Shown: positions 1 through 11,023 of the stretch, one piece after another | How the letters are laid out: each line of letters opens with the position of its first letter | Position numbering within the stretch: position 1 is the stretch's first letter | Virus genome (UHGV): UHGV-0053823 | Strand: one strand, 5' to 3' | Length of the DNA: 11,023 nt | Origin: a virus | Translations under genes and position numbers: made by a program | The notes under the pieces: generated by a model | Seen by the model: only the letters and a program-made list of their open reading frames with translations | What the model was told of the DNA's origin: nothing | Databases searched by the model: none

Positions 1-361
1 CCATATCTAACCGGACATTCAGAGCCATAAGCATTCCTTCAATAATACCTTCCGCTTTATAAAGCCTTTTACCAATAAGCCCATCAGAACATCTATGCTT
101 ACGTGCAAGAGCCATAAATGTCATTCCACCTACGTAATAATCCACCAACAAATCGTGCAAATACTGATTATTCTTGTTTAATCGTGCCATACAACCACAA
201 ATTATCATGGCGTCATCATCAGAACACTGAGGACGTGATTTCACTTTAGTCGGGATTAATCCTTTAAAACCAGCAGCTATCGAGGGCCATGTTACATCTT
301 CATGATTATTTGCTGCCCATGCCCCCCATCGCTCAAGAACCATCTGGATATCACGCGCCAT
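1..361 (-). CDS. Antitermination protein Q (phage 82/DLP12 QuuD-like type), 3' end truncated by window edge
   Basis: Minus-strand frame from ATG at 361..359 is open to position 1 (about 120 codons, no stop). Translation begins [37 protein letters not shown]..., which matches my recollection of E. coli prophage Q antiterminators. The start lies 8 nt upstream of the rusA stop, the usual rusA-Q arrangement. Confidence 0.7.
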
Positions 362-722
362 CGTTACCACCTCTGATTTCGTAAATCTTCACGCCCAGCC
401 GTCCACCTGGCACAGGCTGACCGCGCACAATATTGATTTCATCAAACTGCTCGTCATCAATGAGCACTTCCGCATGCGTCAGCGCATCCAGCGGTGCTTT
501 CAGAATGTTGTCCAGGTCACGGCGGCGCTTATCCGGTGGTTCTGCAATAATTTTTATTGCCAGCCGTCCGGACAGGCTTAATTTCAGCCGCTGCTGGCGA
601 ACAATAAGCGCCACTGCCCGGCGATAACGCTTTCCCGTTTCCGATATAAAGTACGTTCCACCACGACGTCGCCAGTAGGTGTTCACCGTTGGCGGGTAAG
701 GCAAAACAAACTCTATACGCAT
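351..722 (-). CDS. rusA: Holliday junction resolvase RusA
   Basis: 123-aa ORF with ATG start and AAGAGG Shine-Dalgarno 6 nt upstream. Sequence ([14 protein letters not shown]..., [29 protein letters not shown]) is characteristic of the RusA endonuclease family, including the catalytic D-rich core. Confidence 0.85.
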
Positions 723-734
723 CAGTAACCTCTT

Positions 735-1784
735 TTACCCGAGCACGCCGGTTGCAAAGGCGTGATCAAGAAAACGAAAAATTAAATCAACCTGGGAACC
801 ATGCTTTTCTTCGAACGCCAGCGGATCCGCATGAAGTTCGTTGTGATGTTCCCGGCACAACGGTAGCGTGAAAATATCGTGGGCCTTTGTTCCCATCCCT
901 CCCTGACCGTGACCAATCAGGTGATGGGGATCGTCGGCTGGCTGACCACAACACGCACACGGCTGTGTCTTCACCCAGCGCGTATATTTCTCATTTACCC
1001 AACGGCGACGTTTAGGTCGCCTCATGAAAGATTCCGGAGACTCTGGATCAACGGTGATGCTTACCACCGTCTTTTCCTGTGATGGGTTTTGTTGCTGGTG
1101 GGCGTGAGGCAACGGTGCAAGATTTTTTGTGCGCTGTTTCAATATGCTGGTGGCGGTCTGCTCTCCCGGTACGATGTCGCTTTCGCGGTACAAGGAGCAG
1201 ATTTTTTCCGCACGTAACCCCAGAGAACGACGTAATACTGCCTCCGGAAGCGCGTCCGCCACCTGATTGCGGACCGCCCACCAGGATAATTCAGCCAGAG
1301 ATAATTCACGCTCCTGCGTACCGCTTATTGCGTGACCGATGACGTCAATCATCCATGCTGACAGGTTTTGATGAGCAAGTTGCTCAAGTGATTCGGATGT
1401 CTGGTCACGCAGCTGGTTGTCGCAGTGCCAGCACAACACCATTGCGCCGGTACCATAACGGTGAATAACGGTTTCGCTGTGATGATAATCGCCGTGTGGC
1501 CACTGGCAGGATTTAATATGGCGCAACAGCCAGTCAGACAATGCACCAGCACCACCAGCAGCACGAATTACCCGTGCGTTACTGAAAAACGGCAGCAATG
1601 TTTTGTCTTCCACCAGCGGCTGGCGAACGGCAGGGACGACTCCGGATGGCAGGCCGCACATGCTTTTCGGTTCCGGCTCCACCAGCACTCGAGGATTGTG
1701 AAATACCTGCATGGATTCACGACCTGGCTTAAGGACCACCAGCCCGAGTTCCGGTACCAGAACAGGTCGAAGTAATACCCGCAC
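735..1784 (-). CDS. DUF968 family phage protein (YdfU-like) with C-terminal Cys/His HNH-like motif
   Basis: 349-aa ORF ending 13 nt before rusA. C-terminal region CACCGQPADDPHHLIGHGQGGMGTKAHDIFTLPLCREHHNELH resembles the DUF968/YdfU family found beside Q in Qin-type prophages. The start is a non-ATG codon (GTG at 1784), so the true start is uncertain. Confidence 0.6.
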   Translation of the reverse strand: MRVLLRPVLVPELGLVVLKPGRESMQVFHNPRVLVEPEPKSMCGLPSGVVPAVRQPLVEDKTLLPFFSNARVIRAAGGAGALSDWLLRHIKSCQWPHGDYHHSETVIHRYGTGAMVLCWHCDNQLRDQTSESLEQLAHQNLSAWMIDVIGHAISGTQERELSLAELSWWAVRNQVADALPEAVLRRSLGLRAEKICSLYRESDIVPGEQTATSILKQRTKNLAPLPHAHQQQNPSQEKTVVSITVDPESPESFMRRPKRRRWVNEKYTRWVKTQPCACCGQPADDPHHLIGHGQGGMGTKAHDIFTLPLCREHHNELHADPLAFEEKHGSQVDLIFRFLDHAFATGVLG

Positions 1785-1785
1785 G

Positions 1786-2058
1786 TTACCTCCAGATCCG
1801 TTGCTGGAATGTGCGGGACGGACGCGGTGGGCGTTCGGAGTAAGGGAGCCTGACGGAGATTATCCAGTGACGGTAGTCAAGGCTAAGGGCTTTTTTAACC
1901 TCGCATCCGCGCCTACGGTAACACTGAATCAGCCGTTCGGCCTGTTCTTCAGTGCATGGGGGATGCTGATACCAGTCATATTTGAATGCGTGCGAACGCC
2001 GCCCGTGCCTGCTGGCACGAACGGTATCAGAATTGTGTAATTTGGTCTTGTGCGCCAT
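1786..2058 (-). CDS. Hypothetical small basic protein upstream of the DUF968 gene (start uncertain; longest frame reaches 2112 with a TTG start)
   Basis: Open frame 1786..2112 with a non-repetitive, protein-like sequence (HAFKYDWYQHPPCTEEQAERLIQCYRRRGCEVKKALSLDYRHW). First ATG is at 2058; no convincing SD. Stop lies 2 nt before the DUF968 start codon. Confidence 0.25.
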   Translation of the reverse strand: MAHKTKLHNSDTVRASRHGRRSHAFKYDWYQHPPCTEEQAERLIQCYRRRGCEVKKALSLDYRHWIISVRLPYSERPPRPSRTFQQRIWR

Positions 2059-2128
2059 CTGTTTTCTCTGCTGGCGCAGCAGGTGCCAGTTGTTCAGGCT
2101 GGCGTGCGGCAATATTGTCTCTGATTTC

Positions 2129-2158
2129 TGTTGTCGTCAACAGGCAGCGTGCTATCAT
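2129..2158 (+). promoter_or_regulatory. Putative sigma70 promoter of the TA operon with an overlapping palindromic operator
   Basis: TTGTCG (about 2131-2136), 16-nt spacer, TATCAT (about 2153-2158), roughly 36 nt upstream of the antitoxin ATG. Inverted repeat TGTTG-N4-CAACA (about 2129-2142) overlaps the -35, as expected for an autoregulated TA promoter. Confidence 0.3.
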
Positions 2159-2193
2159 CGAATAGTGTTCTATCCTACTCCGTGAGGTTTACC

Positions 2194-2451
2194 ATGCGTA
2201 CAACCCAACAATTCAGCATTACATTAACTAACGAGATGGCTGACATGGTGCGCGCCCGTGTGGCTTCCGGTGCCTATGCTTCAGAAAGCGAGGTCATTCG
2301 TGAAGGGCTTCGCGCACTGAATGAGCGCGATAAAGCAATCGAAGCGTGGTTAACGCATTCAGCCGCCCCCGCTCTTGATTCTATCCGCGAAAATCCAAAC
2401 AACGGACGCTCCATTTCACAGGTTCGCGCCGCGATTCGATCCGGGAAGTAA
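2194..2451 (+). CDS. Type II antitoxin, ribbon-helix-helix ParD-like
   Basis: 85-aa ORF from internal ATG 2194 with GAGG SD 6 nt upstream (the track ORF from 2131 is probably an over-extension). About 85 aa, sitting 5 nt upstream of a ParE/RelE-like toxin gene. The N-terminal region (FSITLTNEMADMVRARVASGAYASESEVIREGLRAL) looks like an RHH DNA-binding fold. Confidence 0.75.
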   Translation: MRTTQQFSITLTNEMADMVRARVASGAYASESEVIREGLRALNERDKAIEAWLTHSAAPALDSIRENPNNGRSISQVRAAIRSGK

Positions 2452-2456
2452 TCTGC

Positions 2457-2756
2457 ATGACATATGAAGTCATCATTACCCCCGAGGCCGAACAGCAGAT
2501 AATAAACCTGCACAGATATATAACGGAGAAAGCAGGAAGCGTCATTGCTGACAATTATGCCAATGCGCTTCTTGATTATCTTGATGGGTTTTCTACATTC
2601 CCGCATCGGGGCAATAAACGCGATGATATTCGCCAGGGAATGCGGGTAACTCACTTCCGCCACAGAACGATTATTGCTTTTGCCGTTGACGGCAATAAAG
2701 TCTTTATCGCGGGTATTTATCATGGTGGGCAAAGCTATGAAGCCGATTTCTTATAA
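2457..2756 (+). CDS. Type II toxin, ParE/RelE superfamily
   Basis: 99-aa ORF starting 5 nt after the antitoxin stop. Size and C-terminal pattern (RVTHFRHRTIIAFAVDGNKVFIAGIYHGGQSYEADF) are typical of ParE/RelE-fold toxins; antitoxin-toxin gene order fits. Confidence 0.75.
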   Translation: MTYEVIITPEAEQQIINLHRYITEKAGSVIADNYANALLDYLDGFSTFPHRGNKRDDIRQGMRVTHFRHRTIIAFAVDGNKVFIAGIYHGGQSYEADFL

Positions 2757-2836
2757 ACTTTTACCCACATCATTCCGGTGTTAAAATAAACCGTCCGCCC
2801 CCTCTCTTACTGGCGGATTCGTAGGCTATATAAATC

Positions 2837-2873
2837 AAAGATCCCGGCTCGTGTATGCGTCAGGATCTTTTTT
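2837..2873. terminator. Probable bidirectional intrinsic terminator between convergent genes
   Basis: Stem AAAGATCC / GGATCTTT (8 bp) around an 18-nt loop, followed by TTTTTT on the plus strand and a U-rich tract on the minus strand. Lies between the toxin stop (2756) and the end of the minus-strand operon (2881). Confidence 0.45.
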
Positions 2874-2880
2874 CGGTGAT

Positions 2881-2964
2881 TTATCCCCAGCGGCAAATCG
2901 CATACACCACCAGCGCCACCGCCATTGCAATTCCTACCGTTGTGAATGCTTCAGGCCAGGTCAT
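2881..2964 (-). CDS. 27-aa hydrophobic peptide (MTWPEAFTTVGIAMAVALVVYAICRWG), predicted single-pass membrane peptide
   Basis: Too short for the ORF track. Its ATG overlaps the DUF551 gene stop (ATGA) and has a GGAGGA SD 9 nt upstream. Hydrophobic core of about 20 residues flanked by charged or aromatic ends; followed by the terminator hairpin. Confidence 0.4.
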   Translation of the reverse strand: MTWPEAFTTVGIAMAVALVVYAICRWG

Positions 2965-3623
2965 CGTAAAATATCCTCCACGCTTATCAGTCCGTTCCGC
3001 TCCAGATAACTCATCGCCTTATCCGGTAATTTGCAGTCTGGCTTCGCTTTCCTCAGTTGACTGACCAATTGCTTAACCAGCATGGTTAATTCGTTAACCT
3101 GTTTTCCGGATGCTTGTGGATTGTCAGTTTTACCAGAAGTGTCGGTACAGTCGGCGTTCCCACTCTTCTCCTCCTGCGGCGGTTCCGGTAGCGGCATCCA
3201 GTGAGTTGCTTGCTCAATACCATTACCCGGCTTAATCGTTGCATCTCCGCGCCGGAATGTGCTTCCGGTATAGCGTGCGGAGCATATTAGCGGCTCAACC
3301 AGATCACTATCGAAATTCACCGAAATAAGTACGTTCTGATTCTTTTTCGGCATTCGCTCACTACAGCTTATCCAACCATCCGGAGTTACCGAAACTGGCG
3401 ACGCGGCATATAGTGGTTTAGGCGATATCTCCGCGCGTTTTGCGTATGCTTCAACTGTGTCAGGGTTAAACAGGATTATGTTTTCACCGCATTCCCACGC
3501 CACCGGCTCTGCTTCCAGCGATGCCAGCGCAATACGTGCAATTTGTCGAATCTCATCGTTAACGTTGCACATGCGCGGGTCATTGACGTACTGCTCAATG
3601 CGTTCTCTGCTAATAGTGGCCAT
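2961..3623 (-). CDS. DUF551 domain phage protein with Ea22-like N-terminal segment
   Basis: 220-aa ORF containing the WISCSERMPKKNQNVLISV ... THWMPLPEPP signature of DUF551. ATG start with AAAGGAGAG SD, 1 nt after the upstream stop. Confidence 0.7.
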   Translation of the reverse strand: MATISRERIEQYVNDPRMCNVNDEIRQIARIALASLEAEPVAWECGENIILFNPDTVEAYAKRAEISPKPLYAASPVSVTPDGWISCSERMPKKNQNVLISVNFDSDLVEPLICSARYTGSTFRRGDATIKPGNGIEQATHWMPLPEPPQEEKSGNADCTDTSGKTDNPQASGKQVNELTMLVKQLVSQLRKAKPDCKLPDKAMSYLERNGLISVEDILR

Positions 3624-3624
3624 C

Positions 3625-3957
3625 TCACTCTCCTTTGATGCGAATGCCAGCGACGCGTAGTGCGTGTTCTAAGTCAATCAGGCAAAGCCAACTGCCATTT
3701 TCTTTAGGTATCATGACATGCCGCTTATCAGCATTTATTGGGTGCCCATATCGAAGGTCGTAGCGAGTCGGTAATTGAACTTCCCTCGCTTCCAGTTCTG
3801 CAATGTGTTTGTTTTTAGCTTCTAGTTCATCCAGCAGCGCCAGCACAACCTGCGGTGTGACTTTCATACGAAATGCCAGCAATTTTTGTGGTGTGGCTAC
3901 TATTTTTATTGCTTCTGCCGCCTCACGCAGTGCCTGATAGTTAATTTCGGTTGTCAT
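3625..3957 (-). CDS. Ead/Ea22-like protein (short form)
   Basis: 110-aa ORF with ALREAAEA and VVLALLDELEAKNKHIAELEAR coiled-coil motifs typical of Ead/Ea22-like early proteins. Start overlaps the upstream stop (ATGA). Confidence 0.6.
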   Translation of the reverse strand: MTTEINYQALREAAEAIKIVATPQKLLAFRMKVTPQVVLALLDELEAKNKHIAELEAREVQLPTRYDLRYGHPINADKRHVMIPKENGSWLCLIDLEHALRVAGIRIKGE

Positions 3958-4832
3958 GCCACCACCTCTTCGAATTTCAACTCCAATTGATCACCCCAGA
4001 TTTCACATGATTCGGAACACGAACCAGTATCAAACCGCCTGGCTTGCACCATCGCCTGATACAAATTACTGTAGTCACTGTCGGCATACATTCTGGCAAT
4101 CCCGTCAAGCGTCAGGTGGCCACGGTACATAACGTCTTTTCCTGTTCTGCGATGACCATCCCTGACGTGTTTGCCTGTAACCAGTTCATTAAAAAACCGC
4201 ATCAGACCAGGTTCGTCTTTACATGCAAGCCCCAGCTTTTGCGTTGACTTTTTGATGCAGAAAACACAGTTCCCGAGGTGCTCTGGGATTTGCAAATCAA
4301 AAGGTTGTGCTCGCCACCACCGGATAACATCCGACTTATCAAAATGTGACAGTTCGGCAAGATACCGGACGCCCGGTTTCGGTTTCAGCCTACGGTGTTC
4401 GTCCGCACGAATACCCAGCCATGTGATGTAATTCCCTCGTCCGAAATGGTCATCGCAATATTTCGTGAAAGGGGTGAGTTTTAGCCTGTCAGTACAGAAC
4501 GCGCCGCCGATGTATGGCGTGCCGTACTTTTTAACCATATCCATAAACGGTTTAAGCACCGGCATTCGCGTCTGAATATCCTTTGGTTCCCATTCCGTAT
4601 AACTATTTGGCTGCCCAAGCTCTGGATTTATATCGACCTGCAACACGGTTAGTGGAATATCCCAGAACTTCACGACTTCCCGAATAAATCGGTATGTCAG
4701 CGGGTGTTCACATCCCGTATCCATGAATATGTAATGAACGTTTTCACCTGCCTTTCTGCGTTGCTCCATAAGGTGAACGAGATACGCCGATGTACGACCG
4801 CCTGAAAAACTCACAACATGATGAGCGCTCAT
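3954..4832 (-). CDS. PAPS reductase-like / PP-loop ATP pyrophosphatase family enzyme
   Basis: 292-aa ORF with N-terminal PP-loop motif VVSFSGGRTSAYL and C-terminal cysteine pairs (NCVFC, GSCSESC) suggesting a metal or Fe-S site. ATG start at 4832. Confidence 0.7.
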   Translation of the reverse strand: MSAHHVVSFSGGRTSAYLVHLMEQRRKAGENVHYIFMDTGCEHPLTYRFIREVVKFWDIPLTVLQVDINPELGQPNSYTEWEPKDIQTRMPVLKPFMDMVKKYGTPYIGGAFCTDRLKLTPFTKYCDDHFGRGNYITWLGIRADEHRRLKPKPGVRYLAELSHFDKSDVIRWWRAQPFDLQIPEHLGNCVFCIKKSTQKLGLACKDEPGLMRFFNELVTGKHVRDGHRRTGKDVMYRGHLTLDGIARMYADSDYSNLYQAMVQARRFDTGSCSESCEIWGDQLELKFEEVVA

Positions 4833-4961
4833 TTCTTCGTCTCTTTATGGGGGATTAAACTGGCGGTAAGCTGGAATTGCCGGATGCTCACCCGTGTCCG
4901 GCGCACGTCCTCCACCTCACCCGTGGAGAACTCCTTAACCACAACCCCTAAGGAGGGTGAA

Positions 4962-5183
4962 ATGGATCAAAATGAAAAAATTAAAATCGCATTTCTTGCC
5001 GCTTCAAACGCCACGGCTTTATTTATTAACACTCCGCACTATCGCCAAAAATTAGAAGAAAAGCCGGGACTAAAGAAAACAACAATGAACCCAGAGTTCA
5101 TTTTTAAGAACGAATTTAGTCTTCACATGAAGCGCCTTTCTGAAATTCTAAATGCTCATCAAGCCAGTCCAGATCGGGATTGA
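4962..5183 (+). CDS. Hypothetical 73-aa protein on the opposite strand (candidate moron)
   Basis: ATG at 4962 preceded by a near-perfect SD (TAAGGAGGgtgaaATG, 5-nt spacing). AT-rich coding sequence unlike its flanks. The 3' end overlaps the 3' end of the convergent 187-aa gene by 68 nt. No recognisable domain. Confidence 0.35.
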   Translation: MDQNEKIKIAFLAASNATALFINTPHYRQKLEEKPGLKKTTMNPEFIFKNEFSLHMKRLSEILNAHQASPDRD

Positions 5184-5679
5184 TACGCACCAGTTCGAGT
5201 GAATATTCCATGGCATCCCTGGCGTACTCTTTCGGGATGCCATTTTCTTCAAGAATATCCTGAACTTTCTGGCGAATAACCGGAACCAGGAAAAGAAGTT
5301 TTGTTTCACGATTGCCAAGTAGTTCTTCCAGATCGCGCGTAGCCTCTTCCAGATCGCGCGTGGCCTCTTCTGGATAGCGATTGCCCGGTATTGATTCCTG
5401 CGAATTATTCAGTCTTTCAACAGAATTAATTGATTTATCGTTTTCTGTTATATTGCGTTTGATGTTTTGTTGACCTTTATTAAGGCAGCAATTTTGAATA
5501 TGGTCCTTGTGCTTTTCATTATCATAAGCATACAGCCCGACAAAAATATCCCGCAAGTTTCGGGAGATATTTTCCAGATTCGCCTTTGGTTCTTTTCTTA
5601 AATCAACCACCGATAAATGAGCTTTAAGCGTATCCGCAGCTACTTTCTGAATGTCCTCGGGTAAATCTTTAAATTGCAT
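5116..5679 (-). CDS. Hypothetical 187-aa protein with an internal EATRDLE tandem repeat
   Basis: ATG start with GAGGA SD 8 nt upstream; AT-rich, charged, probably helical protein. No family recognised. Confidence 0.55.
   Translation of the reverse strand: MQFKDLPEDIQKVAADTLKAHLSVVDLRKEPKANLENISRNLRDIFVGLYAYDNEKHKDHIQNCCLNKGQQNIKRNITENDKSINSVERLNNSQESIPGNRYPEEATRDLEEATRDLEELLGNRETKLLFLVPVIRQKVQDILEENGIPKEYARDAMEYSLELVRINPDLDWLDEHLEFQKGASCED
5325..5379. repeat. In-frame 21-bp tandem repeat (two units plus a degenerate third) inside the 187-aa gene
   Basis: CTTCCAGATCGCGCGTAGCCT followed by CTTCCAGATCGCGCGTGGCCT (1 mismatch), then a partial third unit CTTCTGGATAGCG. Encodes the repeated EATRDLE heptad on the minus strand. 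Confidence 0.8.
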
Positions 5680-5755
5680 AATATATCCTCATAGAACGGT
5701 GTATTTTCTCGTGAAATGTGAGCGATATGTCGTGACGTCCCTGTCACAGATTTCA

Positions 5756-6577
5756 TCAGACTGAGAATGTGCCGATGAAGGTTAAGATATCTGCTTCTTC
5801 GAAACGCTCTTTCAGCAGGTCACGGAACTCTTTGGCAATTTCTTCTTCCGCAGCTTCAATGCGCACGATACGTAGTACCAGAACAGGTTGCTCGCTGGTC
5901 AGAATACTTAGACGCAGGGTGAACTCACGGTTGCTCAGGCCCTCGAATGGGATGCATTCAAAGCGGAAAGTGGCAGGCATGATTTCCTTACTTTTAGCCT
6001 CCACTGATTCCATAACTGAGCGGCTACCGCTGAAGTTTTGTTCTTCATATTCAGCACTGCGTTTTGCATCGATAGTCAGACGACGGACAGCAGAGATAGC
6101 CTGTTTGATATCCAGTACATTACCGTCGCTGTCATAGGCCGTGAGGAAGTCGGCCCAGTCTTCCAGCCATTCAGCGAGAGATTTCTGGAGTTGTTTTTTG
6201 CCGTCCACGTCACGTAATGCGCGATATGGTGATGTGGCTTTCAGTTCCAGCAGTGCCTTGTTGTCAGCATGTCCTGGTTGATCCAGAGTGCCGATATTGA
6301 ACACAGTGACCGCTTTCATCGTTTCCGCGTTAATGAAGCAACGAGAGAACCCATCGACATAACCTTTGCTGTATTCAACAAAGTCATCAATACTGGTTGT
6401 GGTCATGACTCCACGGAAACGAAAGCGTTCTGTCATGAATCGCTCCAGACTTTCAATATTTACATTGTCCGGCAATAACGTAACGGGGCATTCCGTAAGC
6501 GGCAAATTTTCACCAGAAAAAGCAGTAGTGGTGAGCTTTACAATTTCTTTAATGGCATTGCTATCTAACTGAGACAT
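5756..6577 (-). CDS. Hypothetical 273-aa phage protein (size and context reminiscent of YfdQ/DUF2303; unverified)
   Basis: Long ORF with ATG start and a weak SD; non-repetitive sequence. Family assignment is tentative, based on length and on being downstream of a roughly 115-aa gene as in the yfdP-yfdQ pair. Confidence 0.6.
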   Translation of the reverse strand: MSQLDSNAIKEIVKLTTTAFSGENLPLTECPVTLLPDNVNIESLERFMTERFRFRGVMTTTSIDDFVEYSKGYVDGFSRCFINAETMKAVTVFNIGTLDQPGHADNKALLELKATSPYRALRDVDGKKQLQKSLAEWLEDWADFLTAYDSDGNVLDIKQAISAVRRLTIDAKRSAEYEEQNFSGSRSVMESVEAKSKEIMPATFRFECIPFEGLSNREFTLRLSILTSEQPVLVLRIVRIEAAEEEIAKEFRDLLKERFEEADILTFIGTFSV

Positions 6578-6646
6578 ATATATTTACCTGAGAAATAAAT
6601 TATTTATGGTTGATATCCCCTGATGTTTTCAGGAGGGAGTGATTAT

Positions 6647-6994
6647 TTAGCGTAAAACAGCGTCATGTTGGCCCTGTTTATCGAAAAGCTGTCCCTGGTC
6701 TTTCTGGAACAAAGTAAGCTCACCACCTTTATTTACAAACATCGGGGTGTTAGTCGTGTCTTCTTCTGATTTACTACCACGCATTGTCGGGCGTGTGAAT
6801 TTTAGTTTATGGGAAACTGATACGCGATTTTCATCAAGTGAAGATAATTCGAATTCAACACATACCTTTCCTTTTTTGTTTGTGCTGTTTACGCCAAAGG
6901 CAACTTCACTTAATACCGCACCAAGTTTATTAACAAATACCCCGCCGTCGAGGTCGTTAATGAAAACATTAACATCTGTCTGATGCTGACTCAT
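6647..6994 (-). CDS. Hypothetical 115-aa phage protein (possibly YfdP-like; unverified)
   Basis: ATG start with GGAG SD about 9 nt upstream; same strand and spacing as the neighbouring operon genes. Confidence 0.55.
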   Translation of the reverse strand: MSQHQTDVNVFINDLDGGVFVNKLGAVLSEVAFGVNSTNKKGKVCVEFELSSLDENRVSVSHKLKFTRPTMRGSKSEEDTTNTPMFVNKGGELTLFQKDQGQLFDKQGQHDAVLR

Positions 6995-7068
6995 ATTGAT
7001 ATCTCCGTGTAGAGAGTGTATTGAGGCTTCAGTTGTTTACTGAATTTAAAGCCTGGTTTGTTTGTGAA

Positions 7069-7656
7069 TTAAAAACTATCGCCGCCGTACTGCCAGTAAC
7101 CCGGGTCGTCCGTGTGATTCGGGTTTGCGTTTTTGCTGCGATTGTCTTTGTCTTTGAGAGTGGAAGCTATATTTGCTACAGTTTCTGGTTTCTTTCCTTC
7201 TGCCTTTTCTTTCAGGGTTTGCCCTGTTTCTGCAATGAATGGAATACGGATTTCCATCTGGTAACTGTCTGCGCCAGTCTTTTTGTTTATGGTTAATACT
7301 TTCTGTAGCACCAACCCGATTTTCTTTCCGTGGAATTCAGGGGCAACGTATTTACTGACGGAAACCATATGTTGCGTTAACTGCCTGATTCCTGCACATC
7401 CCATCATTGCATGAACAATATTTGCACCAAACTTGTTTTCCGTTCCGTCATTTTTCTGAACACAAACACTGAGATACTGAATTTTGCGTCCGTCGTCGGA
7501 TTCTCCAGAAAACTCAATGAATCGGGCACCTTTTTCTGATTGCTTGAGTTCTGCTTCAGTAATGGTAATGATATGCGCACCTGTTTCGGTAATGAAACCA
7601 CCTTGTCCGGCGGTCAGTGCTGCTTCTTCGTTATAAGTAAAAATCACTTCATCCAT
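7069..7656 (-). CDS. Hypothetical 195-aa protein immediately downstream of exo
   Basis: ATG start 7 nt after the exo stop. C-terminal region is Lys-rich then acidic/aromatic, ending ...DDPGYWQYGGDSF. No confident family assignment. Confidence 0.55.
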   Translation of the reverse strand: MDEVIFTYNEEAALTAGQGGFITETGAHIITITEAELKQSEKGARFIEFSGESDDGRKIQYLSVCVQKNDGTENKFGANIVHAMMGCAGIRQLTQHMVSVSKYVAPEFHGKKIGLVLQKVLTINKKTGADSYQMEIRIPFIAETGQTLKEKAEGKKPETVANIASTLKDKDNRSKNANPNHTDDPGYWQYGGDSF

Positions 7657-7662
7657 TAGTTA

Positions 7663-8346
7663 TTAACCCCCCCATTGTTCTCCAAATACAAAACCAATTT
7701 CAGCCAGGGCTTCGTCCATTTTTTCGATGAACTCCGGCACCATCTCATCAAAACTCGCCATGTACTTTTCATCCCGTTCGACCACGACATAATGCAGGCC
7801 TTCTCGCTTCATGCGCGGGTCGTAGTTGGCAAAGTACCAGGCGTCCTTGTCTGTAACCCACATGCTGAATTGCACCTGAGCCATATAAGCGGGTTTGATA
7901 GCATCAAAGCCGCCAAGTCTGAACTTCATGAAGTCGCGGGAAGTGAAGGGACATTTCAGTTCAAGACCGTTGCCGTCGCTGCATAAACCGTCGGGAGAGC
8001 AGGCGGTGCGCATGCTTTCGTCACGAAAAATTATGGGCGTTTCCGAGACGGTAATATCCGCGATAAATTCGAAGAGGGCACGGGCATCATCTTCATACTG
8101 CTTTCCCCATGCGAGCGACTTAGCGTTAACTTCCGGTGCCACGCCGGTACAAACTTCAGCCAGCAGGGTGTGGAAGTATGAGATTTTGGTATCAGGCCAT
8201 TTGCTGCCGGAACGTGGCTTTGCTATCACATTGTGAACTTCTGAAGCCGTGATAATGCCGAGCCTGAGTTTGTGCCACCCATCATCGTCCTGGCTGAGTG
8301 TGGTAATATCCACGCCAGTTCGCTGGAGAATAATTTCTGGCGTCAT
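7663..8346 (-). CDS. exo: Lambda-type 5'-3' exonuclease (Red-alpha / Exo)
   Basis: 227-aa ORF that matches lambda Exo, as I recall it, along nearly its whole length ([11 protein letters not shown]..., [56 protein letters not shown]-terminus [10 protein letters not shown]). Start overlaps the annealase stop (ATGA). Confidence 0.9.
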
Positions 8347-9293
8347 GATACGGCCTCGCTGTTATTTTCCGTGGTGGCGTGAACTTTCGCTTCCGCCGTG
8401 GCCTTGTTTCTGGCAGCTTTCTTTTTGACGAAAGCCAGCGCTTTGACAGCTTCTTCCTGATTGAGATTTTCATGTGATGCAATCGTGCGACCGAATATTT
8501 GGGAACACAGGGGGATCAGGTCATCCCATGTTTTGTTAATTTCGCTCATAGCCTGAGTGATCTCATTAATAATCTCATCTGATGCGGGAGTGACGTCACG
8601 CTCAGGGGGGTGATCAGCATTCAGGATGATACCTTCCCCGGCCTGAGTGTTCAGGTAGTCGATAGCCGTATCCAGGCGATCACGACGGGGCCAGTATTTG
8701 CTGGCGCGTTTAACAATGACTTTGCGGGCCATTTCATCGGGGAAACTATCCCACGGACTACTTCCCCCGTTCTGTCCGGCCTTGCTGCACGCTCTGATGG
8801 CTTCGATTGCCTCGTTGCTCATCTCTTCGGTCAGATAGTCGCCTTCGGATGTTTTGACGACACAATAACCGCCAATACGTGCGCCCCTGTCGACAAACGG
8901 GTTGTATTTGTGAGTGGGGGCGCAGTCAATGCCGTTGGACTCGTAAATGTCCTTCTCGTAAACAAGTTTGCATTGCCCCCACTGAATGGCTCCTGTGACC
9001 TGCGCCAGATGCAGAAGTCCCATATAACTGATATCCAGGCATACAGCACCTTTTCGCGGGACCAGATACGCCAGCTTACTGGCGGGGTTCAGGGTTATAC
9101 CAATGGCTGCAACATTGATGATAGCGTTCTGTGCGCTGGCTAGATTTCCCTGTGCTGTTTTAGCCAGAAAGTCATTTTTCTGGAATTGCTGAATTGCAAA
9201 CTGACTTTCCTTCGCCCATGTCAGCGTTGGTTCAGTCAATGCCTCGCAGAAAAATCGCTCCTGCTGTTTAACAAATTCAACGATATCGAACAT
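8343..9293 (-). CDS. ssDNA annealing protein: RecT-family core with a lambda Bet-like C-terminal domain
   Basis: Core motifs match RecT ([41 protein letters not shown] versus RecT SKAGNNGPWVTHWEEMAKKTAIRRLFKYLP). The C-terminal 70 aa ([16 protein letters not shown]...[20 protein letters not shown]...[15 protein letters not shown]) match the lambda Bet C-terminus as I recall it. Start placed at internal ATG 9293 (AGGA upstream, 16 nt after the Gam-like stop); the track's ATG at 9362 would overlap the upstream gene by 53 nt. Confidence 0.85.
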
Positions 9294-9309
9294 TTTTTGG
9301 TCCTGAAAA

Positions 9310-9591
9310 TCAGAAAGGACAGGGGGAGAATTTCCTCTCCCATTCTTCTTCCGCCCGTGCATAGGCGATCGCTGAGATATAATCGTTGTACGCCTCTTCA
9401 GCTTTATCGCCAGTAAGTGCCAGCTGGGCTTCTTTGGGTAAAAAAAGGCTGCTCATAAGCAATGGTTTATCGGGGAACATGCTGATAAGCTCCAGCGCCC
9501 GATCATCAATCCATTTATCCTTTTCATCCTGAATTTGCTGATTAACCCAGCGACGCTCCTCTATGCGGTCGCAGGTTAGGTATGCGTTCAT
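9310..9591 (-). CDS. Putative Gam-like RecBCD inhibitor
   Basis: 93-aa ORF with AGGAG SD 7 nt upstream. N-terminus MNAYLTCDRIEERRW resembles the start of the short form of lambda Gam (MNAYYIQDRLEAQSW), and it sits directly upstream of the annealase and exo as gam does in lambda. Similarity beyond the N-terminus is weak. Confidence 0.45.
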   Translation of the reverse strand: MNAYLTCDRIEERRWVNQQIQDEKDKWIDDRALELISMFPDKPLLMSSLFLPKEAQLALTGDKAEEAYNDYISAIAYARAEEEWERKFSPCPF

Positions 9592-9611
9592 GGCGGAACT
9601 CCTGATTCTGG

Positions 9612-9893
9612 TTAATGCATTAAATTAATTTGTCGGGAAAGCTGACAGACAGGGCAGTTACATTCTTCCTCCTGCTCTTTAGCGAGGAAATATGCAGCGG
9701 CCTGTAATGCGATGTCTTCGAGGTGTTCCGCGATAAACATGATGCTTCCTTCCGTATCAATAACAGAAATAGACTTATCAGGCAGGACGACAAAATAGGC
9801 GATGATTTTATCATCCATAAAAACTTCTCCCATTATCGTTTCTGCTGGCGTTATGACGCTTTTTACATTGATATTAATTTTTTGGTTGAGCAT
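9612..9893 (-). CDS. Hypothetical 93-aa protein
   Basis: Internal ATG at 9893 with AAGGA SD 6 nt upstream; the longer track ORF from 9947 would overlap the preceding gene. AT-rich; contains a CNCPVC motif. No family recognised. Confidence 0.45.
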   Translation of the reverse strand: MLNQKININVKSVITPAETIMGEVFMDDKIIAYFVVLPDKSISVIDTEGSIMFIAEHLEDIALQAAAYFLAKEQEEECNCPVCQLSRQINLMH

Positions 9894-9904
9894 GATATTT
9901 CCTT

Positions 9905-10117
9905 TCAGGCTGGCGAGATTAACGGTTGGCCTTTGTGGTTCAGGCAAATTTCGATTGTCTCTGAGATAATGCGAATTTTTTCAATCAGTGAATGTGCGTA
10001 AAGCGCATTATTAACGTTTGCTGACGCCATGTAATAACGCCCGTTGTAAAGAATTGCTGTGCCGGGTTTAACTTCCTCGCGAGAAACTAATGCGGTTCCG
10101 TAGTGAGGTTTGAGCAT
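9905..10117 (-). CDS. Hypothetical 70-aa protein
   Basis: ATG start with GGAGGA SD 6 nt upstream; first gene after the Rha gene on the same strand. No family recognised. Confidence 0.45.
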   Translation of the reverse strand: MLKPHYGTALVSREEVKPGTAILYNGRYYMASANVNNALYAHSLIEKIRIISETIEICLNHKGQPLISPA

Positions 10118-10156
10118 GACAAATCCTCCGGTTAATTAATCCAGATATTTAATTTA

Positions 10157-10179
10157 ATCCCCGATACGTGATCGGGGAT
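10157..10179. repeat. Perfect 9-bp inverted repeat (ATCCCCGAT-acgtg-ATCGGGGAT) flanked by TTAATTAA octamers
   Basis: Seen directly in the sequence between the Rha stop (10188) and the next gene start (10117). TTAATTAA occurs at about 10132-10139 and 10184-10191. Could be an RNA hairpin or a dyad-symmetric protein-binding site. Confidence 0.5.
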
Positions 10180-10187
10180 GGGCTTAA

Positions 10188-10832
10188 TTAAAGATTAACG
10201 TTGAAACCAAAGCGGGAAGATTTTTCCGATGTACGGGAAATATCCAGCAATTTACGGCGCATTTCTTCCGTCAGATGTTTGAAAGCGTTAAATTCGGCAA
10301 CAGCGGCGTCAACGTTATAGCCCTTGCTGTGTAGTTCGTTGAGGATGCGCATAGTTGGGCTTGGCATATCGAAGAGCACGGAAGCATCAAGGCTGATAAC
10401 TTTGCGATCAACATAATTCATCGTGGCGTAGGGGTGATGCTCAGAAAACCACGATAAAGGGAAATTGATGTTCATCGCAGGAGAAGACAGGGCCAGTTGT
10501 TTCTGTTCCCATAGTTGTTTTTCCATGCGATCGAATTCAGCGATGTAGGCTTCTTTGAAAGCTGCGGCTTTTTTACCAGTGAATCCCATTACCAGGAAGA
10601 CGAAGCCGTTTTTGGTGATTTGATAGGCGTTATAGGTATTACCCCGGTGTTCGAATTTAACCCGCGAAAAGTTGCTGGTTAAGAATTGTTCAGAGCATTC
10701 AAGGGATTCTATTTTCTGAACAACATGGTGATGCTGCTTCTCAAAGAACTCTGCGATGTCAATTGACGTAGTGATGGCATTGCCGTTTTCAATAGTTACG
10801 GATGGGCGAGAAAGGGGAGATATAGTAGCCAT
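10188..10832 (-). CDS. Phage regulatory protein, Rha family
   Basis: 214-aa ORF from internal ATG 10832 preceded by a consensus SD (AAGGAGG, 9-nt spacing). N-terminal domain ITTSIDIAEFFEKQHHHVVQKIESLE ... YQITKNGFVFLVMGFTGKKAAAFKEAYIAEFDRMEKQL matches the Rha domain. Confidence 0.75.
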   Translation of the reverse strand: MATISPLSRPSVTIENGNAITTSIDIAEFFEKQHHHVVQKIESLECSEQFLTSNFSRVKFEHRGNTYNAYQITKNGFVFLVMGFTGKKAAAFKEAYIAEFDRMEKQLWEQKQLALSSPAMNINFPLSWFSEHHPYATMNYVDRKVISLDASVLFDMPSPTMRILNELHSKGYNVDAAVAEFNAFKHLTEEMRRKLLDISRTSEKSSRFGFNVNL

Positions 10833-10997
10833 GGTGGCAGCCTCCTTGATTGGTGATTGATAACCACCGCCGGAGGTCCTAAACTCGCTGGCGGTGGACT
10901 GTACAGGGTTAGGACTACTGGCAATCAAGGGAACCAGCCCGACCGAAGTCGGCCCCATACAGCCCACCATTGATAAGATGTGCGTGCATGTCGATAC

Positions 10998-11023
10998 AAA
11001 AAAAAGCCCGCGGCACGGCAGGG
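10998..11023 (-). terminator. Possible intrinsic terminator for minus-strand transcription, truncated by window edge
   Basis: Plus strand reads A8 followed by GC-rich GCCCGCGGCACGGCAGGG; on the minus strand this is a GC-rich segment followed by U8. The partner arm of the stem would lie beyond position 11023. Confidence 0.25.

Follow-up and report, generated by a model that had tools for sequence, protein, structure and literature searches.

Stx-converting lambdoid phages (Sepvirinae type, including the 7.1_Anguil Stx2a prophage, ArgO145, and wrbA prophages) have a PL operon with the gene order Rha-KilR-GamL-RecT-Exo-SSB-like-YfdP-DUF2303-PAPS reductase-Ea22-DUF551, which continues into AntA, an MT-A70 methylase, DUF1382, xis, and int. 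In Rac/Qin-like prophages (ECOR29 beside yccA, loci L035-L044, O111 11128, and phages Evi and vB_EcoS-689R5), the nin end of the PR operon reads DUF551-(ParD and ParE on the opposite strand)-small ORF-DUF968-RusA-Q. The locus described here shares the first order over one part of its length and the second over the other. Large rearrangements bounded by prophages have been described in E. coli O157:H7, both in culture and in cattle, where the reported cases involved repeats of at least 5 kb with at least 98% identity and had confirmation from long-read sequencing or optical mapping (Fitzgerald et al. 2021, PMC8743559). Iguchi et al. 2006 (cited in PMC6379469) also documented prophage-prophage recombination in E. 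coli O157:H7. Chimeric contigs that form at intragenomic or inter-strain repeats in short-read de Bruijn metagenome assemblies are a further point of comparison, since like this locus they have low coverage, a unique join, and ends on repeat boundaries, and they switch exactly at the longest k-mer run common to paralogous prophage regions.

The window, that is, the whole stretch of DNA analyzed (11,023 nt), is an entire ENA metagenome contig (ERZ1304315 NODE_3053_length_11023_cov_2.84). Its gene content and order were confirmed by the ORF list, Pfam searches, and called genes (Table 1). A minus-strand run from Rha through Kil, GamL, RecT, and Exo to PAPS reductase, Ea22, and DUF551 leads directly into DUF968-RusA-Q, and ParD and ParE are the only plus-strand genes between DUF551 and DUF968. 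The original prediction had described Red-type and nin/Q genes collinear on one strand, separated only by an opposite-strand toxin-antitoxin pair and by none of the repressor, cro, replication, or integrase genes, and both statements were borne out by these data; no gene of those four kinds was found anywhere in the window among ORFs, Pfam matches, or called genes. GamL (an inhibitor of host nuclease), RecT (a single-strand annealing protein), and the YqaJ 5'-3' exonuclease are adjacent on one strand, as in the core of a left operon, and the xis/int continuation expected of an early-left operon is absent from the window. DUF968, RusA, and Q follow one another in nin/Q order, after which relatives have lysis and terminase genes; cro/cII and replication genes, downstream of which a nin/Q segment is expected on the same strand, do not precede it in the window. 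The order had been called unusual, which holds for the RecT/Exo left operon upstream but not for Ea22/DUF551-(ParDE)-DUF968-RusA-Q, a normal nin order in many lambdoid prophages. The two halves are of well-known kinds, as are the recombination genes and the toxin-antitoxin cassette. A promoter and terminator scan of positions 1-4000 gave counts at chance level. Apart from a tandem duplication of 21 nt and a single weak inverted repeat, neither of them at the junction, a repeat search within the window found nothing.

Table 1. Features of the 11,023-nt window
Feature	Position	Strand	Basis or remark
Antiterminator Q	2-361	-	PF06530 on called gene; C-terminal part cut by contig end
RusA Holliday-junction resolvase	351-722	-	PF05866, E = 2.5e-16
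DUF968 (YdfU-like)	735-1784	-	PF06147, E = 5.4e-77
Small hypothetical ORF	1786-2058	-	No Pfam match; annotated at same site in ECOR29 and O111 prophages
ParD antitoxin	2194-2451	+	PF03693, 31.6 bits (cut-off 21)
ParE toxin	2457-2756	+	PF05016, 40 bits (cut-off 23)
DUF551, hybrid, 220 aa	2961-3623	-	PF04448 at aa 83-150
Inter-parent homologous tract, ~360 bp, ~93% identical	3170-3530		BLAST extents of A-type and B-type parents overlap
Parentage switch, 35 bp identical in both parents	3259-3293		Mismatch maps and three-way alignment
Ead/Ea22	3625-3957	-	Pfam; A-type left-operon origin
PAPS reductase/NinC-like	3954-4832	-	Pfam; A-type left-operon origin
DUF2303/YfdQ	5756-6577	-	Pfam on called gene
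YfdP	6647-6994	-	Pfam on called gene
SSB-like protein, 195 aa	within recombination module 5756-9591	-	Pfam on called genes
YqaJ-type exonuclease	7663-8346	-	PF09588
RecT	8343-9293	-	PF03837
GamL	9310-9591	-	PF28165
KilR	9905-10117	-	Pfam; PF27398/PF09669 cover KilR and Rha pair
Rha/ASH-family regulator	10188-10958	-	Pfam; PF27398/PF09669 cover KilR and Rha pair
C4 antisense RNA	10887-10974	-	Rfam RF01695, 78.9 bits (gathering 45), full-length model

Judged by its sequence matches, the window right of ~3294 represents a wrbA/argW-type Stx-like prophage (parent A), of which it is the early-left operon, dependent on N. Positions 3259-10957 differ at 2 positions from L013, a wrbA-side left operon, and are up to 99.97% identical to the Stx-phage PL operon; positions 3625-4832 have 0 mismatches to the O157 7.1_Anguil Stx2a prophage. 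In real genomes, including every isolate read, the parent A operon goes on through DUF551, AntA, the methylase, xis, and int and is integrated in the context int-wrbA-yccJ-agp, whereas the window continues into ParDE-DUF968-RusA-Q. Among 24 contigs read, the exact Ea22 protein was followed by AntA...xis-int in all 10 of the places shown. By exact look-up the exonuclease protein proved common and so does not tie the contig to a sample. A C4 antisense RNA lies upstream of Rha and overlaps the called Rha start.

By the same kind of comparison, the window left of ~3258 represents a second lambdoid prophage (parent B), in whose rightward operon it is the distal nin end. Positions 1613-3293 differ from this nin end at 1 base, and positions 1701-3293 have 1 mismatch to the nin regions of ECOR29 and L035-L044. 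This segment is preceded in real genomes by cro, YdaT, replication genes, DUF1627, DUF977, and DUF551, and replication genes were present in all B-type relatives among the isolates and loci read. The integration context of parent B is int-yccA-tusE...helD, and the small ORF at 1786-2058 is always found ahead of DUF968 in B-type nin regions. The window departs from the Rac/Qin-like prophages in other respects too. Their DUF551 has a B-type N-terminus and 235 aa, whereas that of the window differs there, and the Q-RusA genes and part of DUF968 of the window represent a rarer allele. This rarer allele is 94-96% identical to the nearest complete genomes. For positions 1-1700 the best match in complete genomes was 94.8-95.8% identical, with L023 alone matching 1-1043 exactly, and the exact RusA protein, a very rare allele, occurred in the collection on only two contigs, the window and L023. 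An exact look-up placed the DUF968 protein on the window contig only. Column by column, positions 1044-1612 within DUF968 carry ~60 SNPs relative to the B-type allele, with flanks identical to B-type. Comparison of the protein with 14 cluster members showed the DUF968 family to be a patchwork of alleles, in which natural mosaicism and mis-assembly look alike.

The change of parentage falls inside the DUF551 gene, which both parental operons carry. It is sharp and lies within the tract common to both parents: B-type SNPs stop at 3258 and A-type SNPs start at 3294, and the parent loci have no exact match longer than the 35-bp run that separates these positions. The resulting ORF is intact and in frame, with its N-terminal 110 aa of the Stx-phage type A and its C-terminal ~100 aa of the nin type B. 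We conclude from these alignments that the window reads as a splice of two ordinary lambdoid (E. coli) prophage operons within the shared 35 bp. The proposal that a leftward Red/ea operon here meets a rightward nin/Q segment was upheld. Each half is near-identical to canonical prophages that carry the missing genes, xis/int on one side and replication and immunity genes on the other, and comparison with related intact prophages mapped the breakpoint to 3259-3293. The interval 1785-2960, where short homology had been suggested, is rejected as the breakpoint, the B-type parent being identical to the window across it. A third DUF551 allele (L131 and L132; 98% over 3170-3391) was considered as a single junction donor and rejected, its flanks being unrelated to the window.

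The hybrid allele itself appears to be confined to this contig. An exact look-up found the 220-aa protein on the window contig only, and no end-to-end high-identity cluster was present among 5.8 billion clusters. The 86-nt junction had 0 matches in IMG/VR, JGI metagenomes, and GTDB representatives, whereas the parental versions of the region are both common and had 9 and 2 matches in IMG/VR. Neither the 5,426 complete E. coli genomes nor the 50,697 phage records contained a junction allele of at least 99% identity, and the reciprocal junction had 0 matches in the collections searched. Neither junction was sighted independently in these collections in another assembly, isolate, or long read.

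With moderate confidence, we infer that the join was made by the metagenome assembler and not by a cell, because the window is a thinly covered metagenome contig; its low coverage (2.84×) and short-read origin are those of an assembly chimera. At ~3× k-mer coverage, a multi-k de Bruijn assembler (SPAdes-like) may thread between paralogous prophages, passing through a shared stretch of at least 33 identical bases where coverage of the correct continuations is thin or these have been clipped. The DUF968 allele swap at 1044-1612 could be a smaller instance of the same effect. From the NODE_..._cov naming, we take the assembler to be SPAdes with default k = 21, 33, and 55, in which case the 35-bp identity would suffice for k = 21 or 33 and fall short of k = 55. 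The parent loci share 33-mers only at 3259-3293 and 3402-3434, and no 41-mer or 55-mer. Since no 55-mer is shared, a chimera would have to arise by bulge collapsing or from paths carried over from k = 21 or 33, not from a simple final-k repeat, and the window, whose shared run does not reach the presumed final k (55), differs in this from chimeric contigs at repeats.

Contigs from a second assembly bear on the path taken by the window. L023 (1.1 kb, MEGAHIT, ERR414344) is identical to window 1-1043, has B-type bases at 1044-1104, and ends at the same base as the Q-side end of the window. L126 (MEGAHIT, ERR414344) is identical to window 2717-3293 and stays B-type through 3294-3530, encoding an intact 235-aa DUF551. 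Aligned base by base, these contigs contradict the path of the window, and they presumably come from the same sample or strain (ERZ1304315 versus ERZ919555). Against an assembly origin, a clean switch at the longest identity and an in-frame hybrid gene are equally expected of homologous recombination. In a look-up the contig was reported in 2 samples, which we read as a duplicate deposit but which could be independent support for the join. The junction of the original prediction stands as a junction of two operons; for a 2.84× contig, an in-silico join at a shared repeat is at least as likely as the biological deletion or inversion proposed. If the join is an artifact, low-coverage metagenome contigs over multi-copy lambdoid modules (DUF551, DUF968, and Ea22) can thread between prophages, and such contigs need read-level support before being called new phage architectures.

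A real inter-prophage homologous recombinant, with strand exchange in the DUF551 core by RecA or by the phage RecT/Exo in an E. coli strain that carries both prophages, is the main alternative, though a less likely one. It is likewise doubtful, though possible, that the contig is a faithful copy of a gut E. coli chromosome in which a wrbA Stx-like prophage and a neighboring serT/yccA prophage recombined via 35 bp of DUF551. With parent A at wrbA and parent B at serT/yccA, each oriented as in isolates, the DUF551 tracts would be inverted repeats, and a crossover would invert ~60-70 kb. One product would carry left-operon genes, the hybrid DUF551, ParDE, DUF968, RusA, Q, and the late genes of B, and its reciprocal would have the order replication(B)-DUF551-AntA-xis-int(A). 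Direct orientation of the tracts would give a deletion instead. The integration contexts of the two parents favor such an event, their relative orientation being taken from the K-12 gene map. So do a switch that coincides with the longest identity the parents share and a hybrid ORF that stays in frame. Red/RecET-type recombination can use 35 bp of identity, so the shared run is within its range. The DUF551 core recurs in leftward and rightward operons of unrelated prophages, which makes natural exchange plausible, and cores with nearly the same SNP combination in other prophages indicate that it does recombine in nature.

The precedent from E. coli O157:H7, which includes inversions and duplications, also lends weight to recombination; there, as in the window if it is real, homologous recombination of two resident lambdoid prophages produced a hybrid junction. 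The likeness is limited. In place of the long, nearly identical repeats of the O157:H7 cases, the window has a homology of 360 bp at ~93% identity, of which 35 bp form an exact core; the operons it joins, a left and a right one, are not equivalent; and its support is one short-read contig with a coverage of 2.84×. The absence of the junction and its reciprocal from every collection searched also argues against a recombinant, as do the contigs of an assembly that has the same rare RusA allele, which retain the unrecombined B linkage, and the DUF968 allele swap, which would require a second event. A true recombinant would be a hybrid prophage with two arms, locked in place. Leftward transcription antiterminated by N would read into the Q of the other phage, and through it one repressor would control its own rightward arm together with the Q and late genes of the other. 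It would be a further example of prophage-prophage recombination reshaping the E. coli chromosome, notable only for the very short homology and for the fusion of a leftward operon to the Q/late arm of another phage.

The non-canonical genome architecture that had also been proposed, a viable, inducible phage lineage with Red-type genes and nin/Q in one transcription unit and immunity and replication elsewhere, is very improbable: Ea22, DUF551, NinC-like, and ParDE genes are found in one operon or the other across lambdoid phages, indicating that modules move between arms, but each half of the window is near-identical to a canonical prophage, its gene order was not found in 80 RecT-bearing IMG/VR loci, the phage records, or the complete E. 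coli genomes, and in the latter two sets no record held the whole window and the largest share found in one place was at most 71%. In none of those 80 loci, whose RecT relatives are 57-93% identical, did DUF968, RusA, or Q lie downstream on the same strand; where context was visible, integrase was downstream, and Q, RusA, or DnaC was upstream on the opposite strand.

The ParDE cassette faces against the surrounding operon and has the organization of a type II toxin-antitoxin system, with the small RHH antitoxin ParD first, the RelE/ParE-fold toxin ParE 5 nt on, and both above their Pfam cut-offs. Among 25 contigs read, the exact ParE lay downstream of replication genes in 4 of 4 places shown. 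The same cassette is found in nin regions of rightward operons and, in Stx phage ArgO145, within the left operon; other phages have hok-type or other genes in its place. A boundary at 2108/2111 in the phage matches corresponds to the edge of this mobile cassette.

ORF and Pfam calls bore out the gene order of the original prediction, in which a Red-type operon is followed on one strand by a nin/Q segment, with a toxin-antitoxin pair on the opposite strand. All substantial genes in the window are on the minus strand except ParD and ParE. No repressor, cro, replication, or integrase genes were found in the window among ORFs, Pfam matches, and called genes.

Features of the window and copies of the DUF551 core in other prophage loci
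Feature	Position	Strand	Remark
Rha/ASH regulator	10188-10958	-	
KilR	9905-10117	-	
93-aa ORF	between KilR and GamL	-	
GamL	9310-9591	-	
RecT	8343-9293	-	
YqaJ-type exonuclease	7663-8346	-	
195-aa protein	between exonuclease and YfdP	-	SSB annotation in phage ArgO145
YfdP	6647-6994	-	
DUF2303/YfdQ	5756-6577	-	
187-aa hypothetical ORF	between DUF2303/YfdQ and PAPS reductase gene	-	
PAPS reductase/NinC-like	3954-4832	-	
Ead/Ea22	3625-3957	-	
DUF551	2961-3623	-	
ParD	2194-2451	+	
ParE	2457-2756	+	
Small ORF	1786-2058	-	
DUF968	735-1784	-	
RusA	351-722	-	
Q	2-361	-	cut by sequence end
DUF551 core copy, locus L131	8991-9212		98% to window 3166-3391
DUF551 core copy, locus L132	8987-9212		98% to window 3166-3391

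The right-hand part of the window (parent A) is an ordinary early-left operon of a Stx phage. Early-left operons from many Stx-converting phages matched positions 2111-11004 at 92-95%, and the Stx2a prophage of O157:H7 7.1_Anguil matched 3170-11004 at 97.7%, with no mismatches from 3259 to ~7600. The closest match for 3259-10957 was L013, a contig of isolate assembly GCA_012366135.1, which differed at two positions. In 7.1_Anguil and ArgO145, the left operon is canonical, being divergent from a LexA-type repressor and cro, and past DUF551 it continues to AntA, an MT-A70 methylase, DUF1382, xis, and int. The exact window Ea22 protein (24 contigs read) was followed by the AntA...int continuation in 10 of 10 distinct places listed, where int adjoins wrbA-yccJ-agp or an argW-type site. 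Whereas the known operon runs to xis/int, that of the window runs to ParDE-DUF968-RusA-Q.

The left-hand part (parent B), the nin/Q end of a rightward operon, is likewise ordinary. Over window 1-3530, identity to a lambdoid prophage in E. coli ECOR29 was 94.7%, and only one base differed within 1701-3293. That prophage has the order int-xis-RecE-kil ... repressor / cro-like-YdaT-replication (HTH_36, DnaC-like)-DUF1627-DUF977, followed by two small ORFs, DUF551, ParD and ParE on the opposite strand, a small ORF, DUF968, RusA, Q, lysis, terminase, and head genes. The exact ParE protein (25 contigs read) had an ECOR29-like layout in four of the four places listed, and an intact 235-aa DUF551 occupied the same position in ten further places. 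Ea22 or DUF551 genes also lie between the replication genes and DUF968-RusA-Q in O111 11128, CFSAN004176, and phages Evi and vB_EcoS-689R5. The adjacency that had been taken as odd, ea22/DUF551 beside DUF968-RusA-Q with only a toxin-antitoxin pair between, is therefore what many nin regions normally have. The difference is upstream: ECOR29-type prophages have replication genes there, whereas the window has a RecT/exonuclease left operon.

The ParDE cassette (2111-2960) is a mobile unit with sharp edges. It was found at 100% in ECOR29-type prophages, in their rightward nin region, and at 95% identity in the left operon of ArgO145, facing against operon transcription in both settings. The 2108/2111 boundary in phage matches was rejected as a breakpoint, being simply the cassette edge.

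Mismatch maps against both parents located the join inside DUF551. The window had the B-type base at all 10 parent-distinguishing sites in 3186-3258 and the A-type base at all 17 in 3294-3507; the parentage switch therefore lies within 3259-3293, which is identical in both parents. The original prediction was right that a junction joins the Red/ea operon to nin/Q, but placed it at about 1785-2960. The Pfam DUF551 domain (aa 83-150, nt 3174-3377) contains the switch interval, as does a ~360-bp tract (3170-3530) common to both operons at ~93%. No exact match between the parent loci is longer than this interval; they share 33-mers only there and at 3402-3434, and no 41-mer. The hybrid ORF is in frame and encodes 220 aa, A-type at the N-terminus and B-type at the C-terminus. 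Copies of the DUF551 core (3166/3170-3391) at 98% identity are present in unrelated prophages, in either arm and with unrelated flanks each time; the core thus behaves as a natural, linker-type mosaic joint. One copy is on the int side beside yfdPQR-like genes (O157 146N4), and the other is between replication genes and terminase (strain 4/0).

The junction was not found elsewhere. Exact look-up of the hybrid DUF551 protein among indexed gene positions returned only this contig, and 5.8 billion protein clusters held no full-coverage, high-identity match; the best were one-sided (96% identity and 87% query coverage for the B part; 97% and 70% for the A part). Exact searches of IMG/VR, JGI metagenomes, and GTDB representative genomes with an 86-nt string spanning the junction found nothing, whereas two parental strings used as positive controls gave nine and two IMG/VR matches. 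The reciprocal junction expected of such an exchange likewise had no match in the collections searched. Among 5,426 complete E. coli genomes and 50,697 phage records, there was no copy of the 171-nt junction region at ≥99%, and any one record covered at most 71% of the window at a single place.

The window is an entire ENA metagenome contig (ERZ1304315 NODE_3053_length_11023_cov_2.844365), identified by exact-protein look-up, with a SPAdes-style name and k-mer coverage below 3. The look-up listed it in two samples, which we read as a duplicate deposit, though it may instead reflect an independent occurrence that would speak against a chimera. Its RusA allele is very rare, occurring in only one other contig, L023 (MEGAHIT, human gut run ERR414344). 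L023 is identical to window 1-1043 and has B-type bases at 1044-1104, where the window turns to a different DUF968 allele until ~1612. A second contig of that MEGAHIT assembly, L126, matches window 2717-3293 base for base, stays B-type through 3294-3530, and encodes an intact 235-aa DUF551. The MEGAHIT contigs and the window are likely from the same sample or strain. If so, an unrecombined B prophage exists there, and the window departs from it at two points, both of them paralogous repeats, as is characteristic of an assembly path that runs through a collapsed graph.

We therefore consider it somewhat more probable than not that the join is an assembly chimera, in which the assembler path would have threaded between paralogous prophage repeats, at DUF551 and at DUF968. 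The 2.84x coverage, the crossing of multi-copy prophage modules, and the uniqueness of the junction though both parents are common argue for a chimera. Against it, the parents share no 55-mer, so under the assembler settings that the contig name suggests, carry-over from a smaller k or bulge collapsing would be needed. Chimera and recombination alike predict one clean switch at the longest run of shared identity.

A real inter-prophage recombinant, in which inversion or deletion would have formed the junction of a locked-in hybrid prophage, is a lesser but serious possibility. If A sits at wrbA and B next to yccA, oriented as in the isolates, the K-12 map would make the DUF551 tracts inverted repeats, and inversion between them would give exactly this junction, at a core that recurs as a mosaic joint. 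Prophage-to-prophage recombination is well documented in O157:H7, where it yields inversions and duplications (PMC8743559; Iguchi et al. 2006, as cited in PMC6379469). However, those rearrangements involve repeats of at least 5 kb (PMC8743559), much longer than the 360-bp tract here; the junction is absent from all collections searched, and the L023/L126 assembly keeps the unrecombined B linkage.

An established alternative phage architecture, raised in the original prediction, is very improbable: among 80 IMG/VR loci with RecT relatives (57-93% identity), surveyed with window proteins and parental integrases and replication proteins, in none was RecT followed on its own strand by DUF968, RusA, or Q; visible contexts had integrase downstream and, upstream on the opposite strand, Q, RusA, or DnaC, and relatives with the window's order were likewise absent from the genomes and phage records. 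Whether chimera or recombinant, the components are ordinary and form no new kind of system.

The patch in DUF968 (1044-1612) differs from the B-type allele by ~60 SNPs, has flanks that match B-type exactly, and gives a DUF968 protein that exact look-up found on this contig alone; it reflects either gene conversion or a second change of path by the assembler. Window position 1 and L023 position 1104 end at the same base inside Q despite different assemblers, which points to a repeat boundary or graph branch in lambdoid Q genes.

G+C is lower at 5000-5750 and 6500-7500 (0.38-0.43 vs ~0.50 elsewhere in the window). The 187-aa ORF, YfdP, and the SSB-like gene fall in these stretches, which suggests that the left operon gained these modules separately. 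A 21-nt tandem duplication (5324-5365; copies 95% identical) gives the 187-aa protein a repeated EEATRDL motif. The PAPS reductase-like gene, in the leftward operon here, is named NinC in several Stx phage records; in lambda, ninC belongs to the nin region, in the rightward operon, and this is another module moved between the two arms. A C4 antisense RNA (10887-10974, minus strand) was found as a full-length match to Rfam RF01695 (78.9 bits vs gathering score 45) directly upstream of the Rha/ASH gene, and together they look like a P1 ImmI-type c4/antirepressor control module within the left operon. Because the RNA overlaps the called Rha start and the ArgO145 product is annotated as shorter (215 aa), the start codon at 10958/10970 seems to be over-called.

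Follow-up and report, generated by a model that had tools for sequence, protein, structure and literature searches.

The window, i.e. the whole stretch of 11,023 nucleotides of virus genome UHGV-0053823 that was analysed, carries a real gene pair which belongs by family to the ParD/ParE-type toxin-antitoxin (TA) systems. We consider it rather probable that the pair is an autoregulated type II ParD/ParE cassette, a selfish accessory cargo in the nin region of an E. coli lambdoid prophage, lying antisense to the early rightward operon. The initial annotation had described a TA pair of cargo type on the strand opposite to its neighbours, and in these respects it was borne out, while its operator palindrome, its private terminator and its placement of the pair at a junction did not hold. 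The pair is already known from routine annotation in RefSeq, GenBank and PHROGs, and the discovery value is low, the finding being correct in substance but ordinary. A literature search by accession number or phage name returned no experimental work on this exact pair.

Family assignment and closest known systems

2194-2451, + strand: parD, 85 aa, ribbon-helix-helix antitoxin, with a GAGG ribosome-binding site at 2184-2187
2457-2756, + strand: parE, 99 aa, ParE-type toxin
Family-supported neighbours, - strand: RusA, DUF968, phrog_1212, DUF551, Ead/Ea22, PAPS reductase, DUF2303, exonuclease, RecT and Rha

The two genes are separated by 5 nt and form an antitoxin-first bicistron on the + strand, while all family-supported neighbours are found on the - strand, as had been claimed. 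ParD matched the Pfam family ParD_antitoxin (PF03693; E 1.6e-7, 32.1 bits against a cut-off of 21), the NCBIfam model TIGR02606 'type II toxin-antitoxin system ParD family antitoxin' (1.5e-14, 53.8 bits against a cut-off of 46.2) and, as a full-length family, phrog_6494 'antitoxin' (3.9e-56). ParE covered the full-length profile of ParE_toxin (PF05016; E 5.8e-10, 40 bits against a cut-off of 23) and matched the full-length family phrog_5232 'toxin' (2.2e-42). Both PHROGs families are assigned to the category 'moron'. This category and the patchy presence of the pair uphold its description as accessory cargo: matches were found in 369 of 5,426 complete E. coli genomes, with at least 80% of the query covered in 328 of them, counted as full copies. 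PGAP labels the E. coli matches as ParD antitoxin and RelE/ParE toxin, and in phage ArgO145 the existing annotation names gp08 as antitoxin and gp09 as toxin. Some E. coli genomes contain two matching places.

In a sequence search of the PDB, the N-terminus of ParD matched the solved ParD chains 3kxe, 7ycv, 6x0a, 7b22 and 8c24, while ParE gave a single and weak match (E 0.043), which is itself a ParE (6x0a). An AlphaFold2 model of ParE, for which an alignment of 19 homologues served as input, reached a mean pLDDT of 88.7. When this model was compared with the PDB by Foldseek, ranks 1-22 were all ParE-type toxins (TM 0.75-0.82), including those of Mesorhizobium, M. tuberculosis (ParE1), V. cholerae (ParE2), P. 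aeruginosa, Caulobacter (ParE1) and O157 (ParE2), as well as PrpT and PfiT. RelE, YoeB and YafQ appeared further down the ranking (TM 0.45-0.67), and the modelled fold is nearer to ParE than to these toxins. The assignment as a ParD/ParE type II system is thus upheld by Pfam, NCBIfam, PHROGs, PDB sequence matches and Foldseek, and the possibility that homology would place the pair in a non-TA family did not materialise, both genes falling in TA families in Pfam, NCBIfam and PHROGs.

It could be argued that the toxin is a RelE-like ribosome-dependent mRNA endonuclease and not a gyrase poison, since PF05016 and the RefSeq name cover RelE and ParE alike, RelE, YoeB and YafQ are among the lower fold matches, and histidine and arginine residues are conserved in the family (H66, R68, H69 and H89). 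We regard this as most improbable. The 22 best fold matches are all ParE-type, with TM about 0.8 compared to at most 0.67 for RelE-type toxins, the sole PDB sequence match is a ParE, and the accompanying antitoxin, a ribbon-helix-helix protein of the CC2985 family, is of ParD type and not of RelB type.

The solved ParD/ParE systems (Caulobacter ParD1-ParE1, 3kxe; Mesorhizobium ParDE, 5ceg/6x0a; M. tuberculosis ParDE1, 8c24; V. cholerae ParD2-ParE2, 7r5a) have the same antitoxin-first operon and share with the window pair the ribbon-helix-helix N-terminus of the antitoxin and the toxin fold (TM about 0.8). However, their toxins are just 15-23% identical to the window ParE, and the subfamily of the window has its own motif, FPxRGNxRDDIRxGxRxTHFRHRT, conserved in the alignment of toxin homologues, as well as its own operator-like palindrome. 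The closest plasmid relatives are KluA/KluB of the IncP-1beta plasmids (R751 and relatives), in which a ParD-family gene also lies upstream of the toxin gene and KluB is 46% identical to ParE over 96% of the length. KluA/KluB are annotated as plasmid stability genes ('plasmid stability protein') and are plasmid-borne, whereas parDE of the window belongs to the nin region of a prophage and runs antisense to the operon around it.

PaaR2-PaaA2-ParE2 of the E. coli O157:H7 prophages (5czf, 5cw7) also includes a ParE-type toxin in a lambdoid prophage, with a fold TM of about 0.8. This system is reportedly three-component, with a PaaA2 antitoxin that has no DNA-binding domain and a separate regulator. 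The window does not show the PaaR-PaaA-ParE organisation, given that two genes are found between promoter and hairpin and the antitoxin has a ribbon-helix-helix domain. Finally, prophage-borne toxins of the ParE superfamily, like that of the window, are known from ParESO/CopASO, which maintains the excised CP4So prophage (PMC8706911), and from PfiT/PfiA, which controls Pf4 production (PMC7264888), PfiT being fold match number 2. Hosts, phage types and antitoxin families differ from those of the window; moreover, the roles of these two systems have been demonstrated, while the window pair is known from sequence.

In 13 of the 15 loci examined, the ParE homologue is immediately preceded by a ParD of this subfamily, and the ParDs of these loci have the N-terminus MRTTQQFSITLPNEMA... 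in common. The paired loci come from Salmonella, Yersinia, Pantoea, Paraburkholderia, Polynucleobacter, Dyella, Desulfovibrio and others. Comparison with the Salmonella copy gave dN/dS values of 0.08 for parD and 0.10 for parE, so that both genes are under purifying selection. Between the window and ArgO145, dS was 0.016 in parD and 0.256 in parE; this uneven divergence inside the cassette suggests recombination between the two genes. In Yersinia similis (L012, about 3996-4284) the parE homologue is apparently frameshifted after approximately 24 codons and parD is intact, so that this copy appears to be a decaying locus leaving an orphan antitoxin.

Promoters, palindrome and candidate operator

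2111-2140, - strand: putative relic of an isrK-type promoter, -35 TTGACG at 2140-2135, 18-nt spacer, -10 AATATT at 2116-2111
2128-2143, strand not applicable: palindrome CTGTTG-tcgt-CAACAG, at the overlap of two divergent -35 boxes
2131-2158, + strand: predicted parD promoter, -35 TTGTCG at 2131-2136, 16-nt spacer, extended -10 TGcTATCAT at 2150-2158
2161-2179, + strand: candidate ParD operator AATAGTGTTCTATCCTACT, with the core TAG-N9-CTA, overlapping the predicted transcription start

The predicted parD promoter matches at 9 of 12 positions, with the TG present. The promoter scan returned 3 sites when 2.1 were expected, so that the promoter is supported by its conservation and not by the match as such: six copies from E. 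coli, Salmonella and Yersinia show little or no variation in CGTGCTA and the -10 region. On the - strand, a start is predicted near 2104, aimed at a 90-aa ORF and then at DUF968, RusA and Q. According to Rfam, isrK and C4 RNAs are encoded on the - strand immediately left of the cassette in ArgO145, in ATCC 43889 and in a prophage of Salmonella, and in all three the - strand -35 and -10 hexamers are at the canonical distance from the Rfam isrK 5' end. In the window isrK is gone and the - strand -10 is degraded (CAATATT compared to CTATATT); judging from these comparisons, the isrK-type promoter seems to survive as a weakened relic carried with the cassette. Rfam at E <= 1 returned no RNA family over 1700-3200. 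A tRNA 3' end or att site left of the cassette in ArgO145, Salmonella and Yersinia (GGGGTTCGAATCC...) was also considered and rejected, as ARAGORN detected no tRNA and Rfam identified isrK and C4 RNAs on the - strand.

The initial annotation had reported a promoter with a palindrome over its -35 box and had proposed this palindrome as the antitoxin binding site. The palindrome and the promoter-like site do exist, the exact form of the former being CTGTTG-N4-CAACAG, although 16% of dinucleotide shuffles of the intergenic region (135 bp) also yield an inverted repeat with 6-bp arms, which weakens the claim. A repeat search in 2040-2200 at set thresholds returned nothing, and the palindromes came from a custom scan. 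The two overlapping -35 hexamers suffice to explain the TTG-N4-CAA symmetry, and the palindrome is probably a product of these divergent boxes and not a ParD operator. It is kept in E. coli and Salmonella, but in Yersinia similis its left (parD-side) arm is broken, despite the retention there of the - strand hexamers, the parD extended -10 and the DNA-reading N-terminus of ParD. In the upstream regions of distant relatives the custom scan did not recover it; these relatives share another palindrome instead. It is likewise missing from isrK promoters that do not adjoin parD, which speaks against an operator. We thus could not retain the palindrome as the antitoxin binding site.

The opposite view is that the palindrome is a genuine regulator site, through which ParD or another protein co-regulates parDE and the divergent promoter facing DUF968-RusA-Q. 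In favour of this, the repeat with its 6-bp arms coincides exactly with both -35 boxes, E. coli and Salmonella copies alike retain it, and among isrK-type promoters only those adjoining parD carry it, while those without an adjacent parD have the -35 box and no palindrome. Furthermore, a transcription start has been mapped in Gifsy-1 approximately 1.6 kb upstream of the Q-like antQ gene (PMC4825925). We nevertheless find a regulator site at this position unlikely, considering the arm broken in Yersinia next to an unchanged ParD N-terminal strand, the different palindrome of distant relatives with the same ParD N-terminus, the chance rate in shuffles, a symmetry already accounted for by the -35 hexamers and the degraded - strand -10 of the window.

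An even bolder proposal starts from the same overlap. With the -35 boxes of parD and of the isrK-type promoter overlapping, RNA polymerase or a bound regulator would serve one direction at a time. The cassette would then bring along a two-faced promoter, and the state of the TA pair could gate a late-gene antiterminator or an antirepressor, linking TA homeostasis to the induction decision, a scenario that we consider quite improbable. If true, the leftward face would aim at DUF968-RusA-Q in the nin context and would drive isrK-C4-antirepressor in Stx-phage left arms. A second inverted repeat, CTGCTG-gcg-CAGCAG, was observed at 2068-2082, just upstream of the start of the 90-aa ORF (- strand); only 1% of shuffles of this intergenic region contain two repeats whose arms reach 6 bp or more.

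Returning to the other palindrome, the one shared by distant relatives, 9 of the 12 non-window loci, which belong to other genera, have a perfect (A)GTAGGATTAAATCCTAC(T)-type inverted repeat 18-40 nt upstream of parD, and 3 more carry an imperfect GTAGGATTAAATCCTAC-type copy at the same place; in the relatives this palindrome falls at the putative transcription start. The corresponding window element at 2161-2179 agrees with the palindrome of the relatives at 14 positions out of 19 and has the same TAG-N9-CTA core, its left half being degenerate relative to the distant relatives (4/7 positions). It occurs once in the window, and the E. coli, Salmonella and Yersinia copies differ in it at one T/A position only. 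Since the N-terminal strand of ParD is conserved along with the element, 2161-2179 is taken as the likely ParD site.

Cassette limits, 3' hairpin and mosaic structure of the window

2111-2880 (end approximate), + strand: exchangeable parDE cassette, delimited by comparison and comprising the promoter region, parD, parE and the 3' hairpin
2837-2873, strand not applicable: hairpin with U-runs on either strand, resembling a bidirectional terminator and placed between the convergent parE and 27-aa ORF
2881-2964, - strand: 27-aa hydrophobic ORF MTWPEAFTTVGIAMAVALVVYAICRWG, the ATG of which overlaps the TGA stop of DUF551 (ATGA)

Homology to hokD-bearing nin regions ends at 2108 and resumes at 2883, homology to ArgO145 begins at 2111, and homology to Salmonella spans 2111-2754. 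Positions 1-3530 of the window are collinear with the nin region of the ECOR29 prophage, and within this region 1613-3293 is the same sequence with a single mismatch (position 2371). From 3170 on, the sequence agrees at 97.7% with 7.1_Anguil, namely with the left arm of this Stx-type prophage integrated at argW. Mismatch mapping locates the switch from the ECOR29 nin type to the Stx-phage left-arm type at 3259-3293, inside the DUF551 ORF and approximately 500 bp past the parE stop. The pair had been placed at the junction between two phage segments; according to this mapping it lies inside the nin-type block, and the seam is elsewhere. A further mosaic boundary was noted near 1612, in the DUF968 gene.

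The join at 3259-3293 is absent from the 5,426 complete E. coli genomes and from IMG/VR, and an exact-protein look-up for it elsewhere returned solely the metagenome contig of the window itself (ENA ERZ1304315 NODE_3053, coverage 2.84x). Given this coverage and the absence of the join from complete genomes and IMG/VR, it may be an assembly chimera across the repeated DUF551 segment, or it may be a real recombinant.

Regarding the 3' end, the pair had been credited with a terminator of its own. A hairpin at 2837-2870 with a U-run is indeed present, but it can form in both directions, more stably on the - strand (-17.1 kcal/mol, z -5.0) than on the + strand (-12.8 kcal/mol, z -1.6); a strict terminator scan found no terminator. 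As the hairpin is situated between parE and the convergent 27-aa ORF, it is a shared element and not a private terminator of parDE. The 27-aa ORF, for which PHROGs gave no match, is probably an unannotated small membrane protein. ECOR29 retains it, as does ArgO145 (one substitution); O157 strain Z1767 has a diverged copy, MIWPEAFAITGVAIAIDFLVYVICRWG, after a DUF551 gene, and in strain ST130 there is a premature stop.

At the far end of the window, a C4 antisense RNA was detected at 10887-10974 on the - strand (Rfam, 78.9 bits). Because it overlaps the first approximately 28 codons of the 260-aa Rha/Ash ORF (10188-10970), the real Rha start is probably the internal methionine of MATIS.... In related phages isrK is located just upstream of C4, which in the window would correspond to a position at or beyond the window end.

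Alternative modules in the slot and proposed function

The slot of the cassette is occupied in other prophages by a different TA module. At the nin junction, hokD was found on the phage strand in 2,833 of the 5,426 complete E. coli genomes, i.e. in more than half of those searched, and parDE in 328. In the Qin prophage of K-12, relB-relE-hokD-rem is located upstream of ydfU (DUF968), the product of which is 87% identical to the DUF968 protein of the window. Both relBE-hokD in Qin and hokD in other lambdoid prophages hold the equivalent slot upstream of the DUF968 (YdfU)-RusA-Q block. Their toxins are unrelated to ParE, RelE being an mRNase and Hok a membrane peptide with an RNA antitoxin, and relBE-hokD lies on the phage-gene strand whereas parDE lies on the opposite one. 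The 90-aa ORF of the window was also compared with the Qin gene rem, and the two have no similarity.

A second slot is situated in Stx-phage left arms (42 genomes), beside isrK-C4-antirepressor. It holds parDE in ArgO145 and is empty in 7.1_Anguil. In the Stx2a prophage of ATCC 43889 (L003 6954-7931) it contains an orphan ParD, and parE is replaced there by a lipoprotein-like ORF of 90 aa and an orphan HigA. Relatives at equivalent slots therefore carry hokD, an orphan ParD with HigA, or nothing, in line with the prediction of the initial annotation. The 90-aa protein after the orphan ParD in O157 Stx2a phages was examined as a hidden toxin, which it probably is not, since neither Pfam nor the PDB gave a match and its signal (TSGC) is lipoprotein-like. 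The orphan ParD of ATCC 43889 is full-length and 87% identical to the window ParD. This ParD and the HigA have been noted before as orphan antitoxins, and it was suggested that such antitoxins might counter host toxins (PMC12502783). The orphan ParD of the Stx2a prophage could neutralise the ParE of a co-resident prophage. The comparative picture is of modest value, as a natural system for asking why prophages swap TA modules, and it also fits the question whether orphan antitoxins of Stx phages disarm the toxin of a neighbour.

These slots also bear on the view that the cassette is mainly an anti-phage defence, acting in abortive infection or superinfection exclusion: host shut-off would be followed by ParD decay, and ParE would stop the cell. 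Being moron-type cargo under a promoter of its own, the pair would be active in a lysogen, the turnover of the slot between TA modules is typical of defence hotspots, and a related Stx-phage group carries the orphan ParD mentioned above, of the kind proposed to counter host toxins. However, PADLOC models gave no match to either protein at E <= 0.01, phage defence mediated by ParDE of this subfamily was not found in the literature, and the nearest plasmid relatives are annotated as plasmid-stability genes. A mainly defensive role is thus possible in our opinion, yet doubtful.

In the explanation that we prefer, that of an autoregulated selfish cassette, the extended -10 promoter at 2131-2158 would drive transcription of parDE in a lysogen. 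ParD, as a dimer and with or without ParE, would bind 2161-2179 over the transcription start and repress the operon, and the C-terminal part of ParD would wrap and neutralise ParE. Should ParD synthesis stop, with the region lost or shut off, and the remaining ParD be degraded, free ParE would poison DNA gyrase and cause DNA damage and growth arrest. The net effect would be that loss of the prophage segment is penalised. The half-degenerate left arm of the operator (4/7) and the disrupted parE of Yersinia similis count against this explanation. Moreover, the benefit of addiction is arguable, because a chromosomal prophage is rarely lost. One may also speculate that lytic transcription interferes with parDE, since the pair reads against the antiterminated early operon.

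Gyrase as the target of ParE is inferred from the family. ParE toxins are associated with gyrase inhibition and SOS induction (PMC10203498). Two further points count against the preferred explanation: the toxin matches solved ParE chains weakly by sequence (E 0.043), and some ParE homologues are weakly toxic, or protective against anti-gyrase antibiotics (PMC6368863). A ParE that damages DNA in an SOS-inducible Stx or lambdoid lysogen could also influence induction.

Follow-up and report, generated by a model that had tools for sequence, protein, structure and literature searches.

A 27-codon micro-ORF forms the end of a long early operon in a lambdoid prophage of E. coli; as judged from the conservation pattern of its copies, it very probably constitutes a genuine protein-coding gene. 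It is reasonably likely that its product is a translationally coupled, single-pass inner-membrane micro-protein, made together with the early phage genes and probably acting via helix packing.

In the window (the whole stretch of 11,023 nucleotides that was analysed), the micro-gene occupies positions 2881-2964 on the minus strand, with its ATG at 2964-2962 and its TAA at 2883-2881, and encodes the peptide MTWPEAFTTVGIAMAVALVVYAICRWG. The feature is defined by sequence, conservation, codon periodicity and a profile-defined family, and a single transmembrane helix is predicted for its product. The 3' end of the preceding DUF551 gene reads ...GAG GAT ATT TTA CGA TGA, and its TGA (2963-2961) shares an ATGA (2961-2964, minus strand) with the ATG of the micro-ORF, a stop/start overlap that would serve as the translational-coupling junction between both genes. 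A Shine-Dalgarno (SD) sequence, GGAGGA, is located 9 nt 5' of the ATG, at 2974-2979 on the same strand and within the last DUF551 codons. An earlier note on this DNA had described the 27-aa ORF, its ATGA overlap and the preceding GGAGGA; the positions of ATG and TAA, the translation and both initiation signals agree with that description, which left the strand unstated.

The same note considered the product to look like a single transmembrane helix, and the mean Kyte-Doolittle hydropathy of 2.27 over residues 7-24, an 18-residue hydrophobic core, is consistent with this view. The hydrophobic stretch is uninterrupted, reaches the length needed to span the bilayer (about 18 or more residues) and is conserved as hydrophobic, which would place the predicted peptide among the small single-pass membrane proteins. 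Processing as a lipoprotein was rejected on inspection, because the sequence ...Y-[AS]-I-C has an isoleucine at position -1 and does not fit a lipobox. With 21 ORFs of at least 20 aa overlapping the 1-kb stretch around it as chance background, the micro-ORF is not beyond chance by its size alone, and its significance comes from the conservation pattern.

The description of the micro-ORF as unannotated holds for all ten RefSeq and phage records inspected, and in every record opened the corresponding stretch is an unannotated gap just 3' of an annotated gene; in a few GenBank entries, the 27-aa product is nevertheless given, under the name hypothetical protein (AOM45384.1, ETI78407.1 and ETJ68712.1). 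A 45-aa extended surrogate query (P0018) retrieved only three proteins, since this ORF is seldom predicted by gene callers. The peptide string does not occur in the searchable text and supplements of ribosome-profiling and micro-proteome papers, including the supplements of Huecker 2017 (PMC5597208), of the preprint 'Cryptic Bacterial Microproteome' (PMC11188072) and of PIRT-Seq (PMC12350097). Searchable literature on the peptide string, DUF551, Ea22 and small proteins likewise contains no description of it.

The gene immediately upstream (2961-3623, minus strand) encodes a 220-aa protein with a DUF551 domain at residues 83-150, followed by a C-terminal extension of about 70 aa that ends in ...SVEDILR. 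Its assignment to DUF551, already made in the earlier note, is borne out by a match to PF04448 with 76.6 bits (gathering threshold 22, E = 2.8e-21). The C-terminal extension, at about 2961-3170 of the window, has the appearance of a further portable module. Along the minus strand, the order of genes is a Rha/Ash-type regulator, RecT, a YqaJ exonuclease, DUF2303 (YfdQ-like), a PAPS-reductase-like protein, an Ea22-like protein, DUF551 and the micro-ORF, followed by a hairpin. No promoter-like site was predicted on the minus strand between 2400 and 3700; having no predicted promoter of its own, the micro-ORF should be silent in the repressed prophage.

Some further features of this operon were recorded. 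The PAPS-reductase-like domain (PF01507, E = 2.4e-9) forms the N-terminal part of a 292-aa protein encoded at 3954-4832 on the minus strand, two genes upstream of the micro-ORF and adjoining the Ea22-like gene, and the ORFs at 5116-5679 and 7069-7656 are without Pfam match. At 10887-10974 on the minus strand, a full-length match to the C4 antisense RNA family (RF01695, 78.9 bits, E = 1.5e-14) overlaps the Rha/Ash-type gene (10970->10188) at the 5' end of the latter. This layout, with which the operon opens, resembles the immI c4-icd-ant arrangement of P1 and P7.

Directly 3' of the micro-ORF lies the hairpin (2831-2883), with a core stem-loop at 2838-2869 and flanking A/T tracts. It folds with -24.7 kcal/mol (z = -1.75), and pairing between the A-tract and the U-tract, which includes the UAA stop codon, extends the core to 2883-2831. 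On the plus strand the hairpin is followed by a run of six T, while the minus-strand tail is TTTGATTTAT, and the element looks more canonical as a terminator for the plus-strand parDE genes than for the minus strand. It is reasonable to regard it as a terminator-like element common to two convergent operons. A consensus terminator scan did not report the hairpin at 2869-2838, because its loop exceeds the limit of the scan. The claim that the micro-ORF is the last gene before the terminator is thus upheld as far as the position of the hairpin is concerned, while the terminator function is deduced from the fold. The convergent plus-strand pair (2131-2756; Pfam PF03693 and PF05016) encodes a ParD/ParE toxin-antitoxin system, which adjoins the micro-gene without belonging to it and shows where the minus-strand operon ends; DUF968 and RusA genes follow beyond it. 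The segment 2760-3100 of the window is 100% identical to E. coli ECOR29, and the RefSeq annotation of this identical locus supports the ParD/ParE assignment.

The coding capacity of the micro-ORF was assessed on 120 intact 27-codon copies, including the window and phage and genome loci. They reduce to 53 different nucleotide sequences, which encode 30 different peptides. The first eight codons, written as a degenerate pattern, had yielded 120 IMG/VR loci, and variability, pN/pS and substitution statistics were restricted to codons 9-27, outside the part constrained by this pattern. All 53 distinct copies are 27 codons long, and many of them are synonymous variants that specify the commonest peptide. 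Their stop codon is TAA in 45, TGA in seven and TAG in one. Variability is highest at the third codon position (0.183), followed by the first (0.103) and the second (0.059). Of the 118 single-nucleotide codon changes on a minimum spanning tree, 66 are synonymous and 52 nonsynonymous, and 72 fall on third positions; the synonymous share of 56% compares with 26% expected under random mutation (binomial p ~1e-11). The pooled pN/pS of 0.45 indicates only moderate constraint. A synonymous-site pattern inconsistent with coding, which the earlier note had named as refuting, was looked for, and the excess of third-position and synonymous changes is of the opposite kind. The conservation of the ORF among relatives, proposed there as a check, is also evident: start, SD, stop/start coupling, length and hydrophobicity are kept across unrelated flanks.

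Amino-acid replacements are conservative (mean BLOSUM62 of +0.25), and hydropathy values of intact family variants range from 1.4 to 2.8, compared to 0.62 for one frameshifted copy. Length changes inside the frame comprise a two-codon deletion (L050) and, in other family members (P0032, P0033, P0034 and P0037), in-frame hexanucleotide expansions of the type (AM)n or (AV)n within the helix, which lengthen the peptide to 31-35 aa and are probably the result of slippage in runs of GCGATG or GCGGTG. About 6-7% of the copies are damaged by a premature stop, a frameshift, read-through or, in Shigella phage POCJ13, a stop at Trp-3. The micro-gene is thus dispensable in prophages, and such damage is normal for prophage genes. 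In POCJ13 (L007:1201-1284), TAG replaces the codon of the invariant tryptophan (MT*PEAF...), and this copy may be a pseudogene or reflect a sequencing error. The POCJ13 record annotates a CDS on the opposite strand over the same bases, which is probably spurious.

Of 5426 complete E. coli genomes, 1633 (about 30%) contain the full-length 84-nt unit, with 3110 copies in total, up to seven per genome and 163 on plasmids. It is also carried by 96 phage records, including 933W, VT2-Sakai, VT1-Sakai, BP-4795, Min27, ArgO145 and the virulent Av-05, and by 178 mostly non-mobilizable plasmids from Escherichia, Salmonella and Klebsiella, which among the matches listed are largely of about 90-130 kb. 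When the segment 2760-3100 of the window served as query, many phages and genomes matched only its positions 121-205, corresponding to window 2880-2964 and hence to the ORF alone. In 933W, VT2-Sakai and other copies, the similarity ends at the start and stop codons of the micro-ORF, and the flanks are unrelated.

A scan of one genome per species with the degenerate pattern gave 38 loci, and the real ones are confined to E. coli and Shigella. The remaining loci are chance matches in about the expected number; those in Bacteroidales lie antisense within an ABC-permease gene, and those in Actinoallomurus and Dehalococcoidia form sets of related matches within long ORFs. One match in a Pseudobdellovibrionaceae MAG (CAZFPB010000007.1, L137:7633-7655, minus strand; MTWPEAFAIVGVAFATGAS...) shares 14 of its first 15 residues with a viral peptide (L015), the first eight of these being fixed by the search pattern, and is in frame inside a longer high-GC ORF with a 40-residue polar tail; it may be either a true relative or a coincidence. 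The E. coli K-12 prophage CPS-53 shows the same yfdQ...torI layout; it is devoid of a copy of the peptide, and its small gene ypdJ is unrelated.

The junction with the upstream gene was compared in 129 related loci. In 88 of them, the ATG overlaps the stop of an upstream ORF of 50 or more codons as ATGA; ATGATGA is found in 18, TGAATGATG in 13 and TAATG in one, while eight loci are without such an upstream ORF. In the ATGATGA junctions the overlap is restored by an extra Met codon. Among the distinct 20-nt contexts upstream of the ATG, all but one (37 of 38) have a suitably spaced SD core of 4 nt or more. The upstream proteins, although otherwise unrelated, share their last codons (...PEPPQEVNQ, ...KNIEQKVNQ and ...KKKGMNQ; ...APKQEGNNG in Salmonella), because these encode the SD of the micro-ORF. 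They belong to at least five families, including DUF551, DUF551 with the VEDILR extension as in this window, Ea22-like coiled-coil proteins (933W p77), EaA and an annotated dATP/dGTP pyrophosphohydrolase; a DUF551-like domain occurs in 47 of 100 upstream genes. At least 12 contexts are found downstream, among them hok/sok, xis-int, the parDE terminator or further genes. The variety of neighbours on both sides indicates that the SD and the 27 codons form an independent mosaic cassette. In H19J, its slot is held by a full-size gene.

In 933W, E. coli 319, FP4 and EcPF40 (L001:1136-1410, L003, L182 and L183), a hok gene (hokW/mokW/sokW or hokD) is located within a few hundred bases 3' of the micro-ORF. 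As parDE is found in this window and hok elsewhere, different addiction modules occupy the position just after the micro-ORF. Natural in-frame fusions between an Ea22-like coiled-coil protein and a family peptide (...LPPLESNK-MSWPDAFAIAGVAMSIALIVFAICRWG) were also observed (L188:3001-3432, L189 and L190). They adjoin DUF4222, xis and int in a lambdoid prophage, retain the internal GGAG and ATG, and occur in at least six contigs from at least three samples with two N-terminal architectures (P0045 and P0046). These fusions hint at a functional link between the micro-peptide and this class of upstream genes; they were given little weight, because they are rare, keep the internal SD and ATG and imply the opposite topology. 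The grouping of the micro-peptide with 121-aa DUF551 proteins in one sequence cluster is an artefact, as those proteins do not contain the peptide.

A profile built from four members and compared to 1.84 billion representative proteins matched 68 clusters with E <= 1e-3, including 16 with E <= 1e-10; their proteins are almost all 25-50 aa long, and the matches begin at or near residue 1. The consensus of 61 tryptophan-aligned representatives reads M-[TSN]-W-P-E-A-F-x-x-V-G-[IV]-A-x-A-[VI]-A-x-x-x-[YW]-x-x-x-[RK]. W3 and G11 are invariant in these representatives, and P4 (57/61), E5, A6 (59/61), F7, V10, A13 (53/61), A15 (56/61) and A17 (53/61) are nearly invariant in the family. The WPEAF-helix family, as defined here, is characterised by an N-terminal [TSN]-W-P-[ED]-A-F, V10-G11, alanines at 13, 15 and 17, an aromatic residue near position 21 and a basic one near 25; its members are about 23-45 aa long. 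The window peptide shows every one of these features. Salmonella phage SPN3UB and related viral contigs encode a shorter relative, MNWPDAFLYVGIAWAFAYAITRI, which follows Eaa or DUF551-type genes and likewise has the ATGA overlap and an SD; MNWPEAFAIVGVAFAVAYLFSHMV and similar peptides occur in AT-rich viral contigs. Distant members are found in arrays of small same-strand genes without Pfam hits, and two of the four inspected overlap the upstream gene by 4 nt. None of the models in Pfam, NCBIfam and PHROGs covers the family; these libraries returned only sub-threshold hydrophobic noise (KdpF, POT family, DUF883_C, T4SS pilin and phrog_4612). The WPEAF-helix peptides are best filed as a new, undescribed family that is not in any library.

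These features suggest the following course of events. Ribosomes that finish the DUF551 gene, or that are recruited by GGAGGA, would start at the overlapping ATG and produce the 27-residue peptide whenever the early operon is transcribed. The peptide would consist of a single hydrophobic helix from about F7 to C24, preceded by the acidic, interfacial cap W-P-E-A-F and followed by an aromatic and basic C-terminus (Y21 ... R25-W26-G27), and most likely inserts into the inner membrane with its N-terminus out and its C-terminus in. This orientation is favoured by the positive-inside rule, since throughout the family the helix has acidic residues on its N-terminal side and basic ones on its C-terminal side, although the number of charged residues behind this deduction is very small; the natural fusion to an Ea22-like protein of cytoplasmic type would point to the reverse topology. 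When computed from the consensus, the helix displays two small-residue stripes on roughly opposite faces, G11/A15 (with S22) and A6/A13/A17. Stripes of this type usually mark the tight packing of helices against each other, and it is from them that we infer this mode of action. The packing partner could be a larger inner-membrane protein of host or phage, or other copies of the peptide. The cassette itself has become joined by recombination to the 3' ends of several different early accessory genes, and its carriers are lambdoid prophages, phage-plasmids and one group of virulent phages.

The favoured reading has to be weighed against explanations in which the micro-ORF is not an independent gene for a functional peptide. 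It is highly improbable that the 84 nt represent a conserved non-coding element (a recombination 'linker', an sRNA or a part of the terminator) or that the real gene is on the other strand. The unit is found exactly at mosaic junctions, in line with a linker, but a three-base substitution periodicity is unexpected for a DNA or RNA element, the stop switches between TAA, TGA and TAG while the length stays fixed, no Rfam match was found within 2500-3300 at E <= 1, and there is essentially no conserved RNA fold (RNAalifold consensus of -2.4 kcal/mol). The antisense candidate is a plus-strand ORF of 69 aa (window 2855-3064) opposite to the micro-ORF and the end of the DUF551 gene. Its frame is open in all 53 variants, with pN/pS and synonymous statistics equal to those of the micro-ORF, because wobble positions are shared between both frames. 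Against this ORF as a real gene, its start, end and length vary by context (14-136 aa, or without start), its replacements are less conservative (mean BLOSUM62 of -0.69 versus +0.25 in the sense frame), and the limits of similarity coincide with the start and stop codons of the sense frame. By these criteria, which are only indirect, the antisense frame appears to be excluded; it could still mislead automated screens for small ORFs or overlapping genes. Very improbable, too, is the idea that translation matters and the peptide does not, so that ribosomes would be kept on the mRNA up to the terminator for anti-polarity, mRNA stability or control of the hairpin. In favour of this idea, transcription units with the micro-ORF always have it as their final short cistron, in tight coupling with the gene upstream, and in this window the extended terminator stem takes in the UAA stop together with the AUCA behind it. 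Yet the sequence downstream is of at least 12 types (hok/sok, xis, the parDE terminator and others), and thus there is no common RNA target, while amino-acid identity and hydrophobicity are kept over nucleotide divergence and the W-P-E-A-F/G11 motif persists in very distant members. We likewise consider it very doubtful that the micro-ORF is a detachable C-terminal membrane anchor of the upstream Ea22/EaA/DUF551-type protein, joined to it by frameshifting or derived from a split gene. The in-frame fusions with their two architectures, the DUF551-like domain in about half of the upstream genes and the name 'DUF551 domain-containing protein', given by PGAP to partial products in the frame of the micro-ORF, would fit an anchor. 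It is contradicted by the absence of a conserved slippery sequence from the differing junctions (GATATTTTACGATGA, GGTGAATCAATGA and GTGAAATGATGA), by an SD and ATG of its own in every context, by upstream partners from unrelated families, by the great rarity of fusion clusters (1-3 contigs listed per cluster) and by distant members in which the peptide stands alone.

If the peptide does act in the membrane, a role as a membrane-targeting toxin or modulator, as put forward in the earlier note, is plausible by analogy, and a non-toxic modulator is somewhat more likely than a toxin. Packing of the helix on a partner protein, suggested by its small-residue faces, is a possibility to which we give slightly less than even confidence. 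A membrane-damaging effector (toxin, viroporin or holin-like), the principal competing explanation, is unlikely; it would oligomerise via the small-residue faces and dissipate the membrane potential, for example for host shut-down, for lysis timing or for exclusion of a superinfecting phage. Type I toxins and the helices of pinholins are of similar size and hydrophobicity, and two opposite stripes would allow ring-like self-association. The presence of the micro-ORF in the virulent phage Av-05, which implies a role that is not specific to lysogeny, is also compatible with damage. On the other hand, there is no match to Hok/Gef or any other toxin family, antisense RNA and an own promoter are absent from the predictions, no polar or charged residues inside the helix could line a pore, lysis genes do not adjoin, and up to seven copies per genome reside in repressed prophages with no obvious antidote. 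A more far-reaching proposal, that the WPEAF-helix peptide is a widespread, hitherto unrecognised phage effector on a portable cassette that works with variable Ea22/EaA/DUF551 early proteins, is improbable and has its basis in the hint provided by occasional stable in-frame fusions and strict coupling. Such an effector might bring the activity of these early proteins to the inner membrane or target one conserved host membrane protein. It could then influence the lysis-lysogeny choice, superinfection exclusion or the induction of Shiga-toxin phages.

Provided that the micro-protein is made, RefSeq annotation omits a gene of roughly a third of complete E. coli genomes, present in up to seven copies per genome and also in the reference Shiga-toxin phages 933W, VT1-Sakai and VT2-Sakai. 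It is located in the poorly understood early accessory regions (ea / exo-xis / nin), whose products modulate lysogeny and toxin-phage induction, and a conserved membrane peptide encoded there is a concrete and easily tested candidate for phage-host interaction. The micro-ORF also illustrates clearly how a micro-gene cassette moves from one gene context to another with its own ribosome-binding site, and the W-P-E-A-F ... G-x-A-x-A-x-A family could be added to annotation libraries.

Among known phage genes, gene 45.1 of phage N15 (L168:948-1004) occupies the same slot. This annotated ORF of 18 codons overlaps the gp45 stop with its ATG as ATGA, and the C-terminus of gp45 (...IEDILR) is homologous to that of the DUF551 protein in this window. 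Its product (MITTRKCMPAAAVSQETK) is unrelated in sequence and not hydrophobic, so that gene 45.1 is a positional analogue only and was rejected as a homologue. Pinholin S21-68 and the superinfection-exclusion proteins HK97 gp15 and T4 Imm are phage-encoded and membrane-embedded, as is predicted for the micro-peptide, and pinholins use small-residue (glycine-zipper-like) faces for helix packing. They are, however, two to three times longer, mostly contain two or more helices, and belong to lysis cassettes or are expressed from prophages, while the micro-gene encodes one helix and is located at the end of early accessory gene clusters. Holins and pinholins are encoded in lysis cassettes beside endolysin and spanin genes and usually have at least two transmembrane helices or a dual-start motif. 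A holin or pinholin assignment also disagrees with the single helix, the DUF551, Ea22-like and ParDE neighbours and the absence of lysis genes from the window.

The type I toxins Hok/Gef, Ibs, ShoB, DinQ, TisB and Ldr are hydrophobic peptides of 19-50 aa as well, and in many contexts a hok gene is found a few hundred bases 3' of the micro-ORF. Searches of Pfam, NCBIfam and PHROGs with five family members returned no Hok/Gef or other type I toxin family at E <= 10. Type I systems are defined by a cis-antisense RNA and a structured, separately transcribed toxin mRNA; Rfam, fold and promoter predictions gave no sign of either, and the flanks are unconserved. Unlike these toxins, the micro-ORF is coupled in its translation to the upstream gene of an early operon, and its helix is without internal charged residues.

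The closest resemblance in overall design is to the small single-pass membrane regulators of enterobacteria, such as KdpF (29 aa), MgtR (30 aa), PmrR (29 aa), MgtS (31 aa), AcrZ (49 aa) and CydX (37 aa), which act by binding to a larger membrane protein. The micro-peptide shares with the KdpF/MgtR/PmrR/AcrZ type its size, the one hydrophobic helix with almost no soluble part and the lack of a signal peptide; like these regulators, it is routinely missed by annotation, and their genes, too, are often short cistrons within operons. The sequences of the micro-peptide and these regulators are unrelated, and the micro-gene resides on phages, prophages and phage-plasmids instead of host operons. Membership in the KdpF family (TIGR02115) is contradicted by a best hit of 14.8 bits against a cutoff of 26.85, and the neighbours are phage genes and not a kdpFABC operon. 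The W-P-E-A-F cap and the G-x-A-x-A-x-A core are the micro-peptide's own and distinguish it from the enterobacterial regulators. By analogy with KdpF, MgtR, PmrR and AcrZ, the favoured mechanism is that the micro-peptide would likewise bind to a larger membrane protein.

Follow-up and report, generated by a model that had tools for sequence, protein, structure and literature searches.

A λ NinC family gene in a virus genome and its predicted role as a DNA-directed counter-defence enzyme

The NinC gene and its surroundings

The DNA analyzed here (the window) is an 11,023 bp stretch of virus genome UHGV-0053823. An ATG-initiated open reading frame of 292 amino acids occupies bp 3954–4832 of its minus strand; a preliminary description, made from the letters of this DNA, had placed a gene with an SFSGGRTS PP-loop at exactly these coordinates, and the motif lies at residues 8–15 of the encoded protein. 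This gene and its operon partners are listed below.

3954..4832, minus strand: NinC family gene, 292 aa (open reading frame; PHROG 424 match; identity with a phage phi367 gene; dN/dS)
3954..3957, minus strand: stop/start overlap ATGA, with the NinC stop TGA at 3954–3956 and the Ea22-like ATG at 3957–3955 (read from the DNA)
3625..3957, minus strand: Ead/Ea22-like gene, 110 aa, 3′ of the NinC gene in the same operon (Pfam PF13935, E 4e-12)
2961..3623, minus strand: DUF551 gene, 220 aa, same operon, one base past the Ea22-like reading frame (Pfam PF04448, E 2.8e-21)

The NinC stop and the Ea22-like start share the four letters ATGA, which should couple the translation of the two genes; this and the two Pfam matches agree with the earlier placement of the gene in an early operon and its coupling with genes of the Ea22-like and DUF551 types. 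The upstream flank is an uncharacterized open reading frame (bp 5116–5679). Further upstream, the NinC gene is preceded by genes for RecT, a YqaJ exonuclease and an SSB-like protein; the same RecT/YqaJ/DUF2303 block lies within the pL operon of phage phi367. A scan of bp 2700–5800 for promoters and terminators found nothing on the coding strand within the 283 bp gap upstream of the NinC gene. The gene is real and under constraint (median dN/dS of 0.10 against 37 distinct alleles), and about 10% of complete genomes keep it.

The window gene is an intact copy of the NinC (phage λ Orf290) family. Its protein matches PHROG 424 over residues 2–291 (E 1.8e-91) and matches both PHROG 424 and PHROG 33262 with E ∼1e-91; it is 79.9% identical in amino acid sequence to the product of the λ imm434 NinC locus over residues 5–287, and an annotated gene of phage phi367 (PV189406) is 100% identical to it at the nucleotide level. 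All of the family-invariant residues are common to λ NinC and the window protein. The two genes differ in position, in that λ ninC lies between ninB and ninD/ninE and the window gene does not occupy that slot; a homolog that is 56% identical to the window protein (P0089) does lie in a canonical nin region, between NinB and NinE. The nin region slot is the source of the NinC name and is not a property of the protein. The family is common (3016 clusters at 50% identity with E ≤1e-3, of which 367 have E ≤1e-30) and already annotated; the window copy is intact and typical of it, and its position is mosaic. Elsewhere in the databases this gene carries the name “phosphoadenosine phosphosulfate reductase family protein,” and all that a search of the BFVD viral fold collection recovered for the window protein were PAPS-reductase models with no name or a generic one.

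Gene ninC is dispensable in λ (PMC10695390). A literature search on NinC turned up no functional study and no activity or modification reported for any NinC family protein, in agreement with the earlier statement that its substrate is not established. The preliminary description had proposed that profile searches and structure prediction be used to find the nearest characterized relative; these lead to the λ NinC family, in which a single homolog, discussed below, has an experimental phenotype. The family itself, the Dnd restriction experiment with that homolog, and the true place of one of the cysteine pairs had all been missed. The finding is thus correct but less novel than was first implied, since the λ NinC family and its homolog's Dnd experiment were already on record.

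Conserved residues and distant relatives

The window protein has a Rossmann-like α/β fold, the adenine-nucleotide alpha-hydrolase fold of the PAPS-reductase branch, as had been proposed: it scores 37.9 bits against Pfam PAPS_reduct (PF01507; cut-off 22.5), and its AF2 model has a pLDDT of 84.7 and a pTM of 0.83. Conservation was counted in 113 representatives of 50%-identity clusters, and 28 close homologs were also aligned. The following features, all within the NinC gene, are used below.

4788..4811, minus strand: variant PP-loop SFSGGRTS, residues 8–15 (read from the DNA; near-invariant in the family)
4479..4499, minus strand: FCTDRLK motif, residues 112–118 (C113 and K118 in 113/113)
4248..4274, minus strand: GNCVFCIKK motif, residues 187–195, proposed Fe-S ligands (G187, N188, C189, C192 and K195 in 113/113)
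3957..4037, minus strand: C-terminal tail, residues 266–292 (AF2 pLDDT <50)
4005..4019, minus strand: tail cysteine dyad C272-S-E-S-C276, residues 272–276 (C272 in 106/113, C276 in 109/113)

The loop residues are kept in 105–111 of the 113 representatives (S10 in 111, G11 in 105, G12 in 110, T/S14 in 111 and S15 in 111), so that the loss of conserved PP-loop residues on alignment, which the preliminary description had named as a check, does not occur. None of the 113 has SGGxDS; throughout the family, Thr or Ser stands where the canonical loop has Asp, and the NinC loop is therefore a variant form, SGGx[T/S]S. Besides this loop, the window protein has every other family-invariant residue, namely E42, C113, K118, R142, D144, E145, R148, G187-N188-C189xxC192 and K195, as well as the tail pair C272xxxC276. 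The tail motif is CxESCE in most family members, and the window protein stops 16 residues beyond its dyad.

The closest solved structures to the window protein are CysH and APS reductases. The NinC PP-loop aligns with SFSGAED of APS reductase, and the NinC DTGxxHPxTYxFI block closely resembles its counterpart there. In a global hhalign comparison with an APS reductase (probability 95.9), C113 falls on the first cysteine of the CC pair, and C189 and C192 fall on the CxxC (SIGCEPCT). Three of the four cysteine positions of the APS-reductase CC...CxxC site thus match invariant NinC cysteines, and the second cysteine of the pair is a Thr. These equivalences come from global hhalign against one APS reductase and one DndC, both from plasmid records, and are of low confidence in the C-terminal half; they rest on the global alignments because a profile of the NinC middle segment alone (residues 96–205) matched no PDB sequence. 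The preliminary description had spoken of C-terminal Cys pairs. Both pairs exist, but only C272/C276 is in the tail; C189/C192, with C113, occupies the APS-reductase Fe-S positions.

At the sequence level the similarity to CysH stops at about residue 100 of NinC. Compared with the APS-type CysH of Pseudomonas aeruginosa (PDB 2GOY) and the PAPS-type CysH of Escherichia coli (1SUR), NinC lacks the ECGLH tail motif and one cysteine of the CC pair, has a true GG in its loop, and carries an insert of about 25 residues (68–95) and a helical insert of about 65 residues (197–264) before the tail, neither of which is present in those enzymes. The CysH catalytic tail motif ECG[ILV]H is found in 0/113 NinC family representatives, and the curated NCBIfam cut-offs are far out of reach (24.6 vs. 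154 for PRK02090, 16.7 vs. 165.1 for TIGR00434, 14.5 vs. 254.2 for TIGR02057 and 13.8 vs. 235.3 for TIGR02055); identification of the window protein as CysH was rejected on these two grounds.

A relationship to phosphorothioation and BREX-type enzymes had also been suggested, and the top defence-library matches of NinC are indeed the phosphorothioation/BREX-4 enzymes SspD, BrxP and DndC. Among 28 family members, all 28 match SspD (best E 3.7e-17), 27 match BrxP and 10 match DndC. The homology is confined to roughly the first 148 residues of NinC: the PADLOC SspD profile matches the window protein (E 1.1e-15) at positions 1–121 of 277 only, the hhalign comparison with DndC (probability 93.9), which places the PP-loop on FSGGKDS and aligns the GxRxDE motif, ends at residue 147, and the global DndC-NinC alignment is unreliable past residue 150. 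The score against the DndC model TIGR03183 is 17.3 (cut-off 290.4). NinC has the PP-loop domain and, it seems, the CTDRLK and RxDE motifs in common with DndC, SspD and BrxP, and the CTDRLK string is identical in NinC and the Aureimonas DndC; the loops differ, canonically SGGKDS in these enzymes vs. SGGRTS, with its Asp replaced, in NinC. A published description of DndC gives it a PP-loop, a 4Fe-4S cluster held by three cysteines and a sulfur-relay Cys dyad (PMC10853773). We infer from the alignments that C113, C189 and C192 of NinC hold a [4Fe-4S] cluster; with the tail dyad, the predicted NinC layout would be that of DndC.

Fusions, neighbourhoods and Dnd restriction

Independent fusions join relatives of NinC to Dam-type methyltransferases, with either domain first, and another fusion involves a D12 methyltransferase; in two loci (L011 and L012) the gene for an MT-A70 methyltransferase overlaps the NinC stop codon. 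Three further methyltransferase fusions and four nearby methyltransferases were found in 80 diverse viral loci. Three mutually unrelated families of DNA adenine methyltransferase are thus linked to NinC relatives, and every fusion partner identified is a DNA methyltransferase. The immediate neighbors in the diverse viral loci include DNA polymerase A, primase, helicases, an exonuclease and dATP/dGTP pyrophosphohydrolase; in the annotated regions of Chi-like and Vibrio phages they are mostly named “hypothetical protein.” The 142 immediate neighbors in the diverse loci fall into 56 Pfam families, and neither sulfur-assimilation genes nor the NTPase and DNA-recognition partner families of the phosphorothioate systems are among the 25 commonest of these.

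The methyltransferase link holds for parts of the family and not for the window clade, since a search for Dam, D12 and MT-A70 methyltransferases within 3 kb of the gene in 80 close E. coli prophage loci found one in a single locus. Open reading frames and domain scans show no methyltransferase gene in the 11 kb window; an MT-A70-like methyltransferase lies 2.3 kb downstream of the identical gene in phi367 and in one other locus (L015).

The only NinC homolog with an experimental phenotype is p0018 of Vibrio phage 44E38.1 (P0096 in our set), a PAPS-Dam protein that is 56% identical to the window protein over 95% of the query (E 1.2e-95). Its PAPS-type domain keeps every NinC-invariant residue; it differs from the window protein in its C-terminal Dam domain, which the window protein lacks, and in its setting, a different host and a different defence system. 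When p0018 and p0019 were moved together into a sensitive phage, that phage plated fully on a Dnd-carrying host (bioRxiv 10.1101/2021.05.05.442762). The anti-Dnd effect is not assignable to the PAPS domain alone, because that domain is fused to Dam and was transferred with a second gene. In another study, vibriophages that carry a PAPS reductase showed no Dnd-dependent difference (PMC10945359), and three Dnd systems impose a 3- to 60-fold restriction on λ (PMC10470545; the ninC status of that λ strain is unchecked). NinC alone thus appears not to be a general anti-Dnd factor, as λ is still restricted by Dnd.

Predicted function and alternatives

Taken together, the evidence from sequence and gene context points toward DNA-directed, DndC/SspD-like chemistry in the NinC family. 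We predict that NinC is a DNA-directed sulfurtransferase-type counter-defence enzyme, a reading to which we give about an even chance (probability roughly 0.5). The three invariant cysteines C113, C189 and C192 would carry a [4Fe-4S] cluster, as their alignment with APS reductase and DndC suggests, and the nucleotide site would either activate the substrate with ATP, as in DndC and SspD, or bind a sulfonucleotide. The loop lacks the Asp and the N-terminal 70 residues are close to APS/PAPS reductases, so that NinC might bind a sulfonucleotide in place of ATP. By the alignments with APS reductase and DndC, the tail dyad C272/C276 may bear a persulfide supplied by a cysteine desulfurase of the host, for instance IscS. 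The fusions, the neighbors and the one homolog experiment suggest that NinC acts on DNA, most probably on the replicating genome of the phage itself. Its product could be a sulfur-containing or other covalent mark, or the protein might interfere with the host phosphorothioate machinery; either outcome should allow escape from modification-dependent restriction (Dnd/Ssp type). The early operon would express NinC along with the recombination genes, and growth on undefended hosts would not need it. It counts against this reading that every proven phosphorothioate writer needs both a P-loop NTPase (DndD, SspC or BrxC) and a subunit for DNA recognition (PMC12914056). DndC, SspD and BrxP are host-encoded, whereas NinC is phage-encoded and has neither of these partners, nor a desulfurase gene, close by; in the window, no P-loop NTPase (DndD, SspC, BrxC) and no DNA-recognition subunit (DndE, SspB, DUF4007) was found.

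A stronger version of this reading, in which NinC by itself modifies DNA with sulfur, for example as a minimal phosphorothioate writer made of one protein, seems unlikely. Such an enzyme would depend on a cysteine desulfurase of the host, on a [4Fe-4S] cluster of its own and on the tail Cys dyad; its sequence specificity would come either from an adenine methyltransferase, fused or co-expressed, or from replication intermediates. If NinC does act in this way, lambdoid phages, λ included, would carry a previously unseen DNA sulfur mark that mimics “self” for Dnd/Ssp/BREX-4-type immunity or blocks other nucleases.

The PP-loop and CxxC layout recalls TtcA-type thiolases (cited in PMC12914056), and NinC might instead modify RNA, as an Fe-S tRNA thiolase (TtcA, TtuA, NcsA) or a TilS-like enzyme that retunes host or phage tRNAs or shields them from anticodon nucleases. 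This is quite unlikely: domain scans of the window protein detected no PUA, THUMP or TilS C-terminal domain, its TilS HMM score is marginal (E 0.0017), of the four annotated phage loci that were inspected, a single one (in Vibrio phage 98E28-3) lies near a cluster of tRNA genes, and the fusion partners act on DNA.

There is a small chance that NinC is an accessory enzyme of phage replication, recombination or nucleotide-pool metabolism with no part in defence evasion. Its place beside the recombination genes NinB and NinG in λ-like nin regions, its position after RecT, YqaJ and the SSB-like gene in the window, the polymerase, primase and pyrophosphohydrolase neighbors in diverse phages, and an upstream neighbor that resembles (by eye) an HD-domain YfdR-type protein in 53 of 80 close loci are all consistent with such a role. 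On the other hand, the fusions join modification enzymes rather than replication proteins, and we know of no replication or recombination factor with this fold. In λ the gene is, as noted, non-essential, with no replication phenotype reported (PMC10695390).

NinC could also be a decoy or inhibitor that leaves the phage DNA unmodified, a DndC/SspD look-alike which titrates the host desulfurase or DndD/DndE or SspB/SspC, or which binds the restriction module, and which would disarm phosphorothioate-based immunity in this way. The homology with the N-terminal domain of DndC and SspD, CTDRLK included, and the homolog tied to an anti-Dnd phenotype would fit; SspD and DndC bind their desulfurases (PMC7188994), and NinC has no partner NTPase of its own. 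We nevertheless consider this improbable. The loop and all candidate catalytic residues are near-invariant across clusters of <50% identity and dN/dS is 0.10 among close alleles, which argues for catalysis rather than a decoy. Stopping host modification alone would not save unmodified phage DNA from DndFGH, and the gene is kept in about 10% of complete genomes even though neither Dnd nor Ssp is known from most of the E. coli that harbor these prophages.

The usual annotation, assumed in several virome papers, would make NinC a genuine assimilatory PAPS/APS reductase, an auxiliary metabolic gene product that makes sulfite and so raises the supply of cysteine during infection or lysogeny. The PAPS_reduct match, the CysH and APS-reductase structures as best hits, the DTGxxHPxTYxFI block and the three cysteines on Fe-S ligand positions speak for it, yet we regard it as very doubtful. 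The catalytic motif is absent from 113 of 113 representatives, the NCBIfam scores of 14–25 bits face cut-offs of 154–254, the similarity to CysH is gone after the first third or so of the protein (∼residue 100), repeated fusion to a DNA methyltransferase makes no sense for a metabolic enzyme, and the neighbors are replication and recombination genes rather than those of sulfur assimilation. E. coli hosts, moreover, already have cysH.

A QueC-like role in 7-deazaguanine synthesis was rejected (Pfam QueC E 0.17; a domain scan of the window found no DpdA or Que genes).

The window copy itself adds nothing beyond one more typical member; what matters is the family. NinC is one of the last λ genes without an assigned function, and virome studies routinely call its family a sulfur-metabolism “auxiliary metabolic gene.” That label is doubtful because the CysH catalytic motif is missing, methyltransferase fusions recur and the gene context is one of replication, and we argue from these sequence comparisons that it is probably wrong for the NinC family. 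If DNA-directed chemistry is confirmed, a widespread annotation would be corrected and a mechanism for escape from phosphorothioate-based immunity would be in hand.

The ninC gene and its surroundings

The ORF listing of the window contains a 292-aa, ATG-started ORF at 3954–4832 on the minus strand, and both the SFSGGRTS PP-loop and the C-terminal cysteine pairs of the preliminary description can be read in its DNA. The translational coupling described there is also present; ninC ends and the Ead/Ea22-like ORF begins within one ATGA motif, and the DUF551 gene starts one base after that ORF. A lambdoid early region makes up the remainder of the window.

Features of the window (motifs from the DNA reading)
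10188–10970, minus: Rha-type regulator
8343–9362, minus: RecT
7663–8346: YqaJ exonuclease
5756–6577: DUF2303/YfdQ
4788–4811, minus: NinC residues 8–15, SFSGGRTS PP-loop
4248–4274, minus: NinC residues 187–195, GNCVFCIKK
4005–4019, minus: NinC residues 272–276, CSESC
3625–3957, minus: Ead/Ea22-like gene, directly after ninC
2961–3623, minus: DUF551 gene, one base past the Ea22-like gene
2131–2756, plus: ParD/ParE pair (Pfam E-values 2.3e-07 and 5.8e-10)

ParD/ParE come next downstream, encoded on the opposite strand, and are followed by DUF968 and RusA; this antitoxin/toxin pair interrupts the minus-strand early operon between DUF551 and DUF968/RusA and has the look of an inserted moron. Upstream of ninC, a 283-bp gap (4833–5115) contains no predicted promoter or terminator on the coding strand and no confident gene; an antisense ORF (4818–5183, plus) that covers it is probably spurious, and two tiny ORFs are annotated in the corresponding segment of Escherichia phage vB_EcoP_phi367 (phi367). 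The next ORF upstream (5116–5679, minus; 187 aa) has no match in a Pfam search and carries a tandem peptide duplication (EEATRDL twice); at this position, 53 of 80 close prophage loci instead have an HD-domain YfdR-like protein, so called by eye.

The match to phi367 is confined to 3170–8292 (5.1 kb, 97.7% identity), from the C-terminus of DUF551 to the exonuclease, and the flanks are unrelated. The window copy of ninC sits in a mosaic block, which is flanked here by the Rha regulator and DUF968/RusA, whereas in phi367 it has gam/recT and xis/int on its two sides, within the pL operon. Among the complete E. coli genomes of the collection, none covers more than 71% of the window. The RecT region is outside the shared block, and the two RecT genes may differ as alleles; the longest ORF here is 339 aa versus 261 aa for the RecT-like gene annotated in phi367, and the Pfam match begins at residue 54, so the true start may be further downstream. 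The Rha ORF carries an Ash-like N-terminal segment (residues 1–51) in front of its Rha domain, perhaps because the ORF was called too long or because of a fusion.

Family membership, fold and relationship to CysH

The ninC DNA is 100% identical to the phi367 gene annotated "phosphoadenosine phosphosulfate reductase" and about 95% identical to Stx2-phage genes named NinC, and its protein is 79.9% identical to that of the NinC locus of λ imm434 and matches PHROG 424 (E 1.8e-91). Compared with 37 distinct alleles, the gene has a median dN/dS of 0.10, and when 1.84 billion cluster representatives were searched with a profile, 3016 relatives scored E ≤ 1e-3 and 367 scored E ≤ 1e-30. These sequence comparisons make it essentially certain that the gene is an ordinary, intact member of the NinC (λ Orf290) family. 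In λ, ninC is dispensable, with neither a function nor a protein partner known for it (PMC10695390; PMC3224144). A 56% identical homolog lies between NinB and NinE of the canonical nin region in six prophages. The gene is carried by 545 of 5426 complete E. coli genomes (at least 80% of it is matched in 423), with 74 of its places on plasmid records. The close plasmid matches listed are records of about 92–117 kb, and Acinetobacter plasmids of roughly 55–90 kb carry a 34% identical clade; such plasmids may be phage-plasmids. A 294-aa hybrid present on 20 contigs (Pfam DUF551 plus PAPS_reduct; 94% identity to NinC over 79% of the query) may have arisen by a deletion that fused NinC to the downstream DUF551 gene with loss of the cysteine-dyad tail.

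The proposed PAPS-reductase fold is upheld by an AF2 model built from a 28-sequence alignment (pLDDT 84.7, pTM 0.83; residues 266–292 below pLDDT 50) and by its Foldseek structural matches. Among 113 representatives of 50%-identity clusters the PP-loop is retained, S10-G11-G12-x-[T/S]14-S15 being near-invariant, and E42, C113, K118, G140, R142, R148, G187, N188, C189, C192 and K195 are invariant. D144 is kept in 111, E145 in 112, C272 in 106 and C276 in 109, while C41 and C126 are not conserved. That NinC is an enzyme of the PAPS-reductase fold, with its nucleotide loop and cysteine set conserved, is essentially certain. The loop has the GG and lacks the Asp (canonical SGGxDS occurs in none of the 113), and its nucleotide could be ATP or a sulfonucleotide. 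A true sulfonucleotide reductase is unlikely, and judged on family-defining features NinC is not an assimilatory one, because the catalytic motif ECG[ILV]H is found in 0 of 113 representatives and curated CysH and APS-reductase models give 14–25 bits against cut-offs of 154–254. Sequence-level similarity to solved CysH/APS reductases is limited to roughly the first 100 residues; there is good support for NinC being something other than a metabolic CysH.

Nearest enzymes and proposed chemistry

The suggested kinship to host phosphorothioation and BREX components was recovered in a defense-system library, where SspD is matched by all 28 aligned family members (best E 3.7e-17), BrxP by 27 and DndC by ten. 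These matches are confined to the N-terminal domain, to about residue 148, and the full-length DndC model gives 17.3 bits where 290.4 are required, so NinC is a sister family to these three sulfurtransferases of DNA phosphorothioation and not a member.

In a global profile alignment of the 113-member set with an Acinetobacter plasmid APS reductase (probability 95.9), C113 falls on the leading cysteine of the CC in ECCGIRKVQPL, and C189 and C192 on the CxxC of SIGCEPCT. In APS reductase (2GOY) the CC and CxxC positions ligate a [4Fe-4S] cluster. An hhalign comparison with DndC of an Aureimonas plasmid (probability 93.9) pairs FSGGRTS with FSGGKDS, FCTDRLKLTP with WCTDRLKIQP (the hexapeptide CTDRLK is identical) and WLGIRADE with LLGVRRDE. 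DndC has been described as a PP-loop ATP pyrophosphatase whose 4Fe-4S center is held by three cysteines, with sulfur relay as the presumed role of a separate Cys dyad (PMC10853773), and SspD has pyrophosphatase activity and binds its desulfurase (PMC7188994). NinC has the DndC layout of loop, three invariant cysteines and a dyad on the tail, which is modeled at low confidence and probably flexible; by this analogy we infer that C113, C189 and C192 would hold an Fe-S cluster and that the C-terminal tail would carry a persulfide.

DNA as the likely target

Three independent lines, fusions, coupling and neighbors, point to DNA as the target of NinC. Of the top 150 cluster representatives, five have a Dam-type methyltransferase (PF05869) as fusion partner, with either domain coming first, and one has a D12-class methyltransferase (PF02086); close homologs include five more Dam fusions, and 80 diverse viral loci three further fusions. 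At two loci of a 57% identical homolog the ninC stop and the start of an MT-A70 methyltransferase gene overlap. This translational coupling of ninC to an adenine methyltransferase (3501–4945 in those loci) gives the clearest unfused pair seen, and ninC there comes after DUF1317 in an early-left operon that runs from Kil to integrase. Within 3 kb of ninC, the 80 diverse loci contain one Dam gene and three MT-A70 genes; the 142 immediate neighbors in these loci are led by DNA polymerase A (8) and DUF5906 primase (6), with helicases, a 5′-3′ exonuclease and four DNA methyltransferases also common; no sulfur-assimilation genes are among the 25 commonest families listed. The methyltransferase link is not universal in the family, since Dam, D12 or MT-A70 genes lie within 3 kb in only one of 80 close E. 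coli prophage copies and not in the window.

One fusion, the "Dam methyltransferase with PAPS reductase domain" p0018 of Vibrio phage 44E38.1, is 56% identical to NinC over 95% of the window protein. Only two genes, p0018 and its neighbor p0019, are specific to phages infecting a Dnd-carrying Vibrio crassostreae clade, and a sensitive phage that received both by recombination reached 1e11 PFU/ml on a Dnd-retaining host (Piel et al., bioRxiv 10.1101/2021.05.05.442762); this result was later cited as the sole functional evidence, with phage PAPS reductases as candidate anti-defense genes (PMC13551039). Against a simple anti-Dnd reading, the active Vibrio protein was a fusion moved with a second gene (bioRxiv 10.1101/2021.05.05.442762), λ is still restricted by three Dnd systems (EOP 0.016–0.3; PMC10470545), a different study of vibriophages found no effect that depended on Dnd (PMC10945359), and all proven phosphorothioate writers require a P-loop NTPase partner (PMC12914056), which NinC lacks. 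Autonomous sulfur modification of phage DNA by NinC is doubtful. A replication accessory, a tRNA thiolase and a non-catalytic decoy are each improbable.

Action on DNA, in modification or counter-defense, is the best-supported function of NinC, at a probability of about one half, and the original interpretation stands. The NinC gene family has, however, been known for a long time and is annotated widely, and the finding here is its correct recognition rather than a discovery.

Follow-up and report, generated by a model that had tools for sequence, protein, structure and literature searches.

The question raised by this locus is whether a small open reading frame (ORF) of 73 codons, found on the opposite strand to the genes annotated around it and running into the 3' end of a convergent gene, is itself a gene, and if so, what such an arrangement may mean for the element that carries it. 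The window, by which we mean the whole stretch of 11,023 nucleotides that was analysed (UHGV virus genome UHGV-0053823), is the early leftward operon of a lambdoid prophage of the Stx type. Positions 4700–5800 are 100% identical to three complete Escherichia coli chromosomes, and positions 3954–6577 are identical to phage vB_EcoP_phi367 (Sepvirinae, genus Oslovirus). The PGAP-annotated genes of the region are all on the minus strand and encode, from high to low coordinates (the order in which that strand is transcribed), a Rha-family regulator, a cell-division inhibitor, GamL, RecT, Exo, YfdQ, a 187-aa hypothetical protein, a member of the PAPS-reductase family and an Ea22-like protein. The 73-aa ORF is absent from the PGAP annotation of the three identical complete genomes and present in the annotation of phage phi367, where it was called by PHANOTATE (it should be noted that this is a generous ORF caller). 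The minus strand has no terminator-like site in the interval from the 187-aa gene to the PAPS-reductase gene (5116 to 4832), and leftward transcription must therefore be antisense through the whole of the ORF and not just through the 68-nt overlap; similarly, no terminator for a plus-strand transcript was found near the ORF stop codon. The sole Rfam match in the window was C4 at 10887–10974, and there was no match to DicF. The features discussed below are listed in Table 1.

Table 1. Positions of the 73-aa ORF, its convergent partner gene and the upstream sequence elements in the window (HP, hairpin; SD, Shine–Dalgarno sequence).
Feature	Position	Strand	Characteristics
Recently exchanged mosaic segment (leader, ORF and 187-aa gene)	4696..5875		100% identical to strain 2013C-3033
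Candidate promoter TTTATG-17 nt-TAAGCT	4844..4872	+	Best sigma-70-like match upstream of the ORF; weak, inferred only
Conserved leader element	4866..4961		HP1, HP2, anti-SD-like CTCCTTA and SD; CTCACCCGTG in both loops
HP1	4879-4884 / 4897-4902		GCCGGA/TCCGGC; longer on the plus strand through G-U pairs
HP2	4910-4915 / 4923-4928		CTCCAC/GTGGAG
Anti-SD-like CTCCTTA	4931-4937		Part of the leader element
SD TAAGGAGG	4949..4956	+	Followed by GTGAA (5 nt) and ATG at 4962
73-aa ORF	4962..5183	+	73 codons and TGA (5181-5183); product MDQNEK...SPDRD
187-aa early gene (PGAP hypothetical protein)	5116..5679	-	Mosaic of N-terminal domain, linker and C-terminal module
Convergent 3' overlap of coding sequences, 73-aa ORF / 187-aa gene	5116..5183	both	68 nt
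'EENGIP' partner module	5143..5310	-	Encodes aa 124-179 of the 187-aa gene product; conserved jointly with the 73-aa ORF

The combination of a strong SD with a start codon occurs only twice in the 11-kb window when both strands are counted, and one of these instances introduces the 73-aa ORF. The ORF has a GC content of 0.378 compared with 0.476 for the window as a whole, which places it among the lowest 3% of 222-nt windows, and the probability of encountering at least 73 open codons here by chance is 0.033 when judged against dinucleotide-shuffled sequence. The longest ORF in the same frame runs from an ATG at 4818 and has 121 aa; we take ATG 4962 to be the right start because the Salmonella homologue described below begins at the equivalent Met, and because the positional analogues of the ORF all begin directly behind the same SD.

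When 1.84 billion representative proteins were scanned exhaustively with phmmer, only one homologue of the 73-aa protein was found, a 68-aa hypothetical protein from Salmonella enterica referred to here as P0002 (E = 3.9e-9), with which it shares 46% identity over 71 columns (pairwise E = 3e-19). When the two genes are codon-aligned, their DNA is 61% identical and dN/dS is 0.22 (pS 0.69, pN 0.32), with synonymous sites near saturation. For the 48 aligned codons which overlap nothing in either genome, dN/dS is 0.18 (pS 0.71, pN 0.30) and third positions account for 28 of the 55 differences. Judged by this comparison of codons, the 73-aa ORF is a real protein-coding gene, with the pattern of change expected of a translated sequence under purifying selection. 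An earlier note on this DNA had described TAAGGAGG-N5-ATG as a near-ideal ribosome-binding site, and the existence of a diverged homologue of the product under purifying selection now bears out a real translation start here. The same note had suggested that one of the two overlapping gene calls might be wrong; this does not hold, as both genes have homologues and the convergent overlap recurs both in Salmonella and in the six other cassette variants described below (29 nt and 11–41 nt, respectively). The limits that it gave for the ORF and for the overlap with the 187-aa gene agree with our own reading of the sequence.

The P0002 gene (at our locus L220) is on the opposite strand to the early-left operon of a Salmonella Rac-like prophage, where it converges with a 29-nt overlap on a stand-alone 68-aa minus-strand gene adjoining the repressor gene. 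The ~350 bp upstream of the P0002 gene are ~80% identical to the spacer between kilR and sieB in the K-12 Rac prophage, and because of this match we place the P0002 gene in the sieB position. The stand-alone Salmonella protein shares 47% identity with the EENGIP module of the 187-aa protein (E = 2e-15), and both match phrog_25397. The 187-aa protein has an N-terminal domain (aa 1 to ~80, starting MQFKDLP) which matches phrog_1363, 9419, 2151, 6937 and 33007, followed by a linker in which an EEATRDL repeat is duplicated, and a C-terminal part in which aa 107–184 match phrog_25397 (this family is longer than the EENGIP module). K-12 YdaF was considered as a homologue of the MEFKDLP-type N-terminal domain, and comparison of the two shows no homology. 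The AlphaFold2 model of the 187-aa protein was unusable (pLDDT 41). As the homologue and the module are each kept tail-to-tail in Salmonella at ~46–47% identity, the 73-aa ORF and the EENGIP module are, on these alignments, a co-conserved convergent pair of similar divergence that is retained across upstream contexts and hosts. [quoted passage not shown]

Other searches with the 73-aa product or its gene did not extend the family. A word-indexed search of 5.8 billion proteins matched the product only to a truncated variant of itself, and there were no matches to the ORF in DNA and peptide-pattern scans of the GTDB species representatives and JGI metagenomes, none to the product in Pfam, PHROGs, NCBIfam or PADLOC, and nothing in the literature when searched by protein accession. 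Neither gene of the pair matched a toxin, antitoxin or defence family (Pfam, NCBIfam and PADLOC). The product is predicted to be a small soluble helical protein, with the AlphaFold2 model produced without an alignment (pLDDT 75) placing helices at residues 3–22, 25–33, 35–38 and 44–67. No structural neighbours of this model were found in the PDB, and profile searches of the PDB sequences returned only noise. The maximum 19-residue hydropathy of the protein is 1.11 compared with 2.19 for Rac SieB, and no membrane-like segments were found in it or in any of the proteins encoded at the same position in other prophages.

The distribution of the ORF suggests that it has been acquired, as the earlier note had supposed from its AT-rich composition. 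The ORF DNA (4940–5130) is found in three of 5426 complete E. coli genomes, in each case at 100% identity, and the surrounding segment shared with 2013C-3033 (Table 1) is identical between carriers with differing flanks, the flanking PAPS-reductase and yfdQ sequences of the window and 2013C-3033 having 66 mismatches. The exact 73-aa sequence was found on 109 contigs; of the known variants, one carries A19V, one differs in its C-terminal tail and one is truncated by IS1. We considered whether residues 57–73 might be mere antisense read-through into the minus-strand gene resulting from recent recombination, and rejected this because the Salmonella homologue conserves HMKRL..IL past that junction. 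On the evidence of these mosaic sequences, the 73-aa ORF is an accessory, horizontally exchanged gene.

Several related prophages have other arrangements at this position. In the common Stx-phage arrangement (locus L217 and many Stx2a phages) there is HP1 only, another C-terminus on the minus-strand gene and no 73-aa ORF. In L223, the same cassette is joined to a second allele of the EENGIP module that resembles that of JNEC-KY176, and in L222 an IS1 insertion truncates the ORF with the 187-aa gene removed as well. The sequences P0001 and P0006 were examined as cases of a disrupted ORF with an intact minus-strand gene, and are actually the result of the IS1 insertion which also deleted the 187-aa gene. 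In JNEC-KY176 (locus L126) the EENGIP module persists without a plus-strand ORF and is fused to a further module; all that is retained of the rest is HP1 and, in antisense, what is left of the final 17 ORF codons. The earlier note had associated a relative lacking the ORF and keeping the minus-strand gene with a spurious ORF call. Such a relative occurs formally once, as JNEC-KY176, in which the minus-strand gene is extended, and the conclusion attached to it fails: a minus-strand gene kept without the plus-strand ORF indicates a dispensable ORF and not a spurious one.

The sequence upstream of the ORF has a much wider distribution. The earlier note had drawn attention to two copies of CTCACCCGTG (4887 and 4916) and to the stem formed by CTCCAC/GTGGAG; both are present, the repeat occurring exactly twice in the window, and they are part of a far more widespread conserved element. 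Of 5426 complete E. coli genomes, 3191 gave a match to a query that spans this leader, for the most part over a core at 4866–4938, and the position of the leader, with at least part of the element, is thus found in over half of the complete E. coli genomes. [quoted passage not shown] The dicBF locus (ydfC–dicF–dicB) therefore shares its leader sequence with the window, but the Qin site has no SD or plus-strand ORF and the window has no DicF. A 37-aa minus-strand ORF that crosses the leader (4829–4942) and is ATGA-coupled to the PAPS-reductase start was judged to be non-coding, as its frame can be seen by eye to be broken in Qin-type sequences.

RNAalifold analysis of the plus strand suggests an HP1 of 11 bp, an HP2 of 6 bp and pairing between CUCCU and AGGAG, and in a single-sequence fold of the window CUCCUUA pairs with UAAGGAG. 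The upper stem of HP1 includes U-G and G-U pairs which are mismatched on the minus strand, and one-sided changes preserve the plus-strand pairing. There were no compensatory double changes in the leader alignment used by RNAalifold and the folding z-score is only −1.8, and the structure of the leader is therefore hypothetical. The sRNAs AgvB, AsxR, Pas and DicF were considered as identities for the leader and rejected, as there was no Rfam match for positions 4750–5250 even at E ≤ 5 and Pas sRNAs sit in the late region. Pairing of the hairpin loops (UCACCC) with the GGGUGA after the SD was also rejected, as loop variants such as CTGACCC are uncompensated. The leader is kept in most loci which lack the ORF and must therefore also have a role that is independent of the 73-aa gene, which could be in the leftward transcript or as a DNA-level recombination linker; we found no described function for the element in the literature. 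The score of the candidate promoter (6.9) is at the background level (7.4 ± 2.5), and a consensus scan returned no promoter there; the homologous position in Qin-type loci scores 10.5 (TTTTCA-17-TAAACT). We infer only that this candidate would start a transcript at ~4879, at the foot of HP1.

The leader also precedes other small ORFs. We scanned IMG/VR for the element and analysed 217 loci, 126 of which have both hairpins. Most of the latter (89/126) are Qin-like, with the ydfC stop codon following directly and no SD or plus-strand ORF, and in the remaining two-hairpin loci the leader continues into AGGAGGGTGAA and then the ATG of one of seven ORF variants. This box is found immediately 5' of the start codon in each of the six small-ORF variants besides that of the window, which represent five further unrelated classes. 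The full set of six classes is therefore MDQNE73 (the window), MST91/MGF91, MLK77, MTQ69/MTQ63, MTS73 and MDKKQ92, in which MST91 and MGF91 are homologous and no similarity was found between classes by BLASTP. We also considered whether the class formed by the window protein and P0002 is distantly homologous to the MTQ class (both have an M-T/D-x-E-E-K start), and whether their partner modules are too, but hhalign comparisons gave probabilities of only 5% and 0.6%, respectively, and this was rejected.

The ORFs outside the window's class encode proteins of 63–92 aa, and several are annotated by PGAP. The probability of such an ORF arising by chance is 0.001–0.03 per variant and ~1e-13 jointly over the independent classes, and within-class dN/dS was 0.30 and 0.17 in the two classes tested. 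All six unrelated classes have preserved the SD, and the sites that have lost it are precisely those at which the leader has no ORF behind it. The cassettes are all AT-rich (35–42% GC), and in every class the ORF overlaps the 3' end of the minus-strand gene (by 11, 23, 23, 32, 32, 41 or 68 nt), which in most classes combines a MEFKDLP-type N-terminal domain with exchangeable C-terminal modules. The locus thus has the trait of a polymorphic cassette, with a conserved N-terminus, exchangeable C-terminal modules and a co-varying small gene. The MTQ class and its partner module have also diverged together, to 47% and 53% identity, respectively, and MST91 and MTS73 are unrelated plus-strand ORFs found with the same minus-strand gene body. 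The occurrence of one body with either of these ORFs, together with the E. coli prophage that lacks an ORF and has an extended minus-strand gene, argues against obligatory pairing. The 73-aa ORF thus occupies a recombination slot with the leader as one boundary and, as the other, the part of the minus-strand gene that codes for its conserved N-terminus.

The explanation that we favour, and which we consider to have an even chance of being correct, is that the 73-aa ORF is a real accessory gene positioned antisense in an Stx-type early operon, paired with the EENGIP module, expressed in the manner of sieB and acting on its partner. In lambda, P22 and K-12 Rac, sieB is likewise an opposite-strand gene in the leftward early operon that converges on an early gene (in K-12 Rac, the plus-strand sieB and minus-strand ydaF overlap by 4 nt), and has a promoter of its own from which it is expressed during lysogeny. 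The resemblance is one of position only, as there is no sequence similarity between sieB and the 73-aa ORF and no SieB-like protein among the database matches, and SieB is a protein of 162 aa with strongly hydrophobic segments whereas the 73-aa protein is predicted to be soluble. Furthermore, unlike sieB, the slot in the window is downstream of exo/recT and upstream of the ea22-like gene, away from the immunity region.

Under the favoured explanation, the 73-aa gene would be transcribed from its own weak promoter in the lysogen while the early operon is repressed, as is sieB, and on induction leftward early read-through would run antisense to the gene and silence it through transcriptional interference and the formation of RNA duplexes; the SD may also be maskable through pairing with the CUCCUUA of the leader. 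The product would most likely bind or counteract the C-terminal module of the 187-aa protein, or else the corresponding protein brought in by a superinfecting relative, and the outcome would be an inhibitor/target pair specific to the prophage state. We propose expression in the lysogen and antisense silencing by analogy with the sieB position and with accessory loci that are antisense to lytic genes, this orientation being characteristic of prophage accessory loci (PMC7067206). The antisense regulation raised as a possibility in the earlier note is plausible.

A somewhat unlikely alternative, though the most serious one, is that the ORF is an independent moron, with a role for example in superinfection exclusion, defence or anti-defence, in which case the overlap would reflect genome compaction and the EENGIP module would travel with the ORF by linkage. 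The ORF shares a deviant base composition, variable presence and antisense orientation with morons and other accessory loci (lambda bor and lom; ST64B STMMW_20121), and an independent gene would agree with the low GC of all the cassettes, with a slot positionally equivalent to sieB, with the finding of two unrelated plus-strand ORFs (MST91 and MTS73) opposite one minus-strand gene body, and with the module being present without the ORF in L126 and being shorter than phrog_25397. Classical morons, however, have a recognisable promoter and terminator of their own, neither of which is convincing at the 73-aa ORF, and a single leader and SD common to unrelated cassettes, along with the overlap with a partner gene, are outside the definition of a moron. 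What counts against independence is that two independent classes keep their partner module at ~45–50% identity across contexts and hosts, which exceeds what would be expected for a freely recombining region.

We regard as improbable a toxin–antitoxin-like or abortive-infection pair, in which the minus-strand gene would encode a C-terminal module that harms the cell, and the small protein, produced throughout lysogeny, would neutralise leaky or invading copies of it. The co-conservation of the small gene and the module would be expected of such a pair, the loss of both genes together from the IS1-disrupted allele is consistent with it, and the conserved N-terminus, variable C-terminus and variable small partner resemble polymorphic toxin/immunity cassettes such as CdiA-CT/CdiI and Rhs-CT/RhsI, in which a conserved N-terminus likewise carries swappable C-terminal modules and the small neighbour changes with them. 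However, the partner in those systems is downstream on the same strand, whereas here it is convergent and the pairing is not strict, and the proteins here are small (68–260 aa) with no secretion or delivery domain and no recognisable toxin domain, unlike CdiA-CT and Rhs-CT. The pair is co-conserved in the manner of a type II toxin–antitoxin system, but the genes are convergent where these would be co-directional in an autoregulated operon, and they have no toxin–antitoxin domain; nor is there any match to a toxin, antitoxin or defence family. A type I system of the txpA/RatA type would require a small hydrophobic toxin peptide, which is not present here, opposed by a non-coding antisense RNA, whereas both strands code for conserved proteins. 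The persistence of the module without the ORF in L126 also counts against such a pair.

A cis-antisense RNA is quite improbable as the main function of the locus. In this case the leader would be the functional core, controlling the stability of or read-through in the leftward operon as OOP RNA does for cII in lambda, and translation would be secondary. OOP, a presumed regulator of cII that is complementary to the 3' end of that gene's transcript (PMC7067206), provides a lambdoid precedent in which convergent units in the early region similarly overlap at their 3' ends. The conservation of the leader in thousands of genomes even where there is no ORF, the complementarity of the entire ORF to the operon transcript, and the G-U pairs of the HP1 upper stem that form on the plus strand only and are preserved by one-sided changes, are all compatible with a role as RNA. 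OOP is, however, a short non-coding RNA, whereas here both strands encode conserved proteins, and protein-level conservation with saturated synonymous sites cannot be accounted for by a role limited to RNA. The retention of a strong SD in all six classes, and its loss precisely at sites with no ORF behind them, also speak against this alternative, as do the lack of covariation support and the folding z-score of only −1.8. Finally, a spurious ORF, that is, a frame left open by chance opposite real genes, is strongly disfavoured and very improbable: the silence of PGAP in three identical genomes, with PHANOTATE alone annotating the ORF in phi367, and the lack of a family match are outweighed by a homologue with a dN/dS of ~0.2 that includes 48 aligned codons overlapping nothing, by an SD and start position common to six other ORF variants, and by a chance probability of 0.03 alone and ~1e-13 jointly over the classes.

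A broader reading, which we offer as speculation of low probability, is that the leader and slot together may constitute an undescribed lambdoid 'expression platform', in which an SD-masking leader would serve a series of swapped small genes that, with the convergent C-terminal modules, would act as cognate exclusion or abortive-infection pairs. As the two halves are transcribed towards each other, they would in this platform be expressed in mutually exclusive prophage states.

The omission of the 73-aa gene by PGAP is a gap in the reference annotation, and the gene represents a class of uncharacterised small prophage proteins. The slot itself suggests a hot spot for the exchange of accessory genes in the early-left operons of Qin-, Rac- and Stx-type prophages, including the Shiga-toxin phages. 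Should the pairs prove not to be inhibitor/target systems, a corrected annotation and a documented mosaic junction would still result from this analysis. If, on the other hand, they are inhibitor/target systems switched by convergent transcription, they would represent a new architecture for prophage exclusion or defence, and this would also provide a function for the conserved element in the long untranslated region of K-12 dicBF.

The region upstream of the 73-aa ORF carries an element predicted to fold into two hairpins, with the same motif, CACCCGTG, present in both loops. Matches to this element occur in roughly 59% of the complete E. coli genomes, and in the Qin prophage of K-12 BW25113 the corresponding site lies within the dicBF operon's "long untranslated region", as the literature has termed it. 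We found no description of a function for the element. The element is also spanned by a 37-aa ORF whose end overlaps the start codon of the PAPS-reductase gene in an ATGA and which has been called by PHANOTATE in phage vB_EcoP_phi367. We consider this ORF to be probably non-coding, as, judged by eye, the reading frame is not kept in Qin-type sequences.

Coordinates of the features discussed here (window positions unless a locus is named).
Feature	Location	Strand	Details
Two-hairpin element	4866-4938		
Two-hairpin element, K-12 BW25113 Qin	L002 3001-3073		Between ydfC and dicB
37-aa ORF	4829-4942	minus	GTG start
Tandem duplication, 21 bp, perfect-length	5330-5371	minus	CAGATCGCGCGT(A/G)GCCTCTTC
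Terminator-like hairpin	5549-5575	both strands score	TCCCGCAAGTTTCGGGA then T-rich tail
IS1 insertion allele, E. coli GCA_012587855.2	L222 2501-3358		IS1 within 73-aa ORF after codon 36
Spacer, ~350 bp, Salmonella prophage	L220 3565-3915		kilR (or rha-like gene) to sieB position
Spacer, ~350 bp, K-12 Rac	L219 7488-7840		kilR (or rha-like gene) to sieB position
C4 antisense RNA match	10887-10974	minus	RF01695, full-length, 78.9 bits, E 1.5e-14
Rha-family regulator gene, long ORF	10188-10970		
Strong SD, AAGGAGG	10841-10847	minus	Inside the long ORF
In-frame ATG	10830-10832	minus	46 codons downstream, after AAGGAGG

On the other side of the 73-aa ORF, the 187-aa gene contains a tandem duplication which produces an EEATRDL-EEATRDL repeat in the linker of the protein, as well as a terminator-like hairpin in its N-terminal coding region, and a plus-strand transcript could end at this hairpin, some 370 nt beyond the stop codon of the 73-aa ORF. 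In the IS1 insertion allele, the remainder of the 73-aa ORF and the entire 187-aa gene are missing at the insertion, and the database entries P0001, P0006 and P0009 are the truncated product of this interrupted ORF. The minus-strand genes adjoining the slot at L003, L004, L126 (E. coli JNEC-KY176), L217 (the common Stx-phage arrangement) and the IMG/VR loci belong to a strongly mosaic family of early genes whose proteins start with M(E/Q)FKDLP. In this family an N-terminal domain of about 55 aa is joined to middle and C-terminal modules that come in many alternative versions, and some of these modules are also found as stand-alone proteins; the family covers at least six PHROG families, each without a known function.

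A further conserved stretch is the spacer leading to the sieB position, which shows approximately 80% conservation between E. coli Rac and a Salmonella prophage despite being followed by a different gene in each. This suggests a conserved non-coding function, for example as the promoter or leader of a gene on the opposite strand, or as a long kilR 5' UTR.

Finally, a hit to RF01695, the family of C4 antisense RNAs from immunity systems of the P1/P7 type, overlaps the long ORF of the gene for the Rha-family regulator at the 5' end of that ORF. Because of this overlap, and the strong SD and in-frame ATG found downstream, the true start of the regulator gene may lie further downstream than annotated, and a c4/ant-like module under RNA control may be present in this Stx-type prophage.

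What the first reader, a model, noticed from the sequence alone, without database searches (positions are those of the whole stretch)
5325..5379. In-frame 21-bp tandem repeat inside the 187-aa gene
Two near-identical 21-bp units and a degenerate third encode EATRDLE-EATRDLE-EL. Tandem repeats of a multiple of 3 bp can expand or contract by slippage without breaking the frame, giving length variants of a helical repeat protein.
Basis: seen in the sequence. Interest (0 to 1): 0.4.

Follow-up and report, generated by a model that had tools for sequence, protein, structure and literature searches.

The report
Duplicated heptad in a prophage protein
A 21-base stretch inside an uncharacterised early gene of an E. 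coli lambdoid phage has been duplicated in frame, adding seven amino acids to a helix, and a few near-identical prophages carry one copy instead of two: an ordinary small length polymorphism, not a special variation system.

Summary
Window 5324-5370 has two 21-bp units, identical at 20 of 21 bases, plus 5 bases of a third. They lie in frame in the 187-aa gene 5116..5679(-) and encode EEATRDL-EEATRDL-EE (aa 104-119). The one difference is synonymous (GCC/GCT). No shuffle of the window comes close.

The window is the early-left (pL) region of an Oslovirus-type lambdoid phage, 100% identical to phage vB_EcoP_phi367 and to three E. coli prophages.

Copy number does vary. All diverged relatives have one unit. 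The window's lineage has two, on about 170 contigs. Four contigs of otherwise near-identical prophages have exactly one unit less (253 vs 260 aa). No allele with three units turned up in any collection searched.

In the single-copy form the unit is bracketed by GAAGA...GAAGA, a classic slippage substrate.

The repeat is not part of a helical-repeat protein. It is one duplicated heptad in the helix that leads from N-terminal module A into a small conserved helical module B. The protein is itself a recombinant mosaic.

The function of the protein is unknown: no Pfam family, no significant fold match, and a tiny family. The polymorphism is real but low-frequency and most likely near-neutral, so interest is low.

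The parts
5116..5679 (-). 187-aa gene of unknown function, in the pL early-left operon between the yfdQ/DUF2303 gene and the PAPS-reductase gene. Architecture: module A + linker helix + module B.
   Evidence: ORF list and translation. Annotated as a hypothetical protein in phage phi367. PHROG 1363 matches aa 1-80 (E=1e-38) and PHROG 25397 matches aa 107-184 (E=1.3e-35). No Pfam family.
5350..5370 (-). Repeat unit 1 in codon phase: GAA GAG GCC ACG CGC GAT CTG = EEATRDL, aa 104-110.
5329..5349 (-). Repeat unit 2 in codon phase: GAA GAG GCT ACG CGC GAT CTG = EEATRDL, aa 111-117. Its GCT Ala codon matches the single unit of the ST866-type outgroup.
5324..5328 (-). Partial third unit, GAAGA (within codons E118-E119). 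This is the 5-bp microhomology that brackets the 21-bp unit in single-copy alleles.
   Evidence: Single-copy sequence CCA GAAGA GGCCACGCGCGATCTG GAAGA ACTA in L007, L008, L015 and L016.
5366..5386 (-). Degenerate older unit (67% to the reference unit) encoding GNRYPEE. Its homologue, GKRQTEE, is also present in single-copy relatives.
   Evidence: the repeat finder family D1; outgroup sequences.
5395..5679 (-). Module A (aa 1 to about 95). It is shared with the A+C proteins of phages PA2 (gp25) and PhiR12_3 and of many Stx phages.
5128..5328 (-). Module B core (aa 118-184). Conserved motif R..K.L...P.(9 residues)EENGIP..Y...A, predicted as three helices. It also occurs as stand-alone 66-79-aa proteins, some of them from Salmonella.
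   Evidence: Alignments, homologue searches, AF2 model with mean pLDDT 77.
5228..5249 (-). Recombination crossover interval. On the 5' side (in coding sense) the window is identical to the KY176/L012-type A+B+C gene. On the 3' side it is identical to the P0002-type cassette.
   Evidence: Four-way DNA alignment.
4905..5249 (.). 345-bp patch, 100% identical to the P0002 locus of a Rac-like prophage (L019). It supplies the end of module B, the stop codon and the downstream DNA, and replaces module C.

Best explanation
The feature is a recent, lineage-specific, in-frame tandem duplication of 21 bp, that is one heptad (EEATRDL). It most likely arose by slipped-strand mispairing, or by unequal exchange, between two GAAGA microhomologies 21 bp apart. 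It lies in the helix (aa 104-121) that connects N-terminal module A to the conserved helical module B. The protein is an uncharacterised accessory protein of the pL early operon of lambdoid (Sepvirinae/Oslovirus) phages. Once present, the two 21-bp units are themselves a substrate for slippage, and at least one contraction back to one unit has occurred among near-identical prophages. Seven residues are almost exactly two helical turns, and the duplicated unit keeps Ala and Leu in the a/d positions. The change therefore lengthens the helix by about 1 nm without changing its amphipathic register, which is why both lengths are tolerated. Shown: the repeat itself, its frame, the 1-copy and 2-copy alleles, the microhomology, the position at a module boundary, and the helix prediction. 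Inferred: slippage as the mechanism, contraction rather than ancestral retention for the in-lineage 1-copy alleles, and near-neutrality.
For: - Repeat and statistics.
- The single difference between the units is synonymous, as expected for a young DNA duplication and not for convergent protein periodicity.
- All diverged module-B relatives have one unit: EEAVRDLEKLLG in the ST866/STEC1589 type, NEFIRDLEKLLG in P0002, and likewise P0004, P0005 and P0023.
- Two units occur in three sub-types of the window lineage: the 187-aa type, and 260-aa types with two different C modules.
- One-unit alleles occur only within one sub-type. They carry the unit-1 marker GCC, whereas the outgroup codon GCT sits in unit 2. 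This favours secondary contraction.
- The 1-copy and 2-copy alleles L016 and L012-14 are identical over the ~550 bp upstream and about 200 bp downstream of the indel.
- The GAAGA(16 nt)GAAGA bracket is visible in the single-copy alleles. The outgroup has GAAGA...GAAAA, so the lineage's K-to-E change made the microhomology perfect.
- AF2 predicts a helix over aa 104-121 in both models. In the module-B model, pLDDT is about 83 over the repeat.
- Heptad register 4 puts A106, L110, A113, L117 and L120 at a/d positions.
- Census: about 170 contigs have 2 units, 4 have 1 unit, and none has 3.
Against: - The direction of change (contraction versus retained ancestral single copy) rests on one synonymous marker and on parsimony across sub-types.
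- The 1-copy allele sits on two flanking haplotypes. Over 6.5 kb, however, L016 is closer to L015 than to L012. One event plus recombination therefore cannot be separated from two events.
- Neutrality is untested, because the protein's function is unknown.
- In one allele (L009-L011) both units carry the same T-to-A change while keeping the adjacent GCC/GCT marker. Simple slippage does not explain this.
Confidence: 0.8

Rival explanations
1. This is a contingency-type hypervariable locus. The repeat expands and contracts at high frequency, so a phage population always contains several protein-length variants, for example to escape or retune an interaction with a host factor.
For: Length variants that differ by exactly one unit exist among near-identical prophages, on two flanking haplotypes. 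Extra point variation occurs inside the units, including the same T-to-A change in both units.
Against: Only two units are present, and the unit is long (21 bp). Only states 1 and 2 were seen, and none of about 175 contigs has 3 or more. The exact 187-aa protein sits unchanged on 134 contigs. Three complete genomes and one phage genome are 100% identical across the region. Scans of IMG/VR, metagenomes and GTDB representatives found only two 2-copy matches. An in-frame unit cannot switch the gene on or off.
Confidence: 0.07
2. The repeat is ordinary coiled-coil heptad periodicity, or a low-complexity charged helix, and not a DNA duplication.
For: The unit is exactly 7 residues with Ala and Leu at a/d spacing, in a predicted helix.
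Against: The units are identical at 20 of 21 nucleotides, including nearly all synonymous positions. The self-match is far beyond every shuffle. Relatives with the same helix have one unit.
Confidence: 0.02
3. The repeat matters at the DNA level. Each unit carries a GATC, so the duplication creates two Dam sites exactly 21 bp (two helical turns) apart. Such a pair could bind SeqA or otherwise affect replication or transcription of the pL region. The coding consequence would be incidental.
For: GATC occurs at 5331 and 5352, 21 bp apart. GATC is under-represented in the window, 24 found against about 43 expected.
Against: The GATC follows directly from the conserved Asp-Leu codons (GAT CTG), which are present in every single-copy relative. 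No promoter-like or terminator-like site is at the repeat. Nothing in the data ties copy number to regulation.
Confidence: 0.03
4. The repeat, or its copy-number difference, is an assembly or sequencing artefact.
For: The 1-copy alleles come from draft short-read assemblies.
Against: The whole array is 42 bp, shorter than a read, so assemblers do not collapse or inflate it. The 2-copy form is identical in complete genomes and in a Nanopore plus Sanger phage genome. The 1-copy form recurs in three NCBI assemblies (and one Logan run) and on two haplotypes.
Confidence: 0.02

Closest known systems
In-frame coding minisatellites / VNTRs in bacterial and phage genes (short tandem duplications made and removed by slipped-strand mispairing between direct repeats)
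   Same: The unit is a multiple of 3 and the units are head to tail. Microhomology lies at the unit borders. Close relatives carry alleles that differ by exactly one unit, with the reading frame preserved.
   Different: This is the minimal case: 2 units, and only alleles 1 and 2 were seen. Copy-number change is rare. It is not in a surface or repeat-rich protein.
Phase-variable contingency loci (simple sequence repeats in Neisseria, Haemophilus, Campylobacter and some phage tail-fibre or modification genes)
   Same: A tandem repeat inside a gene that can change copy number by slippage.
   Different: Contingency loci have many copies of units of 1-8 bp and switch expression by frameshift or promoter spacing, at high frequency. 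None of that applies here.
Heptad insertions and deletions in coiled-coil or long-helix proteins (stutter-free length changes of whole heptads)
   Same: Exactly one heptad is gained or lost. The a/d register is preserved (A and L) and the region is predicted helical.
   Different: The helix is short, about 18 residues with the duplication. No evidence of coiled-coil oligomerisation was obtained.
Mosaic accessory (ea / nin-type) genes of lambdoid phages: PHROG 1363 (module A) and PHROG 25397 (modules B+C)
   Same: The HMM matches are strong, and the gene occupies the same slot after yfdQ/DUF2303 in the pL operon. Modules are shuffled between phages in the combinations A+C, A+B+C, N'+B+C, D+B and B alone.
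   Different: The window protein is an A+B recombinant that has lost module C, and it carries the heptad duplication that most family members lack.

Membership tests
In-frame coding tandem-repeat polymorphism (VNTR-like) | Head-to-tail repeat whose unit length is a multiple of 3, lying in frame | tested here: met
   Period 21, 2.2 copies, in frame in gene 5116..5679(-).
In-frame coding tandem-repeat polymorphism (VNTR-like) | Alleles that differ by whole units among close relatives | tested here: met
   253-aa against 260-aa proteins. A clean 21-bp indel in L007, L008, L015 and L016 against L012-L014, with otherwise identical gene sequence.
In-frame coding tandem-repeat polymorphism (VNTR-like) | Several allele sizes (three or more states) in the population | tested here: not met
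   Only 1 and 2 copies were found in the 15-member 90% cluster (about 175 contigs), 5,426 complete E. coli genomes, 50,697 phage records, IMG/VR, metagenomes and GTDB representatives.
Phase-variable contingency locus | Long tract of short units (1-8 bp), or a unit that shifts the frame or the promoter spacing | tested here: not met
   Two units of 21 bp, in frame, inside the coding sequence. No promoter-like site at the repeat.
Phase-variable contingency locus | High-frequency variation within clonal populations | not testable with these tools
   This needs deep sequencing of a lysogen or lysate. Across assemblies the 2-copy allele is stable: 134 contigs carry the identical protein.
Coiled-coil / heptad-repeat protein | Helical segment with hydrophobic a/d periodicity | tested here: inconclusive
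   A helix is predicted over aa 104-121. A106, L110, A113, L117 and L120 fall on a/d positions. This spans only about 2.5 heptads and no coiled-coil predictor was available.
Coiled-coil / heptad-repeat protein | Oligomerisation through the helix | not testable with these tools
   No multimer modelling or experiment was available.
   No Pfam repeat family matched. The rest of the protein is non-repetitive. Fold searches gave nothing at E<0.8.
PHROG 1363 / PHROG 25397 (phage proteins of unknown function) | Significant match to the family HMM | tested here: met
   E=1e-38 for aa 1-80 and E=1.3e-35 for aa 107-184. The 260-aa relative matches PHROG 25397 over its full length, E=1.2e-90.

The most novel reading that the evidence does not exclude
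The number of heptads acts as a tunable spacer between two interaction modules (A and B) of a pL-operon host-takeover or anti-defence protein. On this reading, copy-number changes, together with the concerted T-to-A change seen in both units of one allele, are selected to retune how the two modules engage a host target. The short repeat would then be a small adaptive 'length dial' rather than neutral slippage debris.
Probability: 0.06. Interest if true: 0.45.

Novelty: new member of a known kind. Interest (0 to 1): 0.15.

Why it matters
It matters little by itself. It is a clean example of how slippage at a 5-bp microhomology creates, and later removes, one heptad in a phage protein helix. It also marks a module boundary in a heavily recombined accessory gene of EHEC-associated lambdoid phages. 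Practically, the 21-bp indel and the module swaps could serve as fine-scale markers for typing closely related Oslovirus-type prophages. The protein family (modules A, B and C) is uncharacterised, tiny and restricted to enterobacterial prophages. Any functional study of it should take into account that natural alleles differ in the length of the linker helix.

Tried and rejected
- Pfam: no family for the protein, its 260-aa relative, P0002, P0030 or the antisense ORF.
- PDB sequence search: only noise (osteocalcin, E>0.4).
- AF2 on the whole protein with 26 sequences: pLDDT 46.8, unusable apart from secondary structure.
- AF2 on the module B region: pLDDT 77. Foldseek against PDB and BFVD gave no hit with E<0.8. 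The faint sigma-70 region-4 hits (probability 0.16 or less) were rejected as noise. The third fold search was not spent.
- Exhaustive HMMER search of 1.84 billion representatives: only 20 relatives, none named.
- Profile search with module B: 7 clusters, all hypothetical.
- Plasmid collection: no match.
- Pattern scans able to detect 1, 2 or 3 units: IMG/VR gave two 2-copy hits; metagenomes and GTDB representatives gave none.
- Excess point variation in the repeat: I considered claiming this. Hand counts from the alignments are small (2 of 7 amino-acid variants in 14 of about 150 residues), so I did not test it formally and do not claim it.
- Two independent contractions: I considered claiming this because the 1-copy allele sits on two haplotypes. 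L016 and L015 are 98.7% identical over 6.5 kb, so one event plus recombination is equally possible.
- Literature: the phi367 paper (PMC12502783) does not discuss this gene. No paper on in-frame repeats in prophage genes matched the search terms.

Full report
**Where the window comes from.** Window 4800-6000 is 100% identical to a prophage of E. coli O157:H7 strain 7.1_Anguil and to phage vB_EcoP_phi367 (PV189406; Sepvirinae, Oslovirus). That phage is an inducible, stx-negative podovirus isolated from a clinical EHEC strain (PMC12502783). In the annotation of the phage record the region is the leftward early (pL) operon. On the minus strand it runs ral, kil, gam, recT/bet, exo, ssb, yfdP-like, yfdQ/DUF2303, then the 187-aa gene, then PAPS reductase and small ea-type genes.

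**The observation.**
- Tandem Repeats Finder reports 5324-5370, period 21, 2.2 copies, 96% matches.
- The repeat finder gives units at 5324-5344 and 5345-5365 (95%) and a degenerate 5366-5386 (67%).
- The gene 5116..5679(-) translates to 187 aa, with ...GNRYP-EEATRDL-EEATRDL-EELLGNRETK... at aa 99-127.
- The units differ at one base (GCC versus GCT, both Ala).
- A self-match of 26 positions at lag 21 with at most one mismatch compares with mean 12 and maximum 16 in 100 dinucleotide-preserving shuffles.
- The repeat is therefore real, in frame, and at the stated place.
- The 'third unit' towards EL is only GAAGA. The 67% unit on the other side (GNRYPEE) has a counterpart, GKRQTEE, in relatives that lack the duplication, so it is older sequence and not part of this event.

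**What the protein is.** It has no Pfam family.
- PHROG 1363 matches aa 1-80, and PHROG 25397 matches aa 107-184 at profile positions 13-91 of 166. The protein is therefore modular.
- Relatives show several combinations:
  - Phage PA2 gp25 (147 aa) and PhiR12_3 (158 aa) are A+C.
  - E. coli JNEC-KY176 has a 260-aa A+B+C protein.
  - ST866/STEC1589-type prophages have a 166-aa short-N+B+C protein.
  - P0002, P0005 and P0023 join a different N-terminal module to B, with or without C.
  - P0037 is a distant A-like+B protein. P0030 and P0040-43, some of them from Salmonella, are stand-alone B modules of 66-79 aa.
- The B core is R..K.L...P.(9 residues)EENGIP..Y...A.
- The family is tiny. Only 20 representatives were found among 1.84 billion proteins, and none is named.
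- The EEATRDL unit sits immediately N-terminal to the conserved B core, in a stretch that is not conserved in distant B modules. It is effectively in the A-B linker.

- Every diverged B-containing relative has one unit: EEAVRDLEKLLG, NEFIRDLEKLLG, NEFMRDLEKLLG, NEFIRNLEKLLG.
- The 90%-identity cluster of the window protein has 15 members, which align as follows:
  - The 187-aa type (P0006, seen on 134 contigs, and its single-substitution variants) has two units.
  - The 260-aa types (P0007, P0008, P0010, P0011), the N-terminally shorter 164-aa calls P0009 and P0014 with the same C module as P0011, and P0001 (its own cluster) also have two units.
  - P0015 (253 aa) and P0013 have one unit.
- At the DNA level, L007, L008, L015 and L016 lack exactly 21 bp and keep the full reading frame (253 aa in all four). 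P0013 was only a shorter start call.
- Over the ~550 bp upstream and about 200 bp downstream of the indel, L016 is identical to the two-unit loci L012-L014. L007, L008 and L015 carry another upstream haplotype. Over 6.5 kb, however, L016 is 98.7% identical to L015 and 97.3% to L012. One contraction plus recombination and two contractions therefore cannot be told apart.
- No three-unit allele exists in the cluster. A pattern able to match 1-3 units found two 2-unit loci in IMG/VR and nothing in the metagenome or GTDB-representative collections.
- Among 5,426 complete E. coli genomes, four carry the two-unit gene and ten carry the single-unit outgroup gene. Plasmids have none.

**Mechanism and direction.**
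- The single-unit in-lineage sequence reads CCA GAAGA GGCCACGCGCGATCTG GAAGA ACTA. The 21-bp unit is bracketed by a 5-bp direct repeat, the usual substrate for slipped-strand duplication.
- The outgroup has GAAGA...GAAAA. The lineage's Lys-to-Glu change (EKLLG to EELLG) made the microhomology perfect, which is my inference.
- The outgroup Ala codon is GCT. In the two-unit alleles GCT is in unit 2 and GCC in unit 1, and the in-lineage one-unit alleles carry GCC.
- The two-unit state is spread over three sub-types and the one-unit state over one.
- Together these points favour duplication first, then a T-to-C change in unit 1, then a later contraction that kept the 5' part of unit 1. This is an inference and is not proven.

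**Structural reading.**
- The whole-protein AF2 model is poor (pLDDT 46.8) but places a helix at aa 104-121.
- The model of aa 96-187, built with 12 sequences, has mean pLDDT 77. Its helices fall at local 8-26, 28-50, 55-71 and 76-87, which are aa 103-121, 123-145, 150-166 and 171-182. pLDDT is about 83 over the repeat.
- In heptad register the repeat puts A106, L110, A113, L117 and L120 at a/d positions.
- Adding or removing seven residues changes the helix by two turns without changing its amphipathic phase. This explains why both alleles persist.
- Foldseek against PDB and BFVD gave no significant match, so the function of module B stays unknown.
- From its position in the pL operon, I infer a role as an accessory early protein in host takeover or anti-defence. 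This is not shown.

**Rival readings.**
- A contingency-type hypervariable locus is unlikely. There are two long units, only two states, about 98% of contigs at one state, and no frameshift potential.
- Pure coiled-coil periodicity is excluded by the nucleotide identity and by the 21-bp indel alleles.
- A DNA-level role for the paired GATC sites (5331 and 5352) is unsupported. The GATC derives from conserved Asp-Leu codons that are present in all single-unit relatives.
- An assembly artefact is excluded. The array is shorter than a read, and both alleles recur in independent assemblies.

**Other findings.**
- The 187-aa gene is itself a recombinant. From its 5' end down to window 5228 it is identical to the KY176/L012-type A+B+C gene. 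From 5249 down to about 4905 it is 100% identical to the P0002 cassette of a Rac-like prophage, where that gene lies between N and kilR. The exchange lies in the conserved ENGIPKE-coding stretch and removed module C.
- The patch brings a plus-strand 73-aa ORF (4962..5183) with a strong Shine-Dalgarno sequence. This ORF overlaps the 3' end of the gene convergently and has no family match.
- One allele (L009-L011) has ACG-to-GCG in both units while keeping the adjacent GCC/GCT marker. L017 and L018 have the change in unit 2 only. This could be a very short conversion tract or a parallel mutation, and it remains unexplained.

**Verdict.** Slippage-type length variants do exist, but this is a minimal, low-frequency, probably neutral heptad duplication in a linker helix. 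It is not a helical-repeat protein and not a variation system. It is a new instance of a well-known kind of event, and interest is low.

Noticed in passing
window 4905-5249 (crossover 5228-5249): The 187-aa gene is a recombinant. Its 5' two-thirds are identical to a 260-aa A+B+C gene (KY176/L012 type). Its 3' third plus about 210 bp downstream are 100% identical to the P0002 cassette of a Rac-like prophage, where that gene lies between N and kilR. The exchange lies in the conserved ENGIPKE-coding stretch and deleted module C.
   Followed up: yes
window 4962-5183 (+): A 73-aa ORF lies on the strand opposite to the pL operon, with a strong Shine-Dalgarno sequence (AAGGAGG 5 nt before the ATG). 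It overlaps the 3' end of the 187-aa gene by 68 nt in convergent orientation. Gene callers predict it in several assemblies. It has no Pfam or PHROG match, and it travels with the P0002-type patch.
   Followed up: partly
L009:3361, L010:2412, L011:2487 (repeat region); L017, L018: One allele has the same ACG-to-GCG (Thr-to-Ala) change in both repeat units while the adjacent GCC/GCT marker stays different. A second allele has the change in unit 2 only. This suggests either a very short conversion tract between the units or a parallel mutation.
   Followed up: partly
window 5309-5329 and 5378-5398: A 21-nt direct repeat at 76% identity flanks the tandem array (coding E-E-L-L-G-N-R and E-S-I-P-G-N-R). 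The outgroup shows the same pattern (MMGKR ... LLGYR). This may be the trace of an older duplication in the N-terminal extension of module B.
   Followed up: no
window 5210-5219 / 5234-5243: A perfect 10-nt inverted repeat (ATGGCATCCC / GGGATGCCAT) lies inside the module B coding sequence. One arm falls in the recombination crossover interval.
   Followed up: no
window 6569-6606 and 1281-1308: Two further short tandem repeats were reported. One has period 19 and 2.0 copies, at the start of the yfdQ/DUF2303 gene and the intergenic DNA upstream. The other has period 15 and 1.9 copies, inside the 349-aa ORF 735..1784(-).
   Followed up: no
whole window: GATC (the Dam site) is under-represented: 24 sites against about 43 expected from length. 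Two of them lie in the repeat, exactly 21 bp apart.
   Followed up: no
L005/L006 1-660: In ST866-type prophages the single-copy B+C gene lies in a different neighbourhood. It follows DUF1627 and DUF977 genes and is near a TumE-family toxin-antitoxin pair. The module B gene therefore moves between slots of different lambdoid prophages.
   Followed up: no

Follow-up and report, generated by a model that had tools for sequence, protein, structure and literature searches.

What do two adjacent phage genes of 115 and 273 codons do when they are found beside a recombination module, and is it their position or the pair itself that speaks for their role? The question is raised by the viral genome UHGV-0053823, whose 11,023 nucleotides were analysed as a whole and are referred to below as the window. 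An earlier note, made from the letters alone, had been reminded by the pair at 5756-6994 of the yfdP-yfdQ (DUF2303) genes of cryptic prophages and had suggested, from a position next to exo, that it might serve recombination, replication restart or host takeover.

Gene order and operon context

Both frames were found on the minus strand where the earlier note had placed them, and they are annotated identically in the RefSeq record of E. coli O157:H7 7.1_Anguil (WP_046426081.1, 'hypothetical protein'; WP_046426079.1, 'YfdQ family protein'), to which positions 5000-7700 of the window are 100% identical. Read directly from the sequence, each starts with ATG, and the frame of 115 codons (6994..6647) is preceded by GGAG 8 nt 5' of its start. 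Since many homologues exist for each (53 clusters for the 115-aa protein; 675 word-index matches or 1445 clusters at 50% identity for the 273-aa protein), we regard both as real genes rather than chance ORFs. On this strand they are flanked by Rha/kil/gamL/recT/exo on one side and by ea22/DUF551 on the other, as given here in the order of transcription:

10970..10188, minus strand: Rha-family regulator, early-left operon
after Rha, minus strand: small kil-like gene, early-left operon
9591..9310, minus strand: GamL, early-left operon
9362..8343, minus strand: RecT, early-left operon
8346..7663, minus strand: YqaJ/lambda-type exonuclease (exo), early-left operon
7069..7656, minus strand: SSB-like protein (DUF669-type) of 195 aa, between exo and yfdP, by phrog_743
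6647..6994, minus strand: yfdP homologue, 115 aa, by YfdP/phrog_204 similarity
6578..6646, minus strand: yfdP-yfdQ spacer, 69 nt; weak ribosome-binding site (AGGT), 8 nt upstream of the start codon of yfdQ
5756..6577, minus strand: yfdQ homologue, 273 aa, DUF2303, by PF10065
5116..5679, minus strand: 187-aa gene downstream of yfdQ, no Pfam match, two PHROGs
after the 187-aa gene, minus strand: PAPS-reductase-like protein, then Ea22 and DUF551

A promoter/terminator scan of the spacer's coding strand found neither a promoter-like nor a terminator-like site. The pair is transcribed leftward together with gam, recT and exo. With the near certainty that we attach to the identity of the cassette itself (see below), we assign it to a lambdoid prophage of ArgO145-like Stx type and, within this, to the early-left (pL-type) operon. 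ArgO145 and Stx2a phages are the best phage matches of the window (93% identity over 66% of it), its YfdQ recurs with 100% identity in phage vB_EcoP_phi367 and with ~97% in TL-2011c, P13374, VT2phi_272 and PA2, and a cI-like repressor lies beyond the window's right end in the matching RefSeq record.

The position 'directly downstream of exo' on which the earlier note had relied does not hold, given that the 195-aa gene (7656..7069) intervenes between exo (8346..7663) and the 115-aa gene. Its product falls into phrog_743 (E=2e-66), a group labelled 'single strand DNA binding protein', and goes by the name DUF669 in close RefSeq relatives; the local Pfam and NCBIfam copies returned no match for it. 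To judge by upstream neighbours, which are common to 2% of locus pairs, this SSB-like gene is not a conserved partner of the cassette. On the other side of the pair, the 187-aa gene occupies the slot that in 14 of 36 other loci is taken by a YfdR-like HD phosphohydrolase. Its product has no Pfam match and looks composite, residues 1-80 corresponding to phrog_1363 and residues 107-184 to phrog_25397, with an exact tandem duplication (EEATRDL-EEATRDL) between these two parts. Further along, in the exo-ea22 accessory region, the PAPS-reductase-domain protein (292 aa, 3954-4832, minus strand) also matches the PADLOC SspD (E=1e-15) and DndC models of DNA phosphorothioation systems.

Family identity of the two proteins

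The 273-aa protein belongs to PF10065, DUF2303 (E=5.8e-64; 216.3 bits against a Pfam cutoff of 26.6 bits), which it matches over its full length (residues 28-271 on profile positions 25-269 of 269), and it also hits phrog_210 (E=9e-111). In BLASTP comparisons it is 52% identical over 273 aa to YfdQ of the K-12 prophage CPS-53 (E=2e-108), and the 115-aa protein is 58% identical to K-12 YfdP (E=4e-49). The latter further matches phrog_204 (E=1.3e-44); it gave no match in our local Pfam copy, which is without a PF27127 model, and PF27127 is precomputed for P0121, its 99%-identical cluster representative. The comparison with yfdP-yfdQ made in the earlier note is thus borne out for both genes, by PF10065 in one case and by phrog_204 and K-12 YfdP in the other. 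From these matches we take the pair, with little room for doubt, to be the phage yfdP-yfdQ cassette, in which a PF27127/phrog_204 protein is followed by a DUF2303 protein. The pair, its location and its status as one of unknown function are already in the literature, and the proteins of the window are identical to those of sequenced phages.

Beyond these families, scans against NCBIfam and against PADLOC, a library of defence systems and not of anti-defence proteins, yielded no match for either YfdP or YfdQ of the window. Matches of YfdP to ChlamPMP_M and to a Cmr7b-like family fell below threshold and were judged spurious, lenient Pfam scans of all alignment members brought up no recurrent secondary family, and hhalign found no relationship between the YfdP and YfdQ profiles. 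Nor did either window protein show sequence-profile or fold likeness to annealing families (RecT/Redbeta, Erf, Rad52-like). Two chains join one of the families to another domain, P0169 from E. coli (166 aa; DUF2303 plus PF27127) and P0002 (398 aa; DUF2303 plus Ead/Ea22); these are probably frameshift or read-through fusions and not natural architectures.

Comparison with known systems places the window among relatives of different completeness. In the cryptic prophage CPS-53 (KpLE1) of K-12, yfdP (b2359) and yfdQ (b2360) show the same families, order and strand as the window, with proteins of 120/274 aa as against 115/273 aa. There, however, yfdR-yfdS-yfdT come after the pair and the early operon around it has been deleted, whereas in the window it sits inside an intact gam-recT-exo...ea22 operon with no yfdR downstream; a jackhmmer search seeded with K-12 YfdR found no YfdR-like ORF in the window. 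The lambdoid yfdP/yfdQ/yfbR(yfdR) cluster described for LLS (gp39/gp38/gp37), ST64B (gp37/36/35) and ArgO145 (PMC12315714) is the same in kind, and the window differs from it only by the missing third gene, the HD phosphohydrolase; ArgO145 and the window are alike in that the cluster stands alongside a complete Rec module. More distant is CP2 of Xanthomonas citri, a virulent podophage of another bacterial order, where ORF38 matches the YfdP profile (hhalign 99.5%, E=1e-22), ORF37 is a DUF2303 protein (E=6e-48), and order and spacing are the same as in the window, but where the pair precedes an Erf-type module rather than following one of the RecT type. In CP2-like phages a further gene (ORF36 of CP2, positions 3933-5468 of locus L083; 511 aa, sub-threshold DUF1351) lies between yfdQ and Erf-exo-HNH-SSB and has no counterpart in the window.

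Pairing and distribution

We gathered 80 loci from IMG/VR and 24 from GTDB species genomes (spanning Enterobacterales, Marinobacter, Alcanivorax, Pontibacterium, Haemophilus and Suttonella), together with those of five annotated phages (Xanthomonas CP2; Vibrio VvAW1, 1.151.O and 34E29.1; Pseudomonas pAN) and five distant metagenomic viral contigs. In 112 of these 114 loci yfdQ is directly preceded by a same-strand yfdP (79/80 IMG/VR, 23/24 genome, 5/5 annotated phage and 5/5 metagenomic contig loci), and virulent Xanthomonas, Vibrio and Pseudomonas phages are among the paired ones. Co-occurrence in other genomes, named in the earlier note as a check on the comparison with yfdP-yfdQ, was therefore found almost throughout. 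As for the two unpaired loci, one is cut at a contig end and the other, Caviibacterium, is a genuine absence. The latter (C. pharyngocola, L100 1025-1831) is the only intact locus that has yfdQ without an upstream yfdP; its upstream gene codes for a 280-aa protein that is DNA methyltransferase-like by eye, a family-A DNA polymerase fragment lies downstream, and its YfdQ reads PKH in place of the family motif PGH.

Across 35 non-redundant loci the spacer between the two genes ranges from -1 to 69 nt with a median of 42 (10 nt or less in nine of them), and pairwise identities of YfdP and YfdQ correlate (r=0.84). Flanking genes are recognisably shared by 13% of locus pairs on the downstream side and by 2% on the upstream side. 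Parallel divergence of two proteins whose flanks are almost never shared is what a mobile two-gene cassette would leave behind, and we therefore conclude that yfdP-yfdQ is such a cassette, travelling as a unit through mosaic phage genomes. Pairing, co-divergence and exchanged flanks taken together strongly imply joint action, so YfdP and YfdQ very probably act together. Among 72,556 plasmid records only 23 carry the pair, mostly megaplasmids or phage-sized records, and a reading of yfdP-yfdQ as genes of plasmid leading regions was rejected on this count. Two viral scans, each made with a single protein, returned no matches.

Genomic neighbourhood

Among 36 non-redundant loci, the commonest upstream neighbour is a Peptidase_S24/HTH repressor, present within three same-strand genes in 15, and the pair can thus be said often to open the early-left operon; it is an early-expressed unit of many gammaproteobacterial phages. 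YqaJ exonucleases (three loci), RecT (two), DnaQ-like exonucleases (two) and Erf (one) are rarer upstream neighbours within the same three-gene reach. On the downstream side a YfdR/YfbR-like HD 5'-deoxynucleotidase is the commonest, directly adjacent in 14 of the 36 by jackhmmer; next in frequency come SSB, Rv2179c-like 3'-5' exonucleases and DNA methylases with three loci each.

An association with recombination modules does exist (RecT in the window, Erf in CP2, and VvAW1), but an annealing protein is found within three same-strand genes in only ~5 of the 36 loci. Adjacency to the recombination module in the window is for this reason poor evidence of a recombination role, and the inference from position is the weaker part of the earlier note. 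The cassette is independent of the type of recombination module and of yfdR. A published study points the same way: yfdP/yfdQ occur in phages without a Rec module (LLS type) as well as in ArgO145 with a full one, which makes them unlikely to be hidden recombination proteins, and the authors argue against such a role (PMC12315714).

Models, motifs and a deposited structure

AlphaFold2 models YfdP with confidence (pLDDT 86.7): a long N-terminal helix (8-38) leads to a sheet of three long antiparallel strands (43-87), and the C-terminal tail is disordered. The tail motif QGQLF occupies residues 100-104, just where order gives way and pLDDT drops from 85 to 48; among 27 non-redundant homologues, 21 keep it in the form Qxx[L/M/F][F/L]. 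YfdP thus carries a peptide of the Qxx[L/M]x?[F/L] type in a flexible region, and QGQLF resembles the bacterial beta-clamp-binding motif QL[S/D]LF. The same peptide could equally dock on YfdQ.

For YfdQ, an acidic protein in the window (pI 4.8), the AlphaFold2 model is of moderate confidence (pLDDT 74). After an N-terminal helix comes, at 57-111, a beta-alpha-beta-beta-beta unit whose last strand is preceded by a loop with PGH; helices, a disordered conserved segment (170-196) and a C-terminal beta-beta-beta-alpha-beta unit follow. That segment 170-196 is conserved yet disordered in the monomer model is as expected if it were to fold only in an assembly. The motifs of the family, RxRFRG (51-56), PGH (101-103), Gln131 and EDW (139-141), are all present in the window protein. 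In 61 diverse sequences Gly96, His103, Gln131 and Gly269 are invariant, and Glu45, Arg51, Arg55, Pro101, Glu139, Asp140, Trp141 and Arg165 are among the positions conserved to at least 90%.

A structural relative is on deposit. PDB entry 9o7m, 'YfdQ Protein', is matched by the window YfdQ with E=6e-45 and holds 36 chains of a 274-aa homologue, 93-99% identical to ORF37-type proteins of CP2-like virulent Xanthomonas/Xylella phages. Thirty-six chains in one entry suggest a large YfdQ oligomer; the assembly itself is that of the CP2-like homologue only, to which the window protein is linked by sequence similarity, and it may by homology form a similar one. The example chain of the entry is 'C', and chains A and B are therefore another entity. 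None of the CP2 proteins searched (the capsid protein, ORF36 and, joined into one query, the products of early, nin-type recombination and lysis genes) was found in 9o7m, which is not part of a virion data set. A text search with the PDB code traced no publication, and a preprint on the virion of the CP2-like phage PhiXacm4-11 deposits other codes and makes no mention of a YfdQ protein. Searches of PDB sequences with YfdP yielded nothing but noise, whether the query was one sequence or a profile. With Foldseek against a PDB library of releases up to 2026-04-08, which lacks 9o7m, the best match of the YfdQ model was to the Hsp90 N-domain (E 0.04, TM 0.14), rejected as noise. Neither protein, in sum, has a fold or profile match that would reveal a mechanism.

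Other features of the window

At the right end, a C4 antisense RNA (10887-10974, minus strand) was recognised by Rfam RF01695 (E=1.5e-14), scoring 78.9 bits where the gathering score is 45; RNAs of this family control the expression of antirepressors, as in the immI type of P1/P7. The RNA overlaps the long ORF called for the Rha-family gene at its 5' end; the first 51 residues of this ORF match the Ash family and its Rha domain begins at residue 67. In view of this overlap and of the Ash-like start, the true start of Rha may be an internal ATG at ~10832 (MATISPL...), with the C4 RNA just upstream. A ParD antitoxin/ParE toxin pair (2131-2451 and 2457-2756, plus strand; PF03693 E=2e-7, PF05016 E=6e-10) sits on the opposite strand amid minus-strand phage genes. 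At the left end (1-3170), RusA (722..351) and a DUF968/HNH-like gene (1784..735), normally nin-region (early-right) genes in lambdoid phages, directly adjoin the early-left operon at its DUF551/Ea22 end, and int/xis are missing in between. Complete E. coli genomes cover at most 71% of the window in one place, and the best records stop matching it at ~3170. Because nin-type genes abut the early-left end and coverage stops in this way, the window looks like a mosaic or rearranged prophage junction.

Discussion

If position next to recombination genes is a poor guide, what might a two-gene unit of this kind do? Our literature search found no paper giving yfdP or yfdQ a biochemical function, and the earlier note's statement that it is unknown agrees with the literature (PMC12315714). 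Genetic observations come from K-12, where yfdPQ are treated as an operon and SrsR binds upstream of it (PMC9181523). In multicopy, yfdQRS or yfdQRT inhibit DnaA/oriC initiation, with yfdQ being required, yfdP dispensable and YfdR the DnaA binder; the same paper cites higher sensitivity to H2O2 and MMS upon yfdQ deletion and reports that deletion of yfdQRST has no phenotype in normal growth (PMC4776307). According to a preprint, production of YfdQ triggers plaque formation by another prophage (10.1101/413146).

Our preferred reading, to which we give a probability of about 0.35, is that of a takeover function, in which a YfdQ oligomer with YfdP as its partner or adaptor would target DNA replication or repair in the host. 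We favour it on the strength of the pair's place at the start of early operons, the overexpression and deletion phenotypes in K-12 and the tail motif of YfdP. In mechanistic terms, YfdQ would assemble into a large homo-oligomer and YfdP would be its small obligate partner or adaptor, built from a folded alpha+beta core and a flexible C-terminal Qxx[L/M/F][F/L] peptide that may dock on YfdQ or on a host protein. Given the resemblance of this peptide to clamp-binding motifs, the host beta sliding clamp is a candidate target. The module would be synthesised within the first minutes of induction or infection, would be directed at host DNA replication or repair and would not be a core component of Red/RecT-type recombination. 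A bolder version, in which YfdQ is the first of a new class of megadalton assemblies in phages, with a fold not seen elsewhere, and the YfdP tail recruits the assembly to the beta clamp, shutting down or redirecting replication of the host chromosome right after infection, strikes us as very improbable.

Phage lambda offers a parallel to a takeover function. Its exo-xis region occupies the same niche as the window pair, from exo to ea22/xis in the pL operon, and expression of that region blocks the initiation of host replication, much as reported for multicopy yfdQRS/T in K-12. The analogy is functional only, in that the lambda accessory genes have no sequence relationship to the window pair and lambda is without yfdP or yfdQ.

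A recombination or repair accessory, or an unrecognised annealing or mediator protein, is what the surroundings of several loci might suggest, with YfdQ forming rings or filaments on DNA and cooperating with SSB, exonuclease and annealing protein in recombination-dependent phage replication. The pair follows gam-recT-exo and an SSB-like gene in the window, precedes Erf, YqaJ exonuclease, HNH endonuclease and SSB in CP2, and in VvAW1 and Vibrio phage 34E29.1 lies between upstream exonucleases and an SSB gene that comes right after it. The large oligomer of 9o7m recalls the rings and filaments of annealing proteins, its chains A and B might, speculatively, be nucleic acid, the yfdQ deletion is MMS-sensitive (PMC4776307), and LLS-type lambdoid phages, which have no recognisable Rec module, carry the cluster (PMC12315714). 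We hold such a role to be unlikely. Decidedly unlikely, in our view, is an enzyme of nucleotide or nucleic-acid metabolism working beside the HD phosphohydrolase YfdR, in which YfdQ would be metal-dependent via His103 and Glu139-Asp140 and YfdP would serve as regulatory or specificity subunit.

Doubtful to the same degree is a counter-defence (anti-immunity) module, the assembly of which would, at an early stage of infection, sequester a defence factor of the host or make it inactive. It would fit a pair that is essentially phage-specific and stands at the very start of early operons, in temperate and virulent phages alike, amid highly variable accessory genes; known counter-defence genes are among its neighbours in some loci, namely GamL in the window and a T7 Gp5.9-like RecBCD inhibitor and a Tad2-like protein at one locus each. 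Genes of that sort, however, tend to be patchily distributed and to evolve fast, while this pair shows broad conservation over 1445 clusters, has fixed motifs and is nearly absent from plasmids (23/72,556), including conjugative ones rich in anti-defence genes; PADLOC gave no match either, its library being one of defence systems rather than of anti-defence proteins. That the pair might be decaying or functionless prophage cargo, kept through linkage alone, could be read from the cryptic state of CPS-53 and from the silence of the yfdQRST deletion under normal growth (PMC4776307), but is effectively refuted by the pattern of conservation: both frames are intact in 112 of 114 loci at 33-100% identity, virulent phages, unable to keep dead cargo for long, carry the pair intact, the motifs of YfdQ are invariant, and the two proteins have diverged in parallel while their flanks were exchanged.

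The window adds no new entity to what is known of these genes; what is gained is a strict two-gene unit, present also in virulent phages. For experiments on the proposed takeover function and its rivals, handles exist in the invariant His103, the EDW motif, the tail motif of YfdP and the deposited 36-chain structure. Being one of the commoner conserved unknowns in phage early regions, yfdP-yfdQ is found in many Stx2a-converting phages of pathogenic E. coli, and a function for it would fill a gap in how these phages deal with DNA replication and repair of the host when they are induced, induction being what drives the production of Shiga toxin. Recruitment to the clamp, if true, would amount to a widespread and previously unrecognised takeover mechanism common to temperate and virulent phages of Gammaproteobacteria.

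What the first reader, a model, noticed from the sequence alone, without database searches (positions are those of the whole stretch)
7069..7656. Unknown 195-aa protein after exo with an SSB-like acidic/aromatic C-terminal tail
The gene follows exo by 7 nt. Its C-terminus (lysine-rich, then DDPGYWQYGGDSF) resembles the short acidic tails ending in an aromatic residue that single-strand-binding proteins use to recruit partners. It could be an SSB-like or adaptor protein for the Red-like module. This rests on one motif only.
Basis: inference. Interest (0 to 1): 0.4.

Follow-up and report, generated by a model that had tools for sequence, protein, structure and literature searches.

The report
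Phage single-strand DNA-binding protein gene
The 195-aa gene after exo encodes a known type of phage single-strand DNA-binding protein, 88% identical to the biochemically characterised SSB of phage HK620; here it sits in a RecT/lambda-Exo recombination module and has a re-written C-terminal tip, so it is ordinary but a useful natural variant.

Summary

The gamL-recT-exo-ssb arrangement is already catalogued (phage TL-2011c, "SSB-2", Genome Res 2025).

Two points add to that. The tip needed for Sak4 (NDYPPF) is changed at 5 of 6 positions (YGGDSF) in every RecT-linked copy. The neighbouring RecT carries a Red-beta-like C-terminal domain, which in lambda binds both Exo and the SSB tail. RecT is thus the likely, untested, partner.

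The parts
7069..7656 (-). ssb gene: HK620 HkaK-type phage SSB ('SSB-2', PHROG 743, labelled DUF669 by PGAP), 195 aa plus stop
   Evidence: ORF. PHROG 743 at 2e-66. 88% identity to HK620 HkaK. dN/dS 0.037 in the core.
7216..7656 (-). Codons 1-147: predicted OB-like core (strands 3-7, 26-39, 45-53, 58-67, 92-99, 112-123, 130-140; helix 75-88)
7132..7215 (-). Codons 148-175: two short helices and the lysine-rich, nearly invariant LKDKDxR motif (aa 167-173)
   Evidence: L167 (nearly invariant), K168, D169, D171 and R173 are conserved in 42 aligned homologues. Helices 148-153 and 159-166. Function unassigned.
7072..7131 (-). Codons 176-195: disordered linker plus acidic/aromatic tip; the terminal hexapeptide YGGDSF is at 7072-7089
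   Evidence: pLDDT below 50 for aa 176-195. Terminal Phe is conserved family-wide. 5 of 6 tip residues differ from NDYPPF of SSB_HK620.
7657..7673 (-). exo-ssb junction: exo stop TAA (7663-7665), second TAA, 6-nt spacer, and a G7 Shine-Dalgarno-like run (7667-7673) inside the end of exo
   Evidence: Read directly from the sequence. No minus-strand terminator.
7663..8346 (-). exo: lambda Exo orthologue (86% aa identity; Phe94 of the Red-beta-binding surface conserved)
   Evidence: Pfam YqaJ at 9e-28. phmmer to 6m9k_A/1avq at 1e-138. 194/225 identical. DNA 82-83% identical to lambda exo over 7672-8286.
8343..9362 (-). recT: RecT-family annealase. The longest ORF is 339 aa; Met24 (ATG at 9293) is the more likely start
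   Evidence: Pfam RecT at 2e-25 and PHROG 148 at 4e-92. The longest ORF overlaps gamL by 53 nt.
8397..8621 (-). RecT codons 248-322: Red-beta-like C-terminal domain, the candidate docking site for Exo and for the SSB tail
   Evidence: phmmer to Red-beta CTD chains 8tfu_A (1e-19) and 6m9k_D (3e-15), 40/76 identical. The equivalents of Red-beta F249 and K253 (F311, K315) are present in all RecT-linked loci.
9310..9591 (-). gamL-like RecBCD inhibitor, first gene of the Rec module
   Evidence: PHROG 1050 at 4e-48. PGAP 'host nuclease inhibitor GamL' in L001.
5756..6994 (-). YfdP-like (6647-6994) and DUF2303/YfdQ (5756-6577) genes, which follow the RecT-linked ssb in all loci examined
   Evidence: Pfam DUF2303 at 6e-64. 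Precomputed PF27127 YfdP. Present downstream in all 21 RecT-linked loci in which both ssb flanks were typed. Role unknown.

Best explanation
The gene encodes a phage single-strand DNA-binding protein of the HK620 HkaK type. This type is called 'SSB-2' in lambdoid Rec modules and is a remote DUF669/N4-gp45 relative. It has a divergent OB-fold core, a short conserved basic helical segment, and a disordered tail ending in an acidic/aromatic tip with a C-terminal Phe.

It is co-transcribed in the early-left operon as the fourth gene of a gamL-recT-exo-ssb recombination module.

Proposed mechanism:
1. The core coats the ssDNA made by the lambda-type Exo, and ssDNA at replication forks.
2. The exposed tip then recruits the annealase onto the coated strand, as the NDYPPF tip of SSB_HK620 does for Sak4.
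3. Here the likely receptor is RecT. Its Red-beta-like C-terminal domain keeps the hydrophobic-pocket Phe and the neighbouring Lys that in lambda Red-beta bind both Exo Phe94 and the terminal Phe of E. coli SSB.

Shown here: family identity, fold class, tail conservation, module structure and the chimeric RecT. Shown in the literature for a close homologue: ssDNA binding, tetramer, tail-dependent annealase stimulation. Inferred: that this copy binds ssDNA in the same way (very likely), and that its tail contacts RecT (about 45% likely).
For: Identity:
- 166/189 identical to HK620 HkaK.
- PHROG 743 SSB at 2e-66.
- Annotated as SSB or DUF669 in public records.

Function of the homologue:
- PMC5928155 reports ssDNA gel shifts, a roughly 95-kDa species, and a 10-fold loss of Sak4 recombineering on deleting NDYPPF.

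Fold:
- pLDDT 79.5 overall, core mostly 80-94, aa 176-195 disordered.
- BFVD hits are DUF669 proteins and N4-like phage SSBs, at 3e-11 to 1e-6.

Tail:
- 91/134 representatives end in Phe and 34 end in DDDIPF.

Module:
- The same gamL-recT-exo-ssb-yfdP-DUF2303 order occurs in TL-2011c and in 60 phage records.
- PMC12315714 lists RecT-type SAP plus SSB-2 for TL-2011c.

Partner:
- RecT aa 248-322 is homologous to the Red-beta CTD.
- The F249/K253 equivalents, and Exo F94, are invariant in all RecT-linked loci.
- The Red-beta CTD binds the SSB C-tail through F249/K253 and SSB F177 (PMC6393309).
- RecTs recognise the last 7 residues of SSBs (bioRxiv 10.1101/2020.04.14.041095).

Tail re-writing tracks context:
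- YG[GS]D[SN]F occurs in 21/21 RecT-Exo loci, and YNYDQF in a further RecT-Exo lineage.
- NDYP[PA]F or NNYPPF occurs in 60/60 HkaM-Sak4-Abc2 loci.
- 7/13 tail residues differ, against 15/172 in aa 4-175 (Fisher p = 1.4e-4).
Against: - No biochemical data exist for this copy or for any RecT-linked copy.
- The two tail classes are two closely related lineages, so the perfect tail/context association may reflect shared descent rather than adaptation (tree).
- Sak4-linked relatives elsewhere carry many tips, including ...SASF...NDF...IDF and ...MDY. An 'SF' tip is therefore not specific to RecT.
- The disordered linker diverges about as fast as the tip (4/7 against 7/13), and tail dN/dS is below 1 with dS saturated. 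Positive selection is not shown.
- RecT of this sequence type also occurs without any phage SSB (HK140, phi80; PMC12315714), so the SSB is accessory.
- Lambda itself uses host SSB.
Confidence: 0.85

Rival explanations
1. It is a general-purpose phage SSB, for replication or ssDNA protection. Its tail mainly engages host SSB-interactome proteins or phage replication proteins, not RecT. Its position in the Rec module reflects co-expression only.
For: Kazlauskas et al. 2016 (PMC4889955) argue that DUF669 proteins are replicative SSBs of phages that lack other SSBs. Many family members carry the exact host-like tip DDDIPF (34/134), which would address the host interactome. RecT of this type works without a phage SSB in other phages.
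Against: This copy's tip (YGGDSF) lacks the penultimate Pro and most of the acidic residues of the host tip. The P176S change alone (ssb-113) impairs binding of E. coli SSB to chi (PMC3045619). The gene always sits directly after an annealase or annealase-exonuclease pair of three unrelated types: Sak4, RecT and Sak/Rad52-like. The only tested homologue acts through its neighbouring annealase.
Confidence: 0.3
2. The tail's partner is another module protein: the lambda-type Exo, or the always co-inherited downstream YfdP-like/DUF2303 proteins, rather than RecT.
For: The YfdP-like and DUF2303 genes follow ssb in all 21 RecT-linked loci in which both ssb flanks were typed, and never in Sak4-linked loci. 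A YqaJ-type exonuclease directly precedes ssb in both non-Sak4 contexts.
Against: Lambda Exo showed no binding to the SSB C-terminal peptide (PMC6393309). The Phlomobacter Sak-YqaJ-SSB modules showed no YfdP/DUF2303 match downstream by tblastn. No function is known for YfdP or DUF2303.
Confidence: 0.1
3. It behaves like PrgE rather than a classical SSB. That means a filament-forming OB-fold protein that binds ssDNA and dsDNA similarly ('beads on a string'), with a role other than presenting ssDNA to an annealase.
Against: The 88%-identical HK620 protein gives two discrete SSB-like complexes on an oligonucleotide and elutes as a tetramer-sized species. Identity to PrgE is only 12-14%.
Confidence: 0.08
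4. It is a hitch-hiking remnant of a Sak4 module that no longer functions in the RecT context.
For: The core phylogeny nests the RecT-linked genes inside Sak4-linked diversity. DNA homology to the Sak4-linked gene begins at codon 4 and fades near codon 182, with unrelated flanks. This fits a gene-sized transfer.
Against: The ORF is intact in all 21 RecT-linked loci typed and in the two P0003 loci, and the full module is present in 60 phage records. Core dN/dS is 0.037. The terminal Phe is retained.
Confidence: 0.03

Closest known systems
SSB_HK620 (HkaK, NP_112044; 'SSB-2' of lambdoid Rec modules)
   Same: 88% identical over aa 1-189 and the same length of 195 aa. Only 8/147 residues differ over aa 4-150, measured against the HK629 gp39 homologue. 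Same basic LKDKDNR segment and terminal Phe. Same position at the end of the recombination module in the early-left operon.
   Different: Five of the last six residues differ: YGGDSF against NDYPPF, the element shown to be required for Sak4 stimulation. The upstream partner genes are GamL-RecT-lambda-Exo instead of HkaM-Sak4. The downstream genes are YfdP/DUF2303 instead of Abc2.
SSB gene of Stx phage TL-2011c and relatives (P13374, VT2phi_272, ArgO145, vB_EcoP_phi367)
   Same: Same gene (93-100% identity) in the same gamL-recT-exo-ssb-yfdP-DUF2303 module. Listed in PMC12315714 as RecT-type SAP with SSB-2.
   Different: Nothing of substance. Tip variants YGGDSF, YGSDSF and YGGDNF occur among them.
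E. coli SSB (canonical bacterial SSB) and its DDDIPF tip
   Same: Architecture: OB core, disordered linker, and an acidic tip ending in Phe that recruits partners. Many distant members of this family end in DDDIPF exactly.
PrgE of plasmid pCF10 (PDB 8S4S/8S4T)
   Different: 12-14% identity. PrgE is 144 aa. It binds dsDNA as well as ssDNA and forms filaments through its N-terminal tail.
Phage N4 gp45-type SSBs / Pfam DUF669
   Same: Predicted-structure matches to N4-like phage SSBs and DUF669 proteins, at Foldseek E 3e-11 to 1e-6. The literature links HkaK, DUF669 and N4 gp45 by HHsearch.
   Different: The current Pfam DUF669 HMM does not hit this protein even at E = 10. One distant relative gives a sub-threshold hit.
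Lambda Red (Red-beta CTD / Exo / host SSB tail triad)
   Same: Exo is 86% identical to lambda Exo. RecT ends in a domain 53% identical to the Red-beta CTD, with the F249/K253 equivalents and Exo F94 conserved.
   Different: The annealing core is RecT-type rather than Red-beta. The module supplies its own non-canonical SSB, whereas lambda relies on host SSB.

Membership tests
HK620 HkaK-type phage SSB (SSB-2, PHROG 743) | Full-length sequence homology to HkaK / PHROG 743 | tested here: met
   88% identity over 189 aa, E 2e-128. PHROG 743 at E 2e-66, covering aa 3-190.
HK620 HkaK-type phage SSB (SSB-2, PHROG 743) | Gene sits in the phage recombination module, directly after the annealase or annealase-nuclease genes | tested here: met
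   Order gamL-recT-exo-ssb on the minus strand. The same order occurs in TL-2011c.
HK620 HkaK-type phage SSB (SSB-2, PHROG 743) | Disordered C-terminal tail ending in an acidic/aromatic tip with terminal Phe | tested here: met
   pLDDT below 50 for aa 176-195. Ends ...DDPGYWQYGGDSF. 105 of 115 close homologues end in F.
HK620 HkaK-type phage SSB (SSB-2, PHROG 743) | Preferential ssDNA binding and tetramer formation | not testable with these tools
   Shown only for the HK620 protein (PMC5928155).
HK620 HkaK-type phage SSB (SSB-2, PHROG 743) | Tail-dependent recruitment and stimulation of the neighbouring annealase | not testable with these tools
   Shown for Sak4 with NDYPPF. Here the tip is YGGDSF and the neighbour is RecT, and this pairing is untested.
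Pfam DUF669 (PF05037) | Match to the family HMM above its gathering score | tested here: not met
   No Pfam hit at E <= 10. The distant relative P0150 scores 19.3 bits against a cut-off of 21. PGAP and Hutinet et al. nevertheless label it DUF669, and BFVD structural hits include DUF669 proteins.
Canonical bacterial SSB (Pfam SSB, OB-fold homotetramer) | Sequence match to the SSB family | tested here: not met
   No Pfam or NCBIfam SSB hit. No PDB sequence hit with the single sequence or the profile.
Canonical bacterial SSB (Pfam SSB, OB-fold homotetramer) | OB fold | tested here: inconclusive
Canonical bacterial SSB (Pfam SSB, OB-fold homotetramer) | C-terminal tip D-D-D-I-P-F | tested here: not met
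   The tip is YGGDSF. The canonical tip is present in 34/134 distant family representatives.
N4 gp45-like phage SSB | Fold similarity to N4-like phage SSBs | tested here: met
   Foldseek against BFVD: Vibrio phage phi50-12 SSB at E 4.5e-8 (TMq 0.61) and Roseobacter phage RD-1410W1-01 SSB at 1.3e-6. These are predicted structures only.
T7 gp2.5-like SSB/annealase | Fold or sequence similarity to gp2.5 | tested here: not met

The most novel reading that the evidence does not exclude
When an HK620-like ssb gene moved from a Sak4 module into a RecT/lambda-Exo module, its partner-recruiting hexapeptide was re-written from NDYPPF to YGGDSF, keeping only the terminal Phe. The new tip would be tuned to the Red-beta-like C-terminal domain of the chimeric RecT. 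Loss of the penultimate Pro, the same P-to-S change as E. coli ssb-113, would insulate the phage SSB from the host SSB interactome. If so, this is a natural, minimal example of switching SSB-tail specificity between two unrelated annealase families.
Probability: 0.2. Interest if true: 0.5.

Novelty: already known. Interest (0 to 1): 0.25.

Why it matters
The protein family, its SSB activity, its tail-dependent action and this exact module arrangement are already published and annotated, so the finding itself is ordinary.

Its residual value is practical. Nature offers the same SSB core (8/147 differences over aa 4-150) with two different recruiting tips, next to two unrelated annealases (Sak4, and a RecT carrying a Red-beta-type CTD).

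That is a ready-made tail-swap experiment on how SSB tips select recombinase partners. The question is relevant to the portability of recombineering systems, which depends on RecT-SSB tail compatibility.

Tried and rejected
- Pfam and NCBIfam scans of the protein gave nothing, even at E = 10. The DUF669 label could not be reproduced with the current HMM.
- Sequence searches of the PDB, with the single protein and with a 42-sequence profile, gave no meaningful hit. PrgE was found only by structure.
- I considered that the tail type is diagnostic of the partner class. I rejected this as a general rule, because Sak4-linked relatives in other genera carry tips ending SF, DF, DY and PF.
- I looked for positive selection on the tail. 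dN/dS is below 1 and dS is saturated over 13 codons, so there is no support, only a roughly 20-fold higher dN than in the core.
- The supplementary tables of PMC12315714 were not held, so the TL-2011c module was verified directly from the record.
- A search for the PDB codes 8TFU/8TG7/8TGC in the paper library returned irrelevant papers. I do not state what ligands those entries contain.
- A plus-strand terminator-like hairpin at 7098-7125 lies antisense inside the tail-coding region. I treated it as a chance match.
- The overlapping plus-strand ORFs (7021-7296, 7133-7264 and others) were not pursued further.
- I did not attempt a RecT-CTD/tail fusion prediction.

Full report
**Observation**

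The ORF exists as described, but on the minus strand: window 7069-7656, ATG start, 195 aa. It ends ...TLKDKDNRSKNANPNHTDDPGYWQYGGDSF.

- It lies 6 nt (not 7) downstream of the stop codon of a YqaJ/lambda-type exonuclease gene (7663-8346).
- The spacer holds a second in-frame TAA. A run of seven G at 7667-7673 could serve as a ribosome-binding site.
- The simple scan finds no minus-strand terminator between exo, this gene and the next one. The genes are probably co-transcribed.
- The Rfam scan found nothing in the region.

**What it is**

Pfam and NCBIfam give no hit, even at permissive thresholds. PHROG 743, 'single strand DNA binding protein', matches at 2e-66 over aa 3-190.

- In RefSeq E. 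coli genomes the same gene is called 'DUF669 domain-containing protein'.
- In the phage collection a 100% identical copy (vB_EcoP_phi367) and many 93% copies in Stx2a phages are annotated as SSB.
- The protein is 88% identical (166/189) to HK620 HkaK.
- Hutinet et al. 2018 (PMC5928155) purified HkaK and showed several things. It shifts ssDNA like E. coli SSB. It elutes at about 95 kDa, which suggests a tetramer. It stimulates the annealase Sak4 in vivo and in vitro, and this requires its last six residues, NDYPPF.
- Kazlauskas et al. 2016 (PMC4889955) had predicted that DUF669 and N4-gp45-like proteins are highly diverged OB-fold SSBs with acidic tails.

**Structure**

I built an AlphaFold2 model on a 42-sequence alignment. 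It has mean pLDDT 79.5, and the core is mostly 80-94.

- The order of elements is strands, then a helix at 75-88, then more strands, as in an OB fold.
- Two short helices follow (148-153 and 159-166).
- The last 20 residues are disordered.

Fold searches gave these results.

| Search | Top result | Other hits |
|---|---|---|
| Foldseek vs PDB | PrgE | B. subtilis SsbA |
| Foldseek vs BFVD | DUF669 proteins | N4-like phage SSBs; range 3e-11 to 1e-6 |

PrgE is an OB-fold ssDNA binder thought to derive from a lactococcal phage SSB (PMC11137577). The fold evidence therefore supports an atypical OB-fold ssDNA binder. It does not place the protein in the canonical SSB family.

**The tail**

A profile search of 1.84 billion representatives found 677 family members at E <= 0.001. 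I examined the 134 full-length ones among the best 150.

| Feature of the C-terminus | Count (of 134) |
|---|---|
| Ends in Phe (background Phe frequency 4.1%) | 91 |
| Ends in F, W or Y | 106 |
| Ends in PF | 78 |
| Ends in DDDIPF, the E. coli SSB tip | 34 |
| At least two acidic residues in the last eight | 113 |

Among the close homologues, 105 of 115 end in Phe.

**Context and history**

| Tip of the SSB | Loci | Upstream genes | Downstream genes |
|---|---|---|---|
| YG[GS]D[SN]F | 21/21 | GamL-RecT-Exo (GamL not detected in 2) | YfdP-like and DUF2303 |
| NDYP[PA]F or NNYPPF | 60/60 | HkaM-Sak4 | Abc2 |
| YNYDQF (a third E. coli lineage) | 2 | GamL-RecT-Exo | YfdP-like and DUF2303 |

- In other genera the gene almost always follows Sak4, with varied tips.
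- In Candidatus Phlomobacter it follows a Sak (Rad52-like, PF06378) annealase and a YqaJ exonuclease.
- A neighbour-joining tree of the core (aa 4-175) nests the RecT-linked genes next to the E. coli Sak4-linked clade, inside wider Sak4-linked diversity.
- At the DNA level, homology between the window and HK629 starts abruptly at codon 4. It runs at 80-95% identity and decays after about codon 182. Both flanks are unrelated.
- The simplest reading is a gene-sized mosaic transfer of an HK620-like ssb into a RecT-Exo module.

Divergence is concentrated at the C-terminal end.

| Region (aa) | Residues differing from the HK620-type protein (HK629 gp39) |
|---|---|
| 4-150 | 8/147 |
| 151-175 | 7/25 |
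| 176-182 | 4/7 |
| 183-195 | 7/13 |
| 190-195 (last six) | 5/6 |

- The tail against aa 4-175 gives Fisher p = 1.4e-4.
- Core dN/dS is 0.037, and tail dN is 0.52 against 0.025 in the core.
- This is a faster replacement rate. It is not proof of adaptive change.

**The likely partner**

- The exonuclease is a lambda Exo orthologue: 194/225 identical, and phmmer 1e-138 to 6M9K chain A. Its DNA is 82-83% identical to lambda exo up to a few bases before its stop.
- The RecT is chimeric. It has a RecT core (Pfam aa 54-227) followed by a domain (aa 248-322) homologous to the Red-beta C-terminal domain. phmmer gives 1e-19 to 8TFU_A and 3e-15 to 6M9K_D, with 40/76 identical. PHROG 252 'Bet-like' also matches aa 192-312.
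- Caldwell et al. 2019 (PMC6393309) showed that this Red-beta domain binds lambda Exo through a hydrophobic pocket and Lys253 that receive Exo Phe94. They also showed that Red-beta binds the C-terminal nonapeptide of E. coli SSB. That interaction is lost with Red-beta F249D or K253A and with SSB F177A.
- The equivalents F311 and K315 of this RecT, and Phe94 of this Exo, are conserved in every RecT-linked locus examined.
- Filsinger et al. (bioRxiv 10.1101/2020.04.14.041095) report that RecT proteins recognise the last seven residues of SSBs.

Together these make RecT the most plausible receptor for the Phe-terminated tail. This step is inference.

**Points against over-reading**

- The perfect tail/context association involves closely related lineages, so it may reflect shared descent.
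- Sak4-linked relatives also carry SF, DF and DY tips.
- The linker diverges as fast as the tip.
- RecT proteins of this type occur without any phage SSB (HK140, phi80; PMC12315714), so the SSB is accessory.
- An intriguing detail is that the tip's Ser-Phe ending reproduces the P176S change of E. coli ssb-113, which weakens binding to chi (PMC3045619). That could insulate the phage SSB from host partners, but it is speculation.

**Comparison with what is known, and novelty**

The Genome Research 2025 survey of lambdoid Rec modules (PMC12315714) already names HkaK-type proteins 'SSB-2'. It lists RecT-type SAP with SSB-2 for phage TL-2011c. It also remarks that shuffling of partner-interaction domains probably underlies such combinations, without analysing it.

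I confirmed that TL-2011c carries the same gamL-recT-exo-ssb-115aa-DUF2303 block. Sixty phage records hold at least 80% of the block.

The finding is therefore already known in kind and in arrangement.

**Verdict**

- This is a real gene.
- It belongs to a characterised phage SSB family.
- It is of low novelty, with a clear and cheap experimental follow-up (tail swaps between the Sak4-linked and RecT-linked variants).

Noticed in passing
window 8397-8621 (-), within recT 8343-9362: RecT is a chimera. A RecT-family core is followed by a Red-beta-like C-terminal domain (53% identical to lambda Bet CTD; PDB 6M9K_D, 8TFU_A), with the Exo/SSB-binding Phe and Lys conserved. The adjacent Exo is 86% identical to lambda Exo.
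   Followed up: yes
window 9291-9362 (-): The longest RecT ORF (339 aa) overlaps the end of gamL (9310-9591) by 53 nt. Family profiles start matching at about aa 25, so Met24 (ATG at 9293) is a likelier start. It would leave a 16-nt gap after gamL.
   Followed up: partly
window 10887-10974 (-): A full-length C4 antisense RNA (Rfam RF01695, 78.9 bits against a gathering score of 45) overlaps the 5' end of the Rha/Ash-family ORF (10188-10970). This suggests a P1/P7-style c4-type immunity element upstream of the Rec module.
   Followed up: no
window 5756-6994 (-): A YfdP-like 115-aa gene and a DUF2303/YfdQ gene follow ssb in all 21 RecT-linked loci in which both ssb flanks were typed, and never in Sak4-linked loci. 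Their function, and any link to recombination, is unknown.
   Followed up: partly
window 7138-7158 (-), aa 167-173 of the SSB: An LKDKDxR motif is invariant or nearly so across 42 homologues. It lies just before the disordered tail and is as conserved as the OB core. No role is assigned to it in the literature I read.
   Followed up: no
window 2131-2756 (+): A ParD-like antitoxin / ParE-like toxin pair lies on the plus strand, embedded among minus-strand early-left genes.
   Followed up: no
window 351-1784 (-): RusA resolvase (351-722) and a DUF968/HNH-like protein (735-1784) lie at the distal end of the same strand. These are nin-region-type genes in an unexpected position relative to the early-left genes. 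This may mark a module junction or a neighbouring prophage remnant.
   Followed up: no
window 3954-4832 (-): A PAPS-reductase-like gene (PHROG 424 at 2e-91) lies among the ea-region genes. The same gene follows the module in the P0003 loci L111 and L112.
   Followed up: no
L016, L019, L020, L022, L024-L026, L029 (Candidatus Phlomobacter fragariae MAG): At least eight copies of a Sak(Rad52-like)-YqaJ-SSB-2 module occur in one genome. In several the exonuclease is split into two tblastn segments, probably by frameshifts. The SSB tail here ends NEFNPF plus one extra residue (P or S).
   Followed up: partly
window 7098-7125 (+): A 12-pair terminator-like hairpin with a T-run lies on the plus strand, antisense to the tail-coding part of ssb. 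It is probably a chance match. It reflects the GC-rich CCCGGG segment of the tail codons.
   Followed up: no

What the first reader, a model, noticed from the sequence alone, without database searches (positions are those of the whole stretch)
8343..9293. Annealase appears to be a RecT-core / Bet C-terminal-domain chimera next to a lambda-type Exo
The central region carries RecT-family motifs, but the last 70 residues match, from memory, the C-terminal domain of lambda Bet (Red-beta), including PERD.TP..DE, KTWDD..PLCSQIF and EAVKAL.F..KKA. The downstream exonuclease is near-identical to lambda Exo. In lambda, the Bet C-terminal domain is the part that contacts Exo, and exonuclease-annealase pairs are generally partner-specific. 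A natural domain swap that keeps the Exo-docking tail while replacing the annealing core would be direct evidence of modular evolution in this recombination system.
Basis: partly seen in the sequence, partly recalled or inferred. Interest (0 to 1): 0.65.

Follow-up and report, generated by a model that had tools for sequence, protein, structure and literature searches.

The report
RecT-core annealase with Bet tail
This prophage recombination protein joins a RecT-type DNA-annealing body to the small tail that phage lambda's Bet protein uses to dock onto its exonuclease, and related genomes show that tail and exonuclease are inherited together while the annealing body is swapped.

Summary
Window 8343-9293 (-) encodes a 316-aa annealase.

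- **Core:** residues 1-216 are a RecT-subfamily core. It passes Pfam PF03837 and TIGR00616, gives no bet_lambda hit, and its best fold match is Listeria RecT.
- **Tail:** after a disordered linker, residues about 233-300 form a three-helix bundle 55% identical to the lambda Red-beta C-terminal domain (E 9e-20; model rmsd 0.8 A to 6M9K).
- **Partner:** the gene overlaps by ATGA an exonuclease 86% identical to lambda Exo.

In 36 annealase-Exo pairs, tail identity tracks Exo identity (Mantel r 0.86). It barely tracks core identity (r 0.31), and Exo versus core shows no relation (r 0.09). Bet-like tails next to lambda-type Exo sit on five kinds of core: Red-beta-type, two RecT subfamilies, ERF and unclassified. 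One E. coli contig is a clean recombinant, with the crossover at the core/tail boundary.

RecT proteins without a lambda-type Exo partner lack the tail.

The swap is old and widespread, not a recent exchange with lambda. The gene occurs in 148 of 5426 complete E. coli genomes and 62 phage records, where it is annotated simply as RecT. Binding of the tail to Exo is inferred, not shown.

The parts
8343..9293 (-). Annealase gene, 316 aa plus stop; two-domain single-strand annealing protein
   Evidence: ORF and translation. The exact protein is on 81 E. coli contigs, named 'RecT family recombinase'; another member of its cluster is named 'Predicted DNA recombination protein Bet'.
8646..9293 (-). 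RecT-subfamily annealing core, residues 1-216
   Evidence: PF03837 at 90 bits and TIGR00616 at 62.3 bits against a cutoff of 52.65. 33% identical to Rac RecT over 159 aa, E 4e-17. AF2 block pLDDT is mostly 80-93. Best Foldseek PDB hit is Listeria RecT 7UB2_E, E 3e-6.
8682..8708 (-). Conserved stretch encoding KRASKYWPR (residues about 196-204), where the natural crossover seen in contig L009 maps
   Evidence: L009 is about 98% identical to the Salmonella locus L002 up to about L009:4590. From there it is 93-97% identical to the window. P0010 and P0088 are identical up to KRASKYWP.
8598..8645 (-). Flexible linker, residues 217-232
   Evidence: AF2 pLDDT is below 50 over residues 217-232.
8394..8597 (-). 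Red-beta-type C-terminal three-helix bundle, residues about 233-300; predicted Exo and SSB docking module
   Evidence: phmmer E 9.3e-20 to 8TFU. Tail HMM scores 114 bits over residues 225-297. Model helices are 239-251, 256-267 and 279-314; Foldseek to 6M9K_D gives TM 0.92, rmsd 0.8 A, 54% identity. Pocket residues L262, I266, F288, V289 and K292 correspond to lambda L223, I227, F249, L250 and K253.
8346..8393 (-). C-terminal extension, residues 301-316, with no counterpart in lambda Bet
   Evidence: Lies beyond the end of the alignment to Bet. AF2 confidence is low, with block means of 54 and 47.
7663..8346 (-). Lambda-type 5'-3' exonuclease, 227 aa, whose start overlaps the annealase stop (ATGA)
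   Evidence: phmmer E 1.2e-138 to lambda Exo chains 6M9K_A and 1AVQ. 86% identity. PF09588 YqaJ. D109, E129 and K131 are invariant in alignment A4. On helix E, L91 and F94 are conserved, with T90A and T95I.
9310..9591 (-). 93-aa ORF in the position of lambda gam; possible Gam-like protein (weak evidence)
   Evidence: Its first 18 residues resemble the lambda GamS N-terminus, BLASTP E 8e-4 for a single comparison. No Pfam hit.

Best explanation
The window carries a lambda-Red-type two-gene recombination module whose annealase is a natural hybrid.

**Architecture.** The N-terminal 216 residues are a RecT-subfamily annealing core. This part binds ssDNA, oligomerises and anneals. [quoted passage not shown]

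**Proposed mechanism (inferred by homology with 6M9K and 8TFU).** The tail's hydrophobic groove receives helix E of the adjacent lambda-type exonuclease. The annealase is thereby loaded onto the 3' single strand as Exo makes it. The same surface then binds the C-terminal tail of host SSB.

**Evolution.** Tail and Exo behave as one heritable unit. That unit has been recombined repeatedly with different annealing cores: Red-beta-type, two RecT subfamilies, ERF and unclassified. The conserved end of the core serves as a crossover site.

**Status of each step.** Domain architecture, homology and the modular inheritance pattern are shown here. Physical binding and recombination activity of this pair are inferred.
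For: **Architecture:**

**Gene arrangement:** ATGA coupling to Exo as in lambda.

**Interface:** the hydrophobic core and the basic residue are conserved.
- Tail: L262, I266, F288, V289, K292.
- Exo: L91, F94.
- These are the residues whose mutation abolishes the lambda complex (PMC6393309).

**Modularity:**
- Identity tables.
- Tail vs Exo: Spearman 0.86, Mantel r 0.86, p 2e-4.
- Tail vs core: Spearman 0.22, Mantel r 0.31.
- Exo vs core: Spearman 0.05, Mantel p 0.14.
- Three Exo/tail lineages are each combined with 2-4 cores, and each keeps its interface signature whatever the core.
- ERF-core proteins with the tail sit directly upstream of lambda-type Exo in Erwinia, Photorhabdus and Xenorhabdus.
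- The recombinant contig L009 shows a crossover at the boundary.

**Negative controls:** Rac RecT (partner RecE) and the Salmonella/Enterobacter relatives without Exo give no tail-HMM hit, even with filters off.

**Completeness of the association:** every intact locus with an Exo at least 48% identical to the query had a tail-bearing annealase upstream. That includes three loci where a small gene is inserted between the two.
Against: - No binding or recombination data exist for this pair.
- Peripheral interface residues differ from lambda: R229G, Q252K and E256R in the tail, T90A and T95I in Exo. Cross-binding to lambda Exo is therefore not guaranteed.
- The 36 pairs include close relatives, so the correlations overstate the number of independent events. 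The Mantel test only partly corrects for this.
- RecT and Red-beta cores are distant homologs in the same Pfam family. For those two alone, unequal rates of divergence cannot be strictly excluded.
- Tail-like repeats also occur in actinobacterial proteins with no YqaJ neighbour in the stretches seen. Exo docking may therefore not be the tail's only or ancestral role.
Confidence: 0.82

Rival explanations
1. There was no domain swap. The whole protein descends vertically from a common RecT/Red-beta ancestor that already had the tail. The core simply diverged much faster than the tail, which is constrained by Exo.
For: - Lambda Bet and the window core both hit PF03837.
- BLASTP extends into the shared GPW...M..K motif at residues 178-200.
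- All RecT-type relatives next to lambda-type Exo carry the tail, so the association is old.
Against: - Cores 90% identical (Serratia vs Yersinia) carry tails only 30% identical, next to Exo proteins 54% identical.
- The same core carries an unrelated tail where no Exo is present.
- ERF cores belong to a different Pfam family, PF04404, yet carry tails 39-48% identical to the window and lambda tails.
- Exo identity is uncorrelated with core identity.
- L009 is a demonstrable recombinant.
Confidence: 0.08
2. The tail's conserved function is host SSB binding (or another host contact) rather than Exo docking. Its co-variation with Exo reflects shared phage lineage and host, not a physical interface.
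For: - The Red-beta tail binds the SSB C-terminal peptide through the same pocket (8TFU; PMC6393309).
- K253 is K or R in all 36 pairs.
- Tail-like repeats occur on actinobacterial RecT and Gp3-like proteins with no YqaJ gene seen beside them.
Against: - Pocket residues and Exo helix-E residues change together by lineage: L/I/F with L91/T95; F/K/M with T91/Y95; A/L/S with L91/E95. Meanwhile the hosts are all Enterobacterales, whose SSB C-tails are, from general knowledge, near-identical.
- RecT relatives in the same hosts but without Exo lack the tail.
- The two functions are not exclusive in lambda.
Confidence: 0.08
3. The hybrid is an artefact: a misassembled contig, or a chance or compositional similarity of the tail.
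For: None found.
Against: - The same gene occurs at 90% nucleotide identity or more in 148 of 5426 complete E. coli genomes and in 62 phage records.
- The exact protein is on 81 contigs.
- The tail match has E 9e-20 and 55% identity, and the fold superposes at 0.8 A.
Confidence: 0.01

Closest known systems
Phage lambda Red system (Exo/Red-alpha plus Bet/Red-beta; PDB 6M9K, 8TFU)
   Same: - Same gene order and ATGA overlap.
- Exo is 86% identical.
- The annealase tail is 55% identical, with the same three-helix fold.
- Core interface residues are conserved: L223, I227, F249 and K253 in the tail; L91 and F94 in Exo.
- A small ORF with a GamS-like N-terminus occupies the gam position.
   Different: The annealing core is not Bet-type. 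It gives no TIGR01913 hit, no pairwise similarity upstream of residue 178, and about 21% identity in a forced global alignment. It is longer (216 vs about 180 residues). The protein also has a 16-residue C-terminal extension.
RecT of the Rac prophage (RecE/RecT) and Listeria phage A118 RecT (PDB 7UB2)
   Same: The core belongs to the same subfamily, TIGR00616. It is 33% identical to Rac RecT over 159 aa, and its best structural match is LiRecT.
   Different: - It is not the Rac RecT equivalog (NF007351: 69 bits against a cutoff of 296).
- Its partner is a lambda-type Exo, not RecE.
- Rac RecT has no Bet-like tail: no HMM hit even at E 100.
- The LiRecT C-terminus is only about 26 residues (PMC11611040).
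'RecT' plus 'exonuclease' genes of Stx-converting phages (ArgO145, VT2phi_272, PA2, P13374) and STEC prophages
   Same: This is the same gene pair, at about 93% nucleotide identity (best 95.7%), in the same early-left region.
   Different: Those records annotate it only as RecT or recombinase. The hybrid domain make-up is not annotated. The window allele is a roughly 7% divergent variant.
Photorhabdus Plu-beta/Plu-alpha (Plu2935/Plu2936) recombineering pair
   Same: It is an SSAP next to an exonuclease 70% identical to Red-alpha, and it works for dsDNA recombineering in E. coli (PMC4381043). This shows that diverged members of this module class are active.
   Different: Plu2935 is reported as 29% identical to Red-beta over 224 aa, so it appears to be a Bet-type rather than RecT-type core. 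I did not analyse its sequence here.

Membership tests
RecT family / phage RecT subfamily (PF03837, TIGR00616) | Score above the curated cut-off of the family models | tested here: met
   PF03837 scores 90.2 bits against a cutoff of 24. TIGR00616 scores 62.3 bits against a cutoff of 52.65.
RecT family / phage RecT subfamily (PF03837, TIGR00616) | RecT-type fold of the annealing domain | tested here: met
   The AF2 model's best PDB match is Listeria RecT 7UB2_E (E 3e-6, 200 columns). The Red-beta 1-177 structure is not among the 50 best matches listed.
Rac prophage RecT (equivalog NF007351) with RecE partner | Equivalog score, and an adjacent RecE-type exonuclease | tested here: not met
   NF007351 scores 69 bits against a cutoff of 296. 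The partner is a YqaJ/lambda-type Exo.
Lambda Bet / Red-beta (TIGR01913 bet_lambda) | Bet-type N-terminal annealing domain | tested here: not met
   No TIGR01913 hit at E <= 0.01, whereas lambda Bet scores 169.5 bits. BLASTP shows no similarity before residue 178.
Lambda Bet / Red-beta (TIGR01913 bet_lambda) | C-terminal three-helix bundle that docks on Exo helix E | tested here: met
   Sequence E 9.3e-20. The model superposes on 6M9K_D with TM 0.92 and rmsd 0.8 A. The fold and homology are met; docking itself was not tested.
Lambda-Red-type two-component recombinase (exonuclease plus annealase pair) | Adjacent, co-oriented annealase and 5'-3' exonuclease genes | tested here: met
   ATGA overlap of annealase stop and Exo start, identical to the lambda arrangement.
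Lambda-Red-type two-component recombinase (exonuclease plus annealase pair) | Specific physical interaction between the two proteins | not testable with these tools
   Indirect support only: conserved hydrophobic interface residues and lineage-specific co-variation.
Lambda exonuclease family (PF09588 YqaJ; PD-(D/E)XK) | Family model hit and conserved catalytic residues (Asp109, Glu129, Lys131 of lambda Exo, from established knowledge) | tested here: met
   PF09588 scores 97.9 bits. 86% identical to lambda Exo. D109, E129 and K131 are invariant in alignment A4. The protein falls below the cutoff of the narrower model TIGR03033 (55 vs 68 bits).

The most novel reading that the evidence does not exclude
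The Red-beta-type tail may be a general, portable adaptor domain that alone sets partner specificity in phage exonuclease-annealase pairs. If so, grafting the tail that matches a given lambda-type Exo onto any annealing core (RecT, Bet, ERF or other) would be enough to make a working dsDNA recombination pair.

The same module, sometimes duplicated, on actinobacterial RecT, ERF and Gp3-like proteins without an adjacent Exo would mean its ancestral role is SSB or replisome docking. Exo docking would then be a later specialisation.
Probability: 0.35. Interest if true: 0.72.

Novelty: new variant of a known kind. Interest (0 to 1): 0.56.

Why it matters
**The open question.** Exonuclease-annealase pairs are known to be partner-specific, but the basis has been structurally defined only for lambda.
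- A 2023 review says it is unknown whether RecT-type annealases use a similar tail (PMC11611040).

**What this adds.** The same tail is found on RecT, ERF and other cores whenever a lambda-type Exo is the neighbour, and tail and Exo co-vary at the interface residues. That gives a natural experiment on partner specificity.

**Practical consequence.** It suggests a design rule for recombineering: change the tail, not the core, to re-pair an annealase with an exonuclease.

**Annotation.** Public databases label these proteins only as 'RecT', and Pfam has no model for the tail.

Tried and rejected
1. **Word-indexed search with the 92-aa tail.** It returned only seven short fragments and no full-length proteins, so it was useless for a census.
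2. **Profile search of 1.84 billion cluster representatives.** It gave only 54 hits. At 50% clustering, many families are represented by a member without this tail. It revealed new core types but not abundances.
3. **Context of the ERF-tail protein P0131.** No DNA was available and the contig was only 1.8 kb. ERF-tail loci from the genome scan (L041, L048, L050) were used instead.
4. **Recent exchange with lambda itself.** Rejected: DNA identity in the tail is only about 65-70%, against about 85-95% in exo.
5. **Loci that seemed to lack a tail-bearing annealase (L035, L037, L038).** Each has one; a small extra gene sits between it and Exo.
6. **Many 86%-identity 'hits' in unrelated genera (L013-L024).** These are lambda DNA contamination and were excluded.
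7. **Literature searches.** They found no description of a natural RecT-core or ERF-core protein with a Bet-type tail. [quoted passage not shown] The library lacks most subscription journals, so prior description cannot be excluded.
8. **Complex prediction.** Not possible with the single-chain structure tool.

Full report
**What is in the window.** The window is the early-left region of a lambdoid (Stx-phage-like) prophage of E. coli. About 60-66% of it matches phages ArgO145, VT2phi_272, PA2 and many Stx-converting phages at roughly 93% identity. On the minus strand lie, in order:
- a Rha-family gene;
- several small ORFs;
- a 93-aa ORF (9310-9591);
- the annealase (8343-9293);
- an exonuclease (7663-8346);
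- further accessory genes, including DUF2303, PAPS-reductase-like, Ead/Ea22 and DUF551.

The annealase starts at MFDIV (9293), as its homologs do. Its TGA overlaps the ATG of the exonuclease (ATGA), exactly as bet and exo overlap in lambda.

**Checking the observation.** Residues 31-204 match Pfam RecT (90 bits), and the protein passes the curated cutoff of TIGR00616 'phage RecT family' (62.3 vs 52.65 bits). It gives no hit to TIGR01913 bet_lambda. Lambda Bet hits that model at 169.5 bits and does not hit TIGR00616.

[quoted passage not shown] Listeria RecT 7UB2 matches the core weakly. BLASTP against lambda Bet aligns only residues 178-300. The core is 33% identical to Rac RecT over 159 residues (E 4e-17).

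The exonuclease matches lambda Exo at E 1e-138 and 86% identity. The match ends at residue 300, leaving a 16-residue extension. And 'near-identical' overstates 86%.

**Structure.** An AlphaFold2 model (15-sequence alignment, mean pLDDT 79.7) has three parts:
- a confident alpha/beta core, residues 1-216;
- a linker with pLDDT below 50, residues 217-232;
- three helices at 239-251, 256-267 and 279-314.

Foldseek against the PDB ranks Listeria RecT first (E 3e-6, 200 columns). [quoted passage not shown] The Red-beta 1-177 structure is not among the 50 best matches listed. Sequence and predicted fold therefore agree: a RecT-type body with a Bet-type tail.

**Is it a swap or uneven divergence?** Relatives decide this.

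Proteins whose cores are 74-78% identical to the window's carry at least four kinds of C-terminus:
- a lambda-like tail (E. coli, Serratia and others);
- a Yersinia type;
- a Morganella/Providencia type;
- an unrelated 'type D' (Salmonella, Enterobacter, Cronobacter).

The first three sit directly upstream of a YqaJ/lambda-Exo homolog. Type D is followed by a Sipho_Gp157 gene and has no Exo.

Pairwise identities make the point:

| Comparison | Core | Tail | Exo |
|---|---|---|---|
| Serratia vs Yersinia | 90% | 30% | 54% |
| Window vs lambda | 21% | 56% | 86% |

I then scanned one genome per species for lambda-Exo relatives and extracted the upstream gene. Lambda spike-in contaminants and truncated genes were removed. 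Every locus with an Exo at least 48% identical to the query had an annealase carrying the tail. That includes three loci where a small gene is inserted between the two.

The cores fall into five groups:
- the window's RecT type (69-80% identical);
- a second RecT subfamily (about 50-58%, also TIGR00616);
- Bet-type (TIGR01913; Enterobacter, Pantoea);
- ERF (PF04404; Erwinia aeris, Photorhabdus, Xenorhabdus);
- an unclassified core (Dryocola, Buttiauxella).

Over 36 pairs (630 comparisons) the correlations were:

| Comparison | Spearman | Mantel r | Mantel p |
|---|---|---|---|
| Tail vs Exo | 0.86 | 0.86 | 2e-4 |
| Tail vs core | 0.22 | 0.31 | 2e-4 |
| Exo vs core | 0.05 | 0.09 | 0.14 |

Each of the three Exo/tail lineages is combined with two to four core types. 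The pairs are not independent, so these numbers describe a pattern rather than count events.

**A recombinant caught in the act.** E. coli contig L009 is about 98% identical at the DNA level to the Salmonella type-D locus, from upstream of the annealase to codon about 197 (KRASKYWP). It then switches to 93-97% identity with the window through the tail, Exo and beyond. The crossover lies in the most conserved DNA stretch at the end of the core. This shows how the exchange happens, and that the tail moves with Exo.

**Controls.** The tail HMM gives no hit, even at E 100 with filters off, to Rac RecT (partner RecE) or to the type-D proteins.

**Mechanism.** In lambda, helix E of Exo (T90, L91, F94, T95) inserts into a pocket of the tail (L223, I227, F249, L250), with K253 capping the helix. 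Mutating L91, F94, L223 or F249 abolishes the complex. The same surface binds the SSB C-tail (PMC6393309; PMC11611040).

In the window pair the pocket is L262, I266, F288, V289 and K292, and Exo keeps L91 and F94. Peripheral residues differ: R229G, Q252K and E256R in the tail; T90A and T95I in Exo.

Across lineages the two sides change together, and identically on different cores:

| Lineage | Tail pocket | Exo helix E |
|---|---|---|
| Lambda-like | L / I / F | L91, T95 |
| Morganella-like | F / K / M | T91, Y95 |
| Yersinia-like | A or Y / L or M / S | L91, E95 |

Exo F94 is invariant, and tail position 253 is always K or R.

I therefore infer that the tail docks on the neighbouring Exo, loads the RecT-type core onto the nascent 3' strand, and probably also contacts SSB. 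Binding and activity were not tested.

**Beyond Exo.** A profile of the tails, searched against 1.84 billion representative proteins, gave 54 hits. They include:
- ERF proteins;
- a protein with an unclassified core that sits upstream of a YqaJ exonuclease and an SSB gene;
- actinobacterial RecT, ERF and Gp3-like proteins with two tandem tail-like repeats and no YqaJ gene in the stretches seen.

This leaves open that the module's older role is SSB or replisome contact.

**How new is it?** The gene itself is common. It occurs in 148 of 5426 complete E. coli genomes and 62 phage records, including the O104:H4 outbreak phage P13374. It is annotated 'RecT family recombinase' next to 'lambda exonuclease family protein'. 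Within its 90% cluster, another member also bears the name 'Predicted DNA recombination protein Bet'.

Pfam has no model for the tail. [quoted passage not shown] A 2023 review says it is unknown whether RecT-type annealases use a similar domain. A 2026 paper notes helical bundles at RecT C-termini in general terms. My searches found no description of natural RecT-core or ERF-core proteins with a Bet-type tail. The library is incomplete, however.

**Verdict.** I rate this a new variant of a known kind of system. The individual gene is ordinary. The rule it reveals is of moderate to good interest.

Noticed in passing
window 9310-9591 (-): A 93-aa ORF sits immediately upstream of the annealase, in the position of lambda gam. 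Its first 18 residues (MNAYLTCDRIEERRWVNQ) resemble the N-terminus of lambda GamS (single-comparison E 8e-4), but it has no Pfam hit. A similar ORF (MNAYLTYDLIEDRGW...) precedes the annealase in locus L035. It may be a short Gam-like RecBCD inhibitor.
   Followed up: partly
window 2131-2756 (+): A ParD-antitoxin/ParE-toxin gene pair lies on the opposite strand, embedded between the DUF551 gene and the left-hand genes (Pfam).
   Followed up: partly
window 1-2110: RusA (351-722) and a DUF968/HNH-like gene (735-1784) are not part of the region shared with the Stx-phage relatives, whose matches begin at 2111. A mosaic joint therefore lies near 2111. These nin-region-type genes sit where the relatives would continue toward their left end.
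   Followed up: no
L002:1263-2631 and L003 (Salmonella enterica); proteins P0088, P0107, P0110: These have the same RecT core (about 74% identical in the core to the window's) but an unrelated roughly 90-residue C-terminus. The next gene is Sipho_Gp157-like and there is no exonuclease. This suggests a different partner for that tail.
   Followed up: partly
L077, L078, L079; proteins P0155, P0162, P0168, P0174, P0175: Actinobacterial RecT, ERF and Gp3-like (PF18897) proteins carry two tandem copies of a tail-like module, with no YqaJ gene nearby. The repeat region gives sub-threshold hits to Mu GemA (PF06252).
   Followed up: partly
L080:3001-5072: A protein with an unclassified core plus the tail (P0150) lies directly upstream of a 273-aa YqaJ exonuclease and an SSB gene.
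   Followed up: no
L013-L024 and other short contigs: Lambda bet-exo DNA, with a Bet core 100% identical to lambda's, appears in assemblies labelled Shewanella, Pseudomonas, Bradyrhizobium, Oceanobacillus, Kitasatospora and others, some on contigs of about 48.5 kb. This is most likely lambda spike-in contamination of those assemblies.
   Followed up: partly
L035:2798-3004, L037:2706-2999, L038:1366-1578: In Citrobacter and Dryocola loci, a small gene (68-97 aa) is inserted between the tail-bearing annealase and Exo. This breaks the usual ATGA coupling.
   Followed up: no
phage phi80 JX871397.1:28672-28845; Klebsiella phages RothC and ST512-KPC3phi13.1: tblastn with the tail also hits the 'RecT' genes of phi80 and of several Klebsiella and Enterobacter phages at 41-52% identity. 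Their core types were not examined.
   Followed up: no

Follow-up and report, generated by a model that had tools for sequence, protein, structure and literature searches.

A conserved RNA stem-loop between ant and kil in the early-left operon of a Stx-type Escherichia coli prophage, possibly a terminator-derived read-through hairpin

The dyad located between the antirepressor gene ant and the cell-division inhibitor gene kil in UHGV virus genome UHGV-0053823 proved to be a genuine RNA stem-loop, conserved in relatives and carried by the minus-strand transcript, where it closed an antirepressor cassette. The region belonged to the early-left operon of a Stx-type (Eru1/Oslovirus-like) E. coli prophage, and the window analyzed was the whole 11,023-nt stretch. 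The hairpin was best read as a terminator-derived, read-through RNA element, perhaps a pause site or a decay barrier (probability about 0.5), and transcription very likely continued past it into kil and the recombination genes. As such, it was an ordinary kind of element. The features of the region were as follows, with type K denoting the window-type hairpin and type X the U-tailed hairpin found after a second ant gene (see below):

11007..11022, minus strand: hairpin at the window edge followed by U8, terminator-like by scan
10887..10974, minus strand: C4 antisense RNA (Rfam RF01695, 78.9 bits versus a gathering score of 45)
10188..10832, minus strand: antirepressor gene (ant), 214 aa, with N-terminal Phage_pRha domain (PF09669, E 2.7e-26)
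10184..10191, no strand assigned: TTAATTAA copy 1, which includes the TAA that stops ant (10190..10188, minus strand) plus an out-of-frame TAA
10157..10179, minus strand: RNA stem-loop of type K, 5'-AUCCCCGAU CACGU AUCGGGGAU-3', with a 9-bp stem and a 5-nt loop
10130..10156, minus strand: AU-rich spacer including the second TTAATTAA (from the sequence)
10140..10148, minus strand: anchor AUAUCUGGA, common to the type K and type X hairpin contexts
10132..10139, no strand assigned: TTAATTAA copy 2, 2 nt upstream (RNA sense) of the kil SD and within a 30-nt block 100% conserved
10125..10129, minus strand: kil SD GGAGG (from the sequence)
9905..10117, minus strand: kil, 70 aa, KilR-family cell-division inhibitor (homologues named cell division inhibitor; PF27398, KilR)
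downstream of kil, minus strand: small ORF, gamL, recT, and YqaJ-type exonuclease gene (from gene order)

All genes in the region lay on the minus strand, a direction on which the initial annotation had been silent, although it had rightly placed the dyad between Rha and the next gene. In RNA sense, the order was ant stop codon, hairpin, AU-rich spacer, second TTAATTAA, SD GGAGG, and kil ATG (10117). The ant C-terminal domain was common to AntA- and ORF6N-type antirepressors, and the kil counterpart was annotated as Kil in PhiR12_3 and P13374. In four close relatives, C4 was preceded, at a distance of 25 nt, by an isrK-like RNA (RF01394), whose 3' end/terminator was the hairpin at the window edge. 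The C4 loop CCUUGAUUG (10930..10922) was, as read from the sequence, perfectly complementary to CAAUCAAGG (10852..10844), which overlapped the ant SD. Stx-converting prophages of the TL-2011c / P13374 / PA2-PA8 / ArgO145 type displayed 94-98% identity over 10060-10260, and the region was found in 147 of 5426 complete E. coli genomes, always chromosomal, always in the ant-kil context, and at a median of one place each.

The cassette resembled the immI region (c4, icd, and ant) of P1/P7 in its Rfam C4 match (78.9 bits) and in having a C4 loop complementary to the ribosome-binding site of the gene that follows, but it differed in three respects: (i) icd was absent; (ii) the regulated gene encoded a Rha/AntA/ORF6N-type antirepressor; and (iii) the cassette was embedded in the early-left operon of a CI/Cro-type prophage, with the isrK-like RNA before C4. 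To our knowledge, no P1 counterpart of the hairpin has been described.

The dyad ATCCCCGAT-ACGTG-ATCGGGGAT (10157-10179) had perfect arms of 9 nt each, as the initial annotation had described, around a 5-nt non-palindromic spacer; the search for further copies that had been proposed there was run and gave a single copy in the 11-kb window, even with up to three mismatches allowed. A perfect 9-bp inverted repeat with a short loop was not rare by itself: at least one (3-8-nt loop) was present in 22% of 200 dinucleotide shuffles of the 11-kb window (mean 0.315). About 0.002 such repeats were expected by chance in the 70-nt ant-kil gap, and thus it was the place of the hairpin (in this 70-nt gap, 8 nt past a stop codon) together with its conservation in relatives, and not the repeat alone, that marked it as non-random.

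TTAATTAA occurred exactly twice in the window (10132-10139 and 10184-10191), a count that was reached in 9 of 200 shuffles, and its two copies were separated from the dyad by 17 bp and 4 bp, respectively; the former gap had been given correctly before, while the latter had been put at about 5 bp. The ant stop codon sat within the right-hand copy (copy 1), which was invariant in all type K relatives and absent from the type X context. Copy 2 belonged to the bin 10149-10120 (the kil initiation region, with TTAATTAA copy 2 and the SD), which displayed 100% identity in four of four comparisons, even where kil had diverged. Most simply, copy 1 was an AT-rich linker bearing stop codons and copy 2 was part of a strictly conserved kil translation-initiation region, and the two did not seem to work together as a repeat pair. 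Mutual pairing of the copies, also considered, would comprise eight A-U pairs only and was chosen in neither the MFE nor the centroid fold.

On the coding strand, the hairpin began 8 nt past the ant stop codon, and its end stood 27 nt ahead of the kil SD; it folded at -13.7 kcal/mol (z -3.3), and the MFE and centroid structures of the intergenic RNA both contained it, so that the strong hairpin followed by an A/U-rich tract that had been foreseen at the RNA level was borne out on the transcribed minus strand. With 5 G-C pairs, its 9-bp stem was as GC rich as that expected of an intrinsic terminator. Immediately 3' of the stem stood UAAAUUAA, or AUUAAAUU with the outer A-U pairs opened, giving 3-4 U in 8 nt and no run; the terminator scan asked for at least 5 U in the 8 nt immediately 3' of the stem, and by this U-rich criterion it called the hairpin a terminator neither in the window nor in PA8. 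In an extended fold (MFE -29.4 kcal/mol, z -2.87), the last ant codons paired with the second TTAATTAA region and thereby enclosed the hairpin; the yardstick for an RNase III site was about two helical turns of nearly unbroken duplex RNA, and this fold reached about 26 pairs, with 4-nt internal loops. Its outer helices were short and all-AU, with outer segments invariant in relatives. No Rfam 15 family matched within 10120-10200 even with E values up to 1 accepted; C4 at 10887-10974 was the single real match in the window. Two further roles were considered and set aside: (i) masking of the kil SD by the UCCCC arm, a pairing that on reading of the sequence was much weaker than the hairpin, and (ii) a plus-strand antisense small RNA ending at the hairpin, for which the scan and the sequence offered no convincing plus-strand promoter or U-tail.

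The sequence comparison was applied to the intergenic regions gathered from 40-odd IMG/VR, GenBank, and RefSeq loci, which fell into nine sequence variants (eight at first and then that of E. coli 95NR1). The 7-bp core CCCCGAY/RUCGGGG was kept in relatives, and its CCCCGA/UCGGGG part was identical in eight of the nine variants; 95NR1 had a C.U mismatch inside the core stem, and therefore the constraint on the stem was not absolute. The seventh pair was U-A (window), C.A (the commonest form), or C-G, which plausibly would make up a compensatory series. The loop of window-type hairpins was CACGU, CACAU, UAUAU, or the 4-nt CUGC (AUCCC in the U-tailed copy), the 5' flank was GCCC, CCCC, or AUCU, and the 3' flank was UUAAAUUAAAU, UUAAAUAAAAU, or (G/A)AAAAAUUAAAU; every folded variant had an energy of -12.4 to -15.3 kcal/mol. 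Three relatives had AAAAA directly after the stem, and one outer helix of the extended fold was broken in the UAAAUAAAAU variants. The initial annotation had treated absence of the element from relatives as speaking against its reading; what was found was a stem kept in relatives, with differing loop and flanks.

In sliding comparisons, the 30-nt bin with the hairpin was the least conserved local bin (70-87% identity), and the variable columns between the TTAATTAA copies missed all 13 core stem columns in the first eight variants. Covariation was seen at one pair only and was not significant, 113 of 500 shuffles reaching the observed score. Overall, the pattern would fit a constraint on pairing and not on sequence, which is suggestive; template-switch correction of DNA quasi-palindromes could be an alternative cause of arm complementarity, with no selection on the RNA.

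The search for Kil homologues gave only eight proteins, among which P0007 (Pantoea) was left out of the DNA comparison; in L014, the most distant Kil homologue with DNA (60% identity), kil directly followed a repressor gene, with neither ant nor the hairpin, and this locus therefore gave no covariation data. Among species-representative genomes, the strict flank pattern had no matches, and the stem-plus-AUAUCUGG pattern had 31 matches over unrelated phyla, none of them enterobacterial, a number of the same order as the chance estimate of about 16; neither pattern led to relatives at a greater distance. A dispersed repeat (REP/BIME- or MITE-like) was rejected, the element being present at about one place per E. 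coli genome and always in the ant-kil context.

A homologous hairpin was found after a paralogous ant gene. The tblastn search with the antirepressor C-terminal domain identified a second ant gene further down the same operon, near methylase and xis-int genes, in AU5Stx1, PA8, P13374, and 19 other IMG/VR loci; phages with this second gene often carried the ant-kil copy too. After the second ant stood CCAUCCCCGAC AUCCC GUCGGGG UUUUCAUAUCUGGA (with the tail also written UUUUCAUAUCUGGAGAC), i.e., the stem of the window with a fifth loop form, the same flanking CCA and AUAUCUGGA, and a genuine U-run. The type K and type X hairpins shared the 7-bp core CCCCGAY/RUCGGGG, the location a few nucleotides past the antirepressor stop codon, the flanks (CCA before the stem and AUAUCUGGA after it), and the upstream order of C4-family RNA and then ant, and the common anchor AUAUCUGGA showed them to be homologous. 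They differed in the tail, which read UUUUCAU in the paralogous copy, AUUAAAUUAAAUAU in the window, and AAAAAUU in some relatives. The scan that did not call the window type called the U-tailed copy terminator-like.

The paralogous ant genes were also preceded by a C4-family RNA (sRNA-Xcc1, C4, or isrK in Rfam), and the unit was thus composed of small antisense RNA(s), then the antirepressor, and then the hairpin. A third type of paralogue had no hairpin; phage 2851 and Stx2c phages carried it in their nin regions, and in P13374, where two cassettes stood in tandem, it was the first. The comparison suggests that a hairpin-bearing segment of about 55-60 nt is an indel between paralogues. The terminator ancestry of the window-type hairpin was well founded, because the hairpin was homologous to the canonical terminator after the paralogous ant.

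The transcription of both hairpin contexts could be compared in strand-specific RNA-seq data from exponential, uninduced MG1655 lysogens of PA8 and phiO104, given as RPKM per phage gene (Berger et al., PMC6580645, Table S6); the hairpin types were checked directly in PA8 and, for phiO104, in the P13374 record of the same O104:H4 outbreak lineage. Across the window-type hairpin, the values went from 93/73/81 (ant) to 111/119/117 (kil) in PA8 and from 88/72/89 (ant) to 273/244/284 (kil) in phiO104, while across the U-tailed copy they went from 125/85/95 (ant2) to 19/30/31 (next gene) in PA8 and from 94/87/99 (ant2) to 30/33/39 (next gene) in phiO104 (PMC6580645). The kil/ant ratio was thus about 1.4 in PA8 and about 3.2 in phiO104, compared with about 0.26-0.36 (roughly a 3-fold drop) across the U-tailed copy, all these being ratios of per-gene values from relatives, in cultures that included spontaneously induced cells and along an operon with about 10-fold variation. 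Because of this drop at one copy and none at the other, the U-tailed copy acted like a partial terminator and the window type did not. The rise of RNA downstream of the window-type hairpin continued into the next ORF; the scan found a promoter-like site inside kil (10035..10007), from which this rise could come.

Published work consulted on the phage type included no Term-seq or end-mapping data, and that on Stx-phage architecture made no mention of the ant-kil intergenic site or of terminators there. Literature on the Phi24B antirepressor was set aside as concerning a different, P22-like ant, and work on the PA2/PA8 methyltransferase and on the Kapi1 transcriptome had no bearing on the site.

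The preferred reading, a terminator-derived hairpin that is read through, would work as follows. The cassette would comprise the isrK-like RNA, the C4 antisense RNA, ant, and the hairpin, directly upstream of kil, and at the ant-kil position a U-tract would have been replaced by AUUAAAUUAAAUAU, whether through loss here or through gain in the paralogous copy. Because of this replacement, RNA polymerase would mostly pass into kil, gamL, recT, and exo. The stem would then be kept for a generic job of a folded RNA that does not depend on the loop sequence, and the likeliest roles would be a transcriptional pause or a barrier against exonuclease or RNase E by which the ant and kil parts of the mRNA would obtain their ends and half-lives; several sequences in the AU-rich flanks would fit the RNase E cleavage consensus. 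Intercistronic stem-loops set the stability of segments in polycistronic operons, e.g., the REP hairpins in malEFG and the papBA intercistronic region. The window hairpin was like these in being a GC-rich hairpin in a short gap, followed by an AU-rich single strand, with a free loop and no terminator tail, but it was not REP/BIME and was not repeated around the genome, and the likeness drawn here is one of sequence and fold.

The main rival, although an unlikely one, was a non-functional relic, i.e., a decaying cassette terminator between two conserved genes, whose arms would be complementary through template-switch mutational bias and not through selection. Its proponents could point to the hairpin bin as the fastest-evolving local segment, to the C.A mismatch in the commonest variant and the internal C.U mismatch in 95NR1, to covariation confined to one pair and not significant versus shuffles, and to the lack of an RNA drop across the window-type hairpin. 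Yet variation avoided the 13 core stem columns in the first eight variants (95NR1 being the sole exception) while the loop took 4-5 forms, all folded variants stayed at -12 to -15 kcal/mol, and the stem was kept in the paralogous context too.

Weak termination came next and was somewhat less probable: a weak intrinsic terminator or attenuator would, in the lysogen, limit how much transcription from the constitutive isrK/C4 promoter region reaches toxic kil and would be overridden in lytic growth. The products of kil genes are toxic, and termination is a known means of silencing such genes in prophages, which speaks for this rival, as do the GC-rich stem on the transcribed strand, placed directly past a stop codon, the A/U-rich tail giving a weak hybrid, and the homology to a canonical terminator. 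It was countered by the tail of 3-4 U in 8 nt with no run (failing the scan that the paralogous copy passed), by AAAAA directly after the stem in three relatives, by kil RPKM equal to or exceeding ant RPKM in two related lysogens, and by the lack of an antiterminator (N-type) gene in the parts of relatives examined. The partial terminator that the initial annotation had proposed was therefore retained as ancestry, through the homology to a canonical terminator, but as a present function it was at best weak because no RNA was lost from ant to kil in the two related lysogens, in line with the missing U-run and the negative scan; the antitermination proposed with it was not needed to account for read-through, and the parts of relatives examined showed no N-type gene. 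More doubtful again was a defined RNA processing site, at which RNase III acting on the extended imperfect helix, or RNase E acting in the AU-rich flanks, would split the C4-controlled ant mRNA from the kil-gamL-recT mRNA and leave the hairpin to protect a 5' or 3' end. The enclosing extended fold (-29.4 kcal/mol, z -2.87), the AAAUU and GGAUU stretches in the single-stranded flanks, which presumably fit the RNase E consensus, and the rise rather than fall of RNA abundance downstream of the hairpin in relatives were in its favor; however, the outer helices were short, all-AU, and interrupted, with one broken in the UAAAUAAAAU variants, the outer segments were invariant and hence offered no covariation evidence, and the RNA rise went on into the next ORF and could be caused by the promoter-like site inside kil. 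We give similarly little credence to an uncoupling module, in which cleavage by the hairpin would free the kil-gamL-recT-exo message from the C4/isrK-controlled ant message and leave a stabilizing 5' stem-loop; if true, the phage would have turned a cassette terminator into a read-through processing signal, and the RNA rise after the hairpin in related lysogens would be explained.

A role as DNA was very improbable. The perfect 9-bp dyad had a size typical of dimeric regulators and might be an operator to which a regulator of the phage binds, be it the Rha-type protein or a different one, with auxiliary sites in the TTAATTAA copies, and Rha N-domains are thought to bind DNA (PMC8951638), which counted for it. 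However, the same hairpin followed genes with Rha, AntA, or ORF6N N-domains and its variants did not follow the domain type, the arm spacing shifted from 5 to 4 nt with a change at the half-site end, one copy was present in the window and only two post-ant contexts in 645 kb of related loci, the scan found no promoter-like site in the intergenic region, the CI/Cro operators of the phage type were unrelated in sequence, and the site lay inside an operon, 8 nt past a stop codon. The operator with Rha binding that had been suggested earlier was thus given up, because the hairpin did not track the Rha domain and did not resemble the CI/Cro operators. A nut-site boxB was likewise rejected: the hairpin shared with lambda-type boxB its small size, 5-nt loop, and location on the early-left transcript, but its loop was not conserved, with five loops of 4-5 nt among close relatives where boxB function depends on the loop, its stem was GC rich and 7-9 bp long, no boxA was nearby, and it stood after ant, more than 1 kb into the operon and far downstream of the promoter-proximal position of nutL. 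A boxB-like hairpin recognized by a protein was therefore unlikely because of the variable loop.

As to what the site means, the context was weightier than the hairpin, which was itself minor: a cassette of isrK-like RNA, C4, and antirepressor was located directly upstream of toxic kil in Stx2a phages of outbreak strains (O104:H4, O103:H25, and O157 PA8-type), and the extent to which cassette transcription leaks into kil and the genes for recombination may bear on the stability of the lysogen and on toxin release. The type K and type X hairpins made up a natural pair within the same phage genomes, with the same stem and with or without the U-tract, which could be used to test the share of the tail in termination in vivo.

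In the window, the Rha-type antirepressor gene was immediately preceded by a C4 antisense RNA, and a GC hairpin belonging to a further small RNA lay at the window edge:
11007-11022 (-): GC hairpin plus U8 at the right edge of the window, terminator of the isrK-like RNA matched in relatives
10887-10974 (-): full-length C4 antisense RNA (Rfam RF01695, 78.9 bits)
10188-10832 (-): Rha-type antirepressor gene
Related phage and prophage loci L144 2600-2675, L001 5403-5478, L105 5373-5448, and L107 1736-1811: isrK-like RNA (RF01394, 59-65 bits)

The C4 loop CCUUGAUUG (10922-10930) was perfectly complementary in the window sequence to CAAUCAAGG (10844-10852), which overlapped the Shine-Dalgarno sequence of the antirepressor gene; this pairing is predicted to constitute a translational block like that of P1 immI, but located here inside a CI/Cro-type prophage. 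The GC hairpin plus U8 at 11007-11022 (-) corresponds to the terminator of an isrK-like Hfq-binding RNA. The isrK-like RNA was located 25 nt upstream of C4, and thus two tandem small RNAs preceded the antirepressor gene. In the related Stx phage PA8, a near-consensus promoter TTGACT-17-TATATT, read by eye from the sequence, was found just upstream of the isrK-like RNA.

The antirepressor (10188-10832 in the window; related loci L002, L010, L011, L016, and L012) was modular in build: three mutually unrelated N-terminal domains (Phage_pRha, AntA, and ORF6N) occurred in different phages, each joined to a common C-terminal domain of ~95 aa, and only the C-terminal 77 codons were still an open frame at some loci. 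Most of these phages carried two or three C-domain paralogues. A segment of ~55-60 nt with the CCCCGA hairpin, which in the window is the stem-loop between the antirepressor stop codon and kil, followed some paralogues and was missing after others:
Related loci L041 2789-2843, L106 484-538, and L108 about 3950-4008: CCCCGA hairpin segment present
Related loci L042 about 2786-2810 and L105 4540-4565: CCCCGA hairpin segment absent

On either side of this segment the sequence was back in register (TAAG...AACAGATCG), and the difference looks like an indel comprising a small terminator module. In one strain, E. coli 95NR1 (NZ_CP021339.1, about 2937700), the 3' arm of the hairpin read AUCUGGGAU, which places a C.U mismatch midway along the core stem; this core was invariant elsewhere.

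The start of kil lay in a segment (10105-10128, -) with a predicted small hairpin, in which (i) the Shine-Dalgarno sequence GAGG paired with codons 4-5 (CCUC) and (ii) UUUG paired with CAAA, so that the AUG fell within the loop. This modeled hairpin could keep the toxic Kil poorly translated; its sequence was invariant in relatives, and hence no covariation signal was possible. One further element was located inside kil:
10007-10035 (-): promoter-like site ATTACA-17-AATAAT, coding strand

Given this site and an RPKM for the ORF after kil that was 2-6 times that of the antirepressor gene in related lysogens (PMC6580645, Table S6), there may be an internal transcription start or a more stable RNA segment. 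E. coli JNEC-KY176, the genome closest to the window (98.8% identity), contained the kil ORF in its DNA (L144 1506-1718) without RefSeq annotation.

A second intercistronic hairpin was found at the gamL-recT junction:
9310-9591 (-): gamL ORF
9324-9341 (-, transcribed strand): hairpin between gamL and recT, GGGAGAGGAAAUUCUCCC then CCUGUCCUUU
8343-9362 (-): RecT ORF as called mechanically, 339 aa from ATG 9362

The terminator scan called this hairpin terminator-like, and RPKM dropped ~2.5- to 3-fold from gamL to recT in related lysogens. The mechanical RecT ORF overlapped gamL by ~50 nt; RecT was annotated at 300-316 aa in relatives, although the annotation of P13374, a related Stx phage, also has the long, overlapping form. 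Because of these annotated lengths, RecT may in fact start at the ATG near 9294, in which case gamL and recT would be separated by a short gap containing the hairpin.

Elsewhere in the window, a weak match to the archaeal snoRNA family sR55 at 1335-1396 (+) scored 24 bits (E 0.02), below the gathering score of 35, and it was almost certainly a chance match.
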